Positions 1 through 64,000 of a stretch of DNA of 64,000 bases are shown here, in pieces. Origin of the DNA: Armatimonadota bacterium (GTDB taxonomy: Bacteria; Armatimonadota; SYMT01); contig JAWLHY010000008.1 in assembly GCA_041690135.1 (NCBI GenBank), forward strand, positions 32,001 through 96,000, given 5' to 3'. Position 1 is the first letter of the stretch. Every line of letters begins with the position of its first letter. A program made the position numbers and the translations under genes. The notes below the pieces were generated by a model, which saw nothing but the letters and a program-made list of their open reading frames with translations, was not told the origin of the DNA and ran no database searches.

Positions 1-2
1 CA

Positions 3-1667
3 GTGGCTTTACCGGTTTCCCGGCCCGCATCGGGACAGGTGGGTCCCGTGTACGCGCCCCACGGCATGGTCGCATCTTCCAGCGAGATTGCCTCGCGGGT
101 TGGGGCGGACGTTCTCAAGCGGGGAGGCAACGCGGTGGATGCTGCGGTGGCGGTGGGCCTGGCCCTGGCGGTGACCTACCCCACGGCGGGGAACCTGGGC
201 GGCGGCGGCTTCATGGTGGTGCGGATGGCGGACGGGCGCGCGGCTGCCCTGGACTTCCGCGAAATGGCGCCCGCCCGAGCGCACCGGGACATGTACCTCG
301 ATCCGAAGACGAAGGAGGTCCTCCCAGAAGCCTCCACGGTGGGCTACCTGGCCGCCGGGGTACCGGGTACCGTGGCTGGCATGGCGCTTGCGCGGGACCG
401 GTACGGCACGCGGAAGTGGGCCGACCTGGTGGAGCCGGCTCGGAAGCTGGCGGTGCGCGGGTTTCCCGTGAGCCACGATCTCGCCGCGGAGTTGAAGGCG
501 CACCCGCGCCTTGCCCGGTTCGCGGAAAGCCGCCGGGTCTTCCAGCGGAACGGGAAGTTTTACGAGCCGGGTGAGACCTTCCGGCAGCCTGACCTCGCCG
601 CCACCCTCGGTCGCATCCAGCGAGTGGGACCGAGTGAGTTCTACCAGGGGAAGACGGCCCGCTTGCTGGCGGAAGACATGCAGCGCCACGGCGGACTGAT
701 CTCCCTGGAGGACCTGAAGAGCTACCGGCCCGTGGTCCGCACGCCGCTCCGGGGGACCTACCGCGGTTACGAGATCGTGACGATGCCCCCTCCCAGCTCT
801 GGCGGCATCGCTCTGCTGGAGATGCTGAATCTGCTGGAGCCCCTGGGTCTCCGCGCGATGGGTCACAGTTCGTCCCGCAAGTACCACGCTCTGGTCGAGG
901 TGATGCGGCGAGCCTTTGCGGACCGGGCGGAACATCTCGGCGATCCCGATTTCGTGCGCGTCCCTACCGCCGGTCTCACCTCCAAACGGTACGCGTCCGA
1001 CCTGTTCAAGACGATCGACTGGGACCGCGCCACTCCCAGCGCGCGGGTCAAGGCCGGCGCTCCCGCCCGGTACGAGTCGCTCCAGACGACGCACTACAGC
1101 GTGGTGGACCGGGCGGGGAACGCCGTCTCCACTACCTACACCCTCAACGCGGGGTACGGCAGCGGCGCCACGGTGACCGGCGCCGGCTTCCTGCTGAACA
1201 ACGAGATGGACGATTTCACTTCCAAGCCGGGGTCACCCAATCAGTTCGGGCTTCTCCAGGGCGAAGCAAACGCGATCCAACCACGGAAACGTCCACTGTC
1301 CTCGATGACCCCGACGATCGTGCTCCGGGAAGGGAAACTCCGGTTCGTCACCGGGAGCCCGGGTGGTCCCACGATCATCAACACGGTGCTCCAGACCGTG
1401 ATCAACGTCGTGGATCACGACATGAACCTGCAGCAGGCCGTCGCCGCCCCGCGCATTCACCACCAGTGGATGCCGGACGAGATCCGCCACGAGCCCTATG
1501 GGTTGGCAGCCGATGTCCGGGCCGCGCTGGAGAAGATGGGGCACCGCTTCGCCCCCTCCGCCCGGTATATCGGCGACGTGCAGACCGTGGCGGTGGATCC
1601 GAAGACCGGCTGGCGGATGGGCGCCTCCGACCCCCGCAGCCCGGACGGCGGCGCCGTGGGTCATTAA
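3..1667 (+). CDS. ggt: gamma-glutamyltransferase (true start probably upstream of window)
   Basis: GGNAVDAAVA, GNLGGGGF, DFRE, TTHYSVVD (nucleophile Thr), LNNEMDDF, PLSSMTP and GSPGG motifs. Confidence 0.95.
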   Translation: MALPVSRPASGQVGPVYAPHGMVASSSEIASRVGADVLKRGGNAVDAAVAVGLALAVTYPTAGNLGGGGFMVVRMADGRAAALDFREMAPARAHRDMYLDPKTKEVLPEASTVGYLAAGVPGTVAGMALARDRYGTRKWADLVEPARKLAVRGFPVSHDLAAELKAHPRLARFAESRRVFQRNGKFYEPGETFRQPDLAATLGRIQRVGPSEFYQGKTARLLAEDMQRHGGLISLEDLKSYRPVVRTPLRGTYRGYEIVTMPPPSSGGIALLEMLNLLEPLGLRAMGHSSSRKYHALVEVMRRAFADRAEHLGDPDFVRVPTAGLTSKRYASDLFKTIDWDRATPSARVKAGAPARYESLQTTHYSVVDRAGNAVSTTYTLNAGYGSGATVTGAGFLLNNEMDDFTSKPGSPNQFGLLQGEANAIQPRKRPLSSMTPTIVLREGKLRFVTGSPGGPTIINTVLQTVINVVDHDMNLQQAVAAPRIHHQWMPDEIRHEPYGLAADVRAALEKMGHRFAPSARYIGDVQTVAVDPKTGWRMGASDPRSPDGGAVGH

Positions 1668-1779
1668 CGCGTTGCCTACCAGGCTGGTTTCGGTGTCCAA
1701 AGCTCGCTCATTGCCAGGGATCCCGTAACCTCTGGCTCCTGAACTAACGGGATGATCTCAGCCAGCGCACCGGTAGGAT

Positions 1780-1998
1780 GTAGGGCAGGCTCTCGGATGC
1801 CTGCCTCGTCCTGGGTTAGAACCGGTCGTGCCGTGTGGCACTCCGCACCGTCGATAGGTGAGAGGATTGTATTGCATGGACCGGTTCCGCTGGTGTGCTC
1901 CTTTGTACTCGCGGCGTGCCGGGGCCTCATCCCACACGGCACGACGGGTGTTTGCCCAAGGCCAGGCGGGGACGGAGATCCCGCCTTACATCTACCGG
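1780..1998. repeat. REP/REPIN-like element with inverted GTAG-type palindromic arms
   Basis: gtagggcaggctctcggatgcctgcc (1780-1805) faces ggcggggacggagatcccgccttac (1965-1989); the right part recurs at 43808-43873. Confidence 0.55.
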
Positions 1999-2089
1999 TG
2001 CAAATACAAGGCTTATGTCGTCCACCACTAGCCAGTTCAGCCGCGGGGCGGAGGGGGGCGTTGACAACCGGATCCCTGTATCAGGTGAC

Positions 2090-2809
2090 CTATCGGATTT
2101 GCGGAACCTCTTGTCCCAGCGCAAGCCCCCGGATGTTCTGCGACATCTGCTGTAGGCGATAAGTCAGCTTTCGCTCGCCACGCTGCGACTCCGGGCAGGG
2201 GAGGTTCTGGTCGAGAGGAACAAGCTCCCAGCCCCGTCGCAGTGCCCGAGCCATGAGGAAGGGTCGCCAGCCCCAGCCGAGGTCGTTCGGCGCACCAGCG
2301 AGCTCCTCCGCCAGTTCCCGGCGCAGCAGAAACGGACCGTAGACATAGTCCGCCTGCTGTCCCAGCACCTCCCCGAAGAGCTCGTTGGTGAGTCGTTCCG
2401 TCAACTGCTGCTCGGAGGGAAAGGTCGCGAAGCTCTCCGGGCTTCTTGACGGCATCACAAGTCCCACTGCTTCACCGGCGTTCTCGGCGAAGGCGAGCAC
2501 GTTGGGCAGGCGGTGCTCGAAGAACCATCCCTTGTCCGGCTCCGTGTACAGGATCCACTTCGCGCCGTGTTCGTGGGCCGCCTTGAGCGATCCGCGCACC
2601 TGGGCCAGCGGACCGGGACTGGGTTCGTAGGGTACCAGTTCCAGGTGTGGAAGCCCCGTAAGGCGTGCGGCGAACTCCGGCGTGGAACGCCCGTGCGCGC
2701 TGTAGATCGGCCGGCCATACCTGGATAGAGCCTGAAGGGAATCGTGAACGAGCGCCTCTTCTTCCTCATCCAGGGCGCGACTCATCGTCGCCGTTGCAAA
2801 CGAAAGCAT
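2090..2809 (-). CDS. hypothetical protein, possibly glycosyltransferase-like fold
   Basis: 239-aa ORF 11 nt downstream of the lactonase gene on the same strand; YTEPDK and YGPF..WGWRP motifs. Confidence 0.65.
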   Translation of the reverse strand: MLSFATATMSRALDEEEEALVHDSLQALSRYGRPIYSAHGRSTPEFAARLTGLPHLELVPYEPSPGPLAQVRGSLKAAHEHGAKWILYTEPDKGWFFEHRLPNVLAFAENAGEAVGLVMPSRSPESFATFPSEQQLTERLTNELFGEVLGQQADYVYGPFLLRRELAEELAGAPNDLGWGWRPFLMARALRRGWELVPLDQNLPCPESQRGERKLTYRLQQMSQNIRGLALGQEVPQIR

Positions 2810-2820
2810 CGTGCGGGTAC

Positions 2821-3900
2821 TCAGGCGATTGCAAGCATCTTGAAGCAGATGGGGGCCGGGGCCTGCTGCACCGGGCCGGTGGGAGTCAGGTTTCCCGTCT
2901 CGGCATCGACCCGGCAGACGTGGAAGTTATCGGAATTCTGATTGCCGATAACCATCCAACGCCCCGAAGGGTCGAATTTGAAGTTCCGCGGCCACTTTCC
3001 GCCGGAGGGATAATGGCCGCGAGCCGTCAGACGGCCGCTGGCGGGGTCGATGCCGTAGATGGCCAGAGTGTCGTGACCACGGTTCGAACCGTACAGGATG
3101 CGTCCGTTGGGGTGAACCAGGATCTCCGAGGGATAGTTTTCCTCAGTGAAGCCGCCGGGGAGGGTGGTAATCGTCTGGATCTCCTGGAGGGTGCCGTGTT
3201 CCGCGTCGTAAGCGAATGCCGTCACCGTTGAGTCCAGCTCGTTGATGACGTACGCATACTTCCCGTTCGGGTGGAACGCGAGGTGGCGTGGTCCCGCTCC
3301 CGGCTTGAGCGGCGCCGAGGAGGGTTCGTTCGGGGAAAGCACGCCCTTTTCCGGGTCGAAGTGGTAGACCAGCACCTTATCGACGCCGAGATCCACGGCC
3401 AACGCGAACCGGTTGTTGCTGTCGAGATTGATCGAATGGGCGTGCGGCCCCTCCTGGCGCTCGGGGTTTATGCTGGAGCCAACGTGCTGGAATACGGAGG
3501 ACGCCGGGCGCAGTTGCCCCTCCGCGTCCAGGGGCAGGCAGGCCACGCTCCCGCCCATGTAGTTGGCGACCAGGACGTTCTTCCCAGTACGGTCGACCAC
3601 CACATGGCACGGCCCCGCGCCTCCGGATGGCTGCTGATTCAGCAGGGTCAGCGCACCGGTGCGTGCATCCAGGGCGAAAGCGCTGATGGCCCCAGTTCGC
3701 TCCCCCCGGAACTCGCCGATGGCGTTGACGGCGTAGAGCCGCTGCCCATTGGGATGGATGGCCAGGAAGGTGGGGTTGGCGGCTTCGGCCGCCAGGGCGA
3801 AGTCCTCAACGCTGCCGGTCGCATCGTCGAACCGGAACCGGTAAATCCCTTTGCTATCTCCGCTGGTGCTGGTGCCCACGAAAACCCAGAATTGTGCCAT
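2821..3900 (-). CDS. pgl: lactonase family beta-propeller (6-phosphogluconolactonase/cycloisomerase)
   Basis: FVGT..SKGIY, ANYMGGSV, PHAHSI, GAGPRHLAFHP, SNRGHD and WPRNF motifs; ATG at 3900. Confidence 0.9.
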   Translation of the reverse strand: MAQFWVFVGTSTSGDSKGIYRFRFDDATGSVEDFALAAEAANPTFLAIHPNGQRLYAVNAIGEFRGERTGAISAFALDARTGALTLLNQQPSGGAGPCHVVVDRTGKNVLVANYMGGSVACLPLDAEGQLRPASSVFQHVGSSINPERQEGPHAHSINLDSNNRFALAVDLGVDKVLVYHFDPEKGVLSPNEPSSAPLKPGAGPRHLAFHPNGKYAYVINELDSTVTAFAYDAEHGTLQEIQTITTLPGGFTEENYPSEILVHPNGRILYGSNRGHDTLAIYGIDPASGRLTARGHYPSGGKWPRNFKFDPSGRWMVIGNQNSDNFHVCRVDAETGNLTPTGPVQQAPAPICFKMLAIA

Positions 3901-4017
3901 AGTCCTGCCCTCCTCCCCTAACACTTGGATGCCTCACGCGAACCCACCTTCGGTCTAACGGCCGGTGCGCGGTTTCTGCTATCATCTGAGAACTCGTACT
4001 TCGCAGGACTCTTTTCC

Positions 4018-5703
4018 ATGGCCATCAGCGATACCATCAAGAAGGGCGTGATTCGCGCCCCGCACCGCTCCCTCCTCCGCGCCACCGGCGTCGTGCAGTC
4101 GGAGGCCGACTTCGACAAACCGTTCATCGCCGTCGCCAACTCGTTCGTGCAGATCGTGCCCGGCCACGCCCACCTCGACGTGGTAGGCCGTAAGGTCCGG
4201 CAGGCAATCCGGGACGCGGGCGGCGTTCCCTTCGAGTTCAACACCATCGGCGTGGATGACGGCATCGCGATGGGCCACATCGGGATGAAGTACAGTCTCG
4301 CTTCGCGTGAACTGATCGCCGACTGCGTGGAGACCATGCTGCGGGCGCACTGCTTCGATGGCGTGGTCTGTATCCCCAACTGCGACAAGATCGTCCCCGG
4401 CATGATGATGGCCGCGGCGCGGGTCAATATCCCCGCGATCTTCGTGAGCGGCGGGCCGATGAACGCCGGCAAGACATCGAAGGGCGAGGTCATCGATCTC
4501 GCGACGGTCTTCGAAGCGGTCGGAAAGGTCTCAGCGAACCGCCTTTCGCTGGAAGAACTGACGGATATCGAGCAGAACGCCTGCCCGACCTGTGGTTCGT
4601 GCTCCGGCATGTTCACGGCGAACTCGATGAACTGCCTCTGCGAGGCGCTGGGGTTGGCGCTCCCCGGCAACGGCTCCATCCTCGCGACCGATCCGGGGCG
4701 GGACCGGCTGTTCCAGGCCGCCGGCCAGGCGATCGTTCAACTCGTGGAGAGGAACATCCGGCCACGGGATATCCTCACGCCCGCGGCCTTTGAGAACGCC
4801 TTTGCCCTGGACGTGGCGATGGGGGGCAGCACGAACACCGTGCTCCACACCCTGGCGGTAGCCATCGAGGCCGGCACGCCGTTCGACCTCCGCCACCTCA
4901 ACGAGGTCTCGGCGCGTGTGCCCTACCTGTGTAAGGTCGCCCCCGCCGGCAAGTACCACATGGAAGACGTGGACCGCGCCGGCGGCATCAGCGCAATCCT
5001 AAAGACCCTGGCCGGCAAGCCGGGGACGCTGAACCTGGACTGCATTACCGTCACCGGCCGCACGCTGGGCGAGAACATCGCCGAGGCGGAAGTGAAGGAT
5101 CCGGACGTTATCCGGCCGCTCGACAATCCGTATTCGGAGCGGGGCGGGCTGGCGGTCCTGTTCGGCAATCTCGCCCCGAACGGCGCCGTGTTGAAGACCG
5201 GAGCGGTGGCGCCCAGCATGCACCGGTTCGCCGGGCCGGCGGTCATCTTCGAATCGGAAGAAGCCGCCGCCCAGGGCGTGCTGGAAGGCCAGGTGAAGAG
5301 CGGGGACGTGGTCGTGATCCGCTACGAAGGCCCGCGCGGCGGGCCCGGAATGCAAGAGATGCTGGCGCCCACGGCCAACATCATGGGCCGCGGGCTGGGG
5401 GAGTCGGTCGCCCTGATCACCGACGGTCGCTTTAGCGGCGCCACCCGCGGCGCCTGTATCGGCCACGTCTCCCCGGAAGCGGCGGCGGGTGGCCCGATCG
5501 CCCTGGTCGAGCCCGGCGACACCATCGCCATCGATATCCCGAACCGCTCCTTGACCCTCTGCATCAGCGACGAGGAACTGGAGCAGCGCCGCGCCGCCTG
5601 GAAGCGCCCCGCCCCCAAGGTCAATCATGGCTACCTGGCGCGTTATGCCGCCCAGGTGACCAGCGCCGACACGGGCGCCGTCCTGGCAACGCCGGAACTC
5701 TAA
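4018..5703 (+). CDS. ilvD: dihydroxy-acid dehydratase
   Basis: [48 protein letters not shown] and TDGRFSG motifs. Confidence 0.97.
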
Positions 5704-5710
5704 TTTCCCC

Positions 5711-5750
5711 GCCGGGGGAGTGCTCTGCGAAAGATCAACACTCCCCCGGC
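5711..5750 (+). terminator. GC-rich hairpin after ilvD (possible terminator)
   Basis: 12-bp inverted repeat gccgggggagtg / cactcccccggc; no U-tract. Confidence 0.45.
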
Positions 5751-5885
5751 CTGGGAACGGCAACCCTGGAAGTAATGCGGCCCGCCGAAGACGAAGAAAC
5801 TATCGTCATCTTCGACCTCTCTCAGTGCAAGAGGTCCGGGCACCGTAGAGAGCATCCGGAGCGAAGTGTTTCCAGGAGTTCGGGT

Positions 5886-7769
5886 ATGAGGGCAGTAGGG
5901 GTTTTTCTGGCACTGGTCGGCGGCGCGGCGCTGGCGGCGCCGGCGGTCGGGGACAAAGCCGTGGCGACGGCCCCGCCACCGTCCGAATCACGGATCGACT
6001 GGACCGAAGCACGCCAGCACTGGTCCTTCCGTGCCCCGCAAGCCCGGCCGCGACCGGCCGTAAAACGCAAGGACTGGCCGCGGCAGCCCCTGGATTGGTT
6101 TGTCCTGTCCCGTCTGGAGCAGAAGGGGTTTGCTCCGGCTCCCGAGGCTGACCGGCGAACACTGGTCCGGCGACTCACCTACGATCTCACCGGTTTGCCC
6201 CCGACACCTGAAGAGGTCGGCGCCTTCCTGGCGGACGCCCGCGATGGTGCCTATGAGCGGCTCGTCGACCGGCTGCTGGCCTCGCCGCGCTTCGGAGAGC
6301 GCCTCGCCAGCATGTGGCTGCCCCTGGCCCGCTATGCGGAGGACCAGGCCCACCAGGTCGGAAACGACACCAAGTTCTTCTACCCGAATGCACACCTTTA
6401 CCGGCAGTGGGTGGTCGATGCCTTCAACCGGGATCTTCCCTACGACCGCTTCGTCCGCCTGCAACTCGCGGCGGATAGCCTCCGGGATGAAAAGGGTAGT
6501 TCGTCGTCGGAGTTGGCGGCGCTCGGGTTCCTGGGCCTGGGCCCCAAGTACTACAACCGCAACCGGCTGGACGTAATGGCCGACGAATGGCAGGACCGGG
6601 TCGATACGGTCACCCGCACTTTCCTGGGCCTAACCGTGGCCTGCGCGCGGTGCCACGACCACAAGTACGACCCGGTGACGATGCACGACTACTACGCCCT
6701 GGCCGGGGTGTTCGCCAGCACCAAGATGGTGAACAAGGCGCCGTCCGGGGTAGTCGCCGCCAATACCGAAGCCGCGAAGTTTCCGAAAGACGCGCTCCAC
6801 ATCGTCGAGGACGACAAGCCGCAGGACCTGAACATTTTTCTCCGCGGAAATGTGGAGAACAAGGGTCCGGTAGCCCCCCGCCGCTTCTTGCGCGTGCTCT
6901 CCGATGCGGATCCCGAGCCTTTCCGGCAGGGCAGCGGCCGGAGCGAGTTGGCGGAAGCGATCGTGGCCCCAGGCAACCCGCTTACGGCGCGGGTGATGGT
7001 CAACAGGCTGTGGGGCCAGGTCTTCGGCAACCCGCTGGTCGGCACCCCCAGCAACTTCGGTCTCCTGGGCGATCAGCCCACCCATCCGGAGTTGCTGGAC
7101 GACCTGGCAATCCGCTTCGTGAAGAACGGGTGGTCCGTGAAATCGGCCGTGCGGGAGATGGTCCTTTCCGCCACCTACCGCCAGAGTTCGGTGGTTGCCG
7201 CGGCGCCGCAGCCGGTGGCCAAGGGTAAGAAGCCGGTGGATCCGATGACCGCCGATCCGGCGAACGCGCTGCTGTGGCGGATGAACCGCCGCCGGCTCTC
7301 CGTCGAGCAGTGGCGGGACAGTGTGCTCTTCACGTCCGGGCAGCTCGATCTGACGGGGGGACCGTCGCTGGAGTTGACGGACCCGGCCAACCGCAAGCGC
7401 ACGTTGTATGCCCGCATCAGCCGCCTCAAGCTGGACGACTTCCTGACGCAGTTCGACTACCCGGACGCCAACGTGCATGCCGAGAAGCGCGCGGTGACGA
7501 CCACTCCCATGCAGAAGCTGTTCGTACTGAACAGTCCCTTTGCGCAGGAACAGGCGAAGGCTCTGGCGGCGCGCCTCACCGCCGACGCAGGTGAGTCCGA
7601 CCCGTCGCGGGTCACCCGGGCGTACCAGCTCCTCTACGCGCGCGAACCAACCGCCGCCGAGCTAGACCTGGCCCTGGCCTACCTTTCCGGCCCAGCGGAA
7701 GGGATGCCCCGTTGGGAGCGTTACGCGCAGGTGCTGCTGGCCGCCAACGAGATGATGTATTTGGACTGA
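5886..7769 (+). CDS. DUF1549/DUF1553 (PSD1-type) secreted protein
   Basis: signal peptide; HWSF, LVRRLTYDLTGLPPT, CARCHDHKYDP, NPLTARVMVNR and HPELLD motifs. Confidence 0.9.
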   Translation: MRAVGVFLALVGGAALAAPAVGDKAVATAPPPSESRIDWTEARQHWSFRAPQARPRPAVKRKDWPRQPLDWFVLSRLEQKGFAPAPEADRRTLVRRLTYDLTGLPPTPEEVGAFLADARDGAYERLVDRLLASPRFGERLASMWLPLARYAEDQAHQVGNDTKFFYPNAHLYRQWVVDAFNRDLPYDRFVRLQLAADSLRDEKGSSSSELAALGFLGLGPKYYNRNRLDVMADEWQDRVDTVTRTFLGLTVACARCHDHKYDPVTMHDYYALAGVFASTKMVNKAPSGVVAANTEAAKFPKDALHIVEDDKPQDLNIFLRGNVENKGPVAPRRFLRVLSDADPEPFRQGSGRSELAEAIVAPGNPLTARVMVNRLWGQVFGNPLVGTPSNFGLLGDQPTHPELLDDLAIRFVKNGWSVKSAVREMVLSATYRQSSVVAAAPQPVAKGKKPVDPMTADPANALLWRMNRRRLSVEQWRDSVLFTSGQLDLTGGPSLELTDPANRKRTLYARISRLKLDDFLTQFDYPDANVHAEKRAVTTTPMQKLFVLNSPFAQEQAKALAARLTADAGESDPSRVTRAYQLLYAREPTAAELDLALAYLSGPAEGMPRWERYAQVLLAANEMMYLD

Positions 7770-7816
7770 GGTTGAGAGAAATGGACAAGGGAAACCGACC
7801 TCGTTGCGAGGGGCCG

Positions 7817-9202
7817 ATGGACGCGCCTGTGAACCGGCGGGAGTTGCTTCAGCGGATGTGCGCCGGGTTCGGGACACTGAGCCTCGCCGGGCTCATCGAG
7901 GATTCCGCATCCGCGGCGGAGAAGGCGCGCCTGCCGCATATCGCGCCCCGGGCAAAGCGGGCCGTGTTTCTGTTCATGAACGGCGGTCCCTCGCACGTCG
8001 ATACCTTCGACCCCAAGCCGGATCTGGAGAAGTTTGCGGGGCAGCAGCCGACCGGTGACCTGTATCGGAAGAACAAAGGGTCCGGTTACATGCCGTCTCC
8101 CTTCAAGTTCGCCCGGCACGGCCAGAGCGGCATCGAGGTGAGCGAGTCGCTGCCGAATCTGGCCCGCATCATCGACGATTGCTGCGTCATCCGCTCCATG
8201 CGTACGGACGTTCCGAACCATGAGCCGGCGCTATTGCAGATGCACACCGGCAACATCCAGCCGATCCGGCCCTCCCTCGGATCCTGGCTGCTGTACGGCC
8301 TCGGGACCGAGAACCGGAACCTTCCCGGCTACGTGGTGCTGCGGCCCACGCCGAAGATCGTGGTCGGTCCGGCGCTCTGGAGCAACAGCTTTCTCCCCGC
8401 GGAATACCAGGCGGCCAGCGTGGTGACGCAGGACATGCAGGTCGAGAAGCTGATTGCCAACATCCGCAACCCGCGCCTGAGTCCGGGAGAGCAGCGGGAA
8501 CAACTCGATCTACTGGAGCGGCTGAACCAGATCCACCTCGCCCGCCGGCCCGGTGATACGGAGCTGGACGGTCAGATCAAAGCCATGGAGACCGCCTTCC
8601 GCATGCAGTCGGAAGCGATGGAGACCTTCGACATCAACCGCGAACCGGCACACGTCCGGGAGAAGTACGGCGATACAGCCTTCGGCCGTTCCTGTCTGCT
8701 GGCCCGGCGGCTCCTGGAAGATGGGGTACGCTTTGTCACCGTATATTACGTGAATAACGGCAACCAGCCGTGGGACACGCACCAGAACCACAACCAGAAC
8801 CACCCGAAGCTGTGTGCCGACAGCGACCGCGCCTCCGCCGCCCTCATCGAGGACCTGAAGCTGCGCGGCCTCCTGGACGACACGCTGGTGATCTGGTCCG
8901 GAGAGTTCGGTCGCACGCCCTATGCCGAGCAAGCCGACCCCACGAAAGTGGGCCGCGACCACCATCACACTGCCTTCTCAACCCTGCTGGCCGGTGGTGG
9001 GGTCAAGGGCGGGACGGTTTACGGAGCCTCGGACGAGTTTGGGATGAACGCCGTGGAGAACCCGGTCCACGTCCACGACCTGCACGCGACGATCCTCCAC
9101 CTGATGGGACTGGACCACGAGCGGCTGCGGTATCGCTACAGCGGCCGCGATTTCCGCCTGACCGATGTGTTCGGCAAGGTGGTGAAGGACATTATTGCCT
9201 GA
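7817..9202 (+). CDS. DUF1501 domain protein (sulfatase-like fold, TAT-like leader)
   Basis: NRRELL, FLFMNGGPSHVDTFDPKP, WDTH, GEFGRTP, GRDH and HVHDLHAT motifs. Confidence 0.92.
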   Translation: MDAPVNRRELLQRMCAGFGTLSLAGLIEDSASAAEKARLPHIAPRAKRAVFLFMNGGPSHVDTFDPKPDLEKFAGQQPTGDLYRKNKGSGYMPSPFKFARHGQSGIEVSESLPNLARIIDDCCVIRSMRTDVPNHEPALLQMHTGNIQPIRPSLGSWLLYGLGTENRNLPGYVVLRPTPKIVVGPALWSNSFLPAEYQAASVVTQDMQVEKLIANIRNPRLSPGEQREQLDLLERLNQIHLARRPGDTELDGQIKAMETAFRMQSEAMETFDINREPAHVREKYGDTAFGRSCLLARRLLEDGVRFVTVYYVNNGNQPWDTHQNHNQNHPKLCADSDRASAALIEDLKLRGLLDDTLVIWSGEFGRTPYAEQADPTKVGRDHHHTAFSTLLAGGGVKGGTVYGASDEFGMNAVENPVHVHDLHATILHLMGLDHERLRYRYSGRDFRLTDVFGKVVKDIIA

Positions 9203-9257
9203 GGGGGTGGACCTTAGGGACTGCCAAACAATAACCGCTAAAGTTGGGCGAGTGACG

Positions 9258-9349
9258 ACCCACAAGTGGGTGCCCCGGCTACACACGGCGACTGCCCACA
9301 CCCACTCTGTGGGTACCCGGCGCCCACACCCACTCCGTGGGTACCCGGG
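9258..9349. repeat. palindromic ACCCAC..GTGGGT(A)CCCGG repeat cluster including a 28-bp tandem duplication
   Basis: 9294-9321 and 9322-9349 are near-identical; related unit at 9258-9283; another copy at 42987-43018. Confidence 0.75.
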
Positions 9350-9401
9350 CGTAAACCTGCGTCGGTTGGAAACGATGTAGCCGTTATTCCTTGGCGGATC
9401 C

Positions 9402-10907
9402 TTAGTCCGCCCCAGTGGTTGCGGGCTCAGGAGATTGGGTCGTAGGCTCCGTGTCGGGGGTGGGGGTGGGCTTTTTGGGCTCGGCCGTGCCGACGCGGAC
9501 CACGCCGCTGAACGGGCGGTAGTAGTCGCGGGTCACCACTTCCTGACGGATGACCTTTCCGTCCTTCTTCACCACGCGGCTTACGGTCACCCGGCGCCCG
9601 TTCTTAGCGGGTTCGACCACCACGCGACGCCCCTTGGGAAGCCGAGAGTCGTTGATCGACTTGTAACTCGCGGGGATGGTGGAGATCCGGCTGCTGACGA
9701 GGTTGATCTCCAGGTCGTCGTCCGGATGCCCGTGGATCAGCACCACGCAACGGCTGCCCACCACCTTGGCGTCGATGGCCACGGGATGCTGGAACCGGTT
9801 CTTGAACCGGAAGTCGATCACGCCGTCAACGACGGTGGCATCGCGTCCGGCCGGGACGTAGGCAACCGGGAACGCGTGATGGCGGCGCCGCACGATCTGC
9901 ATATCCGCCATCAGGGCGGCGTTGTACAGGGTGCTGCTCACCTGGCAGATACCGCCTCCCGTTCCAGGCTGCAGCTTCCCTCGCACGATGACGGGGGCTT
10001 CCTTATACCCGGCACTGGGAACCCGCGGCCCTACAATGTCGTTGTAGGAGAACTCGTCGCCCGGCAACAGGACGGTGCCGTCGATCGCCTTGCAGGCCAG
10101 TTGCACGTTGTGGATGCGGTTCCGGCTGCTCCCGCCCATGCTTGTGCTGAACCCGGTCAGTCGGGCGGTAATCGGCTTCAGGTCCTCCAGAGTGATCCGG
10201 GGCTCGGAAGTCCGGAGAGTCGCCTTGATTTCCATTACCGGCACCGATGCGAGCCAGGATTTGGTGTTGGCCTCCACGTCCAGAGATTCCGTTATCTTCT
10301 CGCGAAGAGCCGCGTCGTCTAGGAGCGCCTTGATCTGGGCCGTCATGGCCGCCGGATCTAGTTCCTTTCCGGGTTTCGGCGGGATGGCGGTGAGTTTGCC
10401 GCCTACGGTGGTCATCCGGGCATCGCGAGGATCCGCACCGATCCGGATCGAGAAACGGCGGAGAGCCTTCGCCACGCCTTCCTCTGCGAGCGTGACTTCC
10501 AGGGGAACCCGGCGTTCGTCCGGGCCGGTGAAGCGCTCACGGATCTTATCCAGCAGGTTGTCGGGAGTGGCGTCCGCTTCGAACAGAGCCGCCAGCGCTT
10601 TCTCGATGTCCACCCGTGCCCCGAGCTTGAGCGCCGTCGTCTTCTCGAGCGACTTCCCGTAGCGGACCCCGAGAGGGATGCCCGTGATACGCGCGGCATA
10701 CCCCTGAGCGAGCTTCTTCACCTCTTCCGGGGTTTTGCCTTCCACCGGAATATCGGCCAGGAACGAGGAAGGGCGCGCGACTCCGGTAGGGGTGGGCTCC
10801 GACCAGGCGCCGATACCCAGCGCCCCGGCCAGCACGATCCCGCACCCGGCAACTCCACCCGCGCCCCAGCGCAGACCAGCTATGTATCCCCTGTGTCGGC
10901 TTGCCAT
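9402..10907 (-). CDS. VanW family protein with C-terminal G5 domain
   Basis: N-terminal TM; RIHNVQLA, FSYNDIVGPR, GGGICQVSSTLYNA and GRDATV motifs; G5-like tail. Confidence 0.9.
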   Translation of the reverse strand: MASRHRGYIAGLRWGAGGVAGCGIVLAGALGIGAWSEPTPTGVARPSSFLADIPVEGKTPEEVKKLAQGYAARITGIPLGVRYGKSLEKTTALKLGARVDIEKALAALFEADATPDNLLDKIRERFTGPDERRVPLEVTLAEEGVAKALRRFSIRIGADPRDARMTTVGGKLTAIPPKPGKELDPAAMTAQIKALLDDAALREKITESLDVEANTKSWLASVPVMEIKATLRTSEPRITLEDLKPITARLTGFSTSMGGSSRNRIHNVQLACKAIDGTVLLPGDEFSYNDIVGPRVPSAGYKEAPVIVRGKLQPGTGGGICQVSSTLYNAALMADMQIVRRRHHAFPVAYVPAGRDATVVDGVIDFRFKNRFQHPVAIDAKVVGSRCVVLIHGHPDDDLEINLVSSRISTIPASYKSINDSRLPKGRRVVVEPAKNGRRVTVSRVVKKDGKVIRQEVVTRDYYRPFSGVVRVGTAEPKKPTPTPDTEPTTQSPEPATTGAD

Positions 10908-10929
10908 GTACTACTGAAGTCTATACAAC

Positions 10930-12405
10930 TCACGCGCGCCGCCAGGTAGATCCATCCTTGCGATCTTCCACAACGATTCCCAACTCACCCAGGCTCTGGC
11001 GCAGTTCGTCGGCCCCCGCGTAATCCTTGTTCCTGCGGAGTGCCTGCCGGGCGGCAAGCACCAACTCCACGAGCGGCCCCGTAAGATCATTCTCGGCGGC
11101 TCCGCCGGCCTGAGCCAGTTCCAGACCGAGTACTCCACACAGATCCAACATGGCGGTCCGCGCGGTCTCGGCCGCGGCAGCGCCGGCCGGAGTCTTCTCG
11201 GCGGCGGAGGCCGTGAGTTGATTCATCTCGGTTGCCAGGCCGAAGAGGACCGCCAGGGCCGCGGGGGTATTGAAGTCGTCGTCCATCGCCTCCTTGAAGC
11301 GATCGACCACGGTGGCCACGTGCTCATCCAGGCCCTTTGCCTTCTCTTCGTCACCGGTGCCTTCGGGAAGTTGCAGGTACCGCTCTGCGCTCTGGAGAGC
11401 GATCTTCAGGCGGTCCATGGCCCGTCCGGCCTCCTGCAATCCCTCATCCGTGTAGTCCACGGGGGTGCGGTAATGTTTGCTGAGGACCCAGAAGCGGACC
11501 AGGGGCGCTCCGTACTTCCCGATTTCGTCCATGATGACGCGGAAGTTCCCCTTGCTCTTGGACATCTTCTCGCCGTTCACCATCACGGTGCCGTTGTGCA
11601 TCCAGTAACGGGAGAACGGCTGGTGGGTGGCGCACTCGGACTGGGCGACTTCATCCTCGTTGTGGGGGAAGACGTTCTCCACGCCCGCTCCGTGGATGTC
11701 CAAGGTCTCGCCCAGGTACTTCATCGCCATGGCGGAGCACTCGATGTGCCAGCCGGGAAAGCCGACGCTCCAGGGGCTTTTCCAGCGCATCAGGTGCCCC
11801 GTACCCTCCGCATTCTTCCAGAGCGCGAAGTCGGCCGGGTGGCGCTTTCCGCTGCCTCCCTCCACGTCGCGGTGGCCCGATTCCTGCTCTTCCAGGCGGC
11901 GGTTAGAGAGCTTACCGTACTCCTTGAACGACTCGACGTCGAAGTAGACGCTCCCATCGACCACGTAAGCGTGACCGTTCTCGATCAACCGCTCGATGAG
12001 CGCGATCATTTCGGGGATATGCCCGGTGGCCCGGGGCGAGATGTCCGGCCGGAGGCAGTTGAGCGCATCCATCGCCCGGAAGTACTCGCGGGTAAACGTC
12101 TCGACGAGCTGCATCGGCTGCACGCCGCGCGCGCGTGCACGCGCCGCCACTTTATCTTCCGCGTTCTCATCCACGTCGCCCTGGAGATGCCCCACATCCG
12201 TGATGTTCTGGACGTACAGGGTGTCGTAACCCGAGTAGCGGAGATAGCGAACGGCCACGTCGAACCCGATGTAGCTCTTGGCGTGCCCCAGGTGCGGGTA
12301 GTCGTAAACGGTGGGGCCACAGACGTACATATTCACCCGTCCTTCGTGAAGGGGTTCGAAGACCTCTTTCTGTCGTGTGAGGGTGTTGTAGATGCGCAAT
12401 GCCAT
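10930..12405 (-). CDS. cysS: cysteine--tRNA ligase
   Basis: MYVCGPTVYD, HLGH, DFALWK, GFPGWHIECSAM, KMSKS and MDDDFNTP motifs. Confidence 0.97.
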   Translation of the reverse strand: MALRIYNTLTRQKEVFEPLHEGRVNMYVCGPTVYDYPHLGHAKSYIGFDVAVRYLRYSGYDTLYVQNITDVGHLQGDVDENAEDKVAARARARGVQPMQLVETFTREYFRAMDALNCLRPDISPRATGHIPEMIALIERLIENGHAYVVDGSVYFDVESFKEYGKLSNRRLEEQESGHRDVEGGSGKRHPADFALWKNAEGTGHLMRWKSPWSVGFPGWHIECSAMAMKYLGETLDIHGAGVENVFPHNEDEVAQSECATHQPFSRYWMHNGTVMVNGEKMSKSKGNFRVIMDEIGKYGAPLVRFWVLSKHYRTPVDYTDEGLQEAGRAMDRLKIALQSAERYLQLPEGTGDEEKAKGLDEHVATVVDRFKEAMDDDFNTPAALAVLFGLATEMNQLTASAAEKTPAGAAAAETARTAMLDLCGVLGLELAQAGGAAENDLTGPLVELVLAARQALRRNKDYAGADELRQSLGELGIVVEDRKDGSTWRRA

Positions 12406-12666
12406 GGGAGTATCCTGGTCCGGTACGTCTGTAACGTCACTTACGAGAAAGCTTAGCCACGAAGGCCTCGAAAGTATACCACGAGTGATGCCGCCGGGTA
12501 CACGGGGCAAGCACGTCCGAATGTGATACTCATCTTTCGAGTTGCGGCACCGGTTCGACGGTTCGGCCCGTTCAAACCGACCCACATTCAGACGTTTTCA
12601 CGCTTGTTCCCGCGGGGATTCCGCCCTCAGGCCCGATAGACCGTCCATCTGTAAGGAACCAAGACC

Positions 12667-13311
12667 ATGGAAGCGACGTCCGCACAGACGCTGCCCCGGC
12701 TGAACGAGCCGGCTCCCGATTTCAGCGCTACCAGCACCCAGGGCCCGATTTCACTGTCCCAGTACAAGGGAAAGTGGATCGTGCTCTTCTCGCACCCGGC
12801 CGACTTCACCCCGGTCTGTACCACCGAGTTCATCGAGTTCGCCCGCAACTACGAAGAGTTCGAGAAGCGCAATGTCCAGCTGATCGGTCTCAGCATCGAT
12901 AGCATCTACGCCCACATCGCGTGGGTCCGCAACATCGAACAGAACTTCGGCGTCGACATCAAGTTCCCGGTCATCGCCGACCTGGACATGAAAGTCGCCC
13001 AGCTCTACGGCATGATCCACCCGGGCGCGGCCAGCACCGCTACCGTCCGTTGCGTCTTCATCATCGATGACAAGGGCATCGTCCGTGCGATGGTCTACTA
13101 CCCGCTGACCAATGGGCGCAACATCGACGAGATCATTCGCCTGATCGACGCGCTGCAGACCCACGAGGCGCAGAAGGTCGCCACCCCCGCCAACTGGCGG
13201 CCCGGCGACAAGGTCATCGTCCCGCCGCCGCTGACCCAGGAAGGCGCCGAGGAGCGCTGCAAGGCCGACTACGAGATCACGGACTGGTACTTCGCCAAGA
13301 AGCAGATCTAG
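12667..13311 (+). CDS. peroxiredoxin (Prx6-type)
   Basis: FSHPADFTPVCTTEF, GRNIDEI and TPANW motifs. Confidence 0.95.
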   Translation: MEATSAQTLPRLNEPAPDFSATSTQGPISLSQYKGKWIVLFSHPADFTPVCTTEFIEFARNYEEFEKRNVQLIGLSIDSIYAHIAWVRNIEQNFGVDIKFPVIADLDMKVAQLYGMIHPGAASTATVRCVFIIDDKGIVRAMVYYPLTNGRNIDEIIRLIDALQTHEAQKVATPANWRPGDKVIVPPPLTQEGAEERCKADYEITDWYFAKKQI

Positions 13312-13337
13312 GTTTCGGTCCGATCACTCGATCAACG

Positions 13338-13376
13338 AAGAGAGCCTCCCCTGTTCTGGGGAGGCTCTTTTCATTT
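13338..13376 (+). terminator. Rho-independent terminator
   Basis: agagcctcccc-tgttct-ggggaggctct stem-loop followed by tttcattt. Confidence 0.8.
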
Positions 13377-13392
13377 GAGCATTGGGCGTTAG

Positions 13393-13424
13393 GGTGGTCA
13401 GGTGTTCGGGTGTTCGGGTGCTCG
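13393..13424. repeat. octamer short tandem repeat (GGTGTTCG-like x4)
   Basis: ggtggtca ggtgttcg ggtgttcg ggtgctcg; same family at 17851-17890. Confidence 0.75.
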
Positions 13425-13612
13425 GGCGCCCCTGTTTGGGGGGGGGGACGTTGGGCAATCAGGCCACCCATCGGTTGGTGAACGTATAGGCTTTGGGCAT
13501 CGGCTACCGCAGTCTTGAGCTCGGAAGGTCATGGGGAGGAGCGAGAGACTAGAAGCAACTTCCCCGATCTCGCATTTCCACGGTAGAGGTGGTCCGCCTC
13601 GAACACTGGCGT

Positions 13613-14464
13613 CTATCCGGAGCACGGCAGCCACTCCTGGAGTTGCCTGGCTCCTTCTATGACCAGTTCATCCCTGGCCTCCGCGGATACCGTGGGTACG
13701 CCGTAGAGGTTGAGGGACAGGGCACCCCGGTACCCGTGCTTCTCGAGTGCGCGGAAGGTAGCGGGGAAGTTGACTTCGCCCTGCCCGATGGCTCGGTGGA
13801 AGTCACTCCGGGTGGCGTCTCGCAGGTGGACGTGGAACAGGCGATCCTCCACGATTTCCAGGAAAGCCGAGATGGGAATCCGCAGGTAGTGCAGGATGGC
13901 AGTGTCGAGGGTGATCCCCAGGCGCCGGTCGGGGAGCTCGTCGAGGAGGCGACGGAGCTTCTTCTGGCTGTTGAGTACGTCCCCCACGTCCAGCTTGACG
14001 GCCAACCGGACGCCTGTACTGGAAGTCCGACCCAGGATCATCCGCAGGGCACTGGTGGCGCGCGACCAGGCCGCATCCCACGCATCAACGTCGGTGCTGC
14101 CCAGCGACGTACTGACCACGCGGGCCCCCAGAGTGCGGGCGAGCCGGATGGCGGAGATGGTGTACTCGACCGCCTCCTCGCCGCCTTCTTCCTCCATGCG
14201 CGGAAGGTCCGGATGCTCCGCCGCTAACGCGACAACGGAGATGAGCGTGGGTTCACCGGCGGGCATGCCGGGTTGCAGCTTACCAGGTGGAAAAGTCGAA
14301 AGTTGGGTGCGGAGAGCGGCTGCGTCCACGGTGCGCGGATCGGCGTGGAGGGAACCGAGAGTGGCCGCCAGATCGAGGGCGGTGATGCCGGTCGAGGCAG
14401 CGACCTGGAGCGCCTCGTCGAGCGGTCGGTCGTGCCACATCTGGGTATTGAGCGCTAGAACCAT
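13613..14464 (-). CDS. sugar phosphate isomerase/epimerase (xylose isomerase-like TIM barrel)
   Basis: ITLDTA, FHVHLRD, IGQGEVNF and GYRGALSL motifs; some metal-ligand Glu residues look substituted. Confidence 0.75.
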   Translation of the reverse strand: MVLALNTQMWHDRPLDEALQVAASTGITALDLAATLGSLHADPRTVDAAALRTQLSTFPPGKLQPGMPAGEPTLISVVALAAEHPDLPRMEEEGGEEAVEYTISAIRLARTLGARVVSTSLGSTDVDAWDAAWSRATSALRMILGRTSSTGVRLAVKLDVGDVLNSQKKLRRLLDELPDRRLGITLDTAILHYLRIPISAFLEIVEDRLFHVHLRDATRSDFHRAIGQGEVNFPATFRALEKHGYRGALSLNLYGVPTVSAEARDELVIEGARQLQEWLPCSG

Positions 14465-14543
14465 AATTGGAAAGGGGATTGTTGATTCGGCGGACGGTGA
14501 AATGCTCTGCCGGACGTGGAAGAACTGAGCAGGAGTTCTACCG

Positions 14544-15272
14544 GTGAGTTTTACCCTCGTTCAGCTATCCGCACTGGTTTTCCCCGTTCTCGCAGTGCTT
14601 TTTCTCCGCGCTCGATCGGCCGACCGTACCCACGCGCCTCTCGCATGGTCGGCGTATGCCCTGGGCGCGGTGACCCTGATCCCCGCCGCCTGGCTCGGCC
14701 TCCGTGCTGACGCGACCGTGCGCCTTGTGGATGACCACTACCTCCGCGGCCTGGCGGAGGCTTTCCTCAGTGCCGCGCTCCCGGAGCAACTCGTACGATT
14801 CCTCGTGGTCTGGTGGTTCTGCGAACGGGCGAAGGTCGCCGGCAAACGGATCGACCCGGTAGTGTGCGGCGCCTCCGCGGCGCTGGGCTTTGCAATGGTG
14901 GAAGGGTGGCTACACCCGATCGAAGATGATCAGTTAGGTGCACTTATAGGCGCCGGGGTCGCCATGGCCAGCCATGGCTTCGACGGTATGATCCTGGGCT
15001 ACTTTGTCCGCCGGGCTCTCGATGACCCCGAGCGCAAGCCGCAGTTCCTCGCACTGGCACTGGTCGTGCCCCTTACCCTGCACACGCTGTACGACTTCAC
15101 GCTGATGACCGAGATCCCAGCCCATCCGGCCCAAGCCGCAGCCGGAACCTCCCCCGCGGCGATGCTGCTGACCGGGCTTTCGCTCGGAATCCTGATGATG
15201 GAAGCCGTTTGGGCCATCCACCTCCTGGGCACCCTCCGCCATCCTCAGCCGGGTCCTGCATTGCGTCAGTGA
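14544..15272 (+). CDS. PrsW family intramembrane protease-like protein
   Basis: multi-TM; AALPEQ (EE degenerate), ALGFAMVE, SHG and LHTLYDF motifs. Confidence 0.75.
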   Translation: MSFTLVQLSALVFPVLAVLFLRARSADRTHAPLAWSAYALGAVTLIPAAWLGLRADATVRLVDDHYLRGLAEAFLSAALPEQLVRFLVVWWFCERAKVAGKRIDPVVCGASAALGFAMVEGWLHPIEDDQLGALIGAGVAMASHGFDGMILGYFVRRALDDPERKPQFLALALVVPLTLHTLYDFTLMTEIPAHPAQAAAGTSPAAMLLTGLSLGILMMEAVWAIHLLGTLRHPQPGPALRQ

Positions 15273-15481
15273 CGGTAGTGGGGCCGACCTACCGCAAAGT
15301 AGACGAGGGCCCCGACGCAGTTCAAGAAAAGAATGACCAGCACCCAGATGAGCTTGGTTCCCGCGCGATAGTAACGGTCTTCCGGAACGCGGATGGCATC
15401 CACCAGTGCCGCCAGCGTGATAATCCAGGGGATCAACCCGGCGCCGATCAAGAGCAACTCAGCAGGACCCAGCTCGAACAT
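15266..15481 (-). CDS. small membrane protein with PLDc N-terminal-like domain
   Basis: ALVDAIR...KLIWVLVILFLNCVGALVYF pattern. Confidence 0.75.
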   Translation of the reverse strand: MFELGPAELLLIGAGLIPWIITLAALVDAIRVPEDRYYRAGTKLIWVLVILFLNCVGALVYFAVGRPHYRH

Positions 15482-15598
15482 GCGAAAGAACCCTCTCATG
15501 GGATGTGGTCACCCCGAAGTGGCGCCATTCCACTTAACGGTGTATGTTGCCTCTGGTTGCGCCTCGGTCACCGCACCGCAGGGGAAGTGAGTTCCTTG

Positions 15599-16051
15599 CT
15601 ATGAGTTTTTCACCCCTCCCATCTCCAAGCCAGCCGCGAAGCCGCGGAGAAAGGCTCGGCTCGTCTCCTTTTCGACACCGGGGACGCGCACCAGAACGCT
15701 TTCGATCGGCACTCCCTGCGTGAGGAGGTATGCGGCGTAGACCGTACCGGCCCGCCCTCCGCCGCCCATTCAGTGGATGAGCACAGCCGGGTCCAATTCG
15801 GAGCGGCGCCGGATGAGGTCCAGGGTGGCGCCCAACCCCTCGGGCAGTGGGGAAGCAAAGTCGCGGATGAGGAACGGGTGCCACTCGATGCCGCGCTCCT
15901 CCATCCGCGCCTGGACTTCCGGGCTGACCGGATGCAGCGAGACGACGGCGCGGATGCCCTGATCGTGCAGCCAGTCGACCGTCTCCGGGGTCTCGGGGAC
16001 CCCGGAGAGCGCGACGCGGCCTTCTTCTTCGAAGCGGAAGTTCTTTACCAT
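15599..16051 (-). CDS. putative selenocysteine-containing dual-specificity/protein-tyrosine phosphatase (150 aa, Sec94)
   Basis: the 93-aa ORF stops at VLIH-TGA (15770-15772); the same frame continues MGGGGRAGTVYAAYLL... for 56 codons to TAG at 15599, giving H-U-X5-R; GIRAVVSL and IRDF acid loop present; ATG abuts the upstream TAA. Confidence 0.85.
15730..15769 (-). promoter_or_regulatory. candidate bacterial SECIS element
   Basis: after UGA: AUGGGCGGCGGAGGGC-GGGCC-GGUAC-GGUCU-ACGCCGCAU; the apical loop starts with G, 21 nt after the UGA. Confidence 0.6.
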
Positions 16052-17014
16052 TTAAGGACGGATGCCGGGGACATTGAGCTTGATGCGGTAGAGCCCGGAG
16101 CGGGCGGTCATGTAGAGGGTTTTGCCATCGGCATCGCCCCAATGGCAATTGGCGGGCACTTCCTCGGGGCGGATCAGGCCGAGGTACTTGCCGGTAGGGC
16201 TGAGGACCCACACCCCGCCAGGGCCGGTGCCGTAGACGTTCCCTTCCTTATCGACCTTCATTCCATCCGGTAGGCCGTCTTGCTTGCTCTGGGTGACATC
16301 GTAAAAGACCTTACCCGCGCCCAGAGTGCCGTCGGCCTTCACCGGGTAGGACATCCAGATCTTGCGGGCGGCGTCGGAATTGGCCACGTAGAGCGTCTTC
16401 TCGTCCGGTGAGAAGGCCAGACCGTTCGGGCGGGTAAGCTCTTTCGTGAGGAGGGTCAGCTTACCGTCCTTGTACCGGTAGACGCCGTTGAAGGGGAGCT
16501 CCTTGGCCGGATCCTGGTCCTGCTTCGGCAGGCCGTAGGGAGGATCGGTGAAGTACATCGCCCCGTCGGACTTGAAGATGACGTCGTTCGGGCTGTTCAG
16601 CCGCTTGCCTTCGTAGCGGTCCACGATCGTGACGTAGGACCCGTCCTTCTCCCGTCGGGAGACGCGCCGTCCGGAGTGCTCGCAGCAGATGAGGCGACCC
16701 TGGGGGTCCAGCGTGTTGCCGTTCGTGTTCTGGGAAGGGTTTCGGAAGTCGGAGACCTTGCCGGCTTTCGGGTCCCACTTGCGAAGGACGTTGTTCGGGA
16801 TGTCGCTGAAGACAAGGAATCCCTCGTGCATCCAGACGGGGCCTTCCGTGAACTTGAAGCCTCCGGCCAGTTTCTCGATCTTCGCTCCTTCCGGAACGAT
16901 CTTCTTGAACTCGGGTGCGTTGAGGTCGATTCCTTCGCCGGAGGCGCCCTCCACCAGGGGGGCGCAGAGGCAGGCGGCAGTCAAGCTAAGACAAAGGAGT
17001 GCGTTGTGCTTCAT
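16052..17014 (-). CDS. SMP-30/gluconolactonase family secreted protein
   Basis: signal peptide; FTEGPVW, FSDIP, LNSPND, FTDPPYG, PNGLAFSPD and PDGMKVD motifs. Confidence 0.92.
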   Translation of the reverse strand: MKHNALLCLSLTAACLCAPLVEGASGEGIDLNAPEFKKIVPEGAKIEKLAGGFKFTEGPVWMHEGFLVFSDIPNNVLRKWDPKAGKVSDFRNPSQNTNGNTLDPQGRLICCEHSGRRVSRREKDGSYVTIVDRYEGKRLNSPNDVIFKSDGAMYFTDPPYGLPKQDQDPAKELPFNGVYRYKDGKLTLLTKELTRPNGLAFSPDEKTLYVANSDAARKIWMSYPVKADGTLGAGKVFYDVTQSKQDGLPDGMKVDKEGNVYGTGPGGVWVLSPTGKYLGLIRPEEVPANCHWGDADGKTLYMTARSGLYRIKLNVPGIRP

Positions 17015-17213
17015 GGTGAGTCCGGGAGACGGCGTCGGTTCACCGGATCGTCGCGCTGGAGCGTCGAAACCGAGGTAGGAGAGCGAGACGTAGGAGGCGG
17101 TAGCTCGCAGGCGCGAAGTGCCGGCTCCCCCGCTCTCCCTCAGATTGGGGGTGGGGGAAGCCGGCTCCTCCTGTTGAAATGCGCCGTGTTGGGGCGTGAG
17201 CGGCAAACGGCGC

Positions 17214-17726
17214 TCAGGCTGCGATCGCCTCGGAGTAATGGTGGAGGCCGACGGGGTGGGCACGGTGCATCGCCAACTCTGCCCGTCCGAACTCGCCGTC
17301 GGTGTGGACGAAGACCAGGGTGCGCCCCTCTTTGAGCTCCCGATTGTATTCCTCCGCGGCCCGGCGCGGGAGTCCGAGCCCCACCAGAACTCCCGCAAAC
17401 CCTCCCACCGAGGCTCCCCCAACCGCACCCACCATGGCTGCTGCGAGCGGCCCTGCGGCTATCACGATGCCAGCGCCGGGCAGTGTCAGTGCTGTGAGGC
17501 CGGCCACCCATCCAGCCACGCCGCCGAGGATTCCACCCGCGGCCACGCCCGTGGCTCCTCCCTTGATAACATTCACCCCCAGTTCCTCGGCGTAGTTCTC
17601 GGCTTCGCGAGGGTCCGGGGCGAAGATGCTGATGTTGCGGGACGTGAAACCCGCTTCACGCAGGTTCTCCACCGCCTGCACGGCCTTGCCATGCGAATCG
17701 AAGACTCCTACCACCGTCTGTGCCAT
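17214..17726 (-). CDS. general stress protein 17M-like membrane protein
   Basis: TVVGVFD..A..AV..L...GF, Gly-zipper helices and GLGLP..AEEY..LKEG..LV. Confidence 0.75.
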   Translation of the reverse strand: MAQTVVGVFDSHGKAVQAVENLREAGFTSRNISIFAPDPREAENYAEELGVNVIKGGATGVAAGGILGGVAGWVAGLTALTLPGAGIVIAAGPLAAAMVGAVGGASVGGFAGVLVGLGLPRRAAEEYNRELKEGRTLVFVHTDGEFGRAELAMHRAHPVGLHHYSEAIAA

Positions 17727-17850
17727 TCCCTGTTACTCCTCCTATTTAGGGTTACCGGATAGGGGAATGGTAAAACGGGGTCGGAATTGGGCGTTCAGGC
17801 GGACGATCCGCGAATTGGGCGAGTAGTCCGAATGGGAAGGGCCTTTAGCA

Positions 17851-17890
17851 GGTGTTCGGGTGTCTGGGTGACCGGGTGTTCAGGTGTTCA
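17851..17890. repeat. octamer short tandem repeat (GGTGTTCG/A-like x5)
   Basis: ggtgttcg ggtgtctg ggtgaccg ggtgttca ggtgttca. Confidence 0.75.
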
Positions 17891-17921
17891 GGCGCTCTGG
17901 CGAGATGGGAGGTTTCGCGCT

Positions 17922-18509
17922 CTACTTCAGGGCCTGGGCAGCGGGGCTCAGGAGCACGTAGAGGATGGGAATGGCGGCTCCGAGGAGGACCAGGATTCCG
18001 CCGCGGCCGGCGAGGCCGTTCTTGCCCGGCAGCATGAACATCCCGGAGAGAGCCAGGAACAACAGTCCGATCGCGTAGAGATCGGCGACGACCGTCCAGG
18101 CCTTCTTGCCCCGGTTCAGGTGGAGCCAGTTCGCGGCCCGGAAGAAGGGTCGCGGCTTCTGGCCTTCTTCCACGACACGCCCAGACTCGGGGTTCACCGT
18201 GAGGGTGCGGTTCTCCATCTGAATCCGGAGCTCGTCCGGGGCGTAGCGTTCCACCTGCTTCGGCGCACCTTCGATGCGAAGTTGGTTCAGCACCTCGCGC
18301 GCGGCGTTGGCGTCGTCCGGCGGCAGGGTACCCTGGAGCGTGTGGGTTTGGCGATAGCGGACGAAGTTGGAGTCCCAGTCCGCGACGTGGTTTACCGCCA
18401 GACCGGAGAGGGCATAGACCACAGTGAGACCCACGGCAAGGTAACCACAGTCTCGATGCAAGGAGCGGACCAGCGGACGCCAGCTCACACGGCGGCGCTG
18501 TTCAGGCAT
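17922..18509 (-). CDS. PepSY-associated TM helix protein
   Basis: RSLHRDCGY..YALSGLAVNH, NWLHLN and WTVVAD motifs. Confidence 0.8.
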   Translation of the reverse strand: MPEQRRRVSWRPLVRSLHRDCGYLAVGLTVVYALSGLAVNHVADWDSNFVRYRQTHTLQGTLPPDDANAAREVLNQLRIEGAPKQVERYAPDELRIQMENRTLTVNPESGRVVEEGQKPRPFFRAANWLHLNRGKKAWTVVADLYAIGLLFLALSGMFMLPGKNGLAGRGGILVLLGAAIPILYVLLSPAAQALK

Positions 18510-19245
18510 ACCGCTCCTCCAGCCAGGGGTCCGCATGGTTGTGATACCCGCGCACTTCCCAGTAGCCCGGTTCGTCGTGGCTCACGAAGCGGATGCCGGT
18601 AAGCCACTTCGCACTCTTCCAGAAGTAGAGGTCCGGAACGAGGGAGCGCACTGGGGGACCGTTCTCTAGGGGCAGCGGTTCACCGTTCAGGCGGTAAGCG
18701 ACGAGGCAATTGGGGGCGATGGCTTCTTTCAGCGGCACGTTGGCCGTGTAGCCGTGCGCGGCCTCGAAGATCACGTGGGCCGCGGAATCTTTCACGCCGG
18801 CCAACTCCGCCAGGTGGGCGATCCGCACGCCCTTCCACTCCGCATCGAAAACGGTCCATCCCGTCACGCAGTGAACGTCGGCCAGTTGCTCTGTTTGCGG
18901 GAGTGCCAGCAACTCGCGGTAATCGAGCTCCAGAGGGTTCCGCACTTCTCCGTAGACGCGCAGGCGGAAGTTGGCGGGATCAGGATCACCCTGTTGGCCG
19001 CCCATCGGGCGCAGCGCCTCGATCAGGCGTTGATTCGGGGGAAGCCGGGTTCGGCCGTCCGCACGAACCGCATCCAGGGCGGCCTGCTGCTTCTCCGGGG
19101 CCGCCGGGCGATAGAGGATGCCGCCAATTGCTACCACCGCACCTGCCGCGGCCAGGCCCAATATCGCACGCCGATCCATTCGCCGGCCGGCGGGGTGTTC
19201 CGCGGGAAGTTGTTCTGGCGGTCTCTGCTCGTCGTGTCCGCGCAT
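18502..19245 (-). CDS. sulfite oxidase-like molybdopterin-dependent oxidoreductase
   Basis: RLPPNQ, DVHCVTGW, GYTANVPL, NGPPVR, YFWKSAKW and GYWEVRGYH motifs; RR-containing leader. Confidence 0.9.
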   Translation of the reverse strand: MRGHDEQRPPEQLPAEHPAGRRMDRRAILGLAAAGAVVAIGGILYRPAAPEKQQAALDAVRADGRTRLPPNQRLIEALRPMGGQQGDPDPANFRLRVYGEVRNPLELDYRELLALPQTEQLADVHCVTGWTVFDAEWKGVRIAHLAELAGVKDSAAHVIFEAAHGYTANVPLKEAIAPNCLVAYRLNGEPLPLENGPPVRSLVPDLYFWKSAKWLTGIRFVSHDEPGYWEVRGYHNHADPWLEERYA

Positions 19246-19297
19246 GGCGAAGCGTCCTCCTCCCCTAAATTATCCACCACGCGTGCTAAAGTAAGGT

Positions 19298-21229
19298 ATG
19301 CCTCCTGTGAGCCCCAAACTTTCCACCGTCAGCCAGCACTTCATCATCGGTACCGCGGGTCACGTGGACCATGGTAAGACGGCCCTCATCCGCGCGCTAA
19401 CCGGCGCCGAAACCGACCGCCTCCGGGAAGAACAGGAGCGGGGAATGTCCATCGACCTGGGTTTCGCCGACTTCAAGCTGCCCAGTGGTCGTCACGCGGG
19501 CGTGATCGATGTGCCCGGTCACGAGCGGTTCCTCAAGAACATGCTGGCGGGAGCCGGCGGCATCGACCTGGTGCTACTGGTGATCGCCGCGGACGAAGGG
19601 GTGATGCCGCAGACGCGGGAGCACCTCGACATCCTGAACATCCTGCAGACGCGCCGGGGCGTGGTGGCTATCACGAAGGCGGATCTGGTGGATGAGGAAT
19701 GGCTGGAGCTGGTTCAGGAAGATATCCGCGGGGTTCTCAAGGGCACTTTCCTGGCTCACGCGCCGATGGTCCCGGTTTCCTCCATCACCGGCGCCGGGAT
19801 CAGCGACCTGCGGAATCTGCTGGACCAGATGGCGGAAGACGTGCCGACCCGCACTATCGTGGGGCCGTGGCGGCTGCCGATCGACCGGGTATTTACCATC
19901 CGCGGCTTCGGCACGGTGGTGACCGGGACGCTGATTGCCGGCGTGGCCCGCGTGGGGGATCGGGTGGAAGTCCTGCCGCGGCGAGTGGAGAGCCGCATCC
20001 GCAGCTTGCAGGTGCACGGGGCATCGGTCGACTTCGCCGAGGCGGGCACGCGGGTTGCCGTGAACCTGGCCGGCCTGGAGGTCGAGGACATCGAGCGCGG
20101 CGATGTCGCTTCCCCGCCGGGGGTGTACACCGCCACCCAGGCGCTGGATGCGCGGCTTGACGTGCTGGAGAGCTGCCCGCGCGAGGTGCGAAACCGGACG
20201 CGCGTGCGCGTCTATCTGGGGACGGCGGAAGTTCTCGCCCGCCTCAACCTGCTGGACGCCGAGGTTCTGGAGCCGGGCCAGAGCGGCCTGGTGCAACTCC
20301 GGCTGGAAACCCCTACTGTGGCCGCCAAGGGCGACCGCTACGTGCTGCGGTTCTACTCGCCGATGGACACCATCGGCGGGGGAACGATCATTGATCCCAG
20401 CCCGGTGCGCCACAAGCGGTTCGATGCGGCCGTTCTCGCCAACATGGCGGTGAAGGAGAAGGGTACACCCGAGGAGTTGGTGGCGGAGACGGTTCAGCGC
20501 TCCAATCTCACCCCGATCGCCCCCCAGGCCATCGGGCAGGCGCTGGGCATGCCGCTGGAAGAGGTGCGGAGGCTGGTCGGGGAACTGAAAGAGCAGGGCG
20601 AACTGGTGGGGCTGGAGGGAGAGACGGTGGTCCACCGCCACCGGCTGGACGCGGCGGGCCACCAGGTGGTGAGCACCCTCTCCGAGTATCATGCCGCGCA
20701 ACCCATGCGGACCGGAATGAGCCGCGAAGAGCTGCGCAGCCGCCTATCCCGGCAGATGGACGCCAAGGGGTTCAACCTGATCCTGGGCCGGCTGGAAGCG
20801 GAAGGCAAGATCGTGTCCGAAGGGGGGCGCGTCCGGCTCGCCAGCCACAGCCCGCAGTTCACCCCCGAACAGCAGCGGATCGCGGAGGCCTTCGAGCAGG
20901 GCCTGCTCGCCGATCCGTTCAATGCCCCGTTCTACGAGGATCTCCGGTCCGCTGCCGGCCTCCCCGCGAAGCCGGCGCAGGAAGTGTGGGAAGCCCTGAT
21001 CGACAACGGCCTCGTGGTCCGCATCACTGCGGATGTGTTCCTTCACCGGAAGGCGGTGGACCAGGCCATCGCACGCGTTCGCGAGTACCTGGCCGAGAAC
21101 AAGACGATCACCGCGGCCCAGTTCCGCGACCTGCTGGGCACCTCCCGTAAGTACGCCGTACCCCTGATGGAGTACCTCGATGCGCAGCGGGTGACGCGGC
21201 GACTAGGAGACGCAAGGGAGCTGTTCTAG
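19298..21229 (+). CDS. selB: selenocysteine-specific translation elongation factor
   Basis: [51 protein letters not shown]; C-terminal winged helix [13 protein letters not shown]. Confidence 0.96.
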
Positions 21230-21394
21230 CCTTCGGCCCATAAAGATAAGGATTACGATTAGGATTAGGAAAGGACCGCCCGAACTGCAACAGCAGTGCT
21301 TTGGATTGTGTCGCTTTCTCGCGTGCAGTCCGTCCACTCCGGGGTCCTATACCCTTTGCTCCGTCGGGTGTGCTGCGCCGGGGAAACTGTACAA

Positions 21395-21504
21395 ATCCCT
21401 CTGGTGACCGCAGTGGCGCTTGCCCCCCGTACGTCACCTTCTGGCCCTGGAGTTCTGCTGCGAATTCTGCAAAGCGGGCGAACGGGGACAAAGGCGGCGG
21501 TGCG
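21395..21504. repeat. ~110-bp dispersed intergenic element, copy 1 (copy 2 at 42696-42805)
   Basis: shared blocks CTGGTGACCGCAGTGG, GCGAATTCTGCAAAGCGGGCGA and GGGGACAAAG. Confidence 0.8.
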
Positions 21505-21509
21505 AATGT

Positions 21510-21620
21510 GGACAGCGTTAAAACGCTTGACTACTAGCCAGTGGTCCCGGTTTCCCAGGGCACTGGTGCCAGGTCCCTCCTCGCAATTACGGACAGCGCT
21601 AAAGCCCTAGACTACAAGCC
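21510..21620. repeat. two direct ~30-bp REP-like units
   Basis: ggacagcgttaaaacgcttgactactagcc and ggacagcgctaaagccctagactacaagcc. Confidence 0.6.
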
Positions 21621-21687
21621 GCAGGTTCCGGTACACTGCACGGACTTTGAGGTACCCAAGCGGGTAACTCCGAAGCCTATATGGGGA

Positions 21688-22140
21688 TCATTCCGGCGGT
21701 GTTGACCGATCCGGTAGGATGTCGCGCCAGTGCCGAGTATCAACGAACCGCGACAGGTGGCCCACTTTCTCGGTCGCGACGATTCCTCCGACGGTTTCCG
21801 CCTGTGCAGCAAGGATCACGTCTCCATCCAACGCGTCTCGGCTGGCGGTCGGCACTCCCTGGTTTCTAGCTTCCGCCCAGAACTCGGCAGCCCTTTCCAT
21901 CACGGCTGTATCGATAGGCAGATACGTGAGAGCTAACCGGAGGCGGTTCAGCGCCTCGACGCTCCTTCCGGCACGGATTAGCTCCCGACGCACTTCGTAG
22001 TCTGCGATCTCGGGAACGTAGATCTCTGCTCCTGACGTGAGCAGTTCGCGTAACCAGACCTGGACGGGTTCACTGATATGCGCCCGAGGATGCGTGACCT
22101 TCCCTAATGGCCCTGTATCCAGAACGATGCGCTCAGGCAT
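21688..22140 (-). CDS. PIN domain toxin (VapC-like)
   Basis: IVLDTGPL, PEIADYEVRREL, LDGDVILAAQ and VATE..HL motifs. Confidence 0.9.
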   Translation of the reverse strand: MPERIVLDTGPLGKVTHPRAHISEPVQVWLRELLTSGAEIYVPEIADYEVRRELIRAGRSVEALNRLRLALTYLPIDTAVMERAAEFWAEARNQGVPTASRDALDGDVILAAQAETVGGIVATEKVGHLSRFVDTRHWRDILPDRSTPPE

Positions 22141-22417
22141 CAAAGAGCACCCGCTCGCCGGTAGCGCGGCGATTTGCCTCTAACCCTGCTTTCAATTCCT
22201 CCCATTCACGGTCGCCTTCCACAGTACGTTCTGTTTTGAGCCATTCGTCCATCAGCGCAATAGCCTGGCGGTTCCGTTCCACCTGTTTGGCCTGTGGGGC
22301 AGTCAATCGTTCCTCAAGGACGCTGCGCGCGAAGTCTTCCGGTGCGCGTCCTTCCTGGGCAGCGGCGAGGCGGAGCCGTTTTTCCATTTCGGGAGTGAGT
22401 TCAATCGTCAGTGACAT
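22133..22417 (-). CDS. putative antitoxin (ribbon-helix-helix-like N-terminus)
   Basis: MSLTIELTPEMEKRLR..AA..G; overlaps the PIN gene start. Confidence 0.8.
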   Translation of the reverse strand: MSLTIELTPEMEKRLRLAAAQEGRAPEDFARSVLEERLTAPQAKQVERNRQAIALMDEWLKTERTVEGDREWEELKAGLEANRRATGERVLFDA

Positions 22418-22467
22418 GGGCCGGGACCTCGCTCCGGATTTTGATTGTTCCCTTCATTTTACCGGAA

Positions 22468-23895
22468 TCAGGCCAGCAGTTCTTTGACGACGTGGCCGTG
22501 AACATCCGTGAGGCGGAAATCGCGGCCGGCATAGCGGTAGGTGAGCTTCTCGTGATCGAAGCCAAGCAGGTGCATGATCGTCGCCTGGAGGTCGTGGACG
22601 TGCACGGGGTTTTCCACCGCCTTGAAGCCGAAGTCGTCGGTGGCGCCGTGCACGTAGCCGCCTTTTACCCCGCCGCCCGCCAGCCAGGTGGTATAACCCC
22701 AGTGGTTGTGGTCGCGACCATTAGCCTTGGCCTGGAGCTCCACCACGGGGGTTCGACCGAACTCGCCGCCCCAGATCACCAGGGTCTCCTCGAAGAGGCC
22801 GCGTTCTTTCAGATCGGTGAGTAGCGCGCCGATCGCCTGGTCACACTGCTTGGCGAGGCGGCGGTGGTTGACCTCAAGGTCGTCGTGGTTGTCCCAGGGC
22901 TGGCCGGCGCCATGCCAGACCTGGACGTAACGGACTCCCTTTTCGATGAGCCGTCGCGCGGTGAGGATCTGGCGCGCCTGGACTCCGGGCCCGTATCGCT
23001 CGCGCACGTGCTGTGGCTCCCGGTTCACATCGAAGGCGTCGGTGGCCGCCATCTGCATGCGGTAGGCAAGCTCCAGGGATTGGATCCGCGCTTCGAGCTG
23101 CGCGTCCTTCTGCCGTTGTTCGAGGTGCCGCTGGTTGAGTAGCTGAACCAGGTCCAACTGTTCCCGCTGGCGCTGCGGGGAGAGGGTGTGGTTCTTGATG
23201 TTTTCGATCAGCTTCTCGATACGGGTCTGCTGGGGATCGATATAAGTACCCTGGTAGATCCCCGGGAGGAAAGCGGAGCGCCAGTTGTTAGACTCCTTGA
23301 TCGGATAGCCCCCCGGGCACATCACCACGAAGCCGGGAAGGTCCTGGTTCTCGGTGCCCAGGCCGTAGAGCACCCAGGAGCCCATGCTGGGGCGCTCCTT
23401 ATTGGAGTCCCCGCAGTTGAGGAGCATCAGGGAAGGCTCGTGGTTCGGCACGTCCGCCCGCATGGAGCGGATGACGCAGAGGTCATCGACATGTTTGGCG
23501 ACGTTCGGAAACAGTTCGCTGACCTCGATCCCGCTCTGCCCGTACTTCTGGAAGGTAAAGGGCGAGCGCATCGCAGCGCCCGTCTTCCGTTCCGTCTTCA
23601 GACTGCCCGCCGGGAGCGGCTGCCCGTGATACTTGGCCAGCATCGGCTTGGGATCGAAGGTATCGACCTGCGACGGGCCCCCGTTCATGAAGAGGTGGAT
23701 GACGTGCTTGATCTTCCCCGGGAAGTGTGGGGCCTGCGGTGCGAGCGGAGTCAGCGACCGCGCATCGGCGGCGGCCGAAGCCTCGTTGCCCAGGATGCCC
23801 GCCAGTGCCAGCGCGCCGAAGCCGGTGCCGCAGCGCGCCAGCAGCTCGCGCCGGGTGAGAAACAGATCTTCCAGTTGTTCGCGATGATGGGACAT
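22468..23895 (-). CDS. DUF1501 domain protein
   Basis: TRRELL, HLFMNGGPSQVDTFDPKP, WDNH, GEFGRTP and GRDHN motifs. Confidence 0.92.
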   Translation of the reverse strand: MSHHREQLEDLFLTRRELLARCGTGFGALALAGILGNEASAAADARSLTPLAPQAPHFPGKIKHVIHLFMNGGPSQVDTFDPKPMLAKYHGQPLPAGSLKTERKTGAAMRSPFTFQKYGQSGIEVSELFPNVAKHVDDLCVIRSMRADVPNHEPSLMLLNCGDSNKERPSMGSWVLYGLGTENQDLPGFVVMCPGGYPIKESNNWRSAFLPGIYQGTYIDPQQTRIEKLIENIKNHTLSPQRQREQLDLVQLLNQRHLEQRQKDAQLEARIQSLELAYRMQMAATDAFDVNREPQHVRERYGPGVQARQILTARRLIEKGVRYVQVWHGAGQPWDNHDDLEVNHRRLAKQCDQAIGALLTDLKERGLFEETLVIWGGEFGRTPVVELQAKANGRDHNHWGYTTWLAGGGVKGGYVHGATDDFGFKAVENPVHVHDLQATIMHLLGFDHEKLTYRYAGRDFRLTDVHGHVVKELLA

Positions 23896-23908
23896 GGGGG
23901 CTCCGTGG

Positions 23909-26785
23909 TCAGTCGATATACAAGAACTCGTTCGTTAGTAAAAGGGCTTGTGCGTAGGCTTCCCAGGCAGTGAGCGGCTTGCGGGCTTCGGCCTTAACCG
24001 GCCCGGCGAAGTCCGCGGCGGCATCCCAGGCGGTTTGGGTCAGCGCCGGCGCCGGGTCGACAGCATTCAGGGTGGGGGCCCACTGGAACGAATCGAAGCT
24101 GTTGGTGGGGCCGCATTCCACAATGAAGTCGAGCGTGTCTCCCCGCTTCACTTCCACGCGCGCTACACCGGCCTGCGCGGAGGTGTTGAACACTTCCCAG
24201 CGCCCGAGAAGGCCCCGGCGGCTGGAGACGATGAGCGCCCGAATGCCGTCGCCCTGGTTCGACCCGTGGCGGACCTGACCGCCGATGGAGACCACCATAT
24301 CCTGCGGTGCCACCCACCGGCGCACCGCGGAGTGCTGGAGATTGTTGCCGGCGTGGCCGTGGTCGTTGCTGAGAGTGACCCATCCCAGCTTGGGGTCCGG
24401 CAGTTTCGGTCCCCCCTGCCATGCGGAACCGGTGAAGTGGGGGAGCGGCGTGAACCCCTTCAGGCGTTGGGCGCCGGCATCGTACTCGCCGAAGCCATAA
24501 TGCCACGTGGGGACCTCGACGACCATTTCTTCCGGAAGGGCCGCCTGTTTGCGGATGAAGCCCAGCCCGAGGGCAATCTCCTCCGCGGAAGGCGAGCGTC
24601 CGAACAGGACCCGGTACATCTGCCGGATGCGGGCTTCGTCCGTCTTCTGCACGGCGATCCCCTCTCGCTCCACCAGCCCACGGGAGATCCGCTGCATAAA
24701 GCCGTTGTTCAGCATGTAAAGGGCCTGCTGCGGCACCACGGTGTTGTGTCGCTTTGGGCTGTGCTGGTTCGGATCGGCAAAGTCGAAGGTGCGGAACAGG
24801 CCGGGAAGGTTCTGGCGGTCGATGAAGCCATAGAGGGTCCGCCGGTTCCCTTCCTTCTCGCTGAACATGTCGACGGCGCGCCCGCCACGGGTGAGGTCCA
24901 GCATGTTACCTGCCGCGAGCATCGTGTCGCGCATCTGCTCGAAGTCGAGCCGGCGCCGGTTCATCCGGTGGAACAGCCGGTTGTCCGCATCCAGCTTCGC
25001 GCCCTGGGGCGTCTCCGTGCTCGCCATCCGGTAACTATTGGAGAGGACGATGAGGCGGTGAAGCTTTTTGAGACTCCAACCTAAGCCTTCGGCGGGGCTG
25101 GGGGTCGGGGGTTGGGGATTGGGGCTGGCGAAGACGGAGGCCAGCCAGTCGAGGAGTTCGGGGTGCGAGGGGGTATCGCCGCGGACGCCGAAATCGCTGG
25201 AGGTGGCCACAATCCCCTGGCCGAAGTGATGCATCCAGACGCGGTTCACCATCACCCGGGCGGTGAGCGGGTTCTCGGCACTCGCAATGGCTTTCGCCAG
25301 CTCCAGGCGACCGCTGCCCTTCTGGAAGGGTTGCGGTTGGTCACTGGCCAGGACCGTCAGGAAGCGCCGCGGGACTTCGTTGCCGGGGGTGCCGGGGTTG
25401 CCGCGTAGGAAGATGCGCTGGGCGGACGGCTTGGGCGCGTCGTTCAGGACCATCGCGCGCGGCGGCGCGCCGGGGTGGAACGACTTCAACTTCGCGATCT
25501 GGTCCTGGAGCGGCTTGATCTGCTTTTCATCCGCCTTCTGTGCCTGGAGCGCCGCCAGCTTCGCTTCCTGCTCTTTCAGTTCGGCAAGGAATTTCTGATA
25601 GGCATCCGAATCCGCCGGCTCGCCGATTATGGGCAGCTCGCCGGGTTCCTGGGAGTTGGCGAACACGCTGTAGAGGGCGTAGTAGTCGGCGGTCGGGATC
25701 GGATCGTACTTGTGGTCGTGGCACCGCGCGCAGCCGACCGTGAGGGCCTGGAGCCCTCGCGTTACCACGTCGATCCGGTCGTCGATGATCTCGTGGCGGT
25801 TGAACAGGTAGCGGTTTCCAACCGTGAGGAAGCCGAGGGCGGCCAGGTCGCGGGGGTCCTTCAACTCCAACTGGTCGCCGGCGATCTGCTCCATCAGGAA
25901 GCGGTCGTAGGACTTGTCCTCGTTTAACGAGCGGACCACATAGTCCCGGTAGGTATATGCGAACGGATAGCGGCGCTCCGCATCGCCCACCAGGTACCCC
26001 AGCGTGTCCGCGTAACGGGCCACGTCGAGCCAGAGACGGCCCCAGCGTTCCCCATATTGTGGAGAGGCGAGGAGGCGGTCTACCACCTTCGCATACGCGT
26101 TCGGCGACTTGTCGACCACGAACGCCGAGACTTCCGCGGGGGTGGGCGGCAGACCGGTAAGGTCGTAGGTGACGCGCCGGATCAGGGTGCTCCGGTCCGC
26201 CGGCGGAGCCGGGCGAAGGCCCTTGGCTTCCAGCTTCGCGAGAACGAACCGGTCGATCGGGCTAGCCGCCCAGGACTTGTCCTTCACCGCGGGAAGGGCG
26301 GGGCGCCGGACGGGCCGGAAGGCCCAGTGGCCGGTCTTCGCCTCGCCGATCCGCTCCTCGAAACTCTTCTCCGCGGGCGCCGCGGCATCGGCGGGCCAGG
26401 GAGCACCCAACTTCACCCACTCCGTGAAGTCGGCAGCCACCTTGTCCGACAACTTTTCAGCAGGCGGCATCTTCAATCCATTCGCGTGCCGAATCGCCTG
26501 GATCAGCCGGCTCTTCTCGGGATCTCCCGGAACCAGGACCGCGCCCTTGTCGCTGCCCTTCAGGATGCCGGCGCGCGAGTCGAGGCGCAGGCTGGCGAAC
26601 TGGTTCTTGGGCCCGTGGCAGGAGTAGCACTTCTCCGCGAGCACGGGGCGGATGTTCTTCTCAAAGAACTCCAACGCCTGGGGCGACGGGGCGGGCGCGG
26701 GCGCCGCGGGTTCGGCGGCCATTGCGAGGTAGGCGGCCAATCCCTGCGCGGCCAGAACAGTGGAGGTGAAGAGAAGTTTTTTCAT
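23909..26785 (-). CDS. Planctomycete cytochrome c + DUF1549/DUF1553 protein
   Basis: FFEKNIRPVLAEKCYSCHG (CxxCH), HWAF, DLTGLPPT, CARCHDHK and HPELLDWLA motifs. Confidence 0.92.
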   Translation of the reverse strand: MKKLLFTSTVLAAQGLAAYLAMAAEPAAPAPAPSPQALEFFEKNIRPVLAEKCYSCHGPKNQFASLRLDSRAGILKGSDKGAVLVPGDPEKSRLIQAIRHANGLKMPPAEKLSDKVAADFTEWVKLGAPWPADAAAPAEKSFEERIGEAKTGHWAFRPVRRPALPAVKDKSWAASPIDRFVLAKLEAKGLRPAPPADRSTLIRRVTYDLTGLPPTPAEVSAFVVDKSPNAYAKVVDRLLASPQYGERWGRLWLDVARYADTLGYLVGDAERRYPFAYTYRDYVVRSLNEDKSYDRFLMEQIAGDQLELKDPRDLAALGFLTVGNRYLFNRHEIIDDRIDVVTRGLQALTVGCARCHDHKYDPIPTADYYALYSVFANSQEPGELPIIGEPADSDAYQKFLAELKEQEAKLAALQAQKADEKQIKPLQDQIAKLKSFHPGAPPRAMVLNDAPKPSAQRIFLRGNPGTPGNEVPRRFLTVLASDQPQPFQKGSGRLELAKAIASAENPLTARVMVNRVWMHHFGQGIVATSSDFGVRGDTPSHPELLDWLASVFASPNPQPPTPSPAEGLGWSLKKLHRLIVLSNSYRMASTETPQGAKLDADNRLFHRMNRRRLDFEQMRDTMLAAGNMLDLTRGGRAVDMFSEKEGNRRTLYGFIDRQNLPGLFRTFDFADPNQHSPKRHNTVVPQQALYMLNNGFMQRISRGLVEREGIAVQKTDEARIRQMYRVLFGRSPSAEEIALGLGFIRKQAALPEEMVVEVPTWHYGFGEYDAGAQRLKGFTPLPHFTGSAWQGGPKLPDPKLGWVTLSNDHGHAGNNLQHSAVRRWVAPQDMVVSIGGQVRHGSNQGDGIRALIVSSRRGLLGRWEVFNTSAQAGVARVEVKRGDTLDFIVECGPTNSFDSFQWAPTLNAVDPAPALTQTAWDAAADFAGPVKAEARKPLTAWEAYAQALLLTNEFLYID

Positions 26786-26965
26786 GCGGGATACGTGATG
26801 TGTATTGCGTAGGCTTACGTGCGAGGGCTTGGGATCTGCCTCGGGCGTACGAGTAATGCGTAATGCGAGAGGTCTATGGCAGGAGTCGGATTGGCTTGGC
26901 AATCTTCCTTCTTAGGATTGCCCGTTGGGACCGTCCTTTGCCTAGGGATGCTTCCTGTATTGTTG

Positions 26966-26994
26966 TTGCGTGGCTGTAAGGCGCGTGGTATATT
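26966..26994 (+). promoter_or_regulatory. putative sigma70 promoter for the acetyltransferase pair
   Basis: TTGCGT-17 nt-TATATT with an extended -10 TG. Confidence 0.5.
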
Positions 26995-27049
26995 CAATTT
27001 TCCTCCCCTGGCAGGCGGATCGCCCGCTCGCCTTACCGGGCAGCAGTCT

Positions 27050-27574
27050 ATGTCTGAGACAATCACGACCCCATCCACCACCTATTGCGTGCGGCGCGCG
27101 CGCGTTACGGACGCGGGGGACATCCAGCGCCTTATCACGCAGTTCGCGGATCGGGACGAGATGCTGCATCGTTCGCTCGGGGAGATCTTCGAGAACATCC
27201 GCGATTTCTACGTGGTGGCTGGCCCGGATGGCGACGTGGTGGCCTGCGGCGGTCTCCACGTCTGCTGGAGCCATCTGGCCGAAGTGAAGAGCCTGGCGGT
27301 GGACGTGGCTCACCAGCGGTGCGGCTTCGGGCGCATGGTGGTCCAGGCGTGCATCGACGAGGCAAGGGAACTGGGGCTCCGTACCGTCTTCGCGCTCACG
27401 TACAAGCCCGAGTTCTTCGCCCGCATGGGGTTCCGCATCGTGGATAAGTCCACCCTGCCGCACAAGGTGTGGAACGAGTGCATCCGCTGCCCCAAGTTTC
27501 CGGACTGCGGCGAGATCGCCGTGGTTTATGACCTGCACCGGACCGTCCCTCCCCTGAACCTGCCTGTCCTATGA
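27050..27574 (+). CDS. amino-acid N-acetyltransferase (short ArgA-like GNAT)
   Basis: MLHRS..EIFENIRDF, LAEVKSLAV, FALTY and LPHKVWNECIRCPKFPDCGE motifs. Confidence 0.88.
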   Translation: MSETITTPSTTYCVRRARVTDAGDIQRLITQFADRDEMLHRSLGEIFENIRDFYVVAGPDGDVVACGGLHVCWSHLAEVKSLAVDVAHQRCGFGRMVVQACIDEARELGLRTVFALTYKPEFFARMGFRIVDKSTLPHKVWNECIRCPKFPDCGEIAVVYDLHRTVPPLNLPVL

Positions 27575-28104
27575 CTATCCGACCCTACCAACCCACCGAC
27601 CTAGCGCGCATCCAGGAGATCACGGTCAATAGCTTCGGCGGGGTTTCCATCGACCGGAACATCGAAGAGCAGTTCGGCTTCGTGGCCGGCAAGGACTGGA
27701 CCCAGCGCAAAGCCCGCGACGTGACGACGGACTGCGAGGTCCATCCGGAAGGGGTGTTCGTGGCAGAGAGCGACGGCGAAGTGGCCGGTTACATCACCAC
27801 CCGCCTGGACCGCTTCACCGGCATCGGTCGGATCCCCAACCTGGCGGTCGACGAGAAGTACCGGGGCCAGGGCCTCGGTAGCCGGCTGATCGAGTTCGCC
27901 ATCGAATGGATGCGAGAGCAGGGCATGGCAATGGCCAAAATCGAGACCCTCGACCAGAACGAGCGCGGACAGGCGCTCTATCCCCGCTTCGGTTTCCGGG
28001 AAGTGGCCCGGCAGATTCACTACGTGATGCCGCTGGGGCTTTTTCTCACCACGGAGACACGGAGACACGGAGAAGACCACAGAGAAGGAACCGAAGAGGG
28101 CTGA
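27571..28104 (+). CDS. GNAT family N-acetyltransferase
   Basis: VFVAE..VAGY, NLAVD..YRGQGLG and LYPRFGF motifs; overlaps the previous stop. Confidence 0.88.
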   Translation: MTIRPYQPTDLARIQEITVNSFGGVSIDRNIEEQFGFVAGKDWTQRKARDVTTDCEVHPEGVFVAESDGEVAGYITTRLDRFTGIGRIPNLAVDEKYRGQGLGSRLIEFAIEWMREQGMAMAKIETLDQNERGQALYPRFGFREVARQIHYVMPLGLFLTTETRRHGEDHREGTEEG

Positions 28105-28215
28105 AGGCCGAAGCCTAGAGAGTGAATCGATTAGACACATCCGTCTCCCACTGCGAGGTTCCCATTCTATTCCGTTGAGTAACTAGGAGGCGTATGGGGC
28201 GTTATAAGGGGTGCT

Positions 28216-29505
28216 ATGAGAGGCATTGCTCGGCACTCCCATCGAACTCTCCGGTTCAGCATTGCGGCGTTTTGCCTGGTGCTGGTCATCTGCGCAAGCC
28301 TGGCGTGGGCCTGGATCGAATATGTTCCCCCCGCCTCCGGTAGGCCGCGGTATGTCTCTGCTTCCCCTGCCTACGCGGAAGCTCTTACGTTGATGCGGGA
28401 CATCTACCGGCTGCCGAAGCCTCCGCACCCCCAATTCCCTCCCGGTTCCACGGCACCTCTCAAGGAGACCCGCGCCAGGTGGCAGGGACTCCTGAAACGG
28501 ATCCATGCTCTCCACAATGGCGATTGGCGGGCTCACCGCAGTTGGGCCTTTGACGACCTCAAATCCGCCGGAGCGGAACAGGGTAGTTGGATCCTGGGGT
28601 ACTCCCAGGTAGTGGCTGTCGAATGCGAATTGCTCCGAAAGGAGAGCCGCAACCAGGAAGCGCTGGGACTTGCCCTGGACGGGCTGACCACTCATTCCAA
28701 ACTGGCGCATGGCGCCAACCTGGTTCACCGCATATTTGCAATCCACGCTCACCGCATCATTTTCAAACAGGTGGAGCAGCTGCTTTCGTCGCACGTTCGT
28801 GTGGACTGGCGGCAAGCGCTACTCCGATCGCGCGCTATTGCCCGAAGCTGGCCGGCGGTTGCCGAGGCCGAGGGGCTGGATGGCACACCTGCCTGGGACT
28901 TCACTCGGACCGTTTTGGAGGACTTCCGCCGCCAATCGTTGCCTGAGCGCATCCGTAGTCTCCGGGATCTGGGAGTTACCCGTCCCGGAGAGGTCCTCCG
29001 AGCCCTGGTTACGCCCCGCTCGGTGTCGCTCGCTGCGTTGGCTGACTACGAGCGGGAACGCGTAACGCAATTGCGCCGCCCGTTCTCCCTGCGGCAAGAT
29101 CTCCCGCCCCCTGCAGATCCGTGGGTCCTCTCCGGCGGATCGGACGTTTCGCTGTTCACGGTGACCCATTCAGAACTGCAGACCACGGATCTTGCTTTGC
29201 TCGAGGTGGTCCTGGCCGCACTTGTGTTCCAGGAGCGGGCCGGACGGGTTCCGGACTCACTGACGGAGATGGCGCCGGATCTTGTCCCCGAAGTACCGTT
29301 GGACCAATGGGATGCACCGGTGCAGTATCGACTCAAGGCCGGGGAGCCTCTCGTCTACAGCCTGGGCCCCGATGGGGACGACGATGGCGGTCGTCCGATC
29401 TCTGCATCGGAAGCGCGCGAGCCCGGAGCCGACGGAGATCGGGTGTTTGGCCACCTGGTCCGAGCCCGTCCCCTAACTCCACCGAAGACAAAAGGGGAAT
29501 TTTAA
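28216..29505 (+). CDS. hypothetical membrane-anchored protein with T2SS pseudopilin GspG-like C-terminal motif
   Basis: N-terminal TM; C-terminal GRVPDSL..VPLDQW..QY...VYSLGPDGDDDGG. Confidence 0.65.
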   Translation: MRGIARHSHRTLRFSIAAFCLVLVICASLAWAWIEYVPPASGRPRYVSASPAYAEALTLMRDIYRLPKPPHPQFPPGSTAPLKETRARWQGLLKRIHALHNGDWRAHRSWAFDDLKSAGAEQGSWILGYSQVVAVECELLRKESRNQEALGLALDGLTTHSKLAHGANLVHRIFAIHAHRIIFKQVEQLLSSHVRVDWRQALLRSRAIARSWPAVAEAEGLDGTPAWDFTRTVLEDFRRQSLPERIRSLRDLGVTRPGEVLRALVTPRSVSLAALADYERERVTQLRRPFSLRQDLPPPADPWVLSGGSDVSLFTVTHSELQTTDLALLEVVLAALVFQERAGRVPDSLTEMAPDLVPEVPLDQWDAPVQYRLKAGEPLVYSLGPDGDDDGGRPISASEAREPGADGDRVFGHLVRARPLTPPKTKGEF

Positions 29506-29990
29506 GAAGCAGCAAACGCCTCCCGGAATTGCGCTACCTTGGCGATGTATGCGACTACCCGACGGCTGAAGGGGAACACTGTGCATACCACCGGCGAAGA
29601 GGTGGACAGCGCATAGAGGCCATGAAAGAAACGGGTCTTGCATTGCACGAGGCGATTCCCAGGGCCGACAGGCGGGCCTGGGAATCGCCTCGGGTGCGTG
29701 CGGAAAGTGGATGGAACCGGTCAGTCCGGTGCCAGCGCCGGAGGCAGTTTCATAATGCATAGGCTATCGTGAGCCTGAGTTGAGTATCTTCCGTCAGCTT
29801 CCGGTTGACGGAGGTAGGTGCCTGCTTAACCCGCTGGATTGCTCTCACTGATAGCTCTTCCGCAGGACATCGAAAGCTTCGATGTGACCGATAGGTTCGG
29901 GATGCGTAGGTAGATATAGGCGGTGATGTGCCGCATGTTCCCCTCGCCACTCCTCCGACGGAACCTACTCCGGGAAACAGGAAGATCTGG

Positions 29991-30653
29991 ATGTCAGAGA
30001 CGCGCCCTCGCTGGGGCATGATCCTCGATGTGGAACGCTGCACCGGCTGCCATGCGTGCTCGGTGGCGTGCAAGGTGGAGAACGAAGTCCCCCTCGGCAA
30101 CTTTCGCACCAAAGTCTACTACCACGACCGAGGCCGCTTCCCCCGCGTGCAGCGGGATTTCCTCCCGGTGGTTTGCATGCAGTGCGCGGATGCACCGTGC
30201 ATGCAGGCATGCCCCACCGGGTCGATCGTCCGCCTGGAGAACGGCATCGTCCACATCAACCAGGAGTCCTGCCGTGGGTTCGGAAAGTGCGAGGACTCCT
30301 GCCCTTATGGCGCCGTTTACGTGGACCCGCAGCGGAACATCGCGGACAAGTGCAACTTCTGCGAGCACCGGCTGGAAGTGGGGATGGAACCGGCCTGCGT
30401 GGAGACCTGCCCGGGCGAGGTGTTCATCTTCGGGGATCTGAATGATCCGCAGAGTCGCATCTCCCGGTATGCGGCGGATCATGGGCAAGAACTGAAGGTC
30501 CTGAAGCCGGAGAAGAAGACCGCTCCACAAGTGCGTTATCGCGGCCATCGCCGGGAGATGGAACGGAAGATCCCCGAGGGCCGCAACCACGATCCCCGCT
30601 CTTACGAGATCGAGACCTGGGCCTCGCTCCAGGCGACCTTCGACCCGGAATAG
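29991..30653 (+). CDS. 4Fe-4S dicluster electron-transfer subunit (DmsB/NrfC/PsrB family)
   Basis: CTGCHACSVAC, CMQCADAPCMQACP, CRGFGKCEDSCP (one Cys replaced) and KCNFC..PACVETCP. Confidence 0.92.
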   Translation: MSETRPRWGMILDVERCTGCHACSVACKVENEVPLGNFRTKVYYHDRGRFPRVQRDFLPVVCMQCADAPCMQACPTGSIVRLENGIVHINQESCRGFGKCEDSCPYGAVYVDPQRNIADKCNFCEHRLEVGMEPACVETCPGEVFIFGDLNDPQSRISRYAADHGQELKVLKPEKKTAPQVRYRGHRREMERKIPEGRNHDPRSYEIETWASLQATFDPE

Positions 30654-30720
30654 GGGCGGCTCTCTCCGCCCGCATACCCCGACCCTGACCCGCTTCTCCC
30701 CAGGAATTGCCCCTCCCACC

Positions 30721-33326
30721 ATGGACCGACGCGACTTCATCAAGACCGGTATCGGCGCGCTTGCCACGCTGGGCGTGGGTGAGCTCATCCGGCTTTCCTC
30801 CGGCGACATCGCCCACGCCGACGTTCCCACGCCCGCGGCCCGGCGCCGTCCCGGCGAGAAGGGCGTGCGGAAGATCCCCCACGACTACCGCCGAGCGCAG
30901 CAGGTCCCGAGTGTCTGCCTGAACTGCTCGACCGTGTGCGGCATCGTCGGCTACGTCATCGACGGCGAGTTGGTGAAAGTCGGCGGCAATCCTGAAGACC
31001 CCAACAACGGGAAGACCCTGTGCGCCAAGGGGCAATCCGGCCCCACGATCCACGGCTATCCGGACCGGATCCTTTATCCCCTCAAGCGGGTGGGGAAGCG
31101 CGGCGAAGGGCTCTGGAAACGGATCACCTGGGAAGAGGCCTACGCGGTGATTGCCGGGCGGATCCGGAAGTGCCTGAACGAGGGGCACCCGGAGCAGGTG
31201 GCGATCCACTACGGCCGCTCCCGCATCAGTGACGTGGTAGACCGCTTCCAAAGCGCCATCGGCTCCCCCGTGGTGCTGAACCACCGGGCCCTGTGCTCTT
31301 TGAACAAGCGTGCCGCCAACTACTCCTGTATCGGGGACACGGACTGGGAGACGGTGGATGCGGAGCATTCCCGCTACCTGCTGAACTTCGGCTCCAACTT
31401 CTACGAGGCGCACCAGGGCTCCATCCACTTCCTCCGGCGGGTGATCCGCGGTCGCTTCGACAACGGCGCCAAACTGGTGACGTTCGACGTCCGGCTCTCC
31501 AACACGGCCGGGCGCAGCGATGAGTGGTTCGCCCCGTTTCCGGGAACGGAGGGAGCCGTGGCGCTGGCCATGGCCCACACCATGATGAAGGCGGGCGAAT
31601 ACGATCGGGAGTTCATCGAGAACTGGACCAACGTCACTCCGGAGGCGCTCTGGGAGTTCCTGAAGCCGTACACCCCCGAATGGGCGGAGAAACTTTCCGG
31701 GCTCCGCGCGCGGGACCTGCGCCGGGTGGCCCTGGAGTTTGCCCGCGCCCGACCCCACTGCGCCGCTTGGTCCAATCGGGGGAGCCACGCTCATTACAAC
31801 GGGCTGAACAACGACCGGGCCGTGGTGCTGCTCAATGCCCTGGCGGGAAGCATCGGCCAGGTGGGCGGTTACTGCTACGGGGAAGCTGAGCGGGTCGATC
31901 CGGTGAAGTTTCCCCGCCGAGCCCGCTGCCTCCGAAGCCGAAAATCCGCACGGACCTGGAAGACCCGCCGGAATGGCCGATCGCGAACCTCTGGCAGAAG
32001 ATGCGCGTGGGTCAGATCGTGTACGACTACATCAAGCAGCGGCGGGCATTGGTGCAGGTGTACCTCACCTACACCCTGGCCGCACCGCAGACCTGGCCGG
32101 AGGGCGGGAGCCTCACCCGCGAGGTGCTGCTAGACGAGGAGTTGATCCCGTTCCACGCCTGCTCGGACATCGTCTACTCCGAGATGGCGCATCACGCCGA
32201 CCTCATCCTGCCGGATGCCGCGTACACGGAGCGGTGGGGACTAGACACCCGCAACAACTACGAACTGCGGCCATATATTACCCTGCGCCAGCCTCTCGTC
32301 ACCCCGCCGGGTGAGTGCGTGAGCTTCGCGGACGTGCTGATCCAACTAGGGAAACGGCTGGGACCGGAAGTCGCGCGGTACTTCGACTTCAAGGACCACC
32401 AAGCGTACGTCGCGCACCAGTGCAAGAACATCCCGCCCGGCGACGCCGCCAGCGGGTTCGACTACATGAAGAAACACGGGGTGTGGACGGACCTGAGCCA
32501 GCCCCAGACCTACCGGTTGTTCGCGCGGCCGCTCACCCCGGAGCAACTGCGCGATGCCGTCCCCACCTCCGTGGGGACGGGGGAGAAGGCGGGAGAACTC
32601 TTCTACCGGGTCGATCCGGGCACCGGGCGGCGGGAGCCGGTGGGGGTGAAGGTGGACGGCGTCGTCTGCCGCGGCTTCAAGACGCCTTCCCGCAAGTTCG
32701 AGATCCACAGTCCGACCATCGCCGAGCAGTCCCGGAAAGTCGGCGTGGAGGACGACGGCTGGCCGCGTTATATCCCGGTACCCTCCCACGAGAACCTGCC
32801 CGAGGACCGGTTCATCCTCACCACCTTCAAGTGGAACGTCCACACGCAGGGTCGCACCGCTCCTCAAAAGTACCTCACCGAGATCGTCCATCACAATCCG
32901 ATGTGGATTCATTCCCGCACGGCGAAGAAGTTGGGCATCGAGACGGGGGACTGGGTGGAAGTGACCACCTACCGGCCGAAGGGGAACACTGTGCATGCCA
33001 CCGGCGAGAAACTGGGCAGTACGCGGGTGCAGGCGTTTGTTACGGAGGGGATTCACCCGAGGGTCCTGGCGGTGAGCAATAGCCTGGGATGGGAACGCGG
33101 CGGTCGGGCTGCCAGCGCGGACCGTGCACCGCGCCCCACCGGCCCGGGATATGACCCGGCGGTGCTCCCGGAAGACCCGGACCTCTCCCAAAACCTCTGG
33201 TGGGACGCCCAGGAGCGCGGATCCGGGGCGGGGTTCAATGTGAATGGTATTCTGCCGATCCAACCGGCGCCGGTGACCGGAATGCAGGCCTGGTTCGATA
33301 CCGTGTGTTCGATTCGCAAGGTGTGA
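30721..33326 (+). CDS. TAT-exported Mo-bisPGD oxidoreductase catalytic subunit (Psr/Phs/Arr/Ttr-like), split by a 1-nt frameshift near 31912
   Basis: MDRRDFIK, CLNCSTVC..LCAKG, RILYPLKR, NHRALC, ADLILPD..ERW, FKTPSRKFE; C-terminal dinucleotide-binding domain lies in the second frame. Confidence 0.88.
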
Positions 33327-33610
33327 TCCCTGGCGGCGGGAAACCGGTTGAAAGTTGGCAGGTTGAAGGTTGAAGGTTAAGGCCGCCCTCAGGGGCCAGG
33401 GGTTGAAGGACCCGTGGCGGCTGGGGTTTGCGATCCGGAGGACAGGACCGGTGCGGTTTGGTGCTGCCCACATCTGCGTTGCAGCCCCTCGGGGTTTGTG
33501 GATGGTAGGTGCCAGATGTGACGGGCGGCGGGAGGTTGAGCCGCGGTAGGAAACTGTGCCTGGGAATGTCAAGGCCCTGCACGCGCTTTTTTATGTCAAG
33601 GAAGCGGGCG

Positions 33611-35176
33611 TTGAAGAGGAAGGGAAACGGGAGTCGGGCGGGCCGGGGAGTGAGCCTGGTTTGGATTGCGGCCCTGGGAATCGCCGCCGGCGCGCGGGCA
33701 GAAACGTTGGAGCCGGAGATCCCGGCAATGCCGCAGTTAGTTTCAGAGAAGGTCGAGGCGGACGTTGCGCGGGAAGGCTCGTCCGCCGACGCCGGAGCCC
33801 CGGGGGAGGCCGCCGTTCCTAGGGCATTGCCTGTTGCCGATGGTGCGGACAGCGCCGCCCCGCCGGACGTGGAGCGGCGGCTGCGCGAACTGGAGGAGAC
33901 GGTCCGCAGGCAGGACGAGATTATCCGGCGCCTGGAGGAGACCGTGGAGGCGCTCCGCAAGCCGGCCACCCTGCCGGCACCGCCCGTAGTTGCTCCCCCA
34001 ACGGCATCACCGGAGAACGTCGCCAAGCCGCCCACGCCGCCTACTTCGGCTCCCGCGAGTGCGAACAATGCCCTCCGCCTGCGCCTGCGCGGGTTTCTGC
34101 AGACCGATGCCCGTTTCTTCCCAGCCGAGGGTGGCCGCACGGGTGTCGACTCGTTCCTCCTGCGGCGAGTGCGACCCGCGATCTCCGGAAGCGTAGGCCA
34201 GTATGCCGACTTCACGATCGTGCCGATTTTTGACGAGGGGAGAGCGGGCCTGATCGATGCCTTCGTGGACGTGCGCCAGGCGCCGCAGTTGCAGTTCCGG
34301 TTCGGGCTGTTCAAAACGCCGTTCAGCCTGGAGCGGCTCCAGTCCGGCGCGGACCTGCAGTTCGTCGAGCGCTCCCTCGCGCAGAACCTCGCCCCGAACC
34401 GGGATACGGGGTTTATGGTCCACGGGGACACGTTGAAGGGCCGGATGAGCTACGCCGCCTCGGTGCTGACCGGCGCGCCCGATGCCGCGAACGTGTACGG
34501 GGATGCGGGCCGTGGCAAGGACTTCGCCGGCCGGATCTTTGCGCGTCCCTTCGCGAGGGAGAAGGGCACCTTCTTCCAGGGCCTGGGCCTGGGCCTGGCG
34601 GCGACTTACGGCTCGCGAGATGAGGCGTTCCAAAGCACGTTCCGGACGGCGGCCCGCGAGCCGTTCTTCCGCTATCGATCCGGGACTGCCTACGCCGGGG
34701 ACGTGGTGCGGCTGGCGCCCCAGTTCTACCACTACTACCGCCAGTTCGGCATGATGGGGGAAGCCTACCTGACACGAGAGACGCTCCGGAGGGCGGGTGT
34801 GGTCGCCCCGGTGGCGAACCATGGCTGGTTTCTCCAGGGGTCGTACGTGTTGACGGGGGAGGACGCCACCTTCCGCAGCGTGGTGCCCGAACAGCCCTTC
34901 GATCCGAGCCGCGGCCAGTGGGGCGCCTTTGAGTTGGCGCTCCGGTACTCCCGGTTCCAGGCGGACCGTGAGGTATTCACCCGCGGGTTCGCCGACCCGA
35001 CCCAGGCGGCCCGGACCGCCAATGCATGGACGTTTGGTCTGAACTGGTATCTGAACAGCGCCCTGAAGTTCCAGTTGAACTACGAGCGGACGGACTTCAA
35101 CGGACCGCTGGCGTTCGGCTCCGCGTTTCGCGACCGGGAAGACGTGATCCTTACGCGGTTTCAGTTGGTGTATTAG
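33611..35176 (+). CDS. OprO/OprP-like oxyanion-selective porin (start uncertain)
   Basis: coiled-coil N-terminus; FLLRRVRP, FKTPFSLERLQS, FVERSL, GAFELALRYS, GLNWYLN and terminal RFQLVY. Confidence 0.85.
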   Translation: MKRKGNGSRAGRGVSLVWIAALGIAAGARAETLEPEIPAMPQLVSEKVEADVAREGSSADAGAPGEAAVPRALPVADGADSAAPPDVERRLRELEETVRRQDEIIRRLEETVEALRKPATLPAPPVVAPPTASPENVAKPPTPPTSAPASANNALRLRLRGFLQTDARFFPAEGGRTGVDSFLLRRVRPAISGSVGQYADFTIVPIFDEGRAGLIDAFVDVRQAPQLQFRFGLFKTPFSLERLQSGADLQFVERSLAQNLAPNRDTGFMVHGDTLKGRMSYAASVLTGAPDAANVYGDAGRGKDFAGRIFARPFAREKGTFFQGLGLGLAATYGSRDEAFQSTFRTAAREPFFRYRSGTAYAGDVVRLAPQFYHYYRQFGMMGEAYLTRETLRRAGVVAPVANHGWFLQGSYVLTGEDATFRSVVPEQPFDPSRGQWGAFELALRYSRFQADREVFTRGFADPTQAARTANAWTFGLNWYLNSALKFQLNYERTDFNGPLAFGSAFRDREDVILTRFQLVY

Positions 35177-35228
35177 GGCTCAAGCGGGCGCCCTGTGGTT
35201 CGAGGTTTTGCCCGAACTCGCACCGGGC

Positions 35229-36029
35229 TCACCTGGCTGTTTGAACGGTGTCCCAGCCGAGGACGCGTTCGATCTCGCGGCGCCAGACCCGGTAGGCGGC
35301 ATCGTTCAGGTGGAGGCCGTCCGCGGTGTATCCCGCCTTGAGCTCCCCCTGCTCGTCCACGAAGAGCGGGTGGAGGTTCAGGAACGGGTAACCGAACTCG
35401 GCGGCGAGCTTCTCCAGGCGGCGGTTGAACTCCCGGACGGGGGCGTTCTGCCGGGCGTGTGCTCCGCGAGTGGGCAGGACCGACTGCACATGGACCCGGA
35501 TAGAAGGGGAATGCATCTTGATCTTACGCAGGATCTCCCGGTAGCCCGTCTCCATCGCCTCCACCGAGTGGCCGCTGTTCAGGTCGTTGATCCCGATCAG
35601 CAAGAAGACGTCGCCGGCCGCGCAGTCGAACACCGAGGCGTCCAGCCTCCGCAGCACGCCGCGCGGATCGTCCGCGGGCAGGCCGTTGCCGATAACGTCG
35701 CCGCCAATACCCCGGTTGAGCACGCGCCGGCCGGGGAAGAAGCGCGCCACCTCGAACCCCTCCGTAATGCTGTCGCCCACCAGCACCACGTTGCGGTAAG
35801 CCAGGTTCTGCTCCCGGAAGGCGCGGACCCGGTTCTCGTAGTGGAACTTGAAGAGGGCGCGCAGGTCGACGGGCGGGTCCTTCTTCTCTTTGGCCCCGGC
35901 GTTGGGCGGGGCGGGAGCGGGCTTGTTTTCCGCGCCGGCGCCGGAGCACGCGAAAATGGCCAGGGCCACTGCCAGCGGGAGGTGCCGGAGGACCCTTCTG
36001 GTTTGGAAGTGTTGTGCCGGTTGCTTCAT
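35229..36029 (-). CDS. SGNH/GDSL-type hydrolase
   Basis: VGDSITE, NRGIGGD, IGINDL and DGLHL blocks. Confidence 0.9.
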   Translation of the reverse strand: MKQPAQHFQTRRVLRHLPLAVALAIFACSGAGAENKPAPAPPNAGAKEKKDPPVDLRALFKFHYENRVRAFREQNLAYRNVVLVGDSITEGFEVARFFPGRRVLNRGIGGDVIGNGLPADDPRGVLRRLDASVFDCAAGDVFLLIGINDLNSGHSVEAMETGYREILRKIKMHSPSIRVHVQSVLPTRGAHARQNAPVREFNRRLEKLAAEFGYPFLNLHPLFVDEQGELKAGYTADGLHLNDAAYRVWRREIERVLGWDTVQTAR

Positions 36030-36294
36030 CCCCTTTTTGGCTCCTTCCTCATTGCCAAAGTGCGAGTCCGCACCCGGCGTGTTTGCGCGGTTAAGTATGC
36101 GTCACCCGGGAAGCATTGTTGAATGAGAAAATGGACGGGCCGTCACAACCGCTCCGACCCTAAACGGCCGGGCTGTGGAAAAGCACGGTCCCCGCCTGCG
36201 CGGGCACCCCCGTAAGTCAGAGCCAGTACGGGTTTCCCGAGGCAGCATTAGGTCTGGTTGGACCAGTGGAAGGTTGAGGGCGCGAGGACACGTA

Positions 36295-36673
36295 ATGAAC
36301 GATACCTTCAAGAACGGGTATGCGCGACCGGTTTTCTTTGTGTCCGATGGTGAAGCGGCACTGCGCTTCTACCTCCGGCTGGGCTTCGAGGAGGCGTGGC
36401 GTTATAAGGGGAACGGTCGGCTGGTGGCAGTGCAGGTGAACCGGAACCTTGTGGAGTTGATCCTGAATGAGAACCGGGAGCGGGCGGGAGGGGGACGACT
36501 GTTCCAGTCGCTGGACCGTGGCGGAGTCGCCCGGTGCGTCGCCTCCTTCGCCGCGGCCGGTATCGAGGTCCGGGATGGTCGCTGGGGGATGCCGGGTAAG
36601 GTGATCGCCGATCCGGACGGAAACGAGCTAATTTTTTGTGGACGACGGCCCGATCGACGGTTTTGTGGCCTGA
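36295..36673 (+). CDS. VOC/glyoxalase family protein, possibly frameshifted at the T-run near 36632
   Basis: YARPVFFVSD..ALRFY..LGF and WG..VIADPDGNELIF; a 1-nt shift gives a normal-length end at TGA 36671, otherwise the ORF runs to 36954. Confidence 0.65.
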
Positions 36674-36935
36674 GGTTCGCGCCCTCGCCATTGCAGCCCG
36701 GCGAGCTATTCCCGGCCGTCAGGACGAGTGGGGATCGCGTTCTTCCGCGAGAACGTCTCCGCTGCGCCGTGCAAGTGCTTGACACTCGTGGGAGAGAAAG
36801 TGAGACGGCACCCGGCACAAGCCGGTCGGGAGCGGCTTGTACACCAAGCTGGGCGAGCCGAGGTATTGTTCTGCGCGACGGTAAACTCACCTGGTGGGCC
36901 AGGGTGAAAATCGGTGGTGGAGGAGCAGGTGAATC

Positions 36936-37604
36936 ATGGCACGGCTGCAGTTGAGCGATCTGGCGTTGGAAGTCGAGTACGTCCGTTTTGAAGATGGATG
37001 GGTGGTTTACGACATACGCTGGCTCTGGCAGGACGAACCCATCTTGAACGATGCCATTCTGAAGCGCCACAACGAGTTCTGGGGGTCACGGAGCCGAGGC
37101 GGGATCCACGCGAATGAGCACCGGGGAGACTTCGTTCTTCCAATCCTTAAGCAAGCCCTAGAGAGTGATGAGCCGGTATCCTGGAACACTACCGATCCGG
37201 ACGTACTGCTGATGATCTATCCGCACTGGCTCTACCCGCTTCCCAAGCCGGCCGGCCTCGCCTCGATTGACTGGGAGCTAGGGGACACCGAACTCCCTAA
37301 GGGAACTTGGGCGGCGGATCACCTCTGGGCGGAAAGAGAGCAACGCCGGAAGGCCCGGTCCGTCGCAGGTAAACTGCCAGACGATCTCTTTTACCTGGTG
37401 CTCTTCGTGGATGTCTACAACTTTAAACAATGCTATGCCTATGAGGGCAACGGGGTAGCACTCCACGCACGCGTACAGCGTTGGCAGTTGGAAGAGTTCT
37501 ACCAATGCCTTAAGGGTGAATACCTGACATTCAAGCAGCGCTGGAAAGTCGATGAATTCAATCGAGAGCAACTGGGGGAAGACTGGATCGGGGGCGAACT
37601 CTAG
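36936..37604 (+). CDS. hypothetical protein
   Basis: 222-aa ORF with GGAG/AGGT upstream and protein-like composition; no family recognised. Confidence 0.7.
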   Translation: MARLQLSDLALEVEYVRFEDGWVVYDIRWLWQDEPILNDAILKRHNEFWGSRSRGGIHANEHRGDFVLPILKQALESDEPVSWNTTDPDVLLMIYPHWLYPLPKPAGLASIDWELGDTELPKGTWAADHLWAEREQRRKARSVAGKLPDDLFYLVLFVDVYNFKQCYAYEGNGVALHARVQRWQLEEFYQCLKGEYLTFKQRWKVDEFNREQLGEDWIGGEL

Positions 37605-37662
37605 GGGTCCCTGTATCTACGCACGTTGAGCGCCTGGAAGCGCGCACTCCACCGATCATCCG

Positions 37663-37691
37663 TTGACGCTTCCTCACCAGGGTGCTAGAAT
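37663..37691 (+). promoter_or_regulatory. sigma70 promoter of tRNA-Gly
   Basis: TTGACG-17 nt-TAGAAT with an extended TG, ending 11 nt before the tRNA. Confidence 0.8.
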
Positions 37692-37702
37692 ACACGTACC
37701 AC

Positions 37703-37774
37703 GCGGGAGTAGTTCAGTGGTAGAACGTCAGCTTCCCAAGCTGAATGTCGTGGGTTCGAGTCCCATCTCCCGCT
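37703..37774 (+). tRNA. tRNA-Gly (anticodon CCC)
   Basis: acceptor GCGGGAG/CTCCCGC, D arm GTTC/GAAC, anticodon arm TCAGC-TTCCCAA-GCTGA, T arm GTGGG-TTCGAGT-CCCAT; CCA not encoded. Confidence 0.97.
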
Positions 37775-37789
37775 TCCCAGCATCCTCTG

Positions 37790-37826
37790 ATCGCAGCAAG
37801 AACCTGGTTCTCGCTGCGATTTTTGT
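37790..37826 (+). terminator. Rho-independent terminator after tRNA-Gly
   Basis: atcgcagcaagaac / gttctcgctgcgat hairpin followed by ttttgt. Confidence 0.75.
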
Positions 37827-37857
37827 GTTCTGCGGCCCCAGTCCGCTGGCACGACGG

Positions 37858-38265
37858 TCACGTCCGCGGCGGGCAGAGAAGCAAGCGAATCCGGACCGTC
37901 GTAACTTCGCCGACCTGGCTTTCGAGGGTCATCCGGTCCCCGCGGGCCGCGATGATGCTCCGGCAGATCGCCAGGCCCAGGCCGGTGCCTCCCGTGCCGC
38001 CCGTGGAGGAGGTTCGAGCGCCATCGACCCGGTAGAGCCGCTCGCCGCGGTGGGGCAGGTGCTCCGGCGCGATGCCTTCGCCGGTATCCGTCACCGTGAC
38101 GGTAGCGTTACTTGCTTCGACCTCCGCGGAGACTGTGACGGTCCCCGCGGGAGGCGTGTGGCGGGCCGCGTTCTCCAGCAGGTTGGTGTACAGGCGGGTC
38201 AGCTCCGAGCCGCTGCCCGGTACCCCCAGGATGGGGGCCAGCATGGTCAGGTTCCACAGCGTCAT
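37858..38265 (-). pseudogene. histidine kinase C-terminal HATPase fragment
   Basis: NLLENAARHT, DTGEGI and GTGLGLAI boxes, but no HisKA or sensor part; F box degenerate. Confidence 0.8.
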
Positions 38266-38312
38266 CCGCAGCCGGACCGTACCCCACTGGGGGAGATGGC
38301 GACCGAATCAAG

Positions 38313-38885
38313 CTAACTAGCCTGATGGCTCTTTCTGGGCACGTACCGCATCGCTACCGCCCCTGAGGCGAACTCCAGCCGGCCCACGAGCTTTAAGTCG
38401 ACATACGTCGATAGCCCCGCGAACAAGGTCGGGCCGTGACCCGCCAGCCGGGGGTGCACCACGAACTCGTACTCGTCGATCAATCCCAGCTCTGCCAACG
38501 CCAGCGGGAGCTTTACGCCTCCCACGAAAACTCCCTTACCCGGCTCCCCCTTGAGCTGTTGAACGGCCGTCCTTAGATCCCCGCGCACGAGCTCCGCGTT
38601 CCAATCGACCTGGTCCAGGGTGCTCGACACGACGTATTTCTTTGCTGCATCGATCGTCCGGGCGAAGGGTTCCATCCAATCGACCATCCAATCAGGCTTC
38701 GCTCCCGTCGCCGACGGCCGCCACGCTGCCTCCATCATTTCGTAGGTCACCCGGCCGAAGAGGAGGGCATCGGCCTGCGCGAGGTTCTCGGCCCAGTGGC
38801 GATGCAAGTCTTCATCCGTCGAACCTGCCCGATGATCGCAGCACCCATCCAAGGTTATGTTTATTGCATAGCGTAGGGGTCGCAT
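38313..38885 (-). CDS. dihydrofolate reductase / RibD C-terminal family protein
   Basis: INITLDG, LLFGRVTYE, KYVVSSTL and GLIDEY..VHP..GHG motifs. Confidence 0.9.
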   Translation of the reverse strand: MRPLRYAINITLDGCCDHRAGSTDEDLHRHWAENLAQADALLFGRVTYEMMEAAWRPSATGAKPDWMVDWMEPFARTIDAAKKYVVSSTLDQVDWNAELVRGDLRTAVQQLKGEPGKGVFVGGVKLPLALAELGLIDEYEFVVHPRLAGHGPTLFAGLSTYVDLKLVGRLEFASGAVAMRYVPRKSHQAS

Positions 38886-39376
38886 CAGGAGTCTCCTGAG
38901 ACATCCGGGGCCGATTGCTTACCAAGCTGCTCGGCCAGGCCGATGAGGATCCCCTCCGGGCCTCGCATGAAGCAGAGCCGGTAGAAGTCCCCATACTGTG
39001 CGATCTCGCGGACCAGCTCGGCGCCATGGCGGCGCAGGCGAGCCACCACATCGTCGAGGTTCTCCACGGCGAACATGATGCGGCGCAGGCCCAAGGCGTT
39101 CGCCGGTGCGCTTTCCGGCTCGGCTGGGATCGCCGGCGGCGTGTGGAACTTCGTCAACTCCACCCGGTTGTGGCCGTCCGGGGTCCGCATCATGGCGATG
39201 TCGGCGCGGACGCCGTCCAGCCCGATCACGCTGTCCACCCAGGGCCCCTCAACCGTCGTCTGGCCTTCCAGCTCCATACCGAGCTCGGCAAAGAACGCCT
39301 TGGCGCCCTCGAGGTTCTCGACCACGATGAGCACGTTGTCCATCCGCAGCAATCTGCTTTTCTCGCTCATTTCCAT
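38885..39376 (-). CDS. VOC family protein
   Basis: RMDNVLIVV, VELTKF, LGLRRIMFAV and RGPEGI..LAE; start and stop overlap both neighbours. Confidence 0.88.
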   Translation of the reverse strand: MEMSEKSRLLRMDNVLIVVENLEGAKAFFAELGMELEGQTTVEGPWVDSVIGLDGVRADIAMMRTPDGHNRVELTKFHTPPAIPAEPESAPANALGLRRIMFAVENLDDVVARLRRHGAELVREIAQYGDFYRLCFMRGPEGILIGLAEQLGKQSAPDVSGDS

Positions 39377-39792
39377 TATCCGTGGCATCGGTCCGCGGAG
39401 GGCGGCGCGGTCAGGAACGGTCGCACTTCCAACCACTCGTGGATCGGTTTTCCGCCGGCCCCCGGTGCTGCCGATAGCTCCCCGGCGAGCTCGATCGCGC
39501 GCTCGTAGCTGTCGACGTCGATCGCCATCCACCCGGCGATCAGCTCCTTCGTCTCGGCGAACGGTCCGTCGGTCACCGGCGGCCGCCCCTTGCCGTCGTA
39601 GCGGACCCACACGCCGTCGGGCGCCAGCGCCTGCGCGTCGACAAATTCGCCCGTGCTCTGGAGCCGCGCGGCGAAGTCTCTCATGAACTGGATGTGAGCC
39701 TCGAACTCGGCGGGCGTCCACTGGTCCATTGGGACATCGTTCTCGGGCGCCGGTGCTCCTCGGTAGTGCTTCAGTAACAGGTATCTGGCCAT
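39376..39792 (-). CDS. YciI (DGPF) family protein
   Basis: TDGPFAETKELIAGW and LEVRPF motifs. Confidence 0.9.
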   Translation of the reverse strand: MARYLLLKHYRGAPAPENDVPMDQWTPAEFEAHIQFMRDFAARLQSTGEFVDAQALAPDGVWVRYDGKGRPPVTDGPFAETKELIAGWMAIDVDSYERAIELAGELSAAPGAGGKPIHEWLEVRPFLTAPPSADRCHG

Positions 39793-40063
39793 CGTGTGCT
39801 CCTTGTCGGGATAGTGCTACGTCTTCGCAGGTGCCGAACCATAACCGCTACAGTTGGGCGAGTGAATTCGCGGCTACAAACGGCGAAGCCGACCTCCGTC
39901 GGCTGAGAACCCGGTAACGGTCATTCTTTGACGGATCCATAGTGTTGTCGTGCGGAGTGAGCCCGGATCGACAGGGAAGTGCCTGGGTTGGGAAAATTGT
40001 TTCCGATGCGTTTTCAAGGCCTGTGCCGGGGAGCGAACTGCGTCGTCCCGGCGAACCATTGGG

Positions 40064-40220
40064 TGCGTGGAAGAAACTGGGGAGCTACAGAAACCGTGGC
40101 GGGTGCGGTTGCCCGCCGTCCGCCACGGAATGGAATTCCGCGGCTATTGCAGAGTGAAACCCCTGTGGGGTTGGCGCAGCACAATAGCGGTTCAAATCTG
40201 CGCAGTTACTTCCTCCTACC
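40064..40220. repeat. ~155-bp dispersed element, copy 1 (copy 2 at 43597-43752)
   Basis: shared CCGCCACGGAATGGAATTCC, GTGAAACCCCT..GGGTTGG and TTACTTCC blocks in the same order. Confidence 0.75.
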
Positions 40221-40298
40221 CCTTGTCCGGCTCGCGGTTTTGCAAGCCTCCTGGACAACCAGCACCGCCCGGACAGATCCGCATCGGGATGATCGCCA

Positions 40299-41003
40299 TC
40301 ATCCGGCTGCACGGTCGTCTTCGGATGCGGGCGGCTCGGGTGCTCGGAGCACGTACCCCTGCCCGTAAACGGTGTGGATCAGGCGGAGGGCGTGGCCGTC
40401 GTCCACCTTCTGACGGAGGTGCCGGATGCGGACGGCGGTCGTGTTCGAATAACTCTCATCGTCGTTCCAGACCCGCTCCTGGAAATACTCGCGCGAGAGC
40501 ACCCGTCCCTCGTTGCGAGCCAGCGCCTCCAGGAGTGTGTACTCCCGCGGCGTAAGCGGGATCTCCCGGCCGGAGCGACTCACGCGCCGCGCCTCGGTGT
40601 CGATCTCCAGATCAGCGATCCGGATGAGCCGTGTCCGGTGGACCGCCGCGCGGCGGACGAGCGCCCGCACCCGAACCCGCAGCTCCGGCAGCGCGAACGG
40701 CTTGGGCAGGTAGTCGTCCGCGCCAAGGTCGAACCCCCGGATCCGGTCCTCCAGGGCACCGCGGGCGGTCAGCATCAGGATCGGCGTCGTATCGCGGCGC
40801 CGCCGGAGGGTCTTGCACACCCCCCAGCCGTCGACGCCGGGGAGCATCAGGTCCAGGATGATGGCGGCATACTGCCGCTCCTGGGCCAATGCCAGCGCCT
40901 CTACGCCGTCGCGAGCCCAATCGACGGTGTAGCGCGCCTCTTCCAGGTTCTCCCGGGTCCGGCAGGCGAGCGCCGCTTCATCTTCGACGAGTAGTAGACG
41001 CAT
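40299..41003 (-). CDS. OmpR/PhoB family response regulator
   Basis: LLLVEDE, ILDLMLPG, LTAR, GADDYLPKPF, LTPREY and IHTVYGQGY motifs. Confidence 0.93.
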   Translation of the reverse strand: MRLLLVEDEAALACRTRENLEEARYTVDWARDGVEALALAQERQYAAIILDLMLPGVDGWGVCKTLRRRRDTTPILMLTARGALEDRIRGFDLGADDYLPKPFALPELRVRVRALVRRAAVHRTRLIRIADLEIDTEARRVSRSGREIPLTPREYTLLEALARNEGRVLSREYFQERVWNDDESYSNTTAVRIRHLRQKVDDGHALRLIHTVYGQGYVLRAPEPPASEDDRAAG

Positions 41004-41046
41004 CCGGCTTCCCCGCTTTGGGAGCCGATCCGAAAAGGGTCGGCAT

Positions 41047-41229
41047 CTATCCCCCGTGTCCCGGTTTCAACGCAACGCCCGGCGCGGGTCGCGCATGGAC
41101 CCGGTCGGCGGCCTTCCGGGCCTCCTCCATGTCGATGTCGTGGTTCGGATGATGGCCACAGCCGGAGAACGCCCCGAGAAGCGTTCCCGACAGGAGCAGC
41201 GCCGCTCCGCACATGATCCAGGCACGCAT
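41047..41229 (-). CDS. small putative lipoprotein (60 aa)
   Basis: AAGGAG RBS, hydrophobic leader and FSGC lipobox; lies between the prepilin and RR genes. Confidence 0.6.
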   Translation of the reverse strand: MRAWIMCGAALLLSGTLLGAFSGCGHHPNHDIDMEEARKAADRVHARPAPGVALKPGHGG

Positions 41230-41263
41230 GATACTATCTCCTTTCTTCCACCGGGCCGCTTCT

Positions 41264-42016
41264 CTACTTGAATGGGTAGTGCAGGTTGGTCGAGGCGTCG
41301 CCCCACGTCTTCGCGAACGGCAGCGTTGCGACATGGCCGTCGAGGAACAGATAGGCGGCGACGTCGCCTACGTACCGCCGCGGTTAGATCTGGACCGCGA
41401 CCATCAGGTCGTCATACGCACGGGGAAGATCTGATGGTCCCCGGTCCAGCGGCGGGTTGCAGAACTTCCACCAGAAGTACTCGTCCAGCGGATCGTGGTT
41501 CGGGCCGATCGTAAGGACGTCGAGATCGGTGCGGTCGGTGAGATAGATCGCCTCCGCCGGCCTGCCGATCTTCGCCAGCGGCCAGCCGGGGGCCAGCTCG
41601 GCGTTTAGAGCGAAGCTGGTCAGGCCCCGGTCCGACCGGCGGTCCTCGGGGCTGTACCAGACTGCTGAAATCGCGAGATACGGCTTTAGAAGCGAGGGAA
41701 GATCGCCGCCCTCCACCTTCCAAAAGAACGCCCGGTATCCGTTCCAGAGCGGCCACCGGCTCGGTAGATGTTCGTCGTAGTCGGCGCTATACATCAGCCG
41801 GGCGGCACCGATCTGCTTGAGGTGGTTGAGGGCGGTCGACTTCCGAGCGCTTGCACGCGCCTGCGTGAAGACCGGGAAGAGGATCCCGGCCAGGACCGAG
41901 ACGATGGCGATCACAACCAGCAGCTCGATGAGGGTGAACCCGGCAGGACGGCTGCGCCAGCGACGCCCGTAGAGTCGGCCCCACTCGGTCCGTGGAAGGA
42001 AAGCGAACGGCAACAT
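41264..42016 (-). pseudogene. prepilin-type N-methylation / H-X9-DG-type (DUF1559-like) protein with internal TAA
   Basis: [21 protein letters not shown]; in-frame TAA at 41384-41386, after which YLFLDGHV continues to TAG at 41264. Confidence 0.8.
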
Positions 42017-42217
42017 GGTCCTTCTCCGACCGGCGAATCCGGTCCCCGCGGCCCGCGCTCCCCGCGGCCAGGTGCCGGGGAAGCCGAACCGGTGACCTCA
42101 GCGTAGCCGGGGAAGATGACGGAAAAGTGATGGCACGGCGTCTGCTGTCGGTGGCGATCACCGTTGGAAGAGGTAGTCGACGCCATTCAAGGACGCCAAG
42201 AGGAAGGAAGGAGAGCA

Positions 42218-42523
42218 ATGCACCTGGTTCAGATCTTTCTCCCCCTTTACGACAACAAGGGCCGGGAGCTTCCCCGCGAGCTTTACGGGGAGGTGCGGCG
42301 AGAACTCGTCGAGCGGTTCGGCGGGTTGACGGCATTCACGCGGGCGCCCGTGACCGGGCTCTGGGAGGACGCGGGGGAGACAGTCCGGGATGAGCTGGTC
42401 ATCTTTGAGGTGATGGTCGATGTTCTGGAACCTGAGTGGTGGTCAGAATACCGGGCGGAATTGGAGTGCCGTTTCCAGCAGGAAGAGGTAGTGGTCCGGG
42501 CGCAGGAGATCCGGCGGCTTTGA
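42218..42523 (+). CDS. hypothetical protein
   Basis: GGAGAG RBS; MHLVQIFLPLYDN..G, FGGLTAF and W...R..LE..F.Q patterns. Confidence 0.75.
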   Translation: MHLVQIFLPLYDNKGRELPRELYGEVRRELVERFGGLTAFTRAPVTGLWEDAGETVRDELVIFEVMVDVLEPEWWSEYRAELECRFQQEEVVVRAQEIRRL

Positions 42524-42695
42524 GTTGGGGGTGTGACTGTGGGCGCAGTAGGTGTGATGAGCGGCGGTTTCGATGGATCACTATGGTGCGCATGCCGTGC
42601 TTTGGTGGGTGTCGCTTGCGGGTGCGAACTCCGCTCTATGCGGGGCGCGAGTTTACCCAGCGAAGTACACCTGACGAAGCATGGGGCATAGGGCG

Positions 42696-43018
42696 ATCCC
42701 CCTGGTGACCGCAGTGGGTCTCGATCCCCGTAGGTTACCTTCCGGCCTCGGGGCTTCGCAGCGAATTCTGCAAAGCGGGCGAGTGGGGACAAAGATGGCG
42801 GCGCGGAAGGCAGGGGGATTGCCCTATGCTGCGCCGGGTAAACTCGCAAGCCTGCCCGGCGCAGCATAGGGTCGCTAAGGCTCCTTCGCAATGACGCCGT
42901 TTCCCTCTCGGTCCCGGCTACGCCGGGTTAGGGGTGAGTGCAAGTAGCTGCGAAGGTATGGTTTCCCATCACTCGGCCGACACCCCACCCACTGCGTGGG
43001 TACCCGGTGGGTACCCGG
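42696..43018. repeat. cluster of repeat/palindromic elements
   Basis: copy 2 of the 21395 element (42696-42805), hairpin 42822-42871, cccggctacgccggg palindrome near 42913-42927 and ACCCAC/GTGGGTACCCGG unit 42987-43018. Confidence 0.7.
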
Positions 43019-43077
43019 CGCCGTCACTCCGCCAAGCCGCGCTGACCTGGGTGGAGAAACAGGATCGCGCCGGGTGG

Positions 43078-43575
43078 TCAATCTCCGTTCAGTTCTCTAT
43101 CCTTTAACCGCTTCAGGGCGTCGACCTGGCAGGTTTGTTCGGGGCCTGACCCTGCTTTCCGGACAAGAATCGTCGCGGTACCGAAATCGACTCCCAGAGC
43201 CAGGAGCACGCCAATCGCAAAAGTACCCGTGCGGCCGATGCCCGCTCCGCAATGGACCAGAAGGGAGTCTCCCTCGCGCAGCGCGGTGGCGGCCCGGCGA
43301 GTCATCCGGGCGAAGGCGTCGTCCGGGGGAGCCCCGAAGTCCGGGATGGGCAAACTCCAGATCTCACAGGGGCATTCGCCGGCCTCGAGTGCCGTCGCGT
43401 AGCCTGGGGACGTTTTCCGGACTTCGGTATCCGGGGCGAGGCAGACGATCGTGCGAATACCGAGGCGGTGGACTTGCTCCCAGCTCTCCTCCAGCGGATC
43501 GTAACGTCCGGGCATGCTGTGCAGATAGAGTTGCCCGGTCACCCCGTCCGACAGTTTCACCTGTCGAAATTCCAT
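43078..43575 (-). CDS. dual-specificity/protein-tyrosine phosphatase (Cys form)
   Basis: GIRTIVCL, PIPDFGAP, LVHCGAGIGRTG and PEQTCQ motifs. Confidence 0.92.
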   Translation of the reverse strand: MEFRQVKLSDGVTGQLYLHSMPGRYDPLEESWEQVHRLGIRTIVCLAPDTEVRKTSPGYATALEAGECPCEIWSLPIPDFGAPPDDAFARMTRRAATALREGDSLLVHCGAGIGRTGTFAIGVLLALGVDFGTATILVRKAGSGPEQTCQVDALKRLKDRELNGD

Positions 43576-43596
43576 GGTTTATCACCTGCGAAGGAC

Positions 43597-43873
43597 TGCG
43601 TGGGAGAAATGAGCAGTTTCAGGAACCGGAACAGATGCGGCTCACCTCCGCCCGCCACGGAATGGAATTCCCCGGCTACTTCAGTGTGAAACCCCTCCAG
43701 GGTTGGTGTGGCACAAGACCGGTCCAGATCTGGGCATTTACTTCCCACTACCTATTATTGGGTCAAATCCCCTGCGGGTTGCTACTTTGTCGGTGGGAGC
43801 GGACCCCCACAAGGCAACACGGGTACAAGCCCAAAGCCAGGCGGGGACAGAGATCCCACCCTACATTTACAGG
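43597..43873. repeat. copy 2 of the 40064 element plus a copy of the 1934-1998 REP-like arm
   Basis: direct sequence similarity within the window. Confidence 0.7.
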
Positions 43874-44026
43874 CGTGGTGGCATCACCCTTCCGGTAAGG
43901 CTACTGATCCAGGTGATGGATCCCGCCGGGGGCAGGGCGGAGCGTCGGGTGGGGAGGTGGTCACAGGCCGCGCCGAGAATGGGAGTTACGCTGAATATCT
44001 GGATGTGGAGGGTTGGTCGCGGTCCG

Positions 44027-46141
44027 ATGAGTCTCTCACTTTTCCGCAGTGCTGCGGCGATACTACCGATCTCCGGGCTGGTGCTGGTCGCCGCCCAGCC
44101 TTCCGTCCGGGCGCAGGGCACCCAGTTTCGACCGCCGGCCGTGCCGCTGGCAACGCACGATCCGTACTTGAGTGTCTGGTCCACGCGGGACCGGCTGGGG
44201 GAGGACTGGCCGCGCCATTGGACGGGCGCTATCCATGCGATGTGCGGGATGGTCCGTATCGATGGGAAGCCGTTCCGGTTCATGGGGGCCGCGCCGCAGG
44301 GGCTGCCGGAGTTGCCGCAGATGAGCGTGGAGGTGCTGCCGACCCGCACCCTTTACCGTTTCGAGACCGGCGGGGTGCGCCTGGGGGTTACCTTTACCAC
44401 GCCGGCGTTGCCGCACGACCTGGACCTGCTGTCCCGGCCGGTCACCTACGTCACCTGGGACGTGCAGGCGACGGACGGCAAGCAGCACCAGGTTTCCGTG
44501 TACTTCGACGCGACGGGCGAATGGGTGGTGAACCAGGCGTCGCAGCCGGTGGCGTGGTCTCGTCCGCAGGTGGAGGGGCTGGACGTGATGCGGATCGGCT
44601 CGCAGGAGCAGCCGGTCCTCGCAAAGGCCGGGGACAATCTCCGGATCGACTGGGGGCACCTCTACGTGGCCCGCCCGAACCGGGACGCCGGGGAGGAGGT
44701 CATCGCCAGCGACCGCACCGCGCGGGAGGCGTTCGTCGCGGCCGGAGATCTTCCGGATGCGGACGATACCCGCCAGCCGCGGCCCGCTTCCCAGGAGTGG
44801 CCGGTTCTTGCCGCGACCTTCGACTTCGGCGAGGTGGGCCGGAAGGCAGAGTCGCAGCACCTGCTCCTCGCCTACGACGACCTTTACTCCATCGAGCACA
44901 TGGGGCGGAAGCTGCGCCCCTGGTGGCGGCGCGGCGGCGAGACCGCCGAAGGGTTGCTGCGGACCGCGGAACGGGAGTACCGGGATCTCGCCAGGCGGTG
45001 CAGCCGCTACGACGCGGACCTGATGCGCGACCTCCGCGCGGCCGGCGGCGAGAAGTACGCGGAGTTGGCGGCCCTCTCGTTCCGGCAGTGCCTGGCCGCC
45101 CATAAGCTGGCGGCGGGCGCGGACGGCACGCCCCTCTCCTTCTCCAAGGAGAACTTCAGCAACGGCTGTATCGCTACCGTGGACGTGACATACCCGTCGT
45201 CGCCTTTCTTCCTGCTCTTGAACCCCACGCTGCTCAAGGGGCAGCTCATCCCCATACTGGACTACGCGCAGTCACCGCGGTGGCGCTTCCCGTTTGCGCC
45301 GCATGACCTGGGCACCTATCCGAAGGCGAACGGCCAGGTCTACGGCGGCGGGGAGCGGTCCGAAGAGAACCAGATGCCCGTGGAAGAGTGCGGGAATATG
45401 CTGGTCATGGTGGCGGCCCTCGCAAAGGTGGAAGGTCACGCCCGCTTCGCGGAGCGCTACTGGCCGGTGCTCACGCGGTGGGCGAATTACCTGCGGGAGA
45501 AGGGCCTGGACCCGGAGAACCAGCTCTGCACGGACGACTTCGCGGGTCACCTGGCGCACAACGCGAACCTGTCGCTCAAAGCCATCGAGGGGATCGGCGG
45601 TTATGCAATGCTGTGCGAGATGCTGGGCAAGCGGGAGGAGGCCGCTGCTTACCGCAAGACTGCCGCGGAGATGGCCCGGCAGTGGGTCGTCCTCGCGAAG
45701 GACGGCGACCACTACCGGCTCACGTTCGACCGTCCGGGCACGTGGAGCCAGAAGTATAACCTGGTCTGGGACCGGATCCTGGGTCTCGACCTCTTCCCGC
45801 CGGCAGTCGCGCGGACAGAGATCGCCTACTACCTGAAGCGCCAGAACCGGTACGGTTTGCCGCTGGACAGCCGGAAGGGGTACACCAAGCTGGACTGGAT
45901 CGTGTGGAGCGCCACGATGGCGGAGAAGCGGGCCGACTTCGAGGCGCTGATCGCGCCGGTCCATCGATTCGCCCACGAGACCCCGAACCGGGTGCCCCTT
46001 ACGGATTGGTATGAGACGACGGACGGCAAGCAGGTGGGCTTCCAGGCACGATCGGTGGTCGGCGGCGTGTTCATCAAGCTCCTGTCGGAGCCGAAGCTGC
46101 GGAAGCGGTGGGTTCAACGGGCTGCTTCAGTTTCGTGGTGA
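44027..46141 (+). CDS. glutaminase A-like / DUF5127-DUF4965-DUF1793 secreted protein
   Basis: RPPAVPL..DPYLSVW, SKENFSNGC..TVDV, HDLG.YP, MPVEECGNM, QLCTDDFAG, KYNL, KLDW and ARSVVGG motifs. Confidence 0.88.
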   Translation: MSLSLFRSAAAILPISGLVLVAAQPSVRAQGTQFRPPAVPLATHDPYLSVWSTRDRLGEDWPRHWTGAIHAMCGMVRIDGKPFRFMGAAPQGLPELPQMSVEVLPTRTLYRFETGGVRLGVTFTTPALPHDLDLLSRPVTYVTWDVQATDGKQHQVSVYFDATGEWVVNQASQPVAWSRPQVEGLDVMRIGSQEQPVLAKAGDNLRIDWGHLYVARPNRDAGEEVIASDRTAREAFVAAGDLPDADDTRQPRPASQEWPVLAATFDFGEVGRKAESQHLLLAYDDLYSIEHMGRKLRPWWRRGGETAEGLLRTAEREYRDLARRCSRYDADLMRDLRAAGGEKYAELAALSFRQCLAAHKLAAGADGTPLSFSKENFSNGCIATVDVTYPSSPFFLLLNPTLLKGQLIPILDYAQSPRWRFPFAPHDLGTYPKANGQVYGGGERSEENQMPVEECGNMLVMVAALAKVEGHARFAERYWPVLTRWANYLREKGLDPENQLCTDDFAGHLAHNANLSLKAIEGIGGYAMLCEMLGKREEAAAYRKTAAEMARQWVVLAKDGDHYRLTFDRPGTWSQKYNLVWDRILGLDLFPPAVARTEIAYYLKRQNRYGLPLDSRKGYTKLDWIVWSATMAEKRADFEALIAPVHRFAHETPNRVPLTDWYETTDGKQVGFQARSVVGGVFIKLLSEPKLRKRWVQRAASVSW

Positions 46142-46178
46142 TAGTGAACCCGGTAAGGCCGTTTGCCAGGAGTTTGGA

Positions 46179-47471
46179 ATGACCAACCGCCGCACGCTCT
46201 TGCAGACCGGGGCCGTCGCCGCCGAAGCGCTGCTCCGCCCGGATCGGTTCGCCCTGGGCGCCAGCATCGATCCTGGCCATCTTCCGAAGGATGGGTCGGA
46301 TCCGGAGGGGATGCCAGAGGGGGAGAAAGAGGGGCCGCCAATCGAAAAGACAGGCTCCGATGTCGGTTCGCTCTTTCCGTTCATCCAGAGCCAGGTGACG
46401 CAAGCGCCCTCACTGTCTTTTCTGCGGGAGGAGTTCGCGGACCGTGCGGCCTGGCAACACCGGGCCCGGAAGCAACTGCTGGATCTGCTCCACTACGCGC
46501 CTCCGGCCTGCGAACCGGCTCCGGAGGTGGTGGAGAAGGTCGACCGCGGAGATTACGTACAGGAGAAGGTCCTCTTCAACACCACGCCGGACCTGCGGGT
46601 GCCGGCTTACGTCCTCGTGCCCAAGGGAGCGAGGCGGCCCTTGCCGGGTATCGTGGCGCTCCATGACCACGGCGGTTTCTATCTCTGGGGCAAGGCGAAA
46701 CTGGTGGAGGCGCCGGCGGAGCACACAACGCTCCAGGAGTTCAAGCGCCGCTACTACGCGGGCCGGAGCATCGCTTCCGATCTGGCCCGGCAGGGCTACG
46801 TGGTGGCCGTTATCGACATGTTTTACTGGGGCGAGCGGCGCATGCTCCTGGACGACGATCCGGCCGACTGGCGCGACCGGCCGCTCGACATGCCGGCGGA
46901 GCGGGTCGCTGCCTTCAATCGCCGCGCCGGACAGAGTGAGTCCCTGGTGGGGCGGACCATCTTCGCCGCAGGGTTCACCTGGCCCGGAGTGATGTTTTGG
47001 GATGATCGGCGCACAGTAGACTACCTCGTCAGCCGCCCGGAAGTCGACCCCAACCGGATCGGGTGTGTCGGGCTCTCTGTCGGAGGCCTGCGCTCCTGCC
47101 ACCTGGCAGCCTTGGACCCGCGCATCAAAGCGGCGGTCGTGGTGGGCTGGATGACTTCCTTCCCTGCCCAACTCAAAAAGCATGTGGTTCACACGATCGG
47201 CCACACCAAGCTGGTACCGGGTCTCTACCGCCACCTCGACTATCCGGATGTTGCTTCCCTGGCGATGCCTACGGCCCTGTTGGTGATCAACGGGAGTCAG
47301 GACCGGCTGTTCGACCCGGAAGGAGTCCGCAGCAGCTTCGGTACGCTGGCAGCGTGCTATCGCAAAGCCGGCATCTCGGACCGCGTCCGGACGCGCCTGT
47401 ATGATACCCCTCACGTGTTCAACGCAGACATGCAGGCGGAAGCATGGGAATGGCTGCGCCGGTGGATCTAG
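46179..47471 (+). CDS. dienelactone hydrolase / alpha-beta hydrolase with TAT-like leader
   Basis: NRRTLL, LHDHGG, GLSVGG nucleophile elbow, D(RLF) and PH(VF). Confidence 0.87.
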   Translation: MTNRRTLLQTGAVAAEALLRPDRFALGASIDPGHLPKDGSDPEGMPEGEKEGPPIEKTGSDVGSLFPFIQSQVTQAPSLSFLREEFADRAAWQHRARKQLLDLLHYAPPACEPAPEVVEKVDRGDYVQEKVLFNTTPDLRVPAYVLVPKGARRPLPGIVALHDHGGFYLWGKAKLVEAPAEHTTLQEFKRRYYAGRSIASDLARQGYVVAVIDMFYWGERRMLLDDDPADWRDRPLDMPAERVAAFNRRAGQSESLVGRTIFAAGFTWPGVMFWDDRRTVDYLVSRPEVDPNRIGCVGLSVGGLRSCHLAALDPRIKAAVVVGWMTSFPAQLKKHVVHTIGHTKLVPGLYRHLDYPDVASLAMPTALLVINGSQDRLFDPEGVRSSFGTLAACYRKAGISDRVRTRLYDTPHVFNADMQAEAWEWLRRWI

Positions 47472-47898
47472 GCGCGTGGTCAGGTTCCAGGTTCGTTTCC
47501 GACACAGATGGACACAGCGCGGCAGAGCCGCAACCCAATCAAGCCGCCAAGAGCGCCGAGACGAAGGTAGCGGCAAAGCGAAGCTTTGTCGGCTGAATGA
47601 GACTTGAAGTCGGGGAGACGGGGGCAGGGTCACGAGGGACTGTGGCGCTGGTGGATGGTAGGTTGGCGGGGCGGGAGCCGGGGGCAGGGTCGCAAGAGTG
47701 CCGATGCAATCGGCGTCTCCACACTAACGGTCCGAACAGGCGTAGGTTTGGCGAGGCGGGACGCGGAGATCATCGCCGCCATGTACAGGCAGGTGTCTCC
47801 CGAAAGCGAGCCGGGGAGGCGTTTGCTGGAAGAGCTAAGCGAGGTTGAGGATGTCCCTGTGCGGATGGCGGCCCTCCATGCGAAAGCCTCCGCCCTGT

Positions 47899-50466
47899 TC
47901 AGGGGCGGAGACCGATCTGGCGAGTGATGGACGGGTCTTTGATCCTGGTGTCTTCGGCGAGCATGAAGGCCTTGCTGAGGATCACTGAGAGGGTCCGGTC
48001 CCCTTCGAAGGGAAGGAAGACCTCCTCGCGGGCTTTCTCGCCCCGGTCGGGAACGATGCAGAGGTACTGATCGTTCGGCTCCATCAGGATGTTGCTGCTG
48101 CCCAGGTGGATCTTGTACGTCCGCAGCGTGCCCTTAACCCGGAGAAACTTACCGTCCACCGAACACCGGTCGCGGATCTTCAGGCGGGGCAGCAGTCGCT
48201 GCAGCAACTGCTTGCGGGTCTCCGCGGAATTGGAGAGGTCCCCGAACGAGTAGCTGTGCCAGTAGTCCTGGAATTGCTGCGTCCCGCGATCCATCCAGGC
48301 GGGATCGTTGCCGACGCTGGCCACGCCCACGAACAGGTCCACGTCCCGCATGACTTCCGTGAAAGCTAGCGCGGGAACGTCGGTGAGCGGAACCACCGTC
48401 TCTCCACGCATGAAGCGCACCTGGTCCGTGCTCACGTAGAGGCAGATGCCGGTTTCCGACATGCCGTTCACGCCGTCGCCGATCGGATCCACCCAGAACT
48501 CAGCGCGGAGGTCCCACTCCGGCACGACCCGAACGGCAATCGGGACCTCGCCGCTATCGAAGCCGCCCTGGATCCGATAAGTCCACCCGCGCTGGTCGCA
48601 AAGGGCCTTGAACTGGTGCTGCTTCAAGACATGCGCCGCGAAGCGGTTCGAGTAAATGTGGGTAGCCAGCTCTGCGTCCGTGAGGAGGTAAATCTCACGG
48701 TGCGCCTGTTTGAATGGCTGGGTGACGGCATTCTCCTCCAGCCAGGTGCGCCATTGCAGCACGGTCTCGGGATCGAACCCCACCGGGTGCCAGAGCCGGA
48801 CCCGGGTAGACTCTTGCAGCCAGCCGAGGGGTTGGCCCTGCACGTCCACCGGCGTCCCACCGTGTGGGATCGCCAGGGCGGTCCGCTCTCCCTCTCGGAA
48901 ATGCCAGATCAGCCTTCGCGTAAGGGGCGCGAGGAGCGGATGCTCCAGGTAGCGCTCTCTCCAGTCGGCCAGGGTCCACTCGCGCTCGGTGATGAGCAGG
49001 CGCTCCACACGGTCCCGCTGTGCGGGGAGCAGCTTCTGGATCTCCTTCAGAGTCTGCTGGAGGGCCTTCAGTTCCTCGGCGTGGCCGCGCTTCACTTCCG
49101 CAGGGACCGCCTTCTGCGGCTTTCCTTCCTGCGTAAACCAGGTGAGCCGCACGTCTCGCGTGCCGTCCAGGCGGACTTCCGCGACGCACTCTCCAATCTG
49201 AGAGCGGTAACTACCCGAAATCTCCAGTCCGAAGGTGGGAACCGCCATCTCTTCCAGATCGGTGGGCGTCAGGCCGGCGCGGACCGCGGCGGCTTCCAAG
49301 GCCTTTTCGATCTGCTTCAGGGCGCTCGGGTTCTCGACGCGTGATTTGAGGCGGCTCAACTGCGCGGCGGCCTCGGTGCGGGGTGAGAGGCTCAGGGCGT
49401 GCACCGCCCCATTCCCGACTTTCGGACAGCGCGGGCCGTGCCAGGTCACCTTTCGATAACAGGTCTCGGCGAGGTCGCCCAGGAGATGCGGAAGTGGGGA
49501 AGCATCGACCGGCGCGCAGCACCACGCTAACCCTTTGAGAAGGTCCGCGTTGCCGTCGGCCAGGATCAGGTCCGGGTCCGGCACCCATTCGCTCTCACGC
49601 TCGCGATGGTCCGTGCGGCGCTCCACCACGAGAGGAAGCCAGTGCTGCATCCGCTGTACGAAGAGTTCCGTACCCAGACTCTCCACCCGGCTGGCGGCCT
49701 CTTTCAGCCATTTCGCGGACGGCTTGGAGCTGTCCGCGGTGCGAGCATGGGAGAGCAACGCCTCCCAGGCAGCGCGCTCCACCGGCGGGGCAGTGGAGAG
49801 GTCTTGCCGGAGCGCGTCGGCCCACGGTTCCCCTGGTTCCGGTAACAAAGAGCCGTGGTTACCCCGGAGCGCATCGATCCGCGCCACCAGTTTCCGGATT
49901 TCGGCATCGTCCTGCCTGGCCTCCGGGGCCGGACGAATCCTCCCGAGTTGCTCCGTCGCACCCTCCGGTAGACCGGACTCTGAAGCGATCCGCTCGACGA
50001 GCGTGATCAGGCGGGCCATCGGAAAGTCCACCGGAAAGAGCAGCCGCGGGTTAGGGGCTCGGAACGCCTCGGTAATGCGCGCAGTCCGCTCCAGGATGAG
50101 CGAAAGTGCCGCCCAGTCGACGGGCAGCTTGCGGGCGAGGAGGCGGTCCAGTACCTGCAAGGTAGTCCGTTGTGCGCGGAATCCCCAGTGCTGCGCTTCT
50201 CCGCTCCGGGGCACCTTCACCACGAGGGCCCGCTCCAACGCGGCATGGACCACGCCGAGTTGCTGCTCCGGCTCCATCTCGAGAATCGCCTGGCCGGCAG
50301 GGAGATCACCCAGCGCGGGAATGCGAGAGTAGACGCCGACGCCGGACGCACTCGCTTCCAGAAAGGCTTCGAGGGCGCGGGCGGCCTCAACAGGCGCCGG
50401 CTCCAGGTCGCTGGCCGGCGGCGTGCCGGCCGGCAGCAGGTTACGGACAAAGCCCAGGATGTCCAT
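47899..50466 (-). CDS. DUF4132 domain protein
   Basis: HPLL..RRLIW, VRLWHP, QPFKQAHRE.Y, YSNRFAAH, FTEVMRDVDLFV, HLGS.NILMEPNDQYLCIVP and LSKAFML motifs. Confidence 0.88.
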   Translation of the reverse strand: MDILGFVRNLLPAGTPPASDLEPAPVEAARALEAFLEASASGVGVYSRIPALGDLPAGQAILEMEPEQQLGVVHAALERALVVKVPRSGEAQHWGFRAQRTTLQVLDRLLARKLPVDWAALSLILERTARITEAFRAPNPRLLFPVDFPMARLITLVERIASESGLPEGATEQLGRIRPAPEARQDDAEIRKLVARIDALRGNHGSLLPEPGEPWADALRQDLSTAPPVERAAWEALLSHARTADSSKPSAKWLKEAASRVESLGTELFVQRMQHWLPLVVERRTDHRERESEWVPDPDLILADGNADLLKGLAWCCAPVDASPLPHLLGDLAETCYRKVTWHGPRCPKVGNGAVHALSLSPRTEAAAQLSRLKSRVENPSALKQIEKALEAAAVRAGLTPTDLEEMAVPTFGLEISGSYRSQIGECVAEVRLDGTRDVRLTWFTQEGKPQKAVPAEVKRGHAEELKALQQTLKEIQKLLPAQRDRVERLLITEREWTLADWRERYLEHPLLAPLTRRLIWHFREGERTALAIPHGGTPVDVQGQPLGWLQESTRVRLWHPVGFDPETVLQWRTWLEENAVTQPFKQAHREIYLLTDAELATHIYSNRFAAHVLKQHQFKALCDQRGWTYRIQGGFDSGEVPIAVRVVPEWDLRAEFWVDPIGDGVNGMSETGICLYVSTDQVRFMRGETVVPLTDVPALAFTEVMRDVDLFVGVASVGNDPAWMDRGTQQFQDYWHSYSFGDLSNSAETRKQLLQRLLPRLKIRDRCSVDGKFLRVKGTLRTYKIHLGSSNILMEPNDQYLCIVPDRGEKAREEVFLPFEGDRTLSVILSKAFMLAEDTRIKDPSITRQIGLRP

Positions 50467-50474
50467 GGATGCGG

Positions 50475-50867
50475 TTACCCTCCCACCAGGGGCACCAGGC
50501 GCACGAAGCTGACGGTCGTGTCGAGACGGATCTCGATCTCTTCGTCCAGGCTCTCCACCTGACGGTCGTCCACCAGGATGAAGAAACCGTTGCGCTCGAA
50601 GGCCTCGATAGCGCGGGTGTACTGTTGCTCCCAGTCGATCTTCCGCCGCTGGCGCAGCTTGTAACCGTTCAGCACCCGTTCCGCGTCGGTGGGCTGAACG
50701 AGGCCGCGGAAGTGCTCCGGCTCCTTGAGGTTAAATTCCTGGACTTCCTCGTACACCCGCTTGCGAATCAGCTCCCGGGTGGTGATCCGCTGGGTCAGGA
50801 AAACGAGCGTGAGGCGGCCCGTGCGCTCCCCGGCCGCGGTTTCGTCGAAGATCGTCAGTACCGGCAT
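50475..50867 (-). CDS. hypothetical protein with ubiquitin-like C-terminal ...VSFVRLVPLVGG
   Basis: 130 aa with GGGAG RBS; ends in GG-stop 8 nt before the DUF4132 ATG. Confidence 0.85.
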   Translation of the reverse strand: MPVLTIFDETAAGERTGRLTLVFLTQRITTRELIRKRVYEEVQEFNLKEPEHFRGLVQPTDAERVLNGYKLRQRRKIDWEQQYTRAIEAFERNGFFILVDDRQVESLDEEIEIRLDTTVSFVRLVPLVGG

Positions 50868-51217
50868 GGTTTGCTCCCTTTATGTTCCGTGGGAGTTCTC
50901 GAGAACTCTTTGTATCGAACATCGGGCTCGTCGTGCCGGCTTCCAGCCGGCGAGGGGCTGACCTGGACCGTCGATCACATTTTACGGCGATGTTCGTGTC
51001 CCCGTCGAAGGTCACGTCCTCCAGCAAGGTGTCGTCCTCCACGAGGAGGTCGGCCAGGAAGTAGCACCGTCCATTGCGGAAATTCTACCGGCGGAATACC
51101 GCCTCCGCCTCCATCCGATCAGCGGGCAAGCGAGGGTCTTGAGAGCGTTCGATGGGCCGCAGTCGGCGGCGAACTTGGGCGAACCACTTGCTGAGTGTCA
51201 TAACGACTCGACAGAAC

Positions 51218-52513
51218 TCAACGCGGCAATTCCAGATGGAATTCGGCGCCATGGGGATGGTGGGGTGTGAAGGAGACTCTGCCACCGTGGATTTGTTCCA
51301 CCACTCTGCGCACCAGCAGTAGGCCCAGGCCGCTTCCCGTCTCCTTGGTCGTAAAGGGTTCCTGGAAGAGCAGGCGGCACTTCTCGGCGGGAATGCCCGG
51401 GCCCTCGTCCCATACCGTGATCTTCACGGCACCGTCTTGAACGTGGACGCGGACCCCCATCTTTCCCCGTTCTTCCACGGCATCGAGGCTGTTTCGTAGC
51501 AGGTTCAACAGCGCCTGTCGTAGTAGCCGCGGATGCCCTTGCAAGGGAGGGAGCTGTTCCCAGTCCCCATCCAGTTCGACGATGCAGGGATGGGAAACGC
51601 CCAGGGAAATCACCAGGTTCCGCAGCAGGACCGGGAGCTTGATCTCCTCCGGCTGCCGGTTATCGGCCCCACCCAGGATTCGCAGGTCCTCAATGAGCCG
51701 GAGCATCTGCTCTACCTGGCGCTGACAACGCTCCACCACGCGCGTGGGGGTTTCCTCCTGCACCATTTTCCGCAGCAGGTCGAGGGAGGTGGTGAGGGTC
51801 CAGAGGGGCGTGACCAGTTCGTGTGCCGTGAACGAAGACAACCGCGCCAAGGTGGTTAACGCCGCCGAAACCTCGGTTCGCTGCCGGGTGGCGAATTCCT
51901 GGGAAATCACCTCCGCAAGGTGTGGGGAGAGGAGCAGCCGGTCCGGGGCGCCGTCCTGGAGACTGGTGCTGATGTCGACCGCCCCCACGATGTTCCCCAC
52001 GCTGTTCCGGATGGGTGACCCGAAGCAGGCGAAGTCATGAAAGGGGGCGAGGTAATGCTCGGAGCCTATTACGGCCACCGGCCGCCCGGCCGCCAATGCC
52101 GTGCCGGCTCCGTTCGTCCCCATAACAGGTTCGGACCAATCGTAGCCGGGGATGAGCCCAAACACCTGCATGGCGGCCGTGTCCGAGCCGGTAGAGGAGA
52201 GGATAATTCCCTCGCAATCGGTGATGTAGACGACGTGAGGAATCTGGGAGAGGATCAGGGAAGCCCATGCCAGGTGCGGTGTAGCGATCTCCAGCAGGTT
52301 GCGGTTGTCCGCGATCCGGCGCTCCAACTCCCCATCATCGATTCGCTTCAACTCAACCTTGGCAGCTTGGGGATCCAGACCCGCGTCTCGACTCCGCTCC
52401 CAGGAATGCAGGATCACGTCCTTGAGGGGCGCCTGATGATTCGAAGTTGCCAGGAACTCCTCCCACTGGCGGTATGTTGAGTTCACCGGGCGTATCCTTC
52501 CGTCGCCGGGCAA
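51218..52513 (-). CDS. GAF (AcoR-type) sensor histidine kinase
   Basis: SWERS, WSE..MGTNGAGTAL, GAVDIS; AHELVTPL H-box, NLLRNS, DEGPGI, FTTK and GSGLGL. Confidence 0.88.
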   Translation of the reverse strand: MPGDGRIRPVNSTYRQWEEFLATSNHQAPLKDVILHSWERSRDAGLDPQAAKVELKRIDDGELERRIADNRNLLEIATPHLAWASLILSQIPHVVYITDCEGIILSSTGSDTAAMQVFGLIPGYDWSEPVMGTNGAGTALAAGRPVAVIGSEHYLAPFHDFACFGSPIRNSVGNIVGAVDISTSLQDGAPDRLLLSPHLAEVISQEFATRQRTEVSAALTTLARLSSFTAHELVTPLWTLTTSLDLLRKMVQEETPTRVVERCQRQVEQMLRLIEDLRILGGADNRQPEEIKLPVLLRNLVISLGVSHPCIVELDGDWEQLPPLQGHPRLLRQALLNLLRNSLDAVEERGKMGVRVHVQDGAVKITVWDEGPGIPAEKCRLLFQEPFTTKETGSGLGLLLVRRVVEQIHGGRVSFTPHHPHGAEFHLELPR

Positions 52514-52635
52514 GTCCGGGTAGGGCTATGCAGTTGCTAGTGTGGCGGTCATTTCATCCGGAGCCCGCCAATGACCTTCCCTGAATGTGTGGGTTCTTGT
52601 GGGCATTCCGCGATCAGGATCCTGCTCGGCGCGCT

Positions 52636-55600
52636 TTAATGGGATCGGTTGGGTAGCAAATGATCCACCTCCTGCCGGAGAAGATGGATTTCCAGGCGGG
52701 TGTCCCAATCGACGTTCACCGGCAGGGTCTGCTCCAAATCACGAACTACGCGTTGGGTCAGGCGCCTGGCCTCATCCACGGCGCCAGTGCGGATCAGGGC
52801 CAGGGCATGAAGAAGGCGGTCCGACAGAGCGTTGGGATCGCTCTGGATCGCGGCGGCCTGCTGCATGGTCCTGACCGCCTCCGTGGGCCGACCTGCCCGC
52901 AGGTACAGGGCTCCCAGGGTATTGAGCCAGTGGTGGTTTCGCGGTTCCTCCTGCAGTAGCTTCTGGAGCATCGCAATCCCACGAGTTAGGACCTCGGGGT
53001 CCGGGGTTCCCAGGGCCAGCGTCCACGCGGTCAGATCCTGCTCGCGGTCGGTTCCGTGGGTTTCGAAGCGCGCCAGCATTGCGCGGCAGGTAGAGCGGTA
53101 ACCGTAAGAATTTCCGGCGCCGAGTTGGGTGAGGGCCAGCCGGTAGTAAGTGAGGTAGGAGTCCCGGTCACCTTGCAGGGTGGCCGCAAAGTCCCGACTC
53201 GCTTCGGCCCAGCGTCCGCACTCTGCCAGGGCAGTCGCGCGGCGGGAGTAGAGGTTCCAATCCTGGGGTTGCGCCCGGATCAACGGTGACAATTGGCGCG
53301 CCGCCTCACGCCAGAGGCCGGCCCGCTCCGCGGCATTCGCCTGTTCCAGGTGCCACGCCAGGTCCGGCCCGGGCGCGCTTCCCGCGGTGGGAGTCCGGGA
53401 TGCCGCGAACTCTCGCCAGTACGCTGCAATGGTGCCGGCCGGAGCCGGCTCAAGCCGGCTGTCCGCTCCGGGGCGCAGTCCGGACAGGAGCACGGCCAGG
53501 CGGGAAAGCTCGGCCGTGCTGCGTCGGTCGGGCCGCAGGGCCAGCACCTGTACCTTGCCGTTGCGGAGAGTAGCCACCACACGGTGCCCGTCCGGAGTAA
53601 ACCGGAGTTCCCCCTCACCTTCCAACGGGGTCGGGAGTGTGACCGGTTCACCGAGATGGGTGTCCCACACCTGCAGCCGGTCGCCGGAGAGCGAAGCCAA
53701 CCAGCGGGAGTCCCGGCTGAATTCCACTCGGGTCACGGCTTCGGCGTGGTGGAGTGGAGAACAGAGCGGGCGACGCGAGCCGATGTCCCAGACCCGCGCC
53801 GTTCCCCCGGCGCCGGCAGTTGCCAGCCGACGTCCGGTCGGGTCCAGCGCCACATGGATCCATGCTTCGCCATCCCACTGGGCGACGGTTTCTTCCTGTC
53901 CGCTCCGCAGATCCAGTCTTTGCGCGTAGCCGTAGAGGTTGCCGACCAGAAAGTGTCCGTTCCCACGGCCGGGAGTGAAACGCGCGATGCCGGACATCGA
54001 GTAGGTGCGAAACCGGGGGTGATCCCAGGCGCCGTTCCATACCAACAGGCGGTCCGCGTCCGCAGCGAAAGCGAGCCGGCCGTTAGGAAGCGAGACCGGG
54101 TGTCCGCGGCTCGGTGACCAGGGCACGCCTAGCGTCAGGAAACGCGCGGTCTCCACGTCGATCACTGCGATGCTGTTTTCGGCGAGGCTAGCGAGCAGAC
54201 GCCTGCCATCCGTCGCAAACTCCAGATGGCTCACCCGTTTGGGGAGCCGGAGTATCTTCCGGGCCACTCCGCGCTGCGCCTCCCAAATCCATACCCGGTT
54301 ATCCATGGTGGCGGTTGCGGCCAGGCGGCCATCCGCATTCAGGGTCGCCGCCAGGAGAGGCGACGGGTGGTCTATGGCTGGGCCCGCTGTCCTCTCACGC
54401 GCAATGTCCCACAAGCGCGCCGCTCCCTGGGTCAGAGCGATGAATGCGTGATGCGCATCCCGCGTGGCTACGGCGGGAAGGGCCGCCGCGACCGGGCGCA
54501 GCGTGCGGACCGGTGGGGCGGACGCAGTGCAGTCCCAAAGGCGTACCAGCCCACCCAATCCGAAGGTGACGATTCGCCGGCGCGACGGCAAGAGCGCCCC
54601 GTATCTGACCGTGCTATCGAGGAAGTGGGGTTGTCGGATCAGATCTCCCGTGTCCGTATTCCACTGGGCCAGGCGTCCATTTCCTTCCAGCGTCCAGACC
54701 ACGCTTCCGCCGGCGTCCCACTCCACACGGAGTGGCTGTTGTTCCAGGCGAGGGGAGGACGCGATCAGGGCTCCCGTGTCCGCGCGCCGGAAGTGCACCC
54801 GATTTCCGTGGAGCACCGCTATTCGCCGTCCGTCCGGGCTGATGCGGATCGTTGCCAGTGCTTCCGCGCCCCCGAGGTCCGCGAGCAGCCGGCCTTCCGC
54901 GATAGACCAGATCCGAAAGCGATCGCTCGCGGCGCTTACGTGTCGCCCATCCGGGGTGAAAGCGGTGGAGGCGACCCGCGGATAGGGGACCTCCGGGCCT
55001 ACCTGCCGCCCGGTGGAGGCATTCCAAATCCGGTAACGGCTTTGCTCGCCGTCATGGGCCGAGGTAACGATTTGCCGTCCATCCGGGCTGAAACGGGCGT
55101 CATAAACTGGAGCGTTGTGAGGGAAGGCGGGGCCTACCGGGGCGGCGGTATGAAGGTCCCAGAGCTGCGCCTTTTGCTGGATCACCAGGAGGACACGGGT
55201 GCCGTCCGGGCTCACGTCCGTCGCGGCAATTTCCTCACGCCGGCTGATCGGCAGGCCTTGCGCCCGACCGTTGGATAGGTCCCAGCAGCGCACCTCGCGA
55301 TTGGAAGGTTGGGACAGCAGCCATCGACCATTTGGGTTCAACACCATTCGCCTACCGGCGGAGTGCGGGAGCGGTGGCAGTACGTCCCGACCGGTGACCG
55401 CATCAGTGACCCGGATGCGATGGTCGGAGCACTGGGCAATCACACGCTTTCCGTTCGGAGTGATTTCCACGCCCACCACTGTGGAAGGGTGCCGCCATAC
55501 TTGCAGAAGACGCGGAGCCGCGGCCAGCGTGGAAGCGATCCGGAGGCGGTGGCCCAATTCCCGCTCTGGTGCACCCTGATCTTGTCGCAGGGCTTCGACG

Positions 55601-57156
55601 TACCACACCAGCGCTCCGGGTGTGTCGCCGGCACGGGCGCGAGCGGTGCCCCTGTCCACCAGGAGCCGTACGAGGCGATGCCGGGCGGTTTCGCGACCTT
55701 GCGCCGCAGCGCGGCCCAGAGTTCTGGCCTTCTGTTCGCGATCTGCGGCGAGCGCTCGCGCCGCTTCGGCCTGCTCGCGAGCGTGCTCGGCACCGTCGTG
55801 CGCGGCTGTCAAGTCTTCCAACGTCGTGCGAAGCTGACTGAGTGCCCCTTCCTTCTCGGAGAGCGCCATCCGTAGGAGGCCGGCCGTATGGCGAGCCTCA
55901 CGCTCCCCGCGCACCGCGGCGACAGCGAGGACGGCGATCGTTGTGGTCACGATACCCGATAACGTCGCGGCACGGAACAGGCCCCGCCGGAAAGCCGCCT
56001 GTTGCCGGAGCAGCTCGCCGTGCGGCAGGTGGGCCTCGATCCAGCGACGATCGAAGGCGCGCAGATAGATCCGGTTGCGAACCCGGAGGTACCCTCGCTC
56101 GCTGCGCACAATCCCCGCGAGCCGCAGGGTCGACACGAGGGAGCTCACCGTCTCATCCGCAACCCGCTTGCCGCCGAGAATGCGCTGATACAGTTGGAGG
56201 AGGGCCGCGGTGTCCGCATCCCGCCGGAGCAGGCAATTCTGGACAAATGCCAGGTTGTCGTTTCGCTGCTGAGAAAGGGGGGTGAAGAAAATCTCTTGGC
56301 AGGCGCCGTCCACCACTACCCGTAGGCCCCGGTCGAAATGAGTGTTCTTGCCGGCGGAACGGGCAACCGCGGCGCAGAGTAATTGGGTGAGGTAGGGGTG
56401 TCCTCCGGTCCAGTACAAAATGCGTTCCAGCAGGCGCTGGGCCGCTTGAGGAGATTTCCCGGTACGCTGCAGAAGGCCACTGGCCAGGGGGGCCGCTTGT
56501 GCGGCGGTGAAATCGGTGAGCTCAATGCGAGTGCCGATGTTGAACGGGGTATTTCGAGGGTCTCGGATCAGGTCGGAAGGAGCCACCACTCCCAGGAGAC
56601 AGAAGGTTATTTGTGCCACGGACCGGTCGCGGGCCCGACGCGTGTGGAGCTCGCGGATCGCGGCGAACAGCTCATCCGTGGCGAAGGGAAGGGACCGCAC
56701 GGTGTCGATCTCGTCGACGAAGACGACCAGGGTGGGGAAGTCCGGTTCTTGCGAACCGCTCTCTTGCTCCTTACACTTGGCCGCCTGTCGCAGCGCCGCC
56801 AGGAACCGGATCATGGGTCCGAGGGCCTGGTTTTCCCGCCAGAACGCGTCCAGGACCTCGTCGAGGTCCAACTGCTCACCCACCAGGCAGAGCATACTTC
56901 GGTACCATTGTTCCGGAGTGACGCTCTGGCCCAGCGCGGACAGGTCGAGCACGACGATGGCGGCCCCCTCTTGCCGCAGGCGGACCGCCGTGCGCGTCAT
57001 GAGGGAGGACTTGCCCATCTGCCGGGAGGTGAGAACGTAGGAAAACTCTCCCCGGCGGAGCGCCTGGTAGAGTTGACCGTCGGCCTCCCGCTCTACGTAG
57101 CAGGTGGCGTCCGGTGGCAGCGTGCCTCCGACGATGTAGAAATCACCCTTCGGCAT
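52636..57156 (-). CDS. AAA_35 (STAND-like) NTPase - hydrophobic helix/coiled coil - WD40 repeats - TPR protein
   Basis: SRQMGKSS Walker A, FVDEID Walker B, TPFNIG, WTGGHPYLTQ, VRNRIY; many FSPDG/WD repeats; TPR-like tail. Confidence 0.88.
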   Translation of the reverse strand: MPKGDFYIVGGTLPPDATCYVEREADGQLYQALRRGEFSYVLTSRQMGKSSLMTRTAVRLRQEGAAIVVLDLSALGQSVTPEQWYRSMLCLVGEQLDLDEVLDAFWRENQALGPMIRFLAALRQAAKCKEQESGSQEPDFPTLVVFVDEIDTVRSLPFATDELFAAIRELHTRRARDRSVAQITFCLLGVVAPSDLIRDPRNTPFNIGTRIELTDFTAAQAAPLASGLLQRTGKSPQAAQRLLERILYWTGGHPYLTQLLCAAVARSAGKNTHFDRGLRVVVDGACQEIFFTPLSQQRNDNLAFVQNCLLRRDADTAALLQLYQRILGGKRVADETVSSLVSTLRLAGIVRSERGYLRVRNRIYLRAFDRRWIEAHLPHGELLRQQAAFRRGLFRAATLSGIVTTTIAVLAVAAVRGEREARHTAGLLRMALSEKEGALSQLRTTLEDLTAAHDGAEHAREQAEAARALAADREQKARTLGRAAAQGRETARHRLVRLLVDRGTARARAGDTPGALVWYVEALRQDQGAPERELGHRLRIASTLAAAPRLLQVWRHPSTVVGVEITPNGKRVIAQCSDHRIRVTDAVTGRDVLPPLPHSAGRRMVLNPNGRWLLSQPSNREVRCWDLSNGRAQGLPISRREEIAATDVSPDGTRVLLVIQQKAQLWDLHTAAPVGPAFPHNAPVYDARFSPDGRQIVTSAHDGEQSRYRIWNASTGRQVGPEVPYPRVASTAFTPDGRHVSAASDRFRIWSIAEGRLLADLGGAEALATIRISPDGRRIAVLHGNRVHFRRADTGALIASSPRLEQQPLRVEWDAGGSVVWTLEGNGRLAQWNTDTGDLIRQPHFLDSTVRYGALLPSRRRIVTFGLGGLVRLWDCTASAPPVRTLRPVAAALPAVATRDAHHAFIALTQGAARLWDIARERTAGPAIDHPSPLLAATLNADGRLAATATMDNRVWIWEAQRGVARKILRLPKRVSHLEFATDGRRLLASLAENSIAVIDVETARFLTLGVPWSPSRGHPVSLPNGRLAFAADADRLLVWNGAWDHPRFRTYSMSGIARFTPGRGNGHFLVGNLYGYAQRLDLRSGQEETVAQWDGEAWIHVALDPTGRRLATAGAGGTARVWDIGSRRPLCSPLHHAEAVTRVEFSRDSRWLASLSGDRLQVWDTHLGEPVTLPTPLEGEGELRFTPDGHRVVATLRNGKVQVLALRPDRRSTAELSRLAVLLSGLRPGADSRLEPAPAGTIAAYWREFAASRTPTAGSAPGPDLAWHLEQANAAERAGLWREAARQLSPLIRAQPQDWNLYSRRATALAECGRWAEASRDFAATLQGDRDSYLTYYRLALTQLGAGNSYGYRSTCRAMLARFETHGTDREQDLTAWTLALGTPDPEVLTRGIAMLQKLLQEEPRNHHWLNTLGALYLRAGRPTEAVRTMQQAAAIQSDPNALSDRLLHALALIRTGAVDEARRLTQRVVRDLEQTLPVNVDWDTRLEIHLLRQEVDHLLPNRSH

Positions 57157-57184
57157 AATGGGCGTTGGCGGACCTCGCCCGCCT

Positions 57185-59047
57185 TCAACTCCGGAACTGG
57201 CGCTCGAGATACTCTCGGTAGAGTTCGCAGCGGAACCGCGCGGTGGCGGCTGCCCCTCCCGTGAGTATTCCCGCGCTGCGCAGCCGGAAGAACTCCTCAT
57301 CAGAGGTACAGGCTCGGCCCGCCAACACTTCTTTGACCTGATCGCACAGGTCCGCATCCCGCAGCAACGCAAGAAGGAGGCGCCGCAGGTGATCCTTGTA
57401 GGGGCCGCCTCCTTGACGGACAGCCTCTCGGAAGCTCGCCAACGACTGATTGCCGCGGCTTAGTTCCCGCAGACCTCTCCGGACCAGGTAGGGGTGCCCT
57501 CCCGCCAGACGACGGAAGTCTTCCAACTCCTGCCCGGACAGCGGACTGCCGTGAAGTTGATTCAACCTTTCTACCTGGTCCGGAGTAAAGTCCTCCAACT
57601 CCAACCGGGTGCCCACGTTAAAAGGGGACTGGTTGAGGTCCGCCACGAAGAGATGGGCCTCCGTGGCATAGGCCATCACCAGAGAGAGCCGGTTCCAGGG
57701 GCTGGCGGGATCCAGCGCCCGTTCGTTGTGCCAAGAGCGGAACAGCGAGAAGACCTCCACGCCGAAAGGGCAGGGGAACAGGCGATCCACCTCGTCGAAA
57801 GCCCAGAGCAGGCGACCCTGTATCCGAGGAAACACCGTGGACCGCAGGTACCGACGGAGGTTGAGGCTGGGGCTGAGTTCTGGGAGCCACTGGGCACGAG
57901 GCAATTCGAGTAACTCCGCCAGACACTCCGCCAGCGCACGCAGGAGCGTCTCCGTGGATTCAAAGGCGGTGGCATCGAGCGACTGAAAGTCGGTGAGGGC
58001 CACCACGCTACCCTGACGCCGGGCGTGCTGCAGGCCACGCGCCAACAGCGATGACTTCCCGCACTGGCGGGGGCCGGTCAGCAGGACGATGCTTTCTCCG
58101 CTATCCAGGAGCGAGCAAAGCTCGCCATCGGCGGGGCGCTCCACGTAAAGCCGCGATTGCAGAGGTACGGCGCCCCCGACCGATTCCAGGCAGAGTTCCA
58201 CATGTGCGGGGTGCGCCCGCGGCGGCTCCGCAGCGGCCGCGGGCGGCGCACCGGGGGAAAGCCAGGTCGTCCCGGAGCGGGCTAGAGAGCGTGCAAACGC
58301 CTGGAGGTCGGGTCCCGGCTGCGTGTCCAACTCGCGCTTGAGCAGACGTTCCAACTCTCGGTACTGCTCCAGTGCGGCCGCGCTCTGACCCGTGGCGGCG
58401 TAAAGCCGCAACAGGCGCAGGCAGGTCTCCTCGCAAAGGGGATTGGAGCGGACACCCCGCGCCGCCAACTCGCGCGCCGCTGCCAGTTGGCCACGCTGTT
58501 CGTAGAGATCGATGAGAGCCCGGAGGCTGTCCTGATAGCGGACCTCCAGCCGGGTCTGCTCGTTGAAGATCCAATCTTCGGCGAGGCCGGCAAGTAGCTC
58601 GCCCCCGTAGAGTTCCACAGCACGAGCCAGGGCCGAGATCCGCTCCGACACCGCGCCCGCGGCCTCGGCGGTCCGGAGAAGCGCCTCGAACGACTCCAGG
58701 TCCGTGGTTACCTGCGCGGGGTCCACCATCACCGTCAGGCGATCGGCGCGAAACCAGGCATCCGGCGGCACCGGCAGAGAGGCCAGGTCCTGGCGCAGGG
58801 ACCAGAGTGCGGTACTCAGGCTGCTCCGCGCGGCCGAGAGACGGTCGTGGGGCCAGAGGAGCTCAATGAGGTGGTCGCGGCGCTGCGGATAGGGAAGGCG
58901 ATAGGCGAGATAGGCCAGGAGCGCGGTTGACTTCTGCGTGCGGAACCGGGAGACAACCTCTCCCCCCGCTTCCACGCGAAGCCCCCCGAACAGGCTGATC
59001 CGCACCGGAGTCCTGCTGCCTACACCGTCTTGTCCACTCACCGCCAA
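57185..59047 (-). CDS. SARP-family (OmpR-like HTH + BTAD) regulator fused to an AAA_35 NTPase
   Basis: ALLAYLA, LLWP, AVELYGGELL, PLCEE..LLRLY..G..AAL.QY; GGAVPL..YVER, PRQCGKSS, FDEVD, SPFNVG and GGHPYL. Confidence 0.9.
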   Translation of the reverse strand: MAVSGQDGVGSRTPVRISLFGGLRVEAGGEVVSRFRTQKSTALLAYLAYRLPYPQRRDHLIELLWPHDRLSAARSSLSTALWSLRQDLASLPVPPDAWFRADRLTVMVDPAQVTTDLESFEALLRTAEAAGAVSERISALARAVELYGGELLAGLAEDWIFNEQTRLEVRYQDSLRALIDLYEQRGQLAAARELAARGVRSNPLCEETCLRLLRLYAATGQSAAALEQYRELERLLKRELDTQPGPDLQAFARSLARSGTTWLSPGAPPAAAAEPPRAHPAHVELCLESVGGAVPLQSRLYVERPADGELCSLLDSGESIVLLTGPRQCGKSSLLARGLQHARRQGSVVALTDFQSLDATAFESTETLLRALAECLAELLELPRAQWLPELSPSLNLRRYLRSTVFPRIQGRLLWAFDEVDRLFPCPFGVEVFSLFRSWHNERALDPASPWNRLSLVMAYATEAHLFVADLNQSPFNVGTRLELEDFTPDQVERLNQLHGSPLSGQELEDFRRLAGGHPYLVRRGLRELSRGNQSLASFREAVRQGGGPYKDHLRRLLLALLRDADLCDQVKEVLAGRACTSDEEFFRLRSAGILTGGAAATARFRCELYREYLERQFRS

Positions 59048-59109
59048 TGCTCCCCTGGGTATCTCGTTATCCCCGCCGTGGCGGCTTCTCCTGCCGCCGG
59101 ACGTGCCCT

Positions 59110-59137
59110 TTGACGATCCGTTGACGCTGTGTTGACG
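59110..59137. promoter_or_regulatory. three TTGACG direct repeats at 11-bp period (candidate SARP operator)
   Basis: TTGACG at 59110, 59121 and 59132, between the SARP gene and a divergent ORF. Confidence 0.65.
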
Positions 59138-59160
59138 GAAGGGCGAACGGATAAGCCTAT

Positions 59161-59424
59161 ATGCCGCCCAGCGGCTATCAAAACGGCATCGTTTCGGGCA
59201 CCTATGTGGGATGGATTGACAATGGAGCCCGGATCACCCGTGACGGTGGTGGCACGTTCACCTTCAACTCGGTACACCTGACCGCCGCCTGGCGGGACGG
59301 GCTGCACGTCACGGTTCAGGGTTGGCTCGGCGGAAGCCTGGCGCAGTCTCGGAACCTGGTGCTGGACACTTCCGGCCCCAGCTTCCAGGTGTTCAATTGG
59401 CCCGGGCCCTGGTGGCCGGATTGA
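59161..59424 (+). CDS. small beta-rich protein or gene remnant resembling a surface-protein (PEP-CTERM-associated) domain
   Basis: SGYQNGIVSG and FTFNSVHLTAAWRDGL.VTVQG..FNW pattern; no signal peptide or anchor. Confidence 0.5.
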   Translation: MPPSGYQNGIVSGTYVGWIDNGARITRDGGGTFTFNSVHLTAAWRDGLHVTVQGWLGGSLAQSRNLVLDTSGPSFQVFNWPGPWWPD

Positions 59425-59458
59425 AGCGGCGGAAGTGAGGACCTGAAGCAGACGAGGT

Positions 59459-60100
59459 TTACGGAAGCAGGTGGCCCTTGATGCTGCAGGTTGGGTTGTC
59501 ACCCACGGCCCGGAGCGTGTAGGTGCCGCCTTCCGGGCAGACGGGCATCCGCGTCAGGTACTTCTTATCTTTCAGGAGTTCCGAGGTGGGCACGGAGCCC
59601 ACGCTCTTGCCGCCATCCAGAGCCCACTGCTCCTTGGCGGCCTCCAGATGGCGCAGGTTTCCCCGGCAGGCATCGAGCCGCTGCCGGGCCAGAGTGGCCT
59701 GGTGGGCCTTCCATTGCACGGGGTTGAGATGCAAGGTCAGGTCGCGCACCGCCATGGCCTCGCTCATAAGCGTGCCGGTGACGGTTAGGATGACTTCATC
59801 GGACTTCGCTCCCTTGTATTTGATGCGAGCGGGGTCCAGCGCGATGACCCGATGAGTTACCTGGTACTTCGAGAAATCGAGCCGCACCTTACCTTCCGGG
59901 CGCGAAAGGACCCACGGGCTCGGGAGTTCTCGGACGCGAGGGTCCGGAATGGTGCCGATGATAGTCGTGGTTGGCAGACCGGCCTTCGGGTTCCCCCCGG
60001 CCGGCGCCTGATCCTTACCCACGTTCTGGGCATGCAGGGGAAGTGCCAGGATGGTGAGCACAGCCAGGGCCAGTAGTGTTACGACGCTTCTTGAAGGCAT
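59459..60100 (-). CDS. secreted hypothetical protein with a pilin-like Cys-rich C-terminal domain
   Basis: signal peptide; C.GNL..LEAAKEQWALD...YL..MPVCPEGGTY...PTCS..GH. Confidence 0.7.
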   Translation of the reverse strand: MPSRSVVTLLALAVLTILALPLHAQNVGKDQAPAGGNPKAGLPTTTIIGTIPDPRVRELPSPWVLSRPEGKVRLDFSKYQVTHRVIALDPARIKYKGAKSDEVILTVTGTLMSEAMAVRDLTLHLNPVQWKAHQATLARQRLDACRGNLRHLEAAKEQWALDGGKSVGSVPTSELLKDKKYLTRMPVCPEGGTYTLRAVGDNPTCSIKGHLLP

Positions 60101-60115
60101 AGCGACCTCTGTAAA

Positions 60116-61432
60116 TTACGCGAGTTCCAGGCCCCGCATCGTGCCGGTGCTGCTGGCGAACCGGTCCGTCTCGAAGCCCAGGCGCTGGAGCATGGAGACG
60201 AAGAGGTTCGGCAGGGGATAATTCCGCTCCGGGTCGAAGACCAGGTGCTGTCCGTGACGGAAGCCGCCGCCCGCCAGCAGGACCGGCAGGTTGGTGGTTA
60301 CGTGGGTGTTGGCGTTGCCCATGTTGCTGCCGTAGAGCACCATCGTGCGGTCCAGGAGGGTCTCGCTTCCCTCGCGCACGGCGAGCAGATCGCTGAAGAG
60401 TTGGCCCAATTGCTTCATGTGCTCGCGGTCGATCGTCTCGAGTTGGGCTAGCTTCTTCTCCGACTTTCCATGGTGAGAGAGGCTGTGGTACCCGTCCGTG
60501 ATCTGAGCGCCATCCACCTGGATGACCGGCGAGTTGGCGCTGTCGAGCATCAGGGTCGCTACCCGGGTGGAATCGGTCTCGAAGGCCAGCCGGACAAGGT
60601 CGTACATCAGGCGAACCTTCTGCATGTATTCGGCGGGCGCGGTCGGGTCCGTGGGGATAGGCGTCTTGACCGTGGGTTTTGGCTTCCGCTCCCATTCCTT
60701 CGCGGCCCCGAGGCGCTTTTCCAGATCGCGGACCCCGGTGAAGTACTGCTCCAGCCGCTCCCGGTCGCGGGGTCCCAGGTCCTTCTGCAGGCTGCGCGCC
60801 TGTTCTCCCACGGCGTCCAGGATGCTCTGGCCGAGCGCCAGGCGCCGGAGTTGGGCCTCGACCTCCGCCTGGCTACCCTGGATGAAGAGGGCTTTGAATA
60901 CGTCGGACGGCCTTTCCTCGCAGGGGATAAGCGCTCCCGTGCCGGTCCAGGAGAGGCTGCGTTGGCCCTGGATGACGTTGATCCCCAGGGTGAGCGAGGG
61001 GAAGCGAGTGACGTGTCCAAGTTGCTCGGCGGCGTACTGGTCGAGCGAGATAGTGTTCCGGAACCCGCCGCTGGCGGGGTGAGGGGCCGCGGTGAGGAAA
61101 CAAACGTCGGAGGCATGGCTGCCGTCGACGTCCGGGTGCGAGACCCCCGAGAAGACGGTGAACTGGTTCCGGTGCTCGCGGAGTAGCTCCAGGTAAGGGG
61201 AGAGCGTGTAGCCCTTGCCGGCGCCCGTGGGGAAGAACTTCTCCGGCACGAGGCCCAGGTTGTTGCACACCGCCAGCATCCGGCGGGGTGGGGATCCGGC
61301 CGAGCCACGGGCGAAGGCCGGCCGCATCGCGTCCAGCCAGGGCAGAGCGAGGGTGACCCCGATCCCCTGCAGGATCCGGCGGCGGGAGAGCGCCCCGGAA
61401 GTGGCGAAGAAGGGTCGGGACAGGAAGCTCAT
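60116..61432 (-). CDS. DUF1552 domain protein (TAT-like leader)
   Basis: [40 protein letters not shown] and LPVLLAGG; ATGA overlap with the upstream gene. Confidence 0.92.
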
Positions 61433-64000
61433 TTCCATCGGAACACCTCACTCTGCACGATACCGTGAATCAAGGAGCGGACTCCGTATCCATCCGCTTT
61501 CGCGCGGTCCAGGATGCGCTCGATCTCCGCGCGGTCTCCGAAGCGGACGGGCGCTCCCGTTCCGTAGGTCGCCAACTGCCGGACCAGGTTCCGCGCCAAC
61601 TGGCGTTCGTCGGCCACGAGCAGCCGCTTCAGTTCGCGGACGTCCCGGAAGGCTTCCCCTCCCGGCAGCACGCCGTTTGCCTCCACCGGCTGCGCGTAAT
61701 GGAAAGTGAACGGCTGGCCGTTCTTTCCAAAACCGGGCACGGGCTCACCGTCACCCACCGCGCGGTAATTCCGGCGCCAGCCGCCGAACACGTCGAAGTT
61801 CTCCAGCGCGAAGCCGGCCGGGTCGATCCTCGCGTGGCACCCGGCGCATTCCGGTACCGACCGGTGCTTATCCAGTTGCTCCCGGATGGTGGTGGCGCCG
61901 CGGATGTCCGGCTCGATCGCCGGAACGCTCGGGGGAGGGGGCGGTGGCGGCTTCCCAATGATCCGCTCCATCACCCAGGCGCCCCGGAGTACCGGCGAGG
62001 TGGTGGTGCCGTTGGCGGTCACCTTAAGGATACTCGCCTGTGTCAACAGCCCGCCGCGCGGGCTGTCCGGCGGGAGCGGGACCCGCCGCAGGGCGCCCCC
62101 TTCCACCGGCGGTAGGCCATAGTGTGTCGCGAGCCGCTCGTTCAGCATGGCGAAGTCGGAAGCCGCGAGGTAGCGGGCAGGGAGGTTGCGGCGCAGCAGT
62201 TCGGAGAAGAAGAGCTGCGTCTCTTCCACGGCAGACTCTTTGAGGAGGTCGTCCAGATAGTAGTCCGGGTAAAGGGCCGCATCCGGGGCGGTGGTGTCGA
62301 TCTTGCGCAGGTCGAGCCAGTAGTCCAGGAAAGCGTCCATGAACCGGCGCGAGCGCGTGTCCGCGAGCAGCCGTGTCGTCTGGGCCTGGAGCACCCGCGG
62401 CTGGGAGAGAAGTCCGTTTTCCGCGAGCTTCCGCAATTCGGCGTCCGGCGGGGAGTTCCAGAGGAAGTAGGCGAGGCGCTCGGACAGGGCGTAGCTGTCG
62501 AGGCGGCCGGGTTGCTCCTGTACCCAGAGGAAACCGGGCGAGCAGAGGATGGCGGTATAGCCGGCAAGCAGCGCCTCCGTGAAGTTGCTTCCGCCGGCCA
62601 GCGCCTGCCGAGAGACGCCCACGAACCGCTGCAGTTCCTCTTCCCGGGCCGGGCGGCGGTAAGCTCGCAGGAGGAAGGCCTGGAGCAGGCGTTCCAGGTC
62701 CGCGGTTGGGTTCGCGGAGACGATCTCCACGGAGCCGCCGGCCGCTTTTCGCAGGGGCAGGTCGCCCGCCAGGATGCGGGCACCGTCCGGTCCTTTCTCC
62801 GTGGGGAGAGGTCCTTCCACCTCGATCCAGCGGTACGCGACGCCGGGCATGCCCTCGCGCGTGGCCAGCGGGTTCCGCCAGTTCGGCGGTCGCGAGCGGA
62901 AGAGGCGGGCGGCGTCGGGCCAGATCACGTCGCCCGGGAGCAGGTGGACCTCCAACTCGTGGACCGCTGGCTCGGGGCTGACATCGAATGATCCGAGACG
63001 GCGCTGCACGCCCGGTTTCCGGGCGTAGAGGGTAACGGGTTCATTCCGTCGGCCGGGGTAGGTCTTCGTGCGATCCGGGATCCACCACTTCTCGCCCTCG
63101 CCCGGACCGGCCCAGAAGGAGTAGGCGCTGACGCGAAGGCGGTAGCGGCCCGGCGCCTCGCATTTGAACCGGTCGAACCGCAGTTCGTTGCCGGTGTAGG
63201 TGCCGCCGACCGTGCCAAAGGCCTCCTGTTCCCGGATGACTGGGTTGGAGGCACCGACGGTCACCGGCGCTTTCCCTTCCAGCACTTCCGGCTGGGCACG
63301 GGTGCCGAGCATGGGGAAGGTGGCGCGTTCGGCGCGGGTGTTCACCCCGGGGCGATAGGTCATCTTCCGGACCAGCACCGGTTGCTCGCGGGCGTAGAAG
63401 CGGCGGGTTTCCGGCCGGGCCTGGCCCGTTTCCAGTACCTGGCGTAGCGCCAGTTCGGCGGCGCCCAGGTAGCCGGCCACCTGCACGTGCGAGACGTCGA
63501 GCGCCTCGCCGGACTTGTTGAAGCGGTGCGCTTCCCCATCTTCCGGCAGCATCTCCTTCACGTGCAGCCAGGGGGCGTTCAGCAGGTCCCGCAGGGTGTT
63601 CTCGTACTCATACCGGTTCAGGCGGCGAAGGACCGCGCGCCCCTCTCGCCGCGCGCGCGCCCGGTCCGCCGCGGCCAGTGGGCCGGCAGTCGACTGCAGA
63701 AACCGGCGCACTGCCGCCGGCTTGGGTCGGCCAGCGTCCTTCGGCGGCATCTCGCCGTCGCGAATCCGGTCGTGGATCTTCACCCACGCCGCGAAGCTCG
63801 TGGGGTCGTCCGGGTCGAACCGCAGCGTGGTGAGGTCCAGCCCACCGCTGCGGGTGGCGCCAGCGTGGCACGCGAAGCAGTGCTCGCGCAGGAATGCCTG
63901 TGACGGACCCGGCGGTTCGGCGGCGACGGCAAGCGACGCTCCGATCCAGAGGCCGGCGAGTAAAACGACGGCGTGCCGTTGGTGAACGAACGGGCGAGAC
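61429..64000 (-). CDS. DUF1592/DUF1588/DUF1585-type Planctomycete cytochrome c protein (start just beyond window)
   Basis: open frame to the window edge with signal peptide and HCFACH; [32 protein letters not shown] and CAGCH. Confidence 0.92.

Follow-up and report, generated by a model that had tools for sequence, protein, structure and literature searches.

Does the in-frame UGA at the predicted catalytic position of a small phosphatase-like gene in an uncultured soil bacterium end the protein, or is it read as selenocysteine (Sec), and what chemistry would a Sec-containing product perform? The gene lies in the 64,000-nt stretch of DNA analysed here (hereafter the window), in which an earlier note, made from the sequence alone, had proposed a hidden selenoprotein of the CX5R phosphatase type.

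Reading frame and conservation of the UGA codon

The phosphatase gene occupies positions 15599–16051 of the minus strand and comprises 150 codons followed by a TAG stop (15599–15601); gene callers divide it into two open reading frames of 93 and 56 aa. The hidden frame running through a single TGA was found as the earlier note had claimed, with 93 codons, the last of them encoding VLIH, before the TGA and 56 codons (MGGGGRAGTVYAAYLLTQG...) between it and the TAG, and with an ATG (16049–16051) that directly abuts the TAA of the upstream gene on the same strand (16052–16054). Also as described there, the TGA (15770–15772, minus strand), aligned with TGA and Cys codons of relatives, falls exactly on the nucleophile of the HCX5R P-loop, whose codons (15752–15775, minus strand) read His93-Sec94-Met-Gly-Gly-Gly-Gly-Arg100, the H-C-X5-R signature with U, the proposed Sec94, for C. 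The acid loop is intact, and Asp64 of its LIRDF segment (15860–15862, minus strand) is a candidate general acid by its conservation and its alignment with the PDF of DUSP23. Position 94 (C or U), G97 and R100 are invariant across 58 aligned relatives, and Asp64 is invariant in eight class orthologues, with conservation of 90% or more across 38 relatives.

The gene might instead involve no functional recoding, being a pseudogene with a nonsense mutation, the outcome of an assembly or base-calling error, or a deliberate truncation to 93 aa. Public gene calls all stop at codon 94, the phosphatase genes seen among them being shortened to ~93 aa and labelled "hypothetical protein", and the base call at 15770–15772 rests on the assembly, with no independent read contig across it. 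Four runs of public reads, with at most 0.13 of words in each, yielded 13 short contig pieces, none of which bridges 15770–15772, and a metatranscriptome contig of a ~90% similar relative spans 15778–15987 and ends short of the TGA; these read-search contigs speak neither to the correctness of the base call nor to whether the gene is expressed. Truncation would, judging from the structural model, sever the P-loop from the rest of the fold.

The comparative evidence bears more directly on this alternative. A TGA at codon 94 is found in seven distinct DNA sequences from separate assemblies, namely the window's genome, a genome from another family of the same class (G007) and five distinct metagenome contigs, and is thus not unique to this assembly. 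The protein identity of these forms to the window's protein is 53–69%, and all carry an intact, constrained frame after the TGA, with the same hairpin (described below) and a natural stop reached at 142–150 aa. An orthologue is present in all eight class genomes, with TGC or TGT at codon 94 in six of them, so that relatives with an aligned TGA or Cys codon, for which the earlier note had proposed a search, do exist. The metagenome scan gave 10 loci, of which six have the TGA (two, L045 and L046, being the same sequence), two end before the site, one (L048) loses the phosphatase frame near residue 55 and one (L050) is an unrelated weak match; the loss of frame in L048 indicates that decay does occur in the family. 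A single-protein scan of genome contigs returned just three loci, two of them already in the set. Across 401 sampled genomes of the phylum, the combination of TGA and hairpin was limited to the window's genome and G007, and viral contigs gave no match to it.

Protein databases show the same pattern from the other side. Among the 48 non-self matches to the N-terminal 93 aa, 37 end at the His before the site, nine are full-length with HC and two are fragments, while a second library contributed four further truncated clusters and two C-terminal pieces; all three truncated database entries for which the DNA could be identified carry a TGA. A tree of the family implies at least three switches between Sec and Cys, most parsimoniously six, where 36 of the 43 rows counted as Sec are inferred from truncated gene calls rather than from a stop codon read in DNA. 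Judged from the aligned sequences, the TGA of the phosphatase gene is conserved more than chance would produce.

The sequence past the TGA is conserved as well, which was another expectation of the earlier note. Over 21 pairs, pN is 0.34 against a pS of 0.66 downstream of the TGA, compared with 0.29 against 0.58 upstream, and by this measure purifying selection acts on the frame past the TGA. Four of the seven TGA forms have CTG, CAG or GCG rather than ATG as the next codon, and the tail is therefore incapable of an independent start. Nowhere else in the gene are synonymous sites as conserved as just behind the TGA: over codons +1 to +13, the Sec forms have a synonymous divergence of 0.25 versus 0.62 in the Cys forms, identical residues are encoded by identical codons in 170 of 227 cases versus 707 of 1425 elsewhere, and codons +5 to +9 are identical in 7/7 TGA forms and different in 6/6 Cys forms. 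Set against the persistence of the same TGA, frame and hairpin in seven sequences, the reading of the gene as a pseudogene, an error or a truncation is very improbable and close to refuted.

Hairpin and selenocysteine machinery

Shortly after the UGA lies a SECIS-like hairpin, GGCGGGCCG-GUA-CGGUC-UA-CGCC (15734–15756, minus strand; +14 to +36 after the UGA), identified as an RNAalifold consensus. Its stem of nine pairs has a 2-nt bulge on the 3' side and is capped by an apical GUA (15745–15747), and the whole overlaps codons Gly98 to Ala105. The hairpin forms in 7/7 Sec forms and 0/6 Cys forms, is near-invariant and conserved at synonymous sites, and is paired in 60 of 63 cells across the TGA forms; its 14-nt core occurs once in the window versus 0.03 expected. 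The SECIS anticipated by the earlier note has a conserved candidate counterpart after the UGA in every TGA form, but one with no compensatory changes: among the seven TGA forms no pair has changed on both sides, and six of the nine pairs never vary. Its folding energy is no better than that of shuffles (z 0.15) or of the Cys forms' own folds, and an Rfam search with the hairpin gave nothing near any threshold. We count the lack of compensatory changes, the unremarkable energy and the missing Rfam match against Sec decoding. Post-UGA hairpins with G-N-N triloop caps, one of them a GUA loop, are also found in the genome's own SelD gene and in four thioredoxin-fold TGA genes. A genome-wide scan for a TGA followed by a stem capped G-GU[AG]-C returned 110 matches and recovered both selD and the phosphatase gene; 14 other matches were translated and resembled wrong-frame noise, the genome having 65% GC, and the scan was abandoned.

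The machinery for Sec decoding is present. The Sec-specific elongation factor gene selB (643 aa; 19298–21229, plus strand) lies ~3.2 kb away, as the earlier note had stated, with Pfam matches to GTP_EFTU, Beta-barrel_SelB, SelB-wing_2 and SelB-wing_3 and a TIGR00475 match of 383.6 bits, over the cut-off. Elsewhere in the window's genome we located the remaining components whose presence that note had left to be confirmed, selA (566.6 bits), selD (369.6 bits) and selC, the gene for tRNA-Sec (67.2 bits). The selD gene itself contains a TGA, and in-frame TGA codons also occur in FdhA and in 9 of 43 AhpC/TSA-type matches of this genome. selA is present in 8/8 class genomes. In G007, which is 88% complete, the tRNA-Sec search gave no match and selB was matched in part only, which we count against Sec decoding. 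A reassigned genetic code was rejected, since TGA serves as an ordinary stop in the window's genome, ending 1107 of the 2572 open frames that span 500 codons or more. The proximity of selB was set aside as a functional link because two class genomes (G003, G005) have selB and the phosphatase gene on different contigs; those contigs are short, and the separation there is not decisive.

Translation through the UGA could also occur with a residue other than Sec, by a near-cognate Cys or Trp tRNA or by Cys insertion via the Sec machinery under selenium scarcity, with the hairpin just stimulating read-through. The downstream frame is, on the sequence evidence, clearly translated, and sequence does not distinguish which residue is inserted; other systems are known in which Cys is inserted at Sec codons. 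Several observations speak against such read-through, which we regard as improbable. All components of the Sec machinery are encoded in the genome and serve other genes there, and the hairpin shares its place and its G-starting apical loop with the genome's other post-UGA hairpins. A one-base change from TGA to TGC would give Cys, as in six relatives, yet the TGA is kept in forms at 53–69% identity.

From the comparative sequence evidence we conclude that UGA codon 94 is very probably read as Sec and that the gene encodes a genuine selenoprotein. SelB and Sec-tRNA(Sec) would decode codon 94 as selenocysteine, recruited by the in-CDS hairpin at +14 to +36, whose stem would be made of the P-loop codons themselves.

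Fold, neighbourhood and candidate chemistry

The protein matches the Pfam families PTP-SAK (PF22784; 5.8e-15, 56.1 bits, cut-off 27) and Tc-R-P (PF22785; 4.2e-12, 47 bits, cut-off 27), while DSPc (PF00782) scores 23.4 bits, below its cut-off of 33.5; NCBIfam gave just one sub-threshold match, of 27.6 bits. The AlphaFold2 model has a mean pLDDT of 93.7 and a TM of 0.81 to DUSP23 (2img), and profile matches in the PDB are led by 25xa (5.9e-46) and DUSP23 (3.4e-37), with the DUF442 structure 3gxg a weaker relative (1.7e-11). By far the closest structures are true phosphatases, DUSP23 and Tk-PTP. In the model the protein adopts a DUSP23/VHZ-like fold that retains the Arg and the acid-loop Asp.

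If this fold is put to its usual use, the product would be a 150-aa cytoplasmic enzyme, an atypical dual-specificity phosphatase like DUSP23/VHZ and the archaeal PTPs, with a selenolate in place of the thiolate as the P-loop nucleophile. Arg100 and the P-loop amides would bind a phosphate monoester, Sec94 would attack the phosphorus while Asp64 protonates the leaving group, and the Se-phosphoryl enzyme intermediate would then be hydrolysed. The advantage of Sec may be that it is fully ionised, is a nucleophile that leaves more readily and resists irreversible oxidative inactivation, a proposal that has its basis in general selenium chemistry and in the classical weakness of Cys phosphatases to irreversible oxidation.

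Alternatively, the gene may encode a genuine selenoprotein that uses the phosphatase fold for redox or oxyanion chemistry rather than for phosphate-ester hydrolysis, an explanation that we hold to be possible and rather unlikely. Sec94 would then act as a reductant of arsenate, a peroxide or a disulfide, or as a carrier of sulfur or selenium, with an external thiol system regenerating it. Most known selenoproteins are redox enzymes, and Sec replaces Cys mainly there. Classical PTPs have Ser or Thr after the P-loop Arg, whereas Ala, rather than a hydroxyl residue, follows Arg100 in 7/7 Sec forms, as it also does in several Cys forms; the Ala of the Sec forms and the distant relationship to 3gxg are both consistent with redox use. 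The catalogue of prokaryotic selenoproteins published in 2026 (PMC13188914) includes an arsenate reductase and five rhodanese-like selenoprotein forms.

The protein itself argues in the opposite direction. Every Sec form seen retains Asp64, the candidate general acid that phosphoryl transfer to a leaving-group oxygen would call for, and the nearest structures are the true phosphatases named above. The window's protein contains no cysteine and the Sec forms have no second conserved Cys, and there is therefore no built-in resolving thiol. LMWPc, ArsC, rhodanese and BLH_phosphatase gave no Pfam match at E up to 0.1, and no ars genes were found among the neighbours scanned. An arsenate reductase of the LMW-PTP ArsC or Acr2/Cdc25-like type was rejected on these grounds of family match, cysteine content and neighbours. 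The DUF442/BLH_phosphatase sulfurtransferase-like domain was also rejected, since PF04273 has no match in the protein or anywhere in the genome and 3gxg is only a distant relative.

The neighbours scanned were SGL, YflT, PrsW, PLDc_N, a TIM-barrel protein and a peroxiredoxin (Prx). The gene directly upstream (16052–17014, minus strand) is SMP-30/gluconolactonase-like (Pfam SGL, 8.5e-48) with a signal-peptide-like N terminus; the junction of its TAA with the phosphatase ATG makes it a probable operon partner, and it holds the same position in 6/12 related loci. A 1-Cys peroxiredoxin gene (12667–13311, plus strand; Pfam AhpC-TSA and 1-cysPrx_C) is a recurrent neighbour that we treat as context only, and a 70–81% identical gene lies downstream on the opposite strand in 4/12 related loci, covering both families of the class. 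A YflT stress protein gene recurs near the phosphatase gene in 2/12 related loci in addition to the window. The proposed oxidation resistance of Sec fits this neighbourhood of stress and peroxide genes, and a redox role would fit it equally well.

Given Sec, true phosphatase chemistry rather than a redox or oxyanion activity is modestly probable. The explanation as a whole, an intact selenoprotein gene for a Sec-based DUSP23-like phosphatase acting by phosphoryl transfer, is in our judgement somewhat probable. To the fuller proposition of a natural hydrolytic selenoenzyme, in which a widespread soil-bacterial DUSP23-like family works through a phospho-selenocysteine intermediate, adopted Sec against oxidative stress, carries its SECIS within the P-loop codons and has exchanged Sec and Cys several times, we would give about an even chance.

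Comparison with known systems

The evidence points to a widespread Sec-dependent phosphatase family that is absent from the 2026 catalogue of 119 prokaryotic selenoprotein families as far as the catalogue apart from its supplementary tables extends (PMC13188914). A Sec-containing PTP or DSP was likewise not found in the literature searched, which includes PMC13188914, PMC2398784, PMC10298544 and PMC12013277 apart from supplementary tables, which might list one; the 26 mentions of "phosphatase" in the GOS paper concern a PP2C domain fused to peroxiredoxin. Within that scope, the earlier note's remark that no Sec example is characterised in this family agrees with the literature. No Pfam, NCBIfam or Rfam model flags the Sec forms of the phosphatase family, and because the family is absent from the 119-family catalogue, annotation pipelines and counts of soil-bacterial selenoproteomes would miss it.

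Known selenoproteins are nearly all oxidoreductases, and a PTP-superfamily hydrolase with a Sec nucleophile would, if true, add phosphoryl transfer to the reactions that selenium catalyses in nature. It would also offer a natural experiment on the choice of Sec over Cys: Sec and Cys versions occur in sister genomes with at least three switches, which makes the comparison directly testable. Cys-based phosphatases are the textbook example of inactivation by oxidation (PMC10298544).

Among catalogued selenoproteins with an oxyanion loop are arsenate reductase (TIGR00014), arsenate reductase-like (NF041106) and rhodanese-like forms 1–5 (PMC13188914, Table 1). These share with the proposed phosphatase a Sec in place of the nucleophilic Cys of a small oxyanion-binding or sulfur-transfer enzyme, but belong to other folds and families, are redox or transfer enzymes, and have no Pfam or NCBIfam match from the window's protein.

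The closest likeness in structure is to human DUSP23/VHZ (2img, 4erc) and to 25xa, a bacterial "dual specificity protein phosphatase family protein" in the PDB, which share the single-domain atypical DSP fold and a length of ~150 aa (Foldseek TM 0.81 and 0.80). The alignment runs from end to end and takes in the H-C/U-X5-R P-loop, the Asp of the DF acid loop and the C-terminal helices. The window's gene differs from both in having a UGA (Sec) rather than a Cys codon for the nucleophile and an RNA hairpin inside its P-loop codons, and its protein in having Ala rather than Thr after the Arg, at an identity of just 26–27%. The archaeal enzymes Tk-PTP (5z5a, 5z59) and SsoPTP (2i6i, 7mpc) have the same minimal PTP/DSP fold (TM 0.75–0.79; 22–34% identity; profile E 1e-26 to 1e-23) and are Cys enzymes; we know of no Sec form of the archaeal small PTPs.

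With respect to decoding, the textbook bacterial selenoprotein gene is E. coli fdhF, with its SECIS inside the open reading frame just 3' of the UGA. This gene and the SelD, FdhA and thioredoxin-fold genes of the window's own genome share with the phosphatase gene a UGA aligned to the Cys of homologues, a hairpin, here a candidate one, that starts 10–26 nt after the UGA and has a G-starting apical loop, and a decoding that depends on selA, selB, selC and selD, all present here. The phosphatase hairpin differs in being near-invariant rather than covarying across the seven forms, and no Rfam model matches it. The host protein differs too, being by its predicted fold a PTP-superfamily hydrolase, not an oxidoreductase.

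Gene product and conservation of the in-frame TGA

The minus-strand gene at 15599-16051 begins with an ATG (16049-16051) abutting the TAA of the gene upstream, proceeds through 93 codons ending in ...VLIH to an in-frame TGA (15770-15772), and reaches a TAG stop (15599-15601) after a further 56 codons. This arrangement, which gives a 150-residue protein if the TGA is read through, had been described in an earlier note together with the IRDF acid loop and a selB gene about 3.2 kb away (19298-21229), and every one of these elements is found in the sequence as described. The TGA falls on the nucleophile of a P-loop motif, H93-U94-M-G-G-G-G-R100, and Asp64 is located in LIRDF.

The read-through protein scored above the curated Pfam cut-off of 27 for both PTP-SAK (PF22784, 56.1 bits) and Tc-R-P (PF22785, 47 bits), and under the 33.5 cut-off for DSPc (PF00782, 23.4 bits). 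A profile of 58 relatives matched the PDB entry 25xa, annotated as "dual specificity protein phosphatase family protein" (5.9e-46), human DUSP23/VHZ (3.4e-37), and the archaeal Tk-PTP and SsoPTP (1e-27 to 1e-21). The AlphaFold2 model was confident (pLDDT 93.7, pTM 0.89) and superposes on DUSP23 at TM 0.81. Across the 58 aligned relatives the nucleophile, Gly97 and Arg100 do not vary, and Asp64 is invariant in all eight class orthologues, showing the predicted active site to be intact. No signal peptide was detected.

The genome harboring the gene (G000; 9.1 Mb, 25 contigs, 65% G+C) is one of just eight species genomes available for its class in the collection, all of which encode an orthologue. 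The catalytic codon is TGA in G000 and in G007, a genome from a different family, TGC in four of the remaining genomes and TGT in two. A scan of metagenome contigs yielded ten related loci, six of which present TGA at the catalytic codon with the P-loop and remaining protein in frame behind it; two others end before the catalytic site, and one (L050) proved unrelated. Counting the identical loci L045 and L046 once, there are seven distinct TGA forms across G000, G007 and metagenome contigs; the six besides the window's own are relatives with aligned TGA, as the earlier note had proposed to look for, and share 53-69% protein identity with it. In a further metagenome relative, L048 (237-658), the frame is lost near residue 55; the same sequence occurs as protein P0060, and either decay of this copy or an error in sequencing would explain it.

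The N-terminal 93 residues were also used to query 5.8 billion predicted proteins. Among the 48 non-self matches, 37 end exactly after the His, nine are full-length proteins with HCQGGGGR and two are fragments. A second protein library contributed four further, more diverged clusters, also cut short at the site, as well as two 55-57-aa pieces beginning at the Met after the TGA. Three cut-short entries exactly match the N-terminal part encoded on contigs seen as DNA, and all three have TGA there; in the other 36 Sec-type entries the TGA is deduced from the protein end. The few sequencing runs sharing window sequence were metagenomes of soil and rhizosphere, each holding just a small share of it, and none of the contigs examined from public runs spans the TGA of the window's own organism.

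From codon +14 after the TGA to the stop, the seven TGA forms show pN 0.34 and pS 0.66, against 0.29 and 0.58 in their N-terminal part, indicating that purifying selection on the protein continues behind the TGA. A pseudogene, a sequencing error or a truncation at the TGA is close to excluded. Only three of the seven forms have ATG directly behind the TGA (the others have CTG, CAG or GCG), so the tail cannot be an open reading frame with a start of its own. A reassigned genetic code was rejected, since TGA ends more of the long open frames in G000 than any other stop codon (1107 of 2572).

A hairpin after the UGA and the Sec machinery

All seven TGA forms share a near-invariant stretch after the UGA. 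Over codons +1 to +13, the Sec forms show a synonymous divergence of 0.25, compared with 0.62 for the Cys forms and about 0.6 across the rest of the Sec genes. Codons +5 to +9 (GGG CGG GCC GGT ACG) are the same in all seven, save for AGG encoding the Arg in one, whereas all six Cys forms encode the Arg by CGC or CGT, with the surrounding codons varying. RNAalifold predicts here a SECIS-like hairpin (15734-15756, minus strand; nucleotides +14 to +36), GGCGGGCCG-GUA-CGGUC-UA-CGCC, which comprises nine base pairs, a bulge of two bases and a GUA at its apex and is formed by the P-loop codons themselves (Gly98 to Ala105). The hairpin is found in 7/7 Sec forms and 0/6 Cys forms, with 60 of 63 cells paired across the Sec forms. 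The case for this hairpin is made by the conservation of silent sites. Against it, there are no compensatory changes among its pairs in the seven Sec forms, the fold of the single sequence does not exceed shuffled sequences in stability, folds of other shape but about equal stability are open to the Cys forms, and an Rfam search matched no family. The selD gene and four thioredoxin-fold genes of G000 carry 5-8-bp hairpins with G-N-N triloops (GUG, GGC, GUA, GUU, GGC) after their UGA, a local pattern that the phosphatase hairpin fits. By eye, FdhA shows a 7-bp stem with a GGUCU loop.

The selA, selD and tRNA-Sec genes that the earlier note expected elsewhere in the genome are clustered on G000 contig 1, with the clear tRNA-Sec at C1:1152265-1152359. 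A second match to the tRNA-Sec model (L007, C2:905114-905197, minus strand; 47.8 bits vs a gathering score of 47) could represent a different tRNA with a long arm, for example tRNA-Ser or tRNA-Leu. Within the class, selA is present in 8/8 genomes, tRNA-Sec in 7/8 and selB above its cut-off in 5/8; possession of the machinery therefore does not account for whether the phosphatase gene has Sec or Cys. The TGA-bearing G007 (88% complete) has selA, a selB matched over its first 264 positions only and below cut-off, and no tRNA-Sec found at E up to 1e-8, gaps likely due to incomplete assembly.

The selenoproteome of G000 is rich: in-frame TGA codons occur in FdhA (C3:653175-656255, plus strand) and SelD (C1:1150877-1151803, plus strand), one each, and in nine of 43 AhpC/TSA-type matches. 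Four of these nine sites show a W/Y-U-G-P/A-C thioredoxin-fold motif, and three look doubtful (C1:644182, C16:10138, C2:159381). G000 has five PTP-SAK-type genes, with TGA only in the one under study. A second PTP-SAK/DSP-type gene in the window (43171-43488, minus strand; C8:75171-75488) has no internal stop and is presumably a Cys-type paralogue.

A much less likely reading is that another tRNA, and not Sec-tRNA, reads through the UGA. The P-loop nucleophile is encoded by a conserved UGA that a conserved hairpin follows, the Sec machinery is present, and the Sec reading is strongly supported.

Predicted chemistry and genomic neighborhood

In the proposed mechanism, SelB would recognize the hairpin and direct Sec to the UGA. 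Arg100 and the P-loop would hold a phosphate monoester for attack by the selenolate, with Asp64 as putative general acid, and the Se-phospho enzyme would then be hydrolyzed. The likely pay-off of Sec would be a nucleophile spared from loss by over-oxidation. Cys phosphatases are described as sensitive to oxidation in PMC10298544.

An exported SMP-30/gluconolactonase-like gene (16052-17014, minus strand) abuts the phosphatase ATG and lies directly upstream in 6/12 related loci. A YflT stress-protein gene (17214-17726, minus strand) is upstream in 2/12, and a 1-Cys peroxiredoxin gene (12667-13311, plus strand) is downstream on the opposite strand in 4/12, covering both class families; several loci are too short to show neighbors. 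This neighborhood recurs in both families, at Sec as well as Cys loci, and may reflect plain synteny or a stress module, being consistent with a stress role. In the related loci examined, neither the PLDc_N-domain membrane protein directly downstream on the same strand (77 aa; 15266-15499, minus strand) nor the PrsW-family intramembrane protease (14544-15272, plus strand) is seen again. An MsrP/MsrQ-like pair (17922-19245, minus strand), situated between the phosphatase operon and selB, consists of an Oxidored_molyb molybdopterin oxidoreductase of 247 aa overlapping a 204-aa PepSY_TM-like membrane protein.

The main rival explanation retains Sec but assigns the enzyme to redox or oxyanion chemistry, with arsenate or peroxide as substrate or a part in sulfur or selenium transfer. 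The peroxiredoxin neighbor, the Ala directly after Arg100 in 7/7 Sec forms and the bias of known selenoproteins to redox speak for it, but the general acid is conserved, the protein contains no cysteine that could serve as a second one, no ArsC, LMWPc, rhodanese or DUF442 matches were obtained, and there is no ars context among the neighbors. Phosphatase chemistry is the favored prediction.

Distribution and relation to known selenoproteins

The phosphatase family is narrow: 1.84 billion representatives yielded 43 clusters with an E-value of 1e-10 or below. The TGA-plus-hairpin pattern was identified in two of 401 phylum genomes sampled (G000 and G007), and in none of the viral contigs searched. 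A tree of the N-terminal 93 residues, omitting six fragmentary rows and three duplicates, encompassed 65 rows, of which 22 were Cys and 43 Sec, the Sec rows being made up of 7 known from their DNA and 36 inferred. At least six Sec/Cys switches are needed on this tree and well-supported branches force at least three, the alignment being short and many forks open; label shuffles need a mean of 18.5, and none of 500 was as low. Clustered yet repeated exchange is known for other Sec/Cys families, and the phosphatase tree appears to follow the same pattern.

The earlier note knew of no characterized example in this family, in agreement with full-text literature searches, in which we found no natural Sec-containing PTP or DSP, although supplementary files might contain one. 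The text of a May 2026 review whose Table 1 lists 119 families of prokaryotic selenoproteins (PMC13188914) contains none of the terms "phosphatase", "tyrosine", "PTP", "hydrolase", "DUF442", "PF00782" or "PF22784", and "phosphatase" is absent from the main texts of deep-Sep (PMC12013277) and BSepDB (PMC13326102). The PMC13188914 list does include rhodanese-like forms and arsenate reductases. The enzyme class is one where Sec had no description in the searchable literature, and the gene studied here would add a new family of selenoproteins to a type of recoding that is already known.

Follow-up and report, generated by a model that had tools for sequence, protein, structure and literature searches.

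Two adjacent genes of an Armatimonadota bacterium encode a small protein with a free Gly-Gly end and a large DUF4132-DUF7737 protein with an invariant cysteine (Cys803). The pair might be a minimal two-gene module of a ubiquitin-like protein (Ubl) and its Cys carrier; we regard this as an even call, and the chemistry of the module is put forward as a proposal. The fold class of the small protein, the conservation of its Gly-Gly end, the pairing of the genes, the co-occurrence of the Cys with the Ubl, and the match to a Deinococcus operon were observed here.

Organization of the gene pair

The window, which is the whole stretch of DNA analysed, covers 64,000 nt (positions 32001-96000 of contig C8, JAWLHY010000008.1). 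The following features were located, with positions given in the window.

50893..50908, no strand assigned: perfect 16-bp palindrome GAGTTCTCGAGAACTC, 26 nt upstream of the ATG of the small gene
50475..50867, minus strand: small-protein gene, 130 aa (ORF list); predicted beta-grasp (ubiquitin/MoaD-like) with a helical insert at about residues 48-78 and the tail LVPLVGG at the stop
50478..50483, minus strand: terminal Gly codons (G129, G130), adjoining the stop codon at 50475-50477
50467..50474, minus strand: intergenic spacer of 8 nt (sequence reading)
47899..50466, minus strand: DUF4132-DUF7737 gene, 855 aa (ORF list, Pfam); AF2 model with pLDDT 83.1 and pTM 0.65
49246..50466, minus strand: N-terminal all-helical repeats, residues 1-407, ARM/HEAT-like (AF2 secondary structure)
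48583..49125, minus strand: DUF4132 domain, residues 448-628 (Pfam and invariant columns)
47914..48225, minus strand: DUF7737 end-domain, residues 748-851 (Pfam and predicted secondary structure)
48058..48108, minus strand: H787-x4-N792-x10-C803 motif, which translates to HLGSSNILMEPNDQYLC

The initial annotation had described a 130-aa ORF ending in Gly-Gly, followed after 8 nt by an 855-aa DUF4132 ORF with HLGS and QYLC motifs near its C-terminus. The coordinates and translations agree with this description, and both motifs lie within 48058-48108. The small protein ends in ...FFILVDDRQVESLDEEIEIRLDTTVSFVRLVPLVGG-stop. A Shine-Dalgarno-like run (GGGAGGG) overlaps the two Gly codons, and AAGGGAG precedes the small gene. 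Because of this overlap of a ribosome-binding-like run with the Gly codons, translational coupling of the two genes is likely. In most of the 80 loci compared, the two genes overlap or lie 0-40 nt apart.

The palindrome is a possible operator. It is unique in the 9.1-Mb genome; it was not found upstream of lexA or recA, and the 79 other loci do not share it ahead of the small gene. The GAAC-N4-GTTC boxes, searched with LexA-box consensus patterns, occurred in 1 of 79 upstream regions (0.37 expected). SOS regulation as a general feature of the pair was rejected on these grounds.

Family and fold of the small protein

The small protein belongs to a large family: a search of 90%-identity clusters yielded 5,362 relatives (E <= 0.001), and at 50% identity the family comprises 1,566 clusters. 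The exact Gly-Gly end is found in 118 of the 120 closest relatives, in 139 of the best 150 representatives of the 1,566 clusters, and in 115 of 120 relatives of a divergent, long-form paralog from the same genome. G129 and G130 are invariant in the family alignment (A1). In the sequences compared, this conservation is far beyond chance, and the terminal Gly-Gly on which the initial annotation had built its Ubl proposal is kept in homologues.

The AF2 model (pLDDT 81.1, pTM 0.77) combines a beta-grasp topology with a helical insert; confidence is low for residues 127-130 of the tail (pLDDT < 50), which appear flexible. In the Foldseek search of the PDB, the top matches had target-normalised TM of 0.42-0.64. 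The best of them were the MOCS2A chains 5mpo_B and 5mpo_A (target-normalised TM 0.60-0.64, probability 0.99), and ubiquitin, Ubl, and MoaD-type chains made up most of the top 50, which also contained a few further beta-grasp proteins (staphylococcal SSL/EapH). The beta-grasp fold expected from the initial annotation was thus recovered by modelling, although the E-values are weak; since no PDB match reached E <= 0.001, the support for this predicted fold class is moderate.

The small protein matched no Pfam family at E <= 0.01, including the ThiS/MoaD and ubiquitin models, and no NCBIfam model near its cut-off; nothing meaningful was obtained in PDB sequence or profile searches. The most conserved part is the insert (FRGLVxPTxAExxLNGY) rather than the ubiquitin-like surface. 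One apparent fusion of 969 aa (P0216) was discarded; it reads as a frameshifted run-through, with a DUF4132 gene upstream continuing into the Ubl gene, and is not a true fusion.

Domains of the large protein

Pfam assigned two domains to the large protein, DUF4132 (PF13569; residues 448-628, E 1.7e-49, 168.6 bits) and DUF7737 (PF24879; residues 748-851, E 8.7e-44, 148.2 bits), both against a curated cut-off of 27 bits. The N-terminal repeat region is poorly conserved, as its consensus in the alignment A2 is mostly 'x'. The full-length protein matched only armadillo, importin, ARM/HEAT, and designed helical repeats in Foldseek, which is uninformative for the C-terminal half. Within DUF4132, W559-H560-P561, QPFKQxxRE (583-591), and YSNRFxxH (605-612) are invariant; the HP, QPFKQ..RE, and RFAGH motifs are also present in relatives from genomes that contain no Ubl gene. 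The DUF7737 domain is predicted to consist of a helix, five short strands, a loop, and two helices (H745-761, E768-802, H824-837, H845-851). Cys803 is a candidate catalytic or carrier cysteine.

No further family was detected by Pfam at E <= 10 in sub-regions of the large protein, and nothing meaningful in PDB sequence or profile searches. The ESM Atlas searches with residues 575-855 and 742-855 returned DUF4132/DUF7737 clusters only, or no usable match. The complex prediction of both proteins from alignments A2 and A1 gave a median of 0.29 against a mark of 0.32, which counts neither way.

The E2 enzymes have a helix, a four-stranded sheet, and further helices, with an HPN motif before the catalytic Cys. 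The predicted helix/strands/helices arrangement of DUF7737 and its order of His, Asn, and then Cys resemble this layout. However, its motif is HLGSxN rather than HPN, and H787 and N792 precede C803 by 16 and 11 residues, respectively, whereas the canonical E2 His-to-Cys spacing is about 10. The Pfam scan of 40 DUF7737 members at E <= 10 gave DUF7737 and noise only, with no E2 family, and the PDB profile search with DUF7737 gave 0 matches. An hhalign comparison with two Prok-E2_B sequences placed Cys on Cys at a probability of 0.5%; this was not significant and was dropped as evidence.

Conservation of the pairing

The 80 loci belong to Armatimonadota, Verrucomicrobiota, Planctomycetota, Gemmatimonadota, Actinomycetota, Cyanobacteria, Bacteroidota, Chloroflexota, Acidobacteriota, and Pseudomonadota. 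In 71 of them, the small gene is followed within 1.5 kb by a DUF4132 homologue on its own strand; one locus has the homologue farther downstream, and three have it upstream only. No DUF4132 homologue was detected by tblastn in the other five (L009, L010, L024, L056, and L032, the last with only 523 nt available). Those carrying L009 and L010 are genomes with no DUF7737 match, and the genome of L024 gave a sub-threshold match only; all three may be incomplete. Among 201 sampled genomes of the phylum, 22 carry the small gene, and all 22 also carry DUF7737; of the 27 small-gene matches in this sample, 26 have a DUF7737 match on their own contig and strand, no more than about 5.3 kb away. These counts bear out the conserved linkage to DUF4132 that the initial annotation had looked for.

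The genome itself contains a second, divergent pair of the long form. Its small gene (C1:1014124-1014552) ends in LAGG, and a 1,658-aa protein is encoded 2 nt later; the short-form profile matches the long-form small protein at E 1.1e-9, which indicates distant kinship. The genome also has two WGR-DUF4132 paralogues of the MolR type (C14:100365-103646 and C10:158847-162113), and these have neither DUF7737 nor an upstream Ubl gene. Therefore, the Ubl is linked to the DUF7737-bearing subclass, not to DUF4132 at large. The WGR-DUF4132 proteins of the E. coli MolR/YehI type share the DUF4132 core with the large protein, including the W-H-P motif.

No third gene is conserved, as the commonest neighbour cluster follows the pair in at most 7 of the 80 loci. 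Eight neighbour ORFs from the commonest clusters were scanned; they encode kinases, regulators, and metabolic enzymes, and one has no Pfam family. No E1, E2, or JAB gene was conserved near the pair among these loci and scanned ORFs. The genome was also searched for four families: ThiF, Prok-JAB, UQ_con, and Prok-E2_B. Four ThiF-family genes scored above the curated cut-off, all elsewhere in the genome; ThiF-type E1 matches occur on contigs C1, C4, and C2, with none on C8. Prok-JAB has its nearest match beyond the window, at C8:350675. Prok-E2_B gave no match, and UQ_con gave none either, its control being likewise blank. For these four families, with that qualification for UQ_con, the window contains no E1, E2, or JAB gene, as had been reported.

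Co-occurrence of Cys803 and the Ubl

All 36 Ubl-linked DUF7737 rows have the His, Asn, and Cys of the motif, as do the long form of this genome and D. radiodurans. By contrast, the Cys is absent from 15 of 15 DUF7737 domains scored from 16 Ubl-less genomes (one was not scorable). Other DUF7737 columns stay invariant in these domains, and changes of His or Asn accompany the Cys loss. In a tree of 37 rows, three changes of the Cys state are required, at least two of which are forced by supported branches; few independent events, namely one deep split and one or two nested losses, underlie the association between Cys and Ubl. At locus L100, which is nested inside the Ubl-linked short clade, both Cys and Ubl are lost. 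L106 is a Cys-bearing copy that has no adjacent Ubl gene, and its genome has a pair elsewhere. The initial annotation had suggested that the DUF4132 protein could be the enzyme or the covalent partner of the Ubl. This suggestion gains support because the invariant Cys803 co-occurs with the Ubl gene. No E1-type adenylating activity could be assigned to the protein.

Comparison with known systems

MoaD, ThiS, and CysO are sulfur carriers, and Urm1, SAMP, and TtuB are dual-function Ubls. The small protein resembles all of these in its small beta-grasp-like fold, flexible tail, and exact Gly-Gly end with no C-terminal extension. It differs from them in being about 50 residues longer, owing to the highly conserved helical insert; it also has no Pfam match and no linked ThiF/MoeB or sulfur-insertion enzyme, and its invariant partner is the DUF4132-DUF7737 protein. 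The Bil, Bub, and CBASS Cap2/Cap3 systems are similar to the pair in combining a Gly-Gly Ubl with a partner domain that has a conserved Cys, here a candidate thioester carrier. However, their operons are reported to encode a recognisable E1 and E2, and usually a deubiquitinase (DUB) (10.1101/2024.11.21.623966, PMC11601596, 10.1101/2023.09.26.559546, PMC10097602), whereas the pair in the window has no linked E1, E2, or DUB, no PADLOC match, and no detectable sequence similarity to E2 families.

The drA0165-drA0166 operon of D. radiodurans is the same module of a GG-ended small protein and a DUF4132 protein with a Cys end-domain. In NZ_OV024759, a 134-aa gene ending in ...LAGG lies 2 nt ahead of the gene for a 1,626-aa DUF4132 protein with HLGSG...FLCIVP. 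The Deinococcus small protein shares 43% identity (E 1e-16) with the long-form small protein of the present genome. The operon is of the long form, with a 1,626-aa partner, and the window contains the short form (855 aa). An RDRM site is located at -83 of the operon, whose expression increases strongly when DdrO is depleted; mitomycin C treatment raises DRA0166-V5, and this rise depends on IrrE (PMC8533742). In the available parts of that paper, drA0165 and drA0166 are treated as genes of unknown function; MolR, WGR, and the LexA regulon are mentioned, and a ubiquitin-like protein is not.

Proposed mechanism and alternative explanations

In the proposed mechanism, the small ubiquitin/MoaD-like protein would be synthesized mature, its flexible Gly-Gly tail already free. 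The variable helical-repeat N-terminus of the large protein probably binds a partner or target. The Gly-Gly carboxylate may be activated in trans by a ThiF/MoeB-type enzyme of the same genome, or the large protein may itself have an activating function that went unrecognised. We infer that the activated Ubl would be carried as a thioester on Cys803 of DUF7737, in an E2-like step, and then passed to an acceptor. Since DNA damage induces the long-form Deinococcus version, the module probably serves in a stress response. An extended version of this proposal, which we consider possible but doubtful, takes DUF7737 as a new Ubl-carrier (E2-like) Cys domain. Together with DUF4132, it would form a conjugation machine of two proteins, without a dedicated E1, E2, E3, or JAB gene of its own; activation would come from a moonlighting ThiF/MoeB or from a new adenylating activity of DUF4132, and proteins or the machine itself would be tagged in a DNA-damage or stress response widespread among free-living bacteria.

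The pair might alternatively be a sulfur carrier of the ThiS/MoaD/CysO type. A housekeeping MoeB/ThiF would adenylate the Gly-Gly end to give a thiocarboxylate, Cys803 would act as a persulfide relay or acyl-disulfide partner, and the sulfur would be used in a repair reaction or to make a cofactor or thionucleoside. ThiS and MoaD are likewise made GG-ended and have no linked processing protease, and the small protein is made already GG-ended with no linked processing or recycling protease. The best structural matches are MOCS2A/MoaD, and ThiF-family genes elsewhere in the genome could supply the activating enzyme. The isolation of MolR, an E. coli DUF4132 protein, as a locus of molybdate utilisation is cited in PMC8533742, and the D. 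radiodurans pair adjoins YeeE/YedE, the thioredoxin TrxC, and modA. However, these neighbours are not conserved elsewhere, and no adjacent sulfur-insertion or biosynthetic enzyme is conserved in the 80 loci. Moreover, Pfam recognised no rhodanese or cysteine desulfurase in the large protein, and the small protein is missed by the ThiS/MoaD models. According to PMC8533742, the response of the operon was not accompanied by differential expression of moeA and moeB. This explanation is considered unlikely.

Equally low weight is given to a non-covalent role, in which the beta-grasp protein would be a tightly bound regulatory or chaperone subunit, with the Gly-Gly tail and the insert in pockets of the partner and no activation chemistry. 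MoaD docks into MoaE in an analogous way. The strictly two-gene linkage with its probable translational coupling, the lack of a linked E1, and the conservation of the insert more than the ubiquitin-like surface are in line with such a subunit. Nevertheless, a free, invariant Gly-Gly on a flexible tail is a hallmark of chemically activated carriers, and the loss of the Cys in Ubl-less genomes, with the rest of DUF7737 conserved, points to chemistry rather than docking alone. The role in defence or inter-organism conflict raised by the initial annotation, with the pair sensing or tagging invader components like Bil, Bub, and CBASS-Cap2, gained no support and appears very improbable. The distribution is patchy (22 of 201 phylum genomes, one of four other genomes of the same family, and many phyla), the N-terminal repeat region is variable, tandem or extra paralogues occur in several genomes, and the phage family phrog_20839 matches the DUF4132 region (E 1.7e-20). 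But no PADLOC model matched any of the three proteins tested, and the small protein and DUF7737 had no relatives in the phage collection or viral contigs. Among 72,556 plasmid records, there were just 4 and 7 matches, all to non-mobilizable plasmids, and the flanking genes are ordinary metabolic or regulatory genes with no defence island. The sole experimental datum is the DNA-damage induction in Deinococcus (PMC8533742).

Implications

The literature search found no paper that describes the pair of a Ubl and a DUF4132-DUF7737 protein, and no mention of DUF7737, DUF5724, PF24879, or PF13569. The bacterial Ubls with a free Gly-Gly end are known either as sulfur carriers with an E1-like partner or, more recently, as parts of E1-E2-DUB defence operons. 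The pair fits neither pattern. It represents a very large, cross-phylum Ubl family, whose sole constant partner is an uncharacterised protein of 850-1,700 aa with a Cys domain that tracks the Ubl. It also offers a testable hypothesis for two strongly induced Deinococcus radiation-response genes of unknown function, and for the DUF4132 and DUF7737 domains. If Cys803 carries the Ubl, the pair would offer a new and minimal way to transfer a Ubl, and might be helpful for understanding how ubiquitin-type signalling evolved from sulfur-carrier chemistry.

Gene organization of the pair

Two adjacent genes in the window encode a candidate ubiquitin-like protein (Ubl) and its large partner:

50475-50867, minus strand: small-protein gene, 130 aa; open reading frame (ORF) with the C-terminus ...VSFVRLVPLVGG-stop
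47899-50466, minus strand: large-protein gene, 855 aa; ORF lying 8 nt downstream of the small gene on the same strand

The ORF listing and the Pfam search confirmed the arrangement described in the initial annotation, in which a GG-ended 130-aa protein is followed 8 nt on by an 855-aa DUF4132 gene. Pfam identified DUF4132 (residues 448-628, E 1.7e-49) and DUF7737 (residues 748-851, E 8.7e-44) in the large protein; no Pfam family was matched by the small protein, and the NCBIfam and PADLOC searches returned nothing useful. The HLGS and QYLC motifs claimed near the large-protein C-terminus were also found in the translation, as HLGSSNILMEPNDQYLC at residues 787-803. In the nucleotide sequence, an AAGGGAG ribosome-binding site precedes the small gene, and a GGGAGGG run overlaps both Gly codons directly before the ATG of the second gene. 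The position of this run suggests that the large-protein gene is translationally coupled to the small gene.

A perfect 16-bp palindrome, GAGTTCTCGAGAACTC, is located at 50893-50908, 26 nt upstream of the small-gene start codon. It occurs only once in the 9.1-Mb genome and is not present ahead of lexA or recA. Nor is it kept before the small gene in 79 other loci; its role may be that of a local operator. Farther upstream on the same strand are genes for a 431-aa histidine kinase (51218-52513, minus) and a 1,578-aa STAND-like protein with AAA_35 ATPase, WD40 propellers, and TPR (52636-57372, minus). Neither is conserved beside the pair in other genomes.

Family and fold of the small protein

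The small protein belongs, by sequence, to a large and unnamed family. In a 90%-identity collection, 5,362 of 5,384 candidates matched at E <= 0.001; 1,566 representatives of 50%-identity clusters also matched, 801 of them at E <= 1e-10. The relatives have a tight length range of 130-135 aa. Conservation of the terminal GG, a point raised by the initial annotation, was observed in 118/120 closest relatives and 139/150 best diverse representatives; the other 11 have ends that appear truncated or frameshifted.

Thirty sequences went into the AF2 model (pLDDT 81.1, pTM 0.77). It begins with two strands (3-9 and 15-22) and a helix (30-47), followed by a less confident insert with a helix (61-68), and then a helix (79-91). 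Three strands (95-99, 110-112, and 118-123) and a low-confidence tail (127-130) complete the model. The Foldseek search against PDB gave no match at E <= 0.001, although most of the top 50 were chains of ubiquitin, Ubl, or MoaD type, and a few were other beta-grasp proteins (staphylococcal SSL/EapH). The top 50 were led by human MOCS2A (5mpo; probability 0.99, target-normalised TM 0.60-0.64) and ubiquitin. Our reading of the model is a ubiquitin/MoaD-type beta-grasp with an insert of about 30 residues, in agreement with the fold predicted earlier. The insert, FRGLVxPTxAExxLNGY, is the best-conserved stretch in the alignment.

Linkage of the two genes

One genome per species was scanned, and 80 loci were kept from 134 relatives returned. 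They come from Armatimonadota, Verrucomicrobiota, Planctomycetota, Gemmatimonadota, Actinomycetota, Cyanobacteria, Bacteroidota, Chloroflexota, Acidobacteriota, and Pseudomonadota. DUF4132 homologues were located by tblastn with the 855-aa protein.

Position of the DUF4132 homologue relative to the small gene (tblastn)
Same strand, <=1.5 kb downstream: 71/80 loci
Farther downstream: 1/80 loci
Upstream only: 3/80 loci
None found: 5/80 loci (one with just 523 nt of contig remaining)

The proposed pairing is therefore conserved in 71 loci; in most loci the ORF maps showed an intergenic gap of 0-40 nt or an overlap. Likewise, among 201 genomes sampled from the phylum of the window, the small gene was found in 22 and DUF7737 in 38, and all of the 22 were within the 38. 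For 26 of the 27 small-gene matches in these genomes, a DUF7737 match shares the contig and strand and lies no more than about 5.3 kb away; the sole unlinked match is at a contig end. All ORFs of the loci were clustered all-against-all, and no third conserved gene was found, the largest cluster beyond the pair and shadow frames covering 7 loci. Eight ORFs from recurrent neighbour clusters were scanned with Pfam; they included kinases, a sigma-54 activator, an aminotransferase, a sulfatase, an ABC ATPase, a phosphoglucomutase, and one ORF without a Pfam family, and no E1, E2, or JAB was among them. Up to 7 loci have hybrid histidine kinases close to the pair (neighbour cluster 7, of which L003 was the representative scanned).

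Exceptions to the pairing are three verrucomicrobial loci (L009, L010, and L024) with the small gene alone; in their genomes, of unknown completeness, DUF7737 gave no match or a sub-threshold match only. L005, L009, L010, and L024, labelled as Bifidobacteriaceae (L005) and Verrucomicrobiae (the other three), share a palindrome, ATTTCAG[GA]CTTGAAAT, about 50 nt ahead of the small gene. The small gene has no adjacent DUF4132 gene in three of these four loci. At another locus (L117, G190:C1:3219678-3220545), the small gene is intact (135 aa, E 9e-34) and DUF7737 behind it is down to a 47-aa open remnant (model positions 59-103), which looks like a decayed partner gene. In five loci (L006, L012, L016, L021, and L079), a single Ubl gene precedes a tandem of two DUF4132-DUF7737 paralogs, and the Cys discussed below is kept in the second copies examined. 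In L051, partner genes flank the small gene on both sides.

Six DUF4132 matches were found in the genome holding the window. Those outside the window include:

C1:1014124-1019531: second, divergent pair (long form), 142-aa and 1,658-aa DUF4132-DUF7737 proteins, 2 nt apart
C14:100365-103646: WGR-DUF4132 (MolR-type) paralog, without DUF7737 or an upstream Ubl gene
C10:158847-162113: WGR-DUF4132 (MolR-type) paralog, without DUF7737 or an upstream Ubl gene
C14:104331-107042: third DUF4132 protein, N-terminus without the WGR motif, without DUF7737 or an upstream Ubl gene

The two C14 genes (within 100365-107042) are in tandem, with a 188-aa ORF between them. The long-form small protein (142 aa, C1:1014124-1014552) ends in LAGG; its family has 200 matches, and 115/120 of the matches listed end in GG. 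A ThiF-family gene is located at C1:1044122, about 25 kb from this pair. Because the WGR-DUF4132 paralogs have neither DUF7737 nor a Ubl gene upstream, it is the DUF7737-bearing proteins that the Ubl accompanies, rather than DUF4132 as such. The linkage proposed initially thus holds for the former and not for DUF4132 generally.

The large protein and its conserved cysteine

The AF2 model of the large protein was built from 36 sequences (pLDDT 83.1). Residues 1-407 form a poorly conserved, all-helical half, for which the Foldseek matches were ARM/HEAT and designed repeats only. The DUF4132 core is mixed, with invariant WHP, QPFKQxxRE, and YSNRFxxH motifs, and is joined to DUF7737 by an alpha/beta linker region. 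DUF7737 is modelled as a helix (745-761) and five short strands (768-802), after which a disordered loop leads to two helices (824-837 and 845-851). Sequence and profile searches against PDB and Pfam assigned no known fold or activity to the large protein. The phage protein family phrog_20839 (947-position model) matches the DUF4132 region (residues 372-629, E 1.7e-20).

The most informative result is the link between a cysteine of DUF7737 and the Ubl. H787, N792, and C803 are invariant in 36/36 DUF7737 rows from Ubl-linked genes, and the Cys is also kept in the long form of the same genome and in the Deinococcus protein. Sixteen sampled genomes have DUF7737 without the small gene; in the 15 domains examined from them, the Cys is kept in none (0/15), with D, L, V, A, E, P, or I at its position. 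The His and Asn are often altered too; other columns (G, R, G, Y, L, D, D, Q) remain invariant. On a quick maximum-likelihood tree of 37 C-terminal halves, the Cys state requires three changes, at least two of which are forced by supported branches. The Cys-less branches are one deep clade of 13 rows and two nested losses: L100, inside the short Ubl-linked clade and from a genome that is 98% complete and lacks the small gene, and L107, a second long-form copy. The Cys motif is present when the Ubl gene adjoins, and only then, apart from L106, a Cys-bearing copy without an adjacent Ubl gene whose genome has a full pair elsewhere. These sequences show a clear association, although the independent events behind it are few.

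The Deinococcus pair and its regulation

In a plasmid collection, the long-form small protein matched the 412-kb D. radiodurans replicon (tblastn, 43% identity, E 1e-16). There, a 134-aa 'hypothetical protein' ending in ...LTALAGG is followed 2 nt on by a 1,626-aa DUF4132 protein with HLGSG...FLCIVP. Judging by its replicon and by the annotation as DUF4132, this pair fits the drA0165-drA0166 operon of PMC8533742; the locus tags of the record differ. Passages of that paper describe an RDRM site at -83 of drA0165, strong up-regulation of the operon upon DdrO depletion, and a rise of DRA0166-V5 after mitomycin C in the wild type, not in the delta-irrE strain. In these passages, the authors called the function of the operon unknown and reported moeA and moeB without change, and DUF4132 is assigned no function. 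In the library searched, DUF7737, DUF5724, PF24879, and PF13569 are mentioned by no paper, and DUF4132 by five.

Upstream of the pair, the D. radiodurans locus (L104, NZ_OV024759 36323-50724) carries thioredoxin TrxC and two YeeE/YedE genes; downstream are a DUF99 gene and modA, which belongs to a molybdate transporter. These sulfur- and molybdenum-related neighbours are not conserved elsewhere. In a Thermomicrobiales MAG (L035), a Cheo-box-like sequence, GAACTAACGTTC, precedes the small gene by 53 nt; it is the only box of this kind observed in 79 upstream regions, versus 0.37 expected by chance.

Possible mechanism and alternative explanations

A ubiquitin-fold protein is made with a free GG tail and has an almost obligatory partner. 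No E1, E2, or JAB is linked to the pair, and the initial annotation had noted none in the window. Four ThiF-family genes are elsewhere in the genome, the Prok-JAB matches are outside the window only, and the UQ_con and Prok-E2_B searches gave no match. Activation of the GG carboxylate might come from an enzyme in trans or from the large protein itself, through an activity not recognised in it. The carboxylate would then be held on Cys803 as a thioester, in an E2-like manner, and the Ubl passed to an acceptor, which the variable repeat region may select. As a whole, this sequence of activation, thioester, and transfer is given about an even chance. The residue order of DUF7737 and its predicted order of secondary structures could be read as E2-like, but no homology to E2 families is detectable. 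In looks and putative way of working, the small protein resembles the MoaD/ThiS/Urm1-class carriers, but it has no sequence-model match and no linked E1.

The Ubl might instead be a sulfur carrier, with the Cys as a persulfide relay, which we consider rather unlikely. A purely non-covalent subunit is improbable to a similar degree. A function in defence or conflict, suggested at first, is less probable still: the patchy distribution of the pair and the phrog_20839 match would be consistent with it, but there were no PADLOC matches, no phage or viral relatives of the Ubl or of DUF7737 were found, the plasmid matches are few and non-mobilizable, and the flanking genes are ordinary, so that positive evidence for this role is absent. 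The pair is also not of the Bil, Bub, or CBASS-Cap2 operon type. Overall, we rate the pair as a Ubl system whose partner is unprecedented and which has no dedicated E1.
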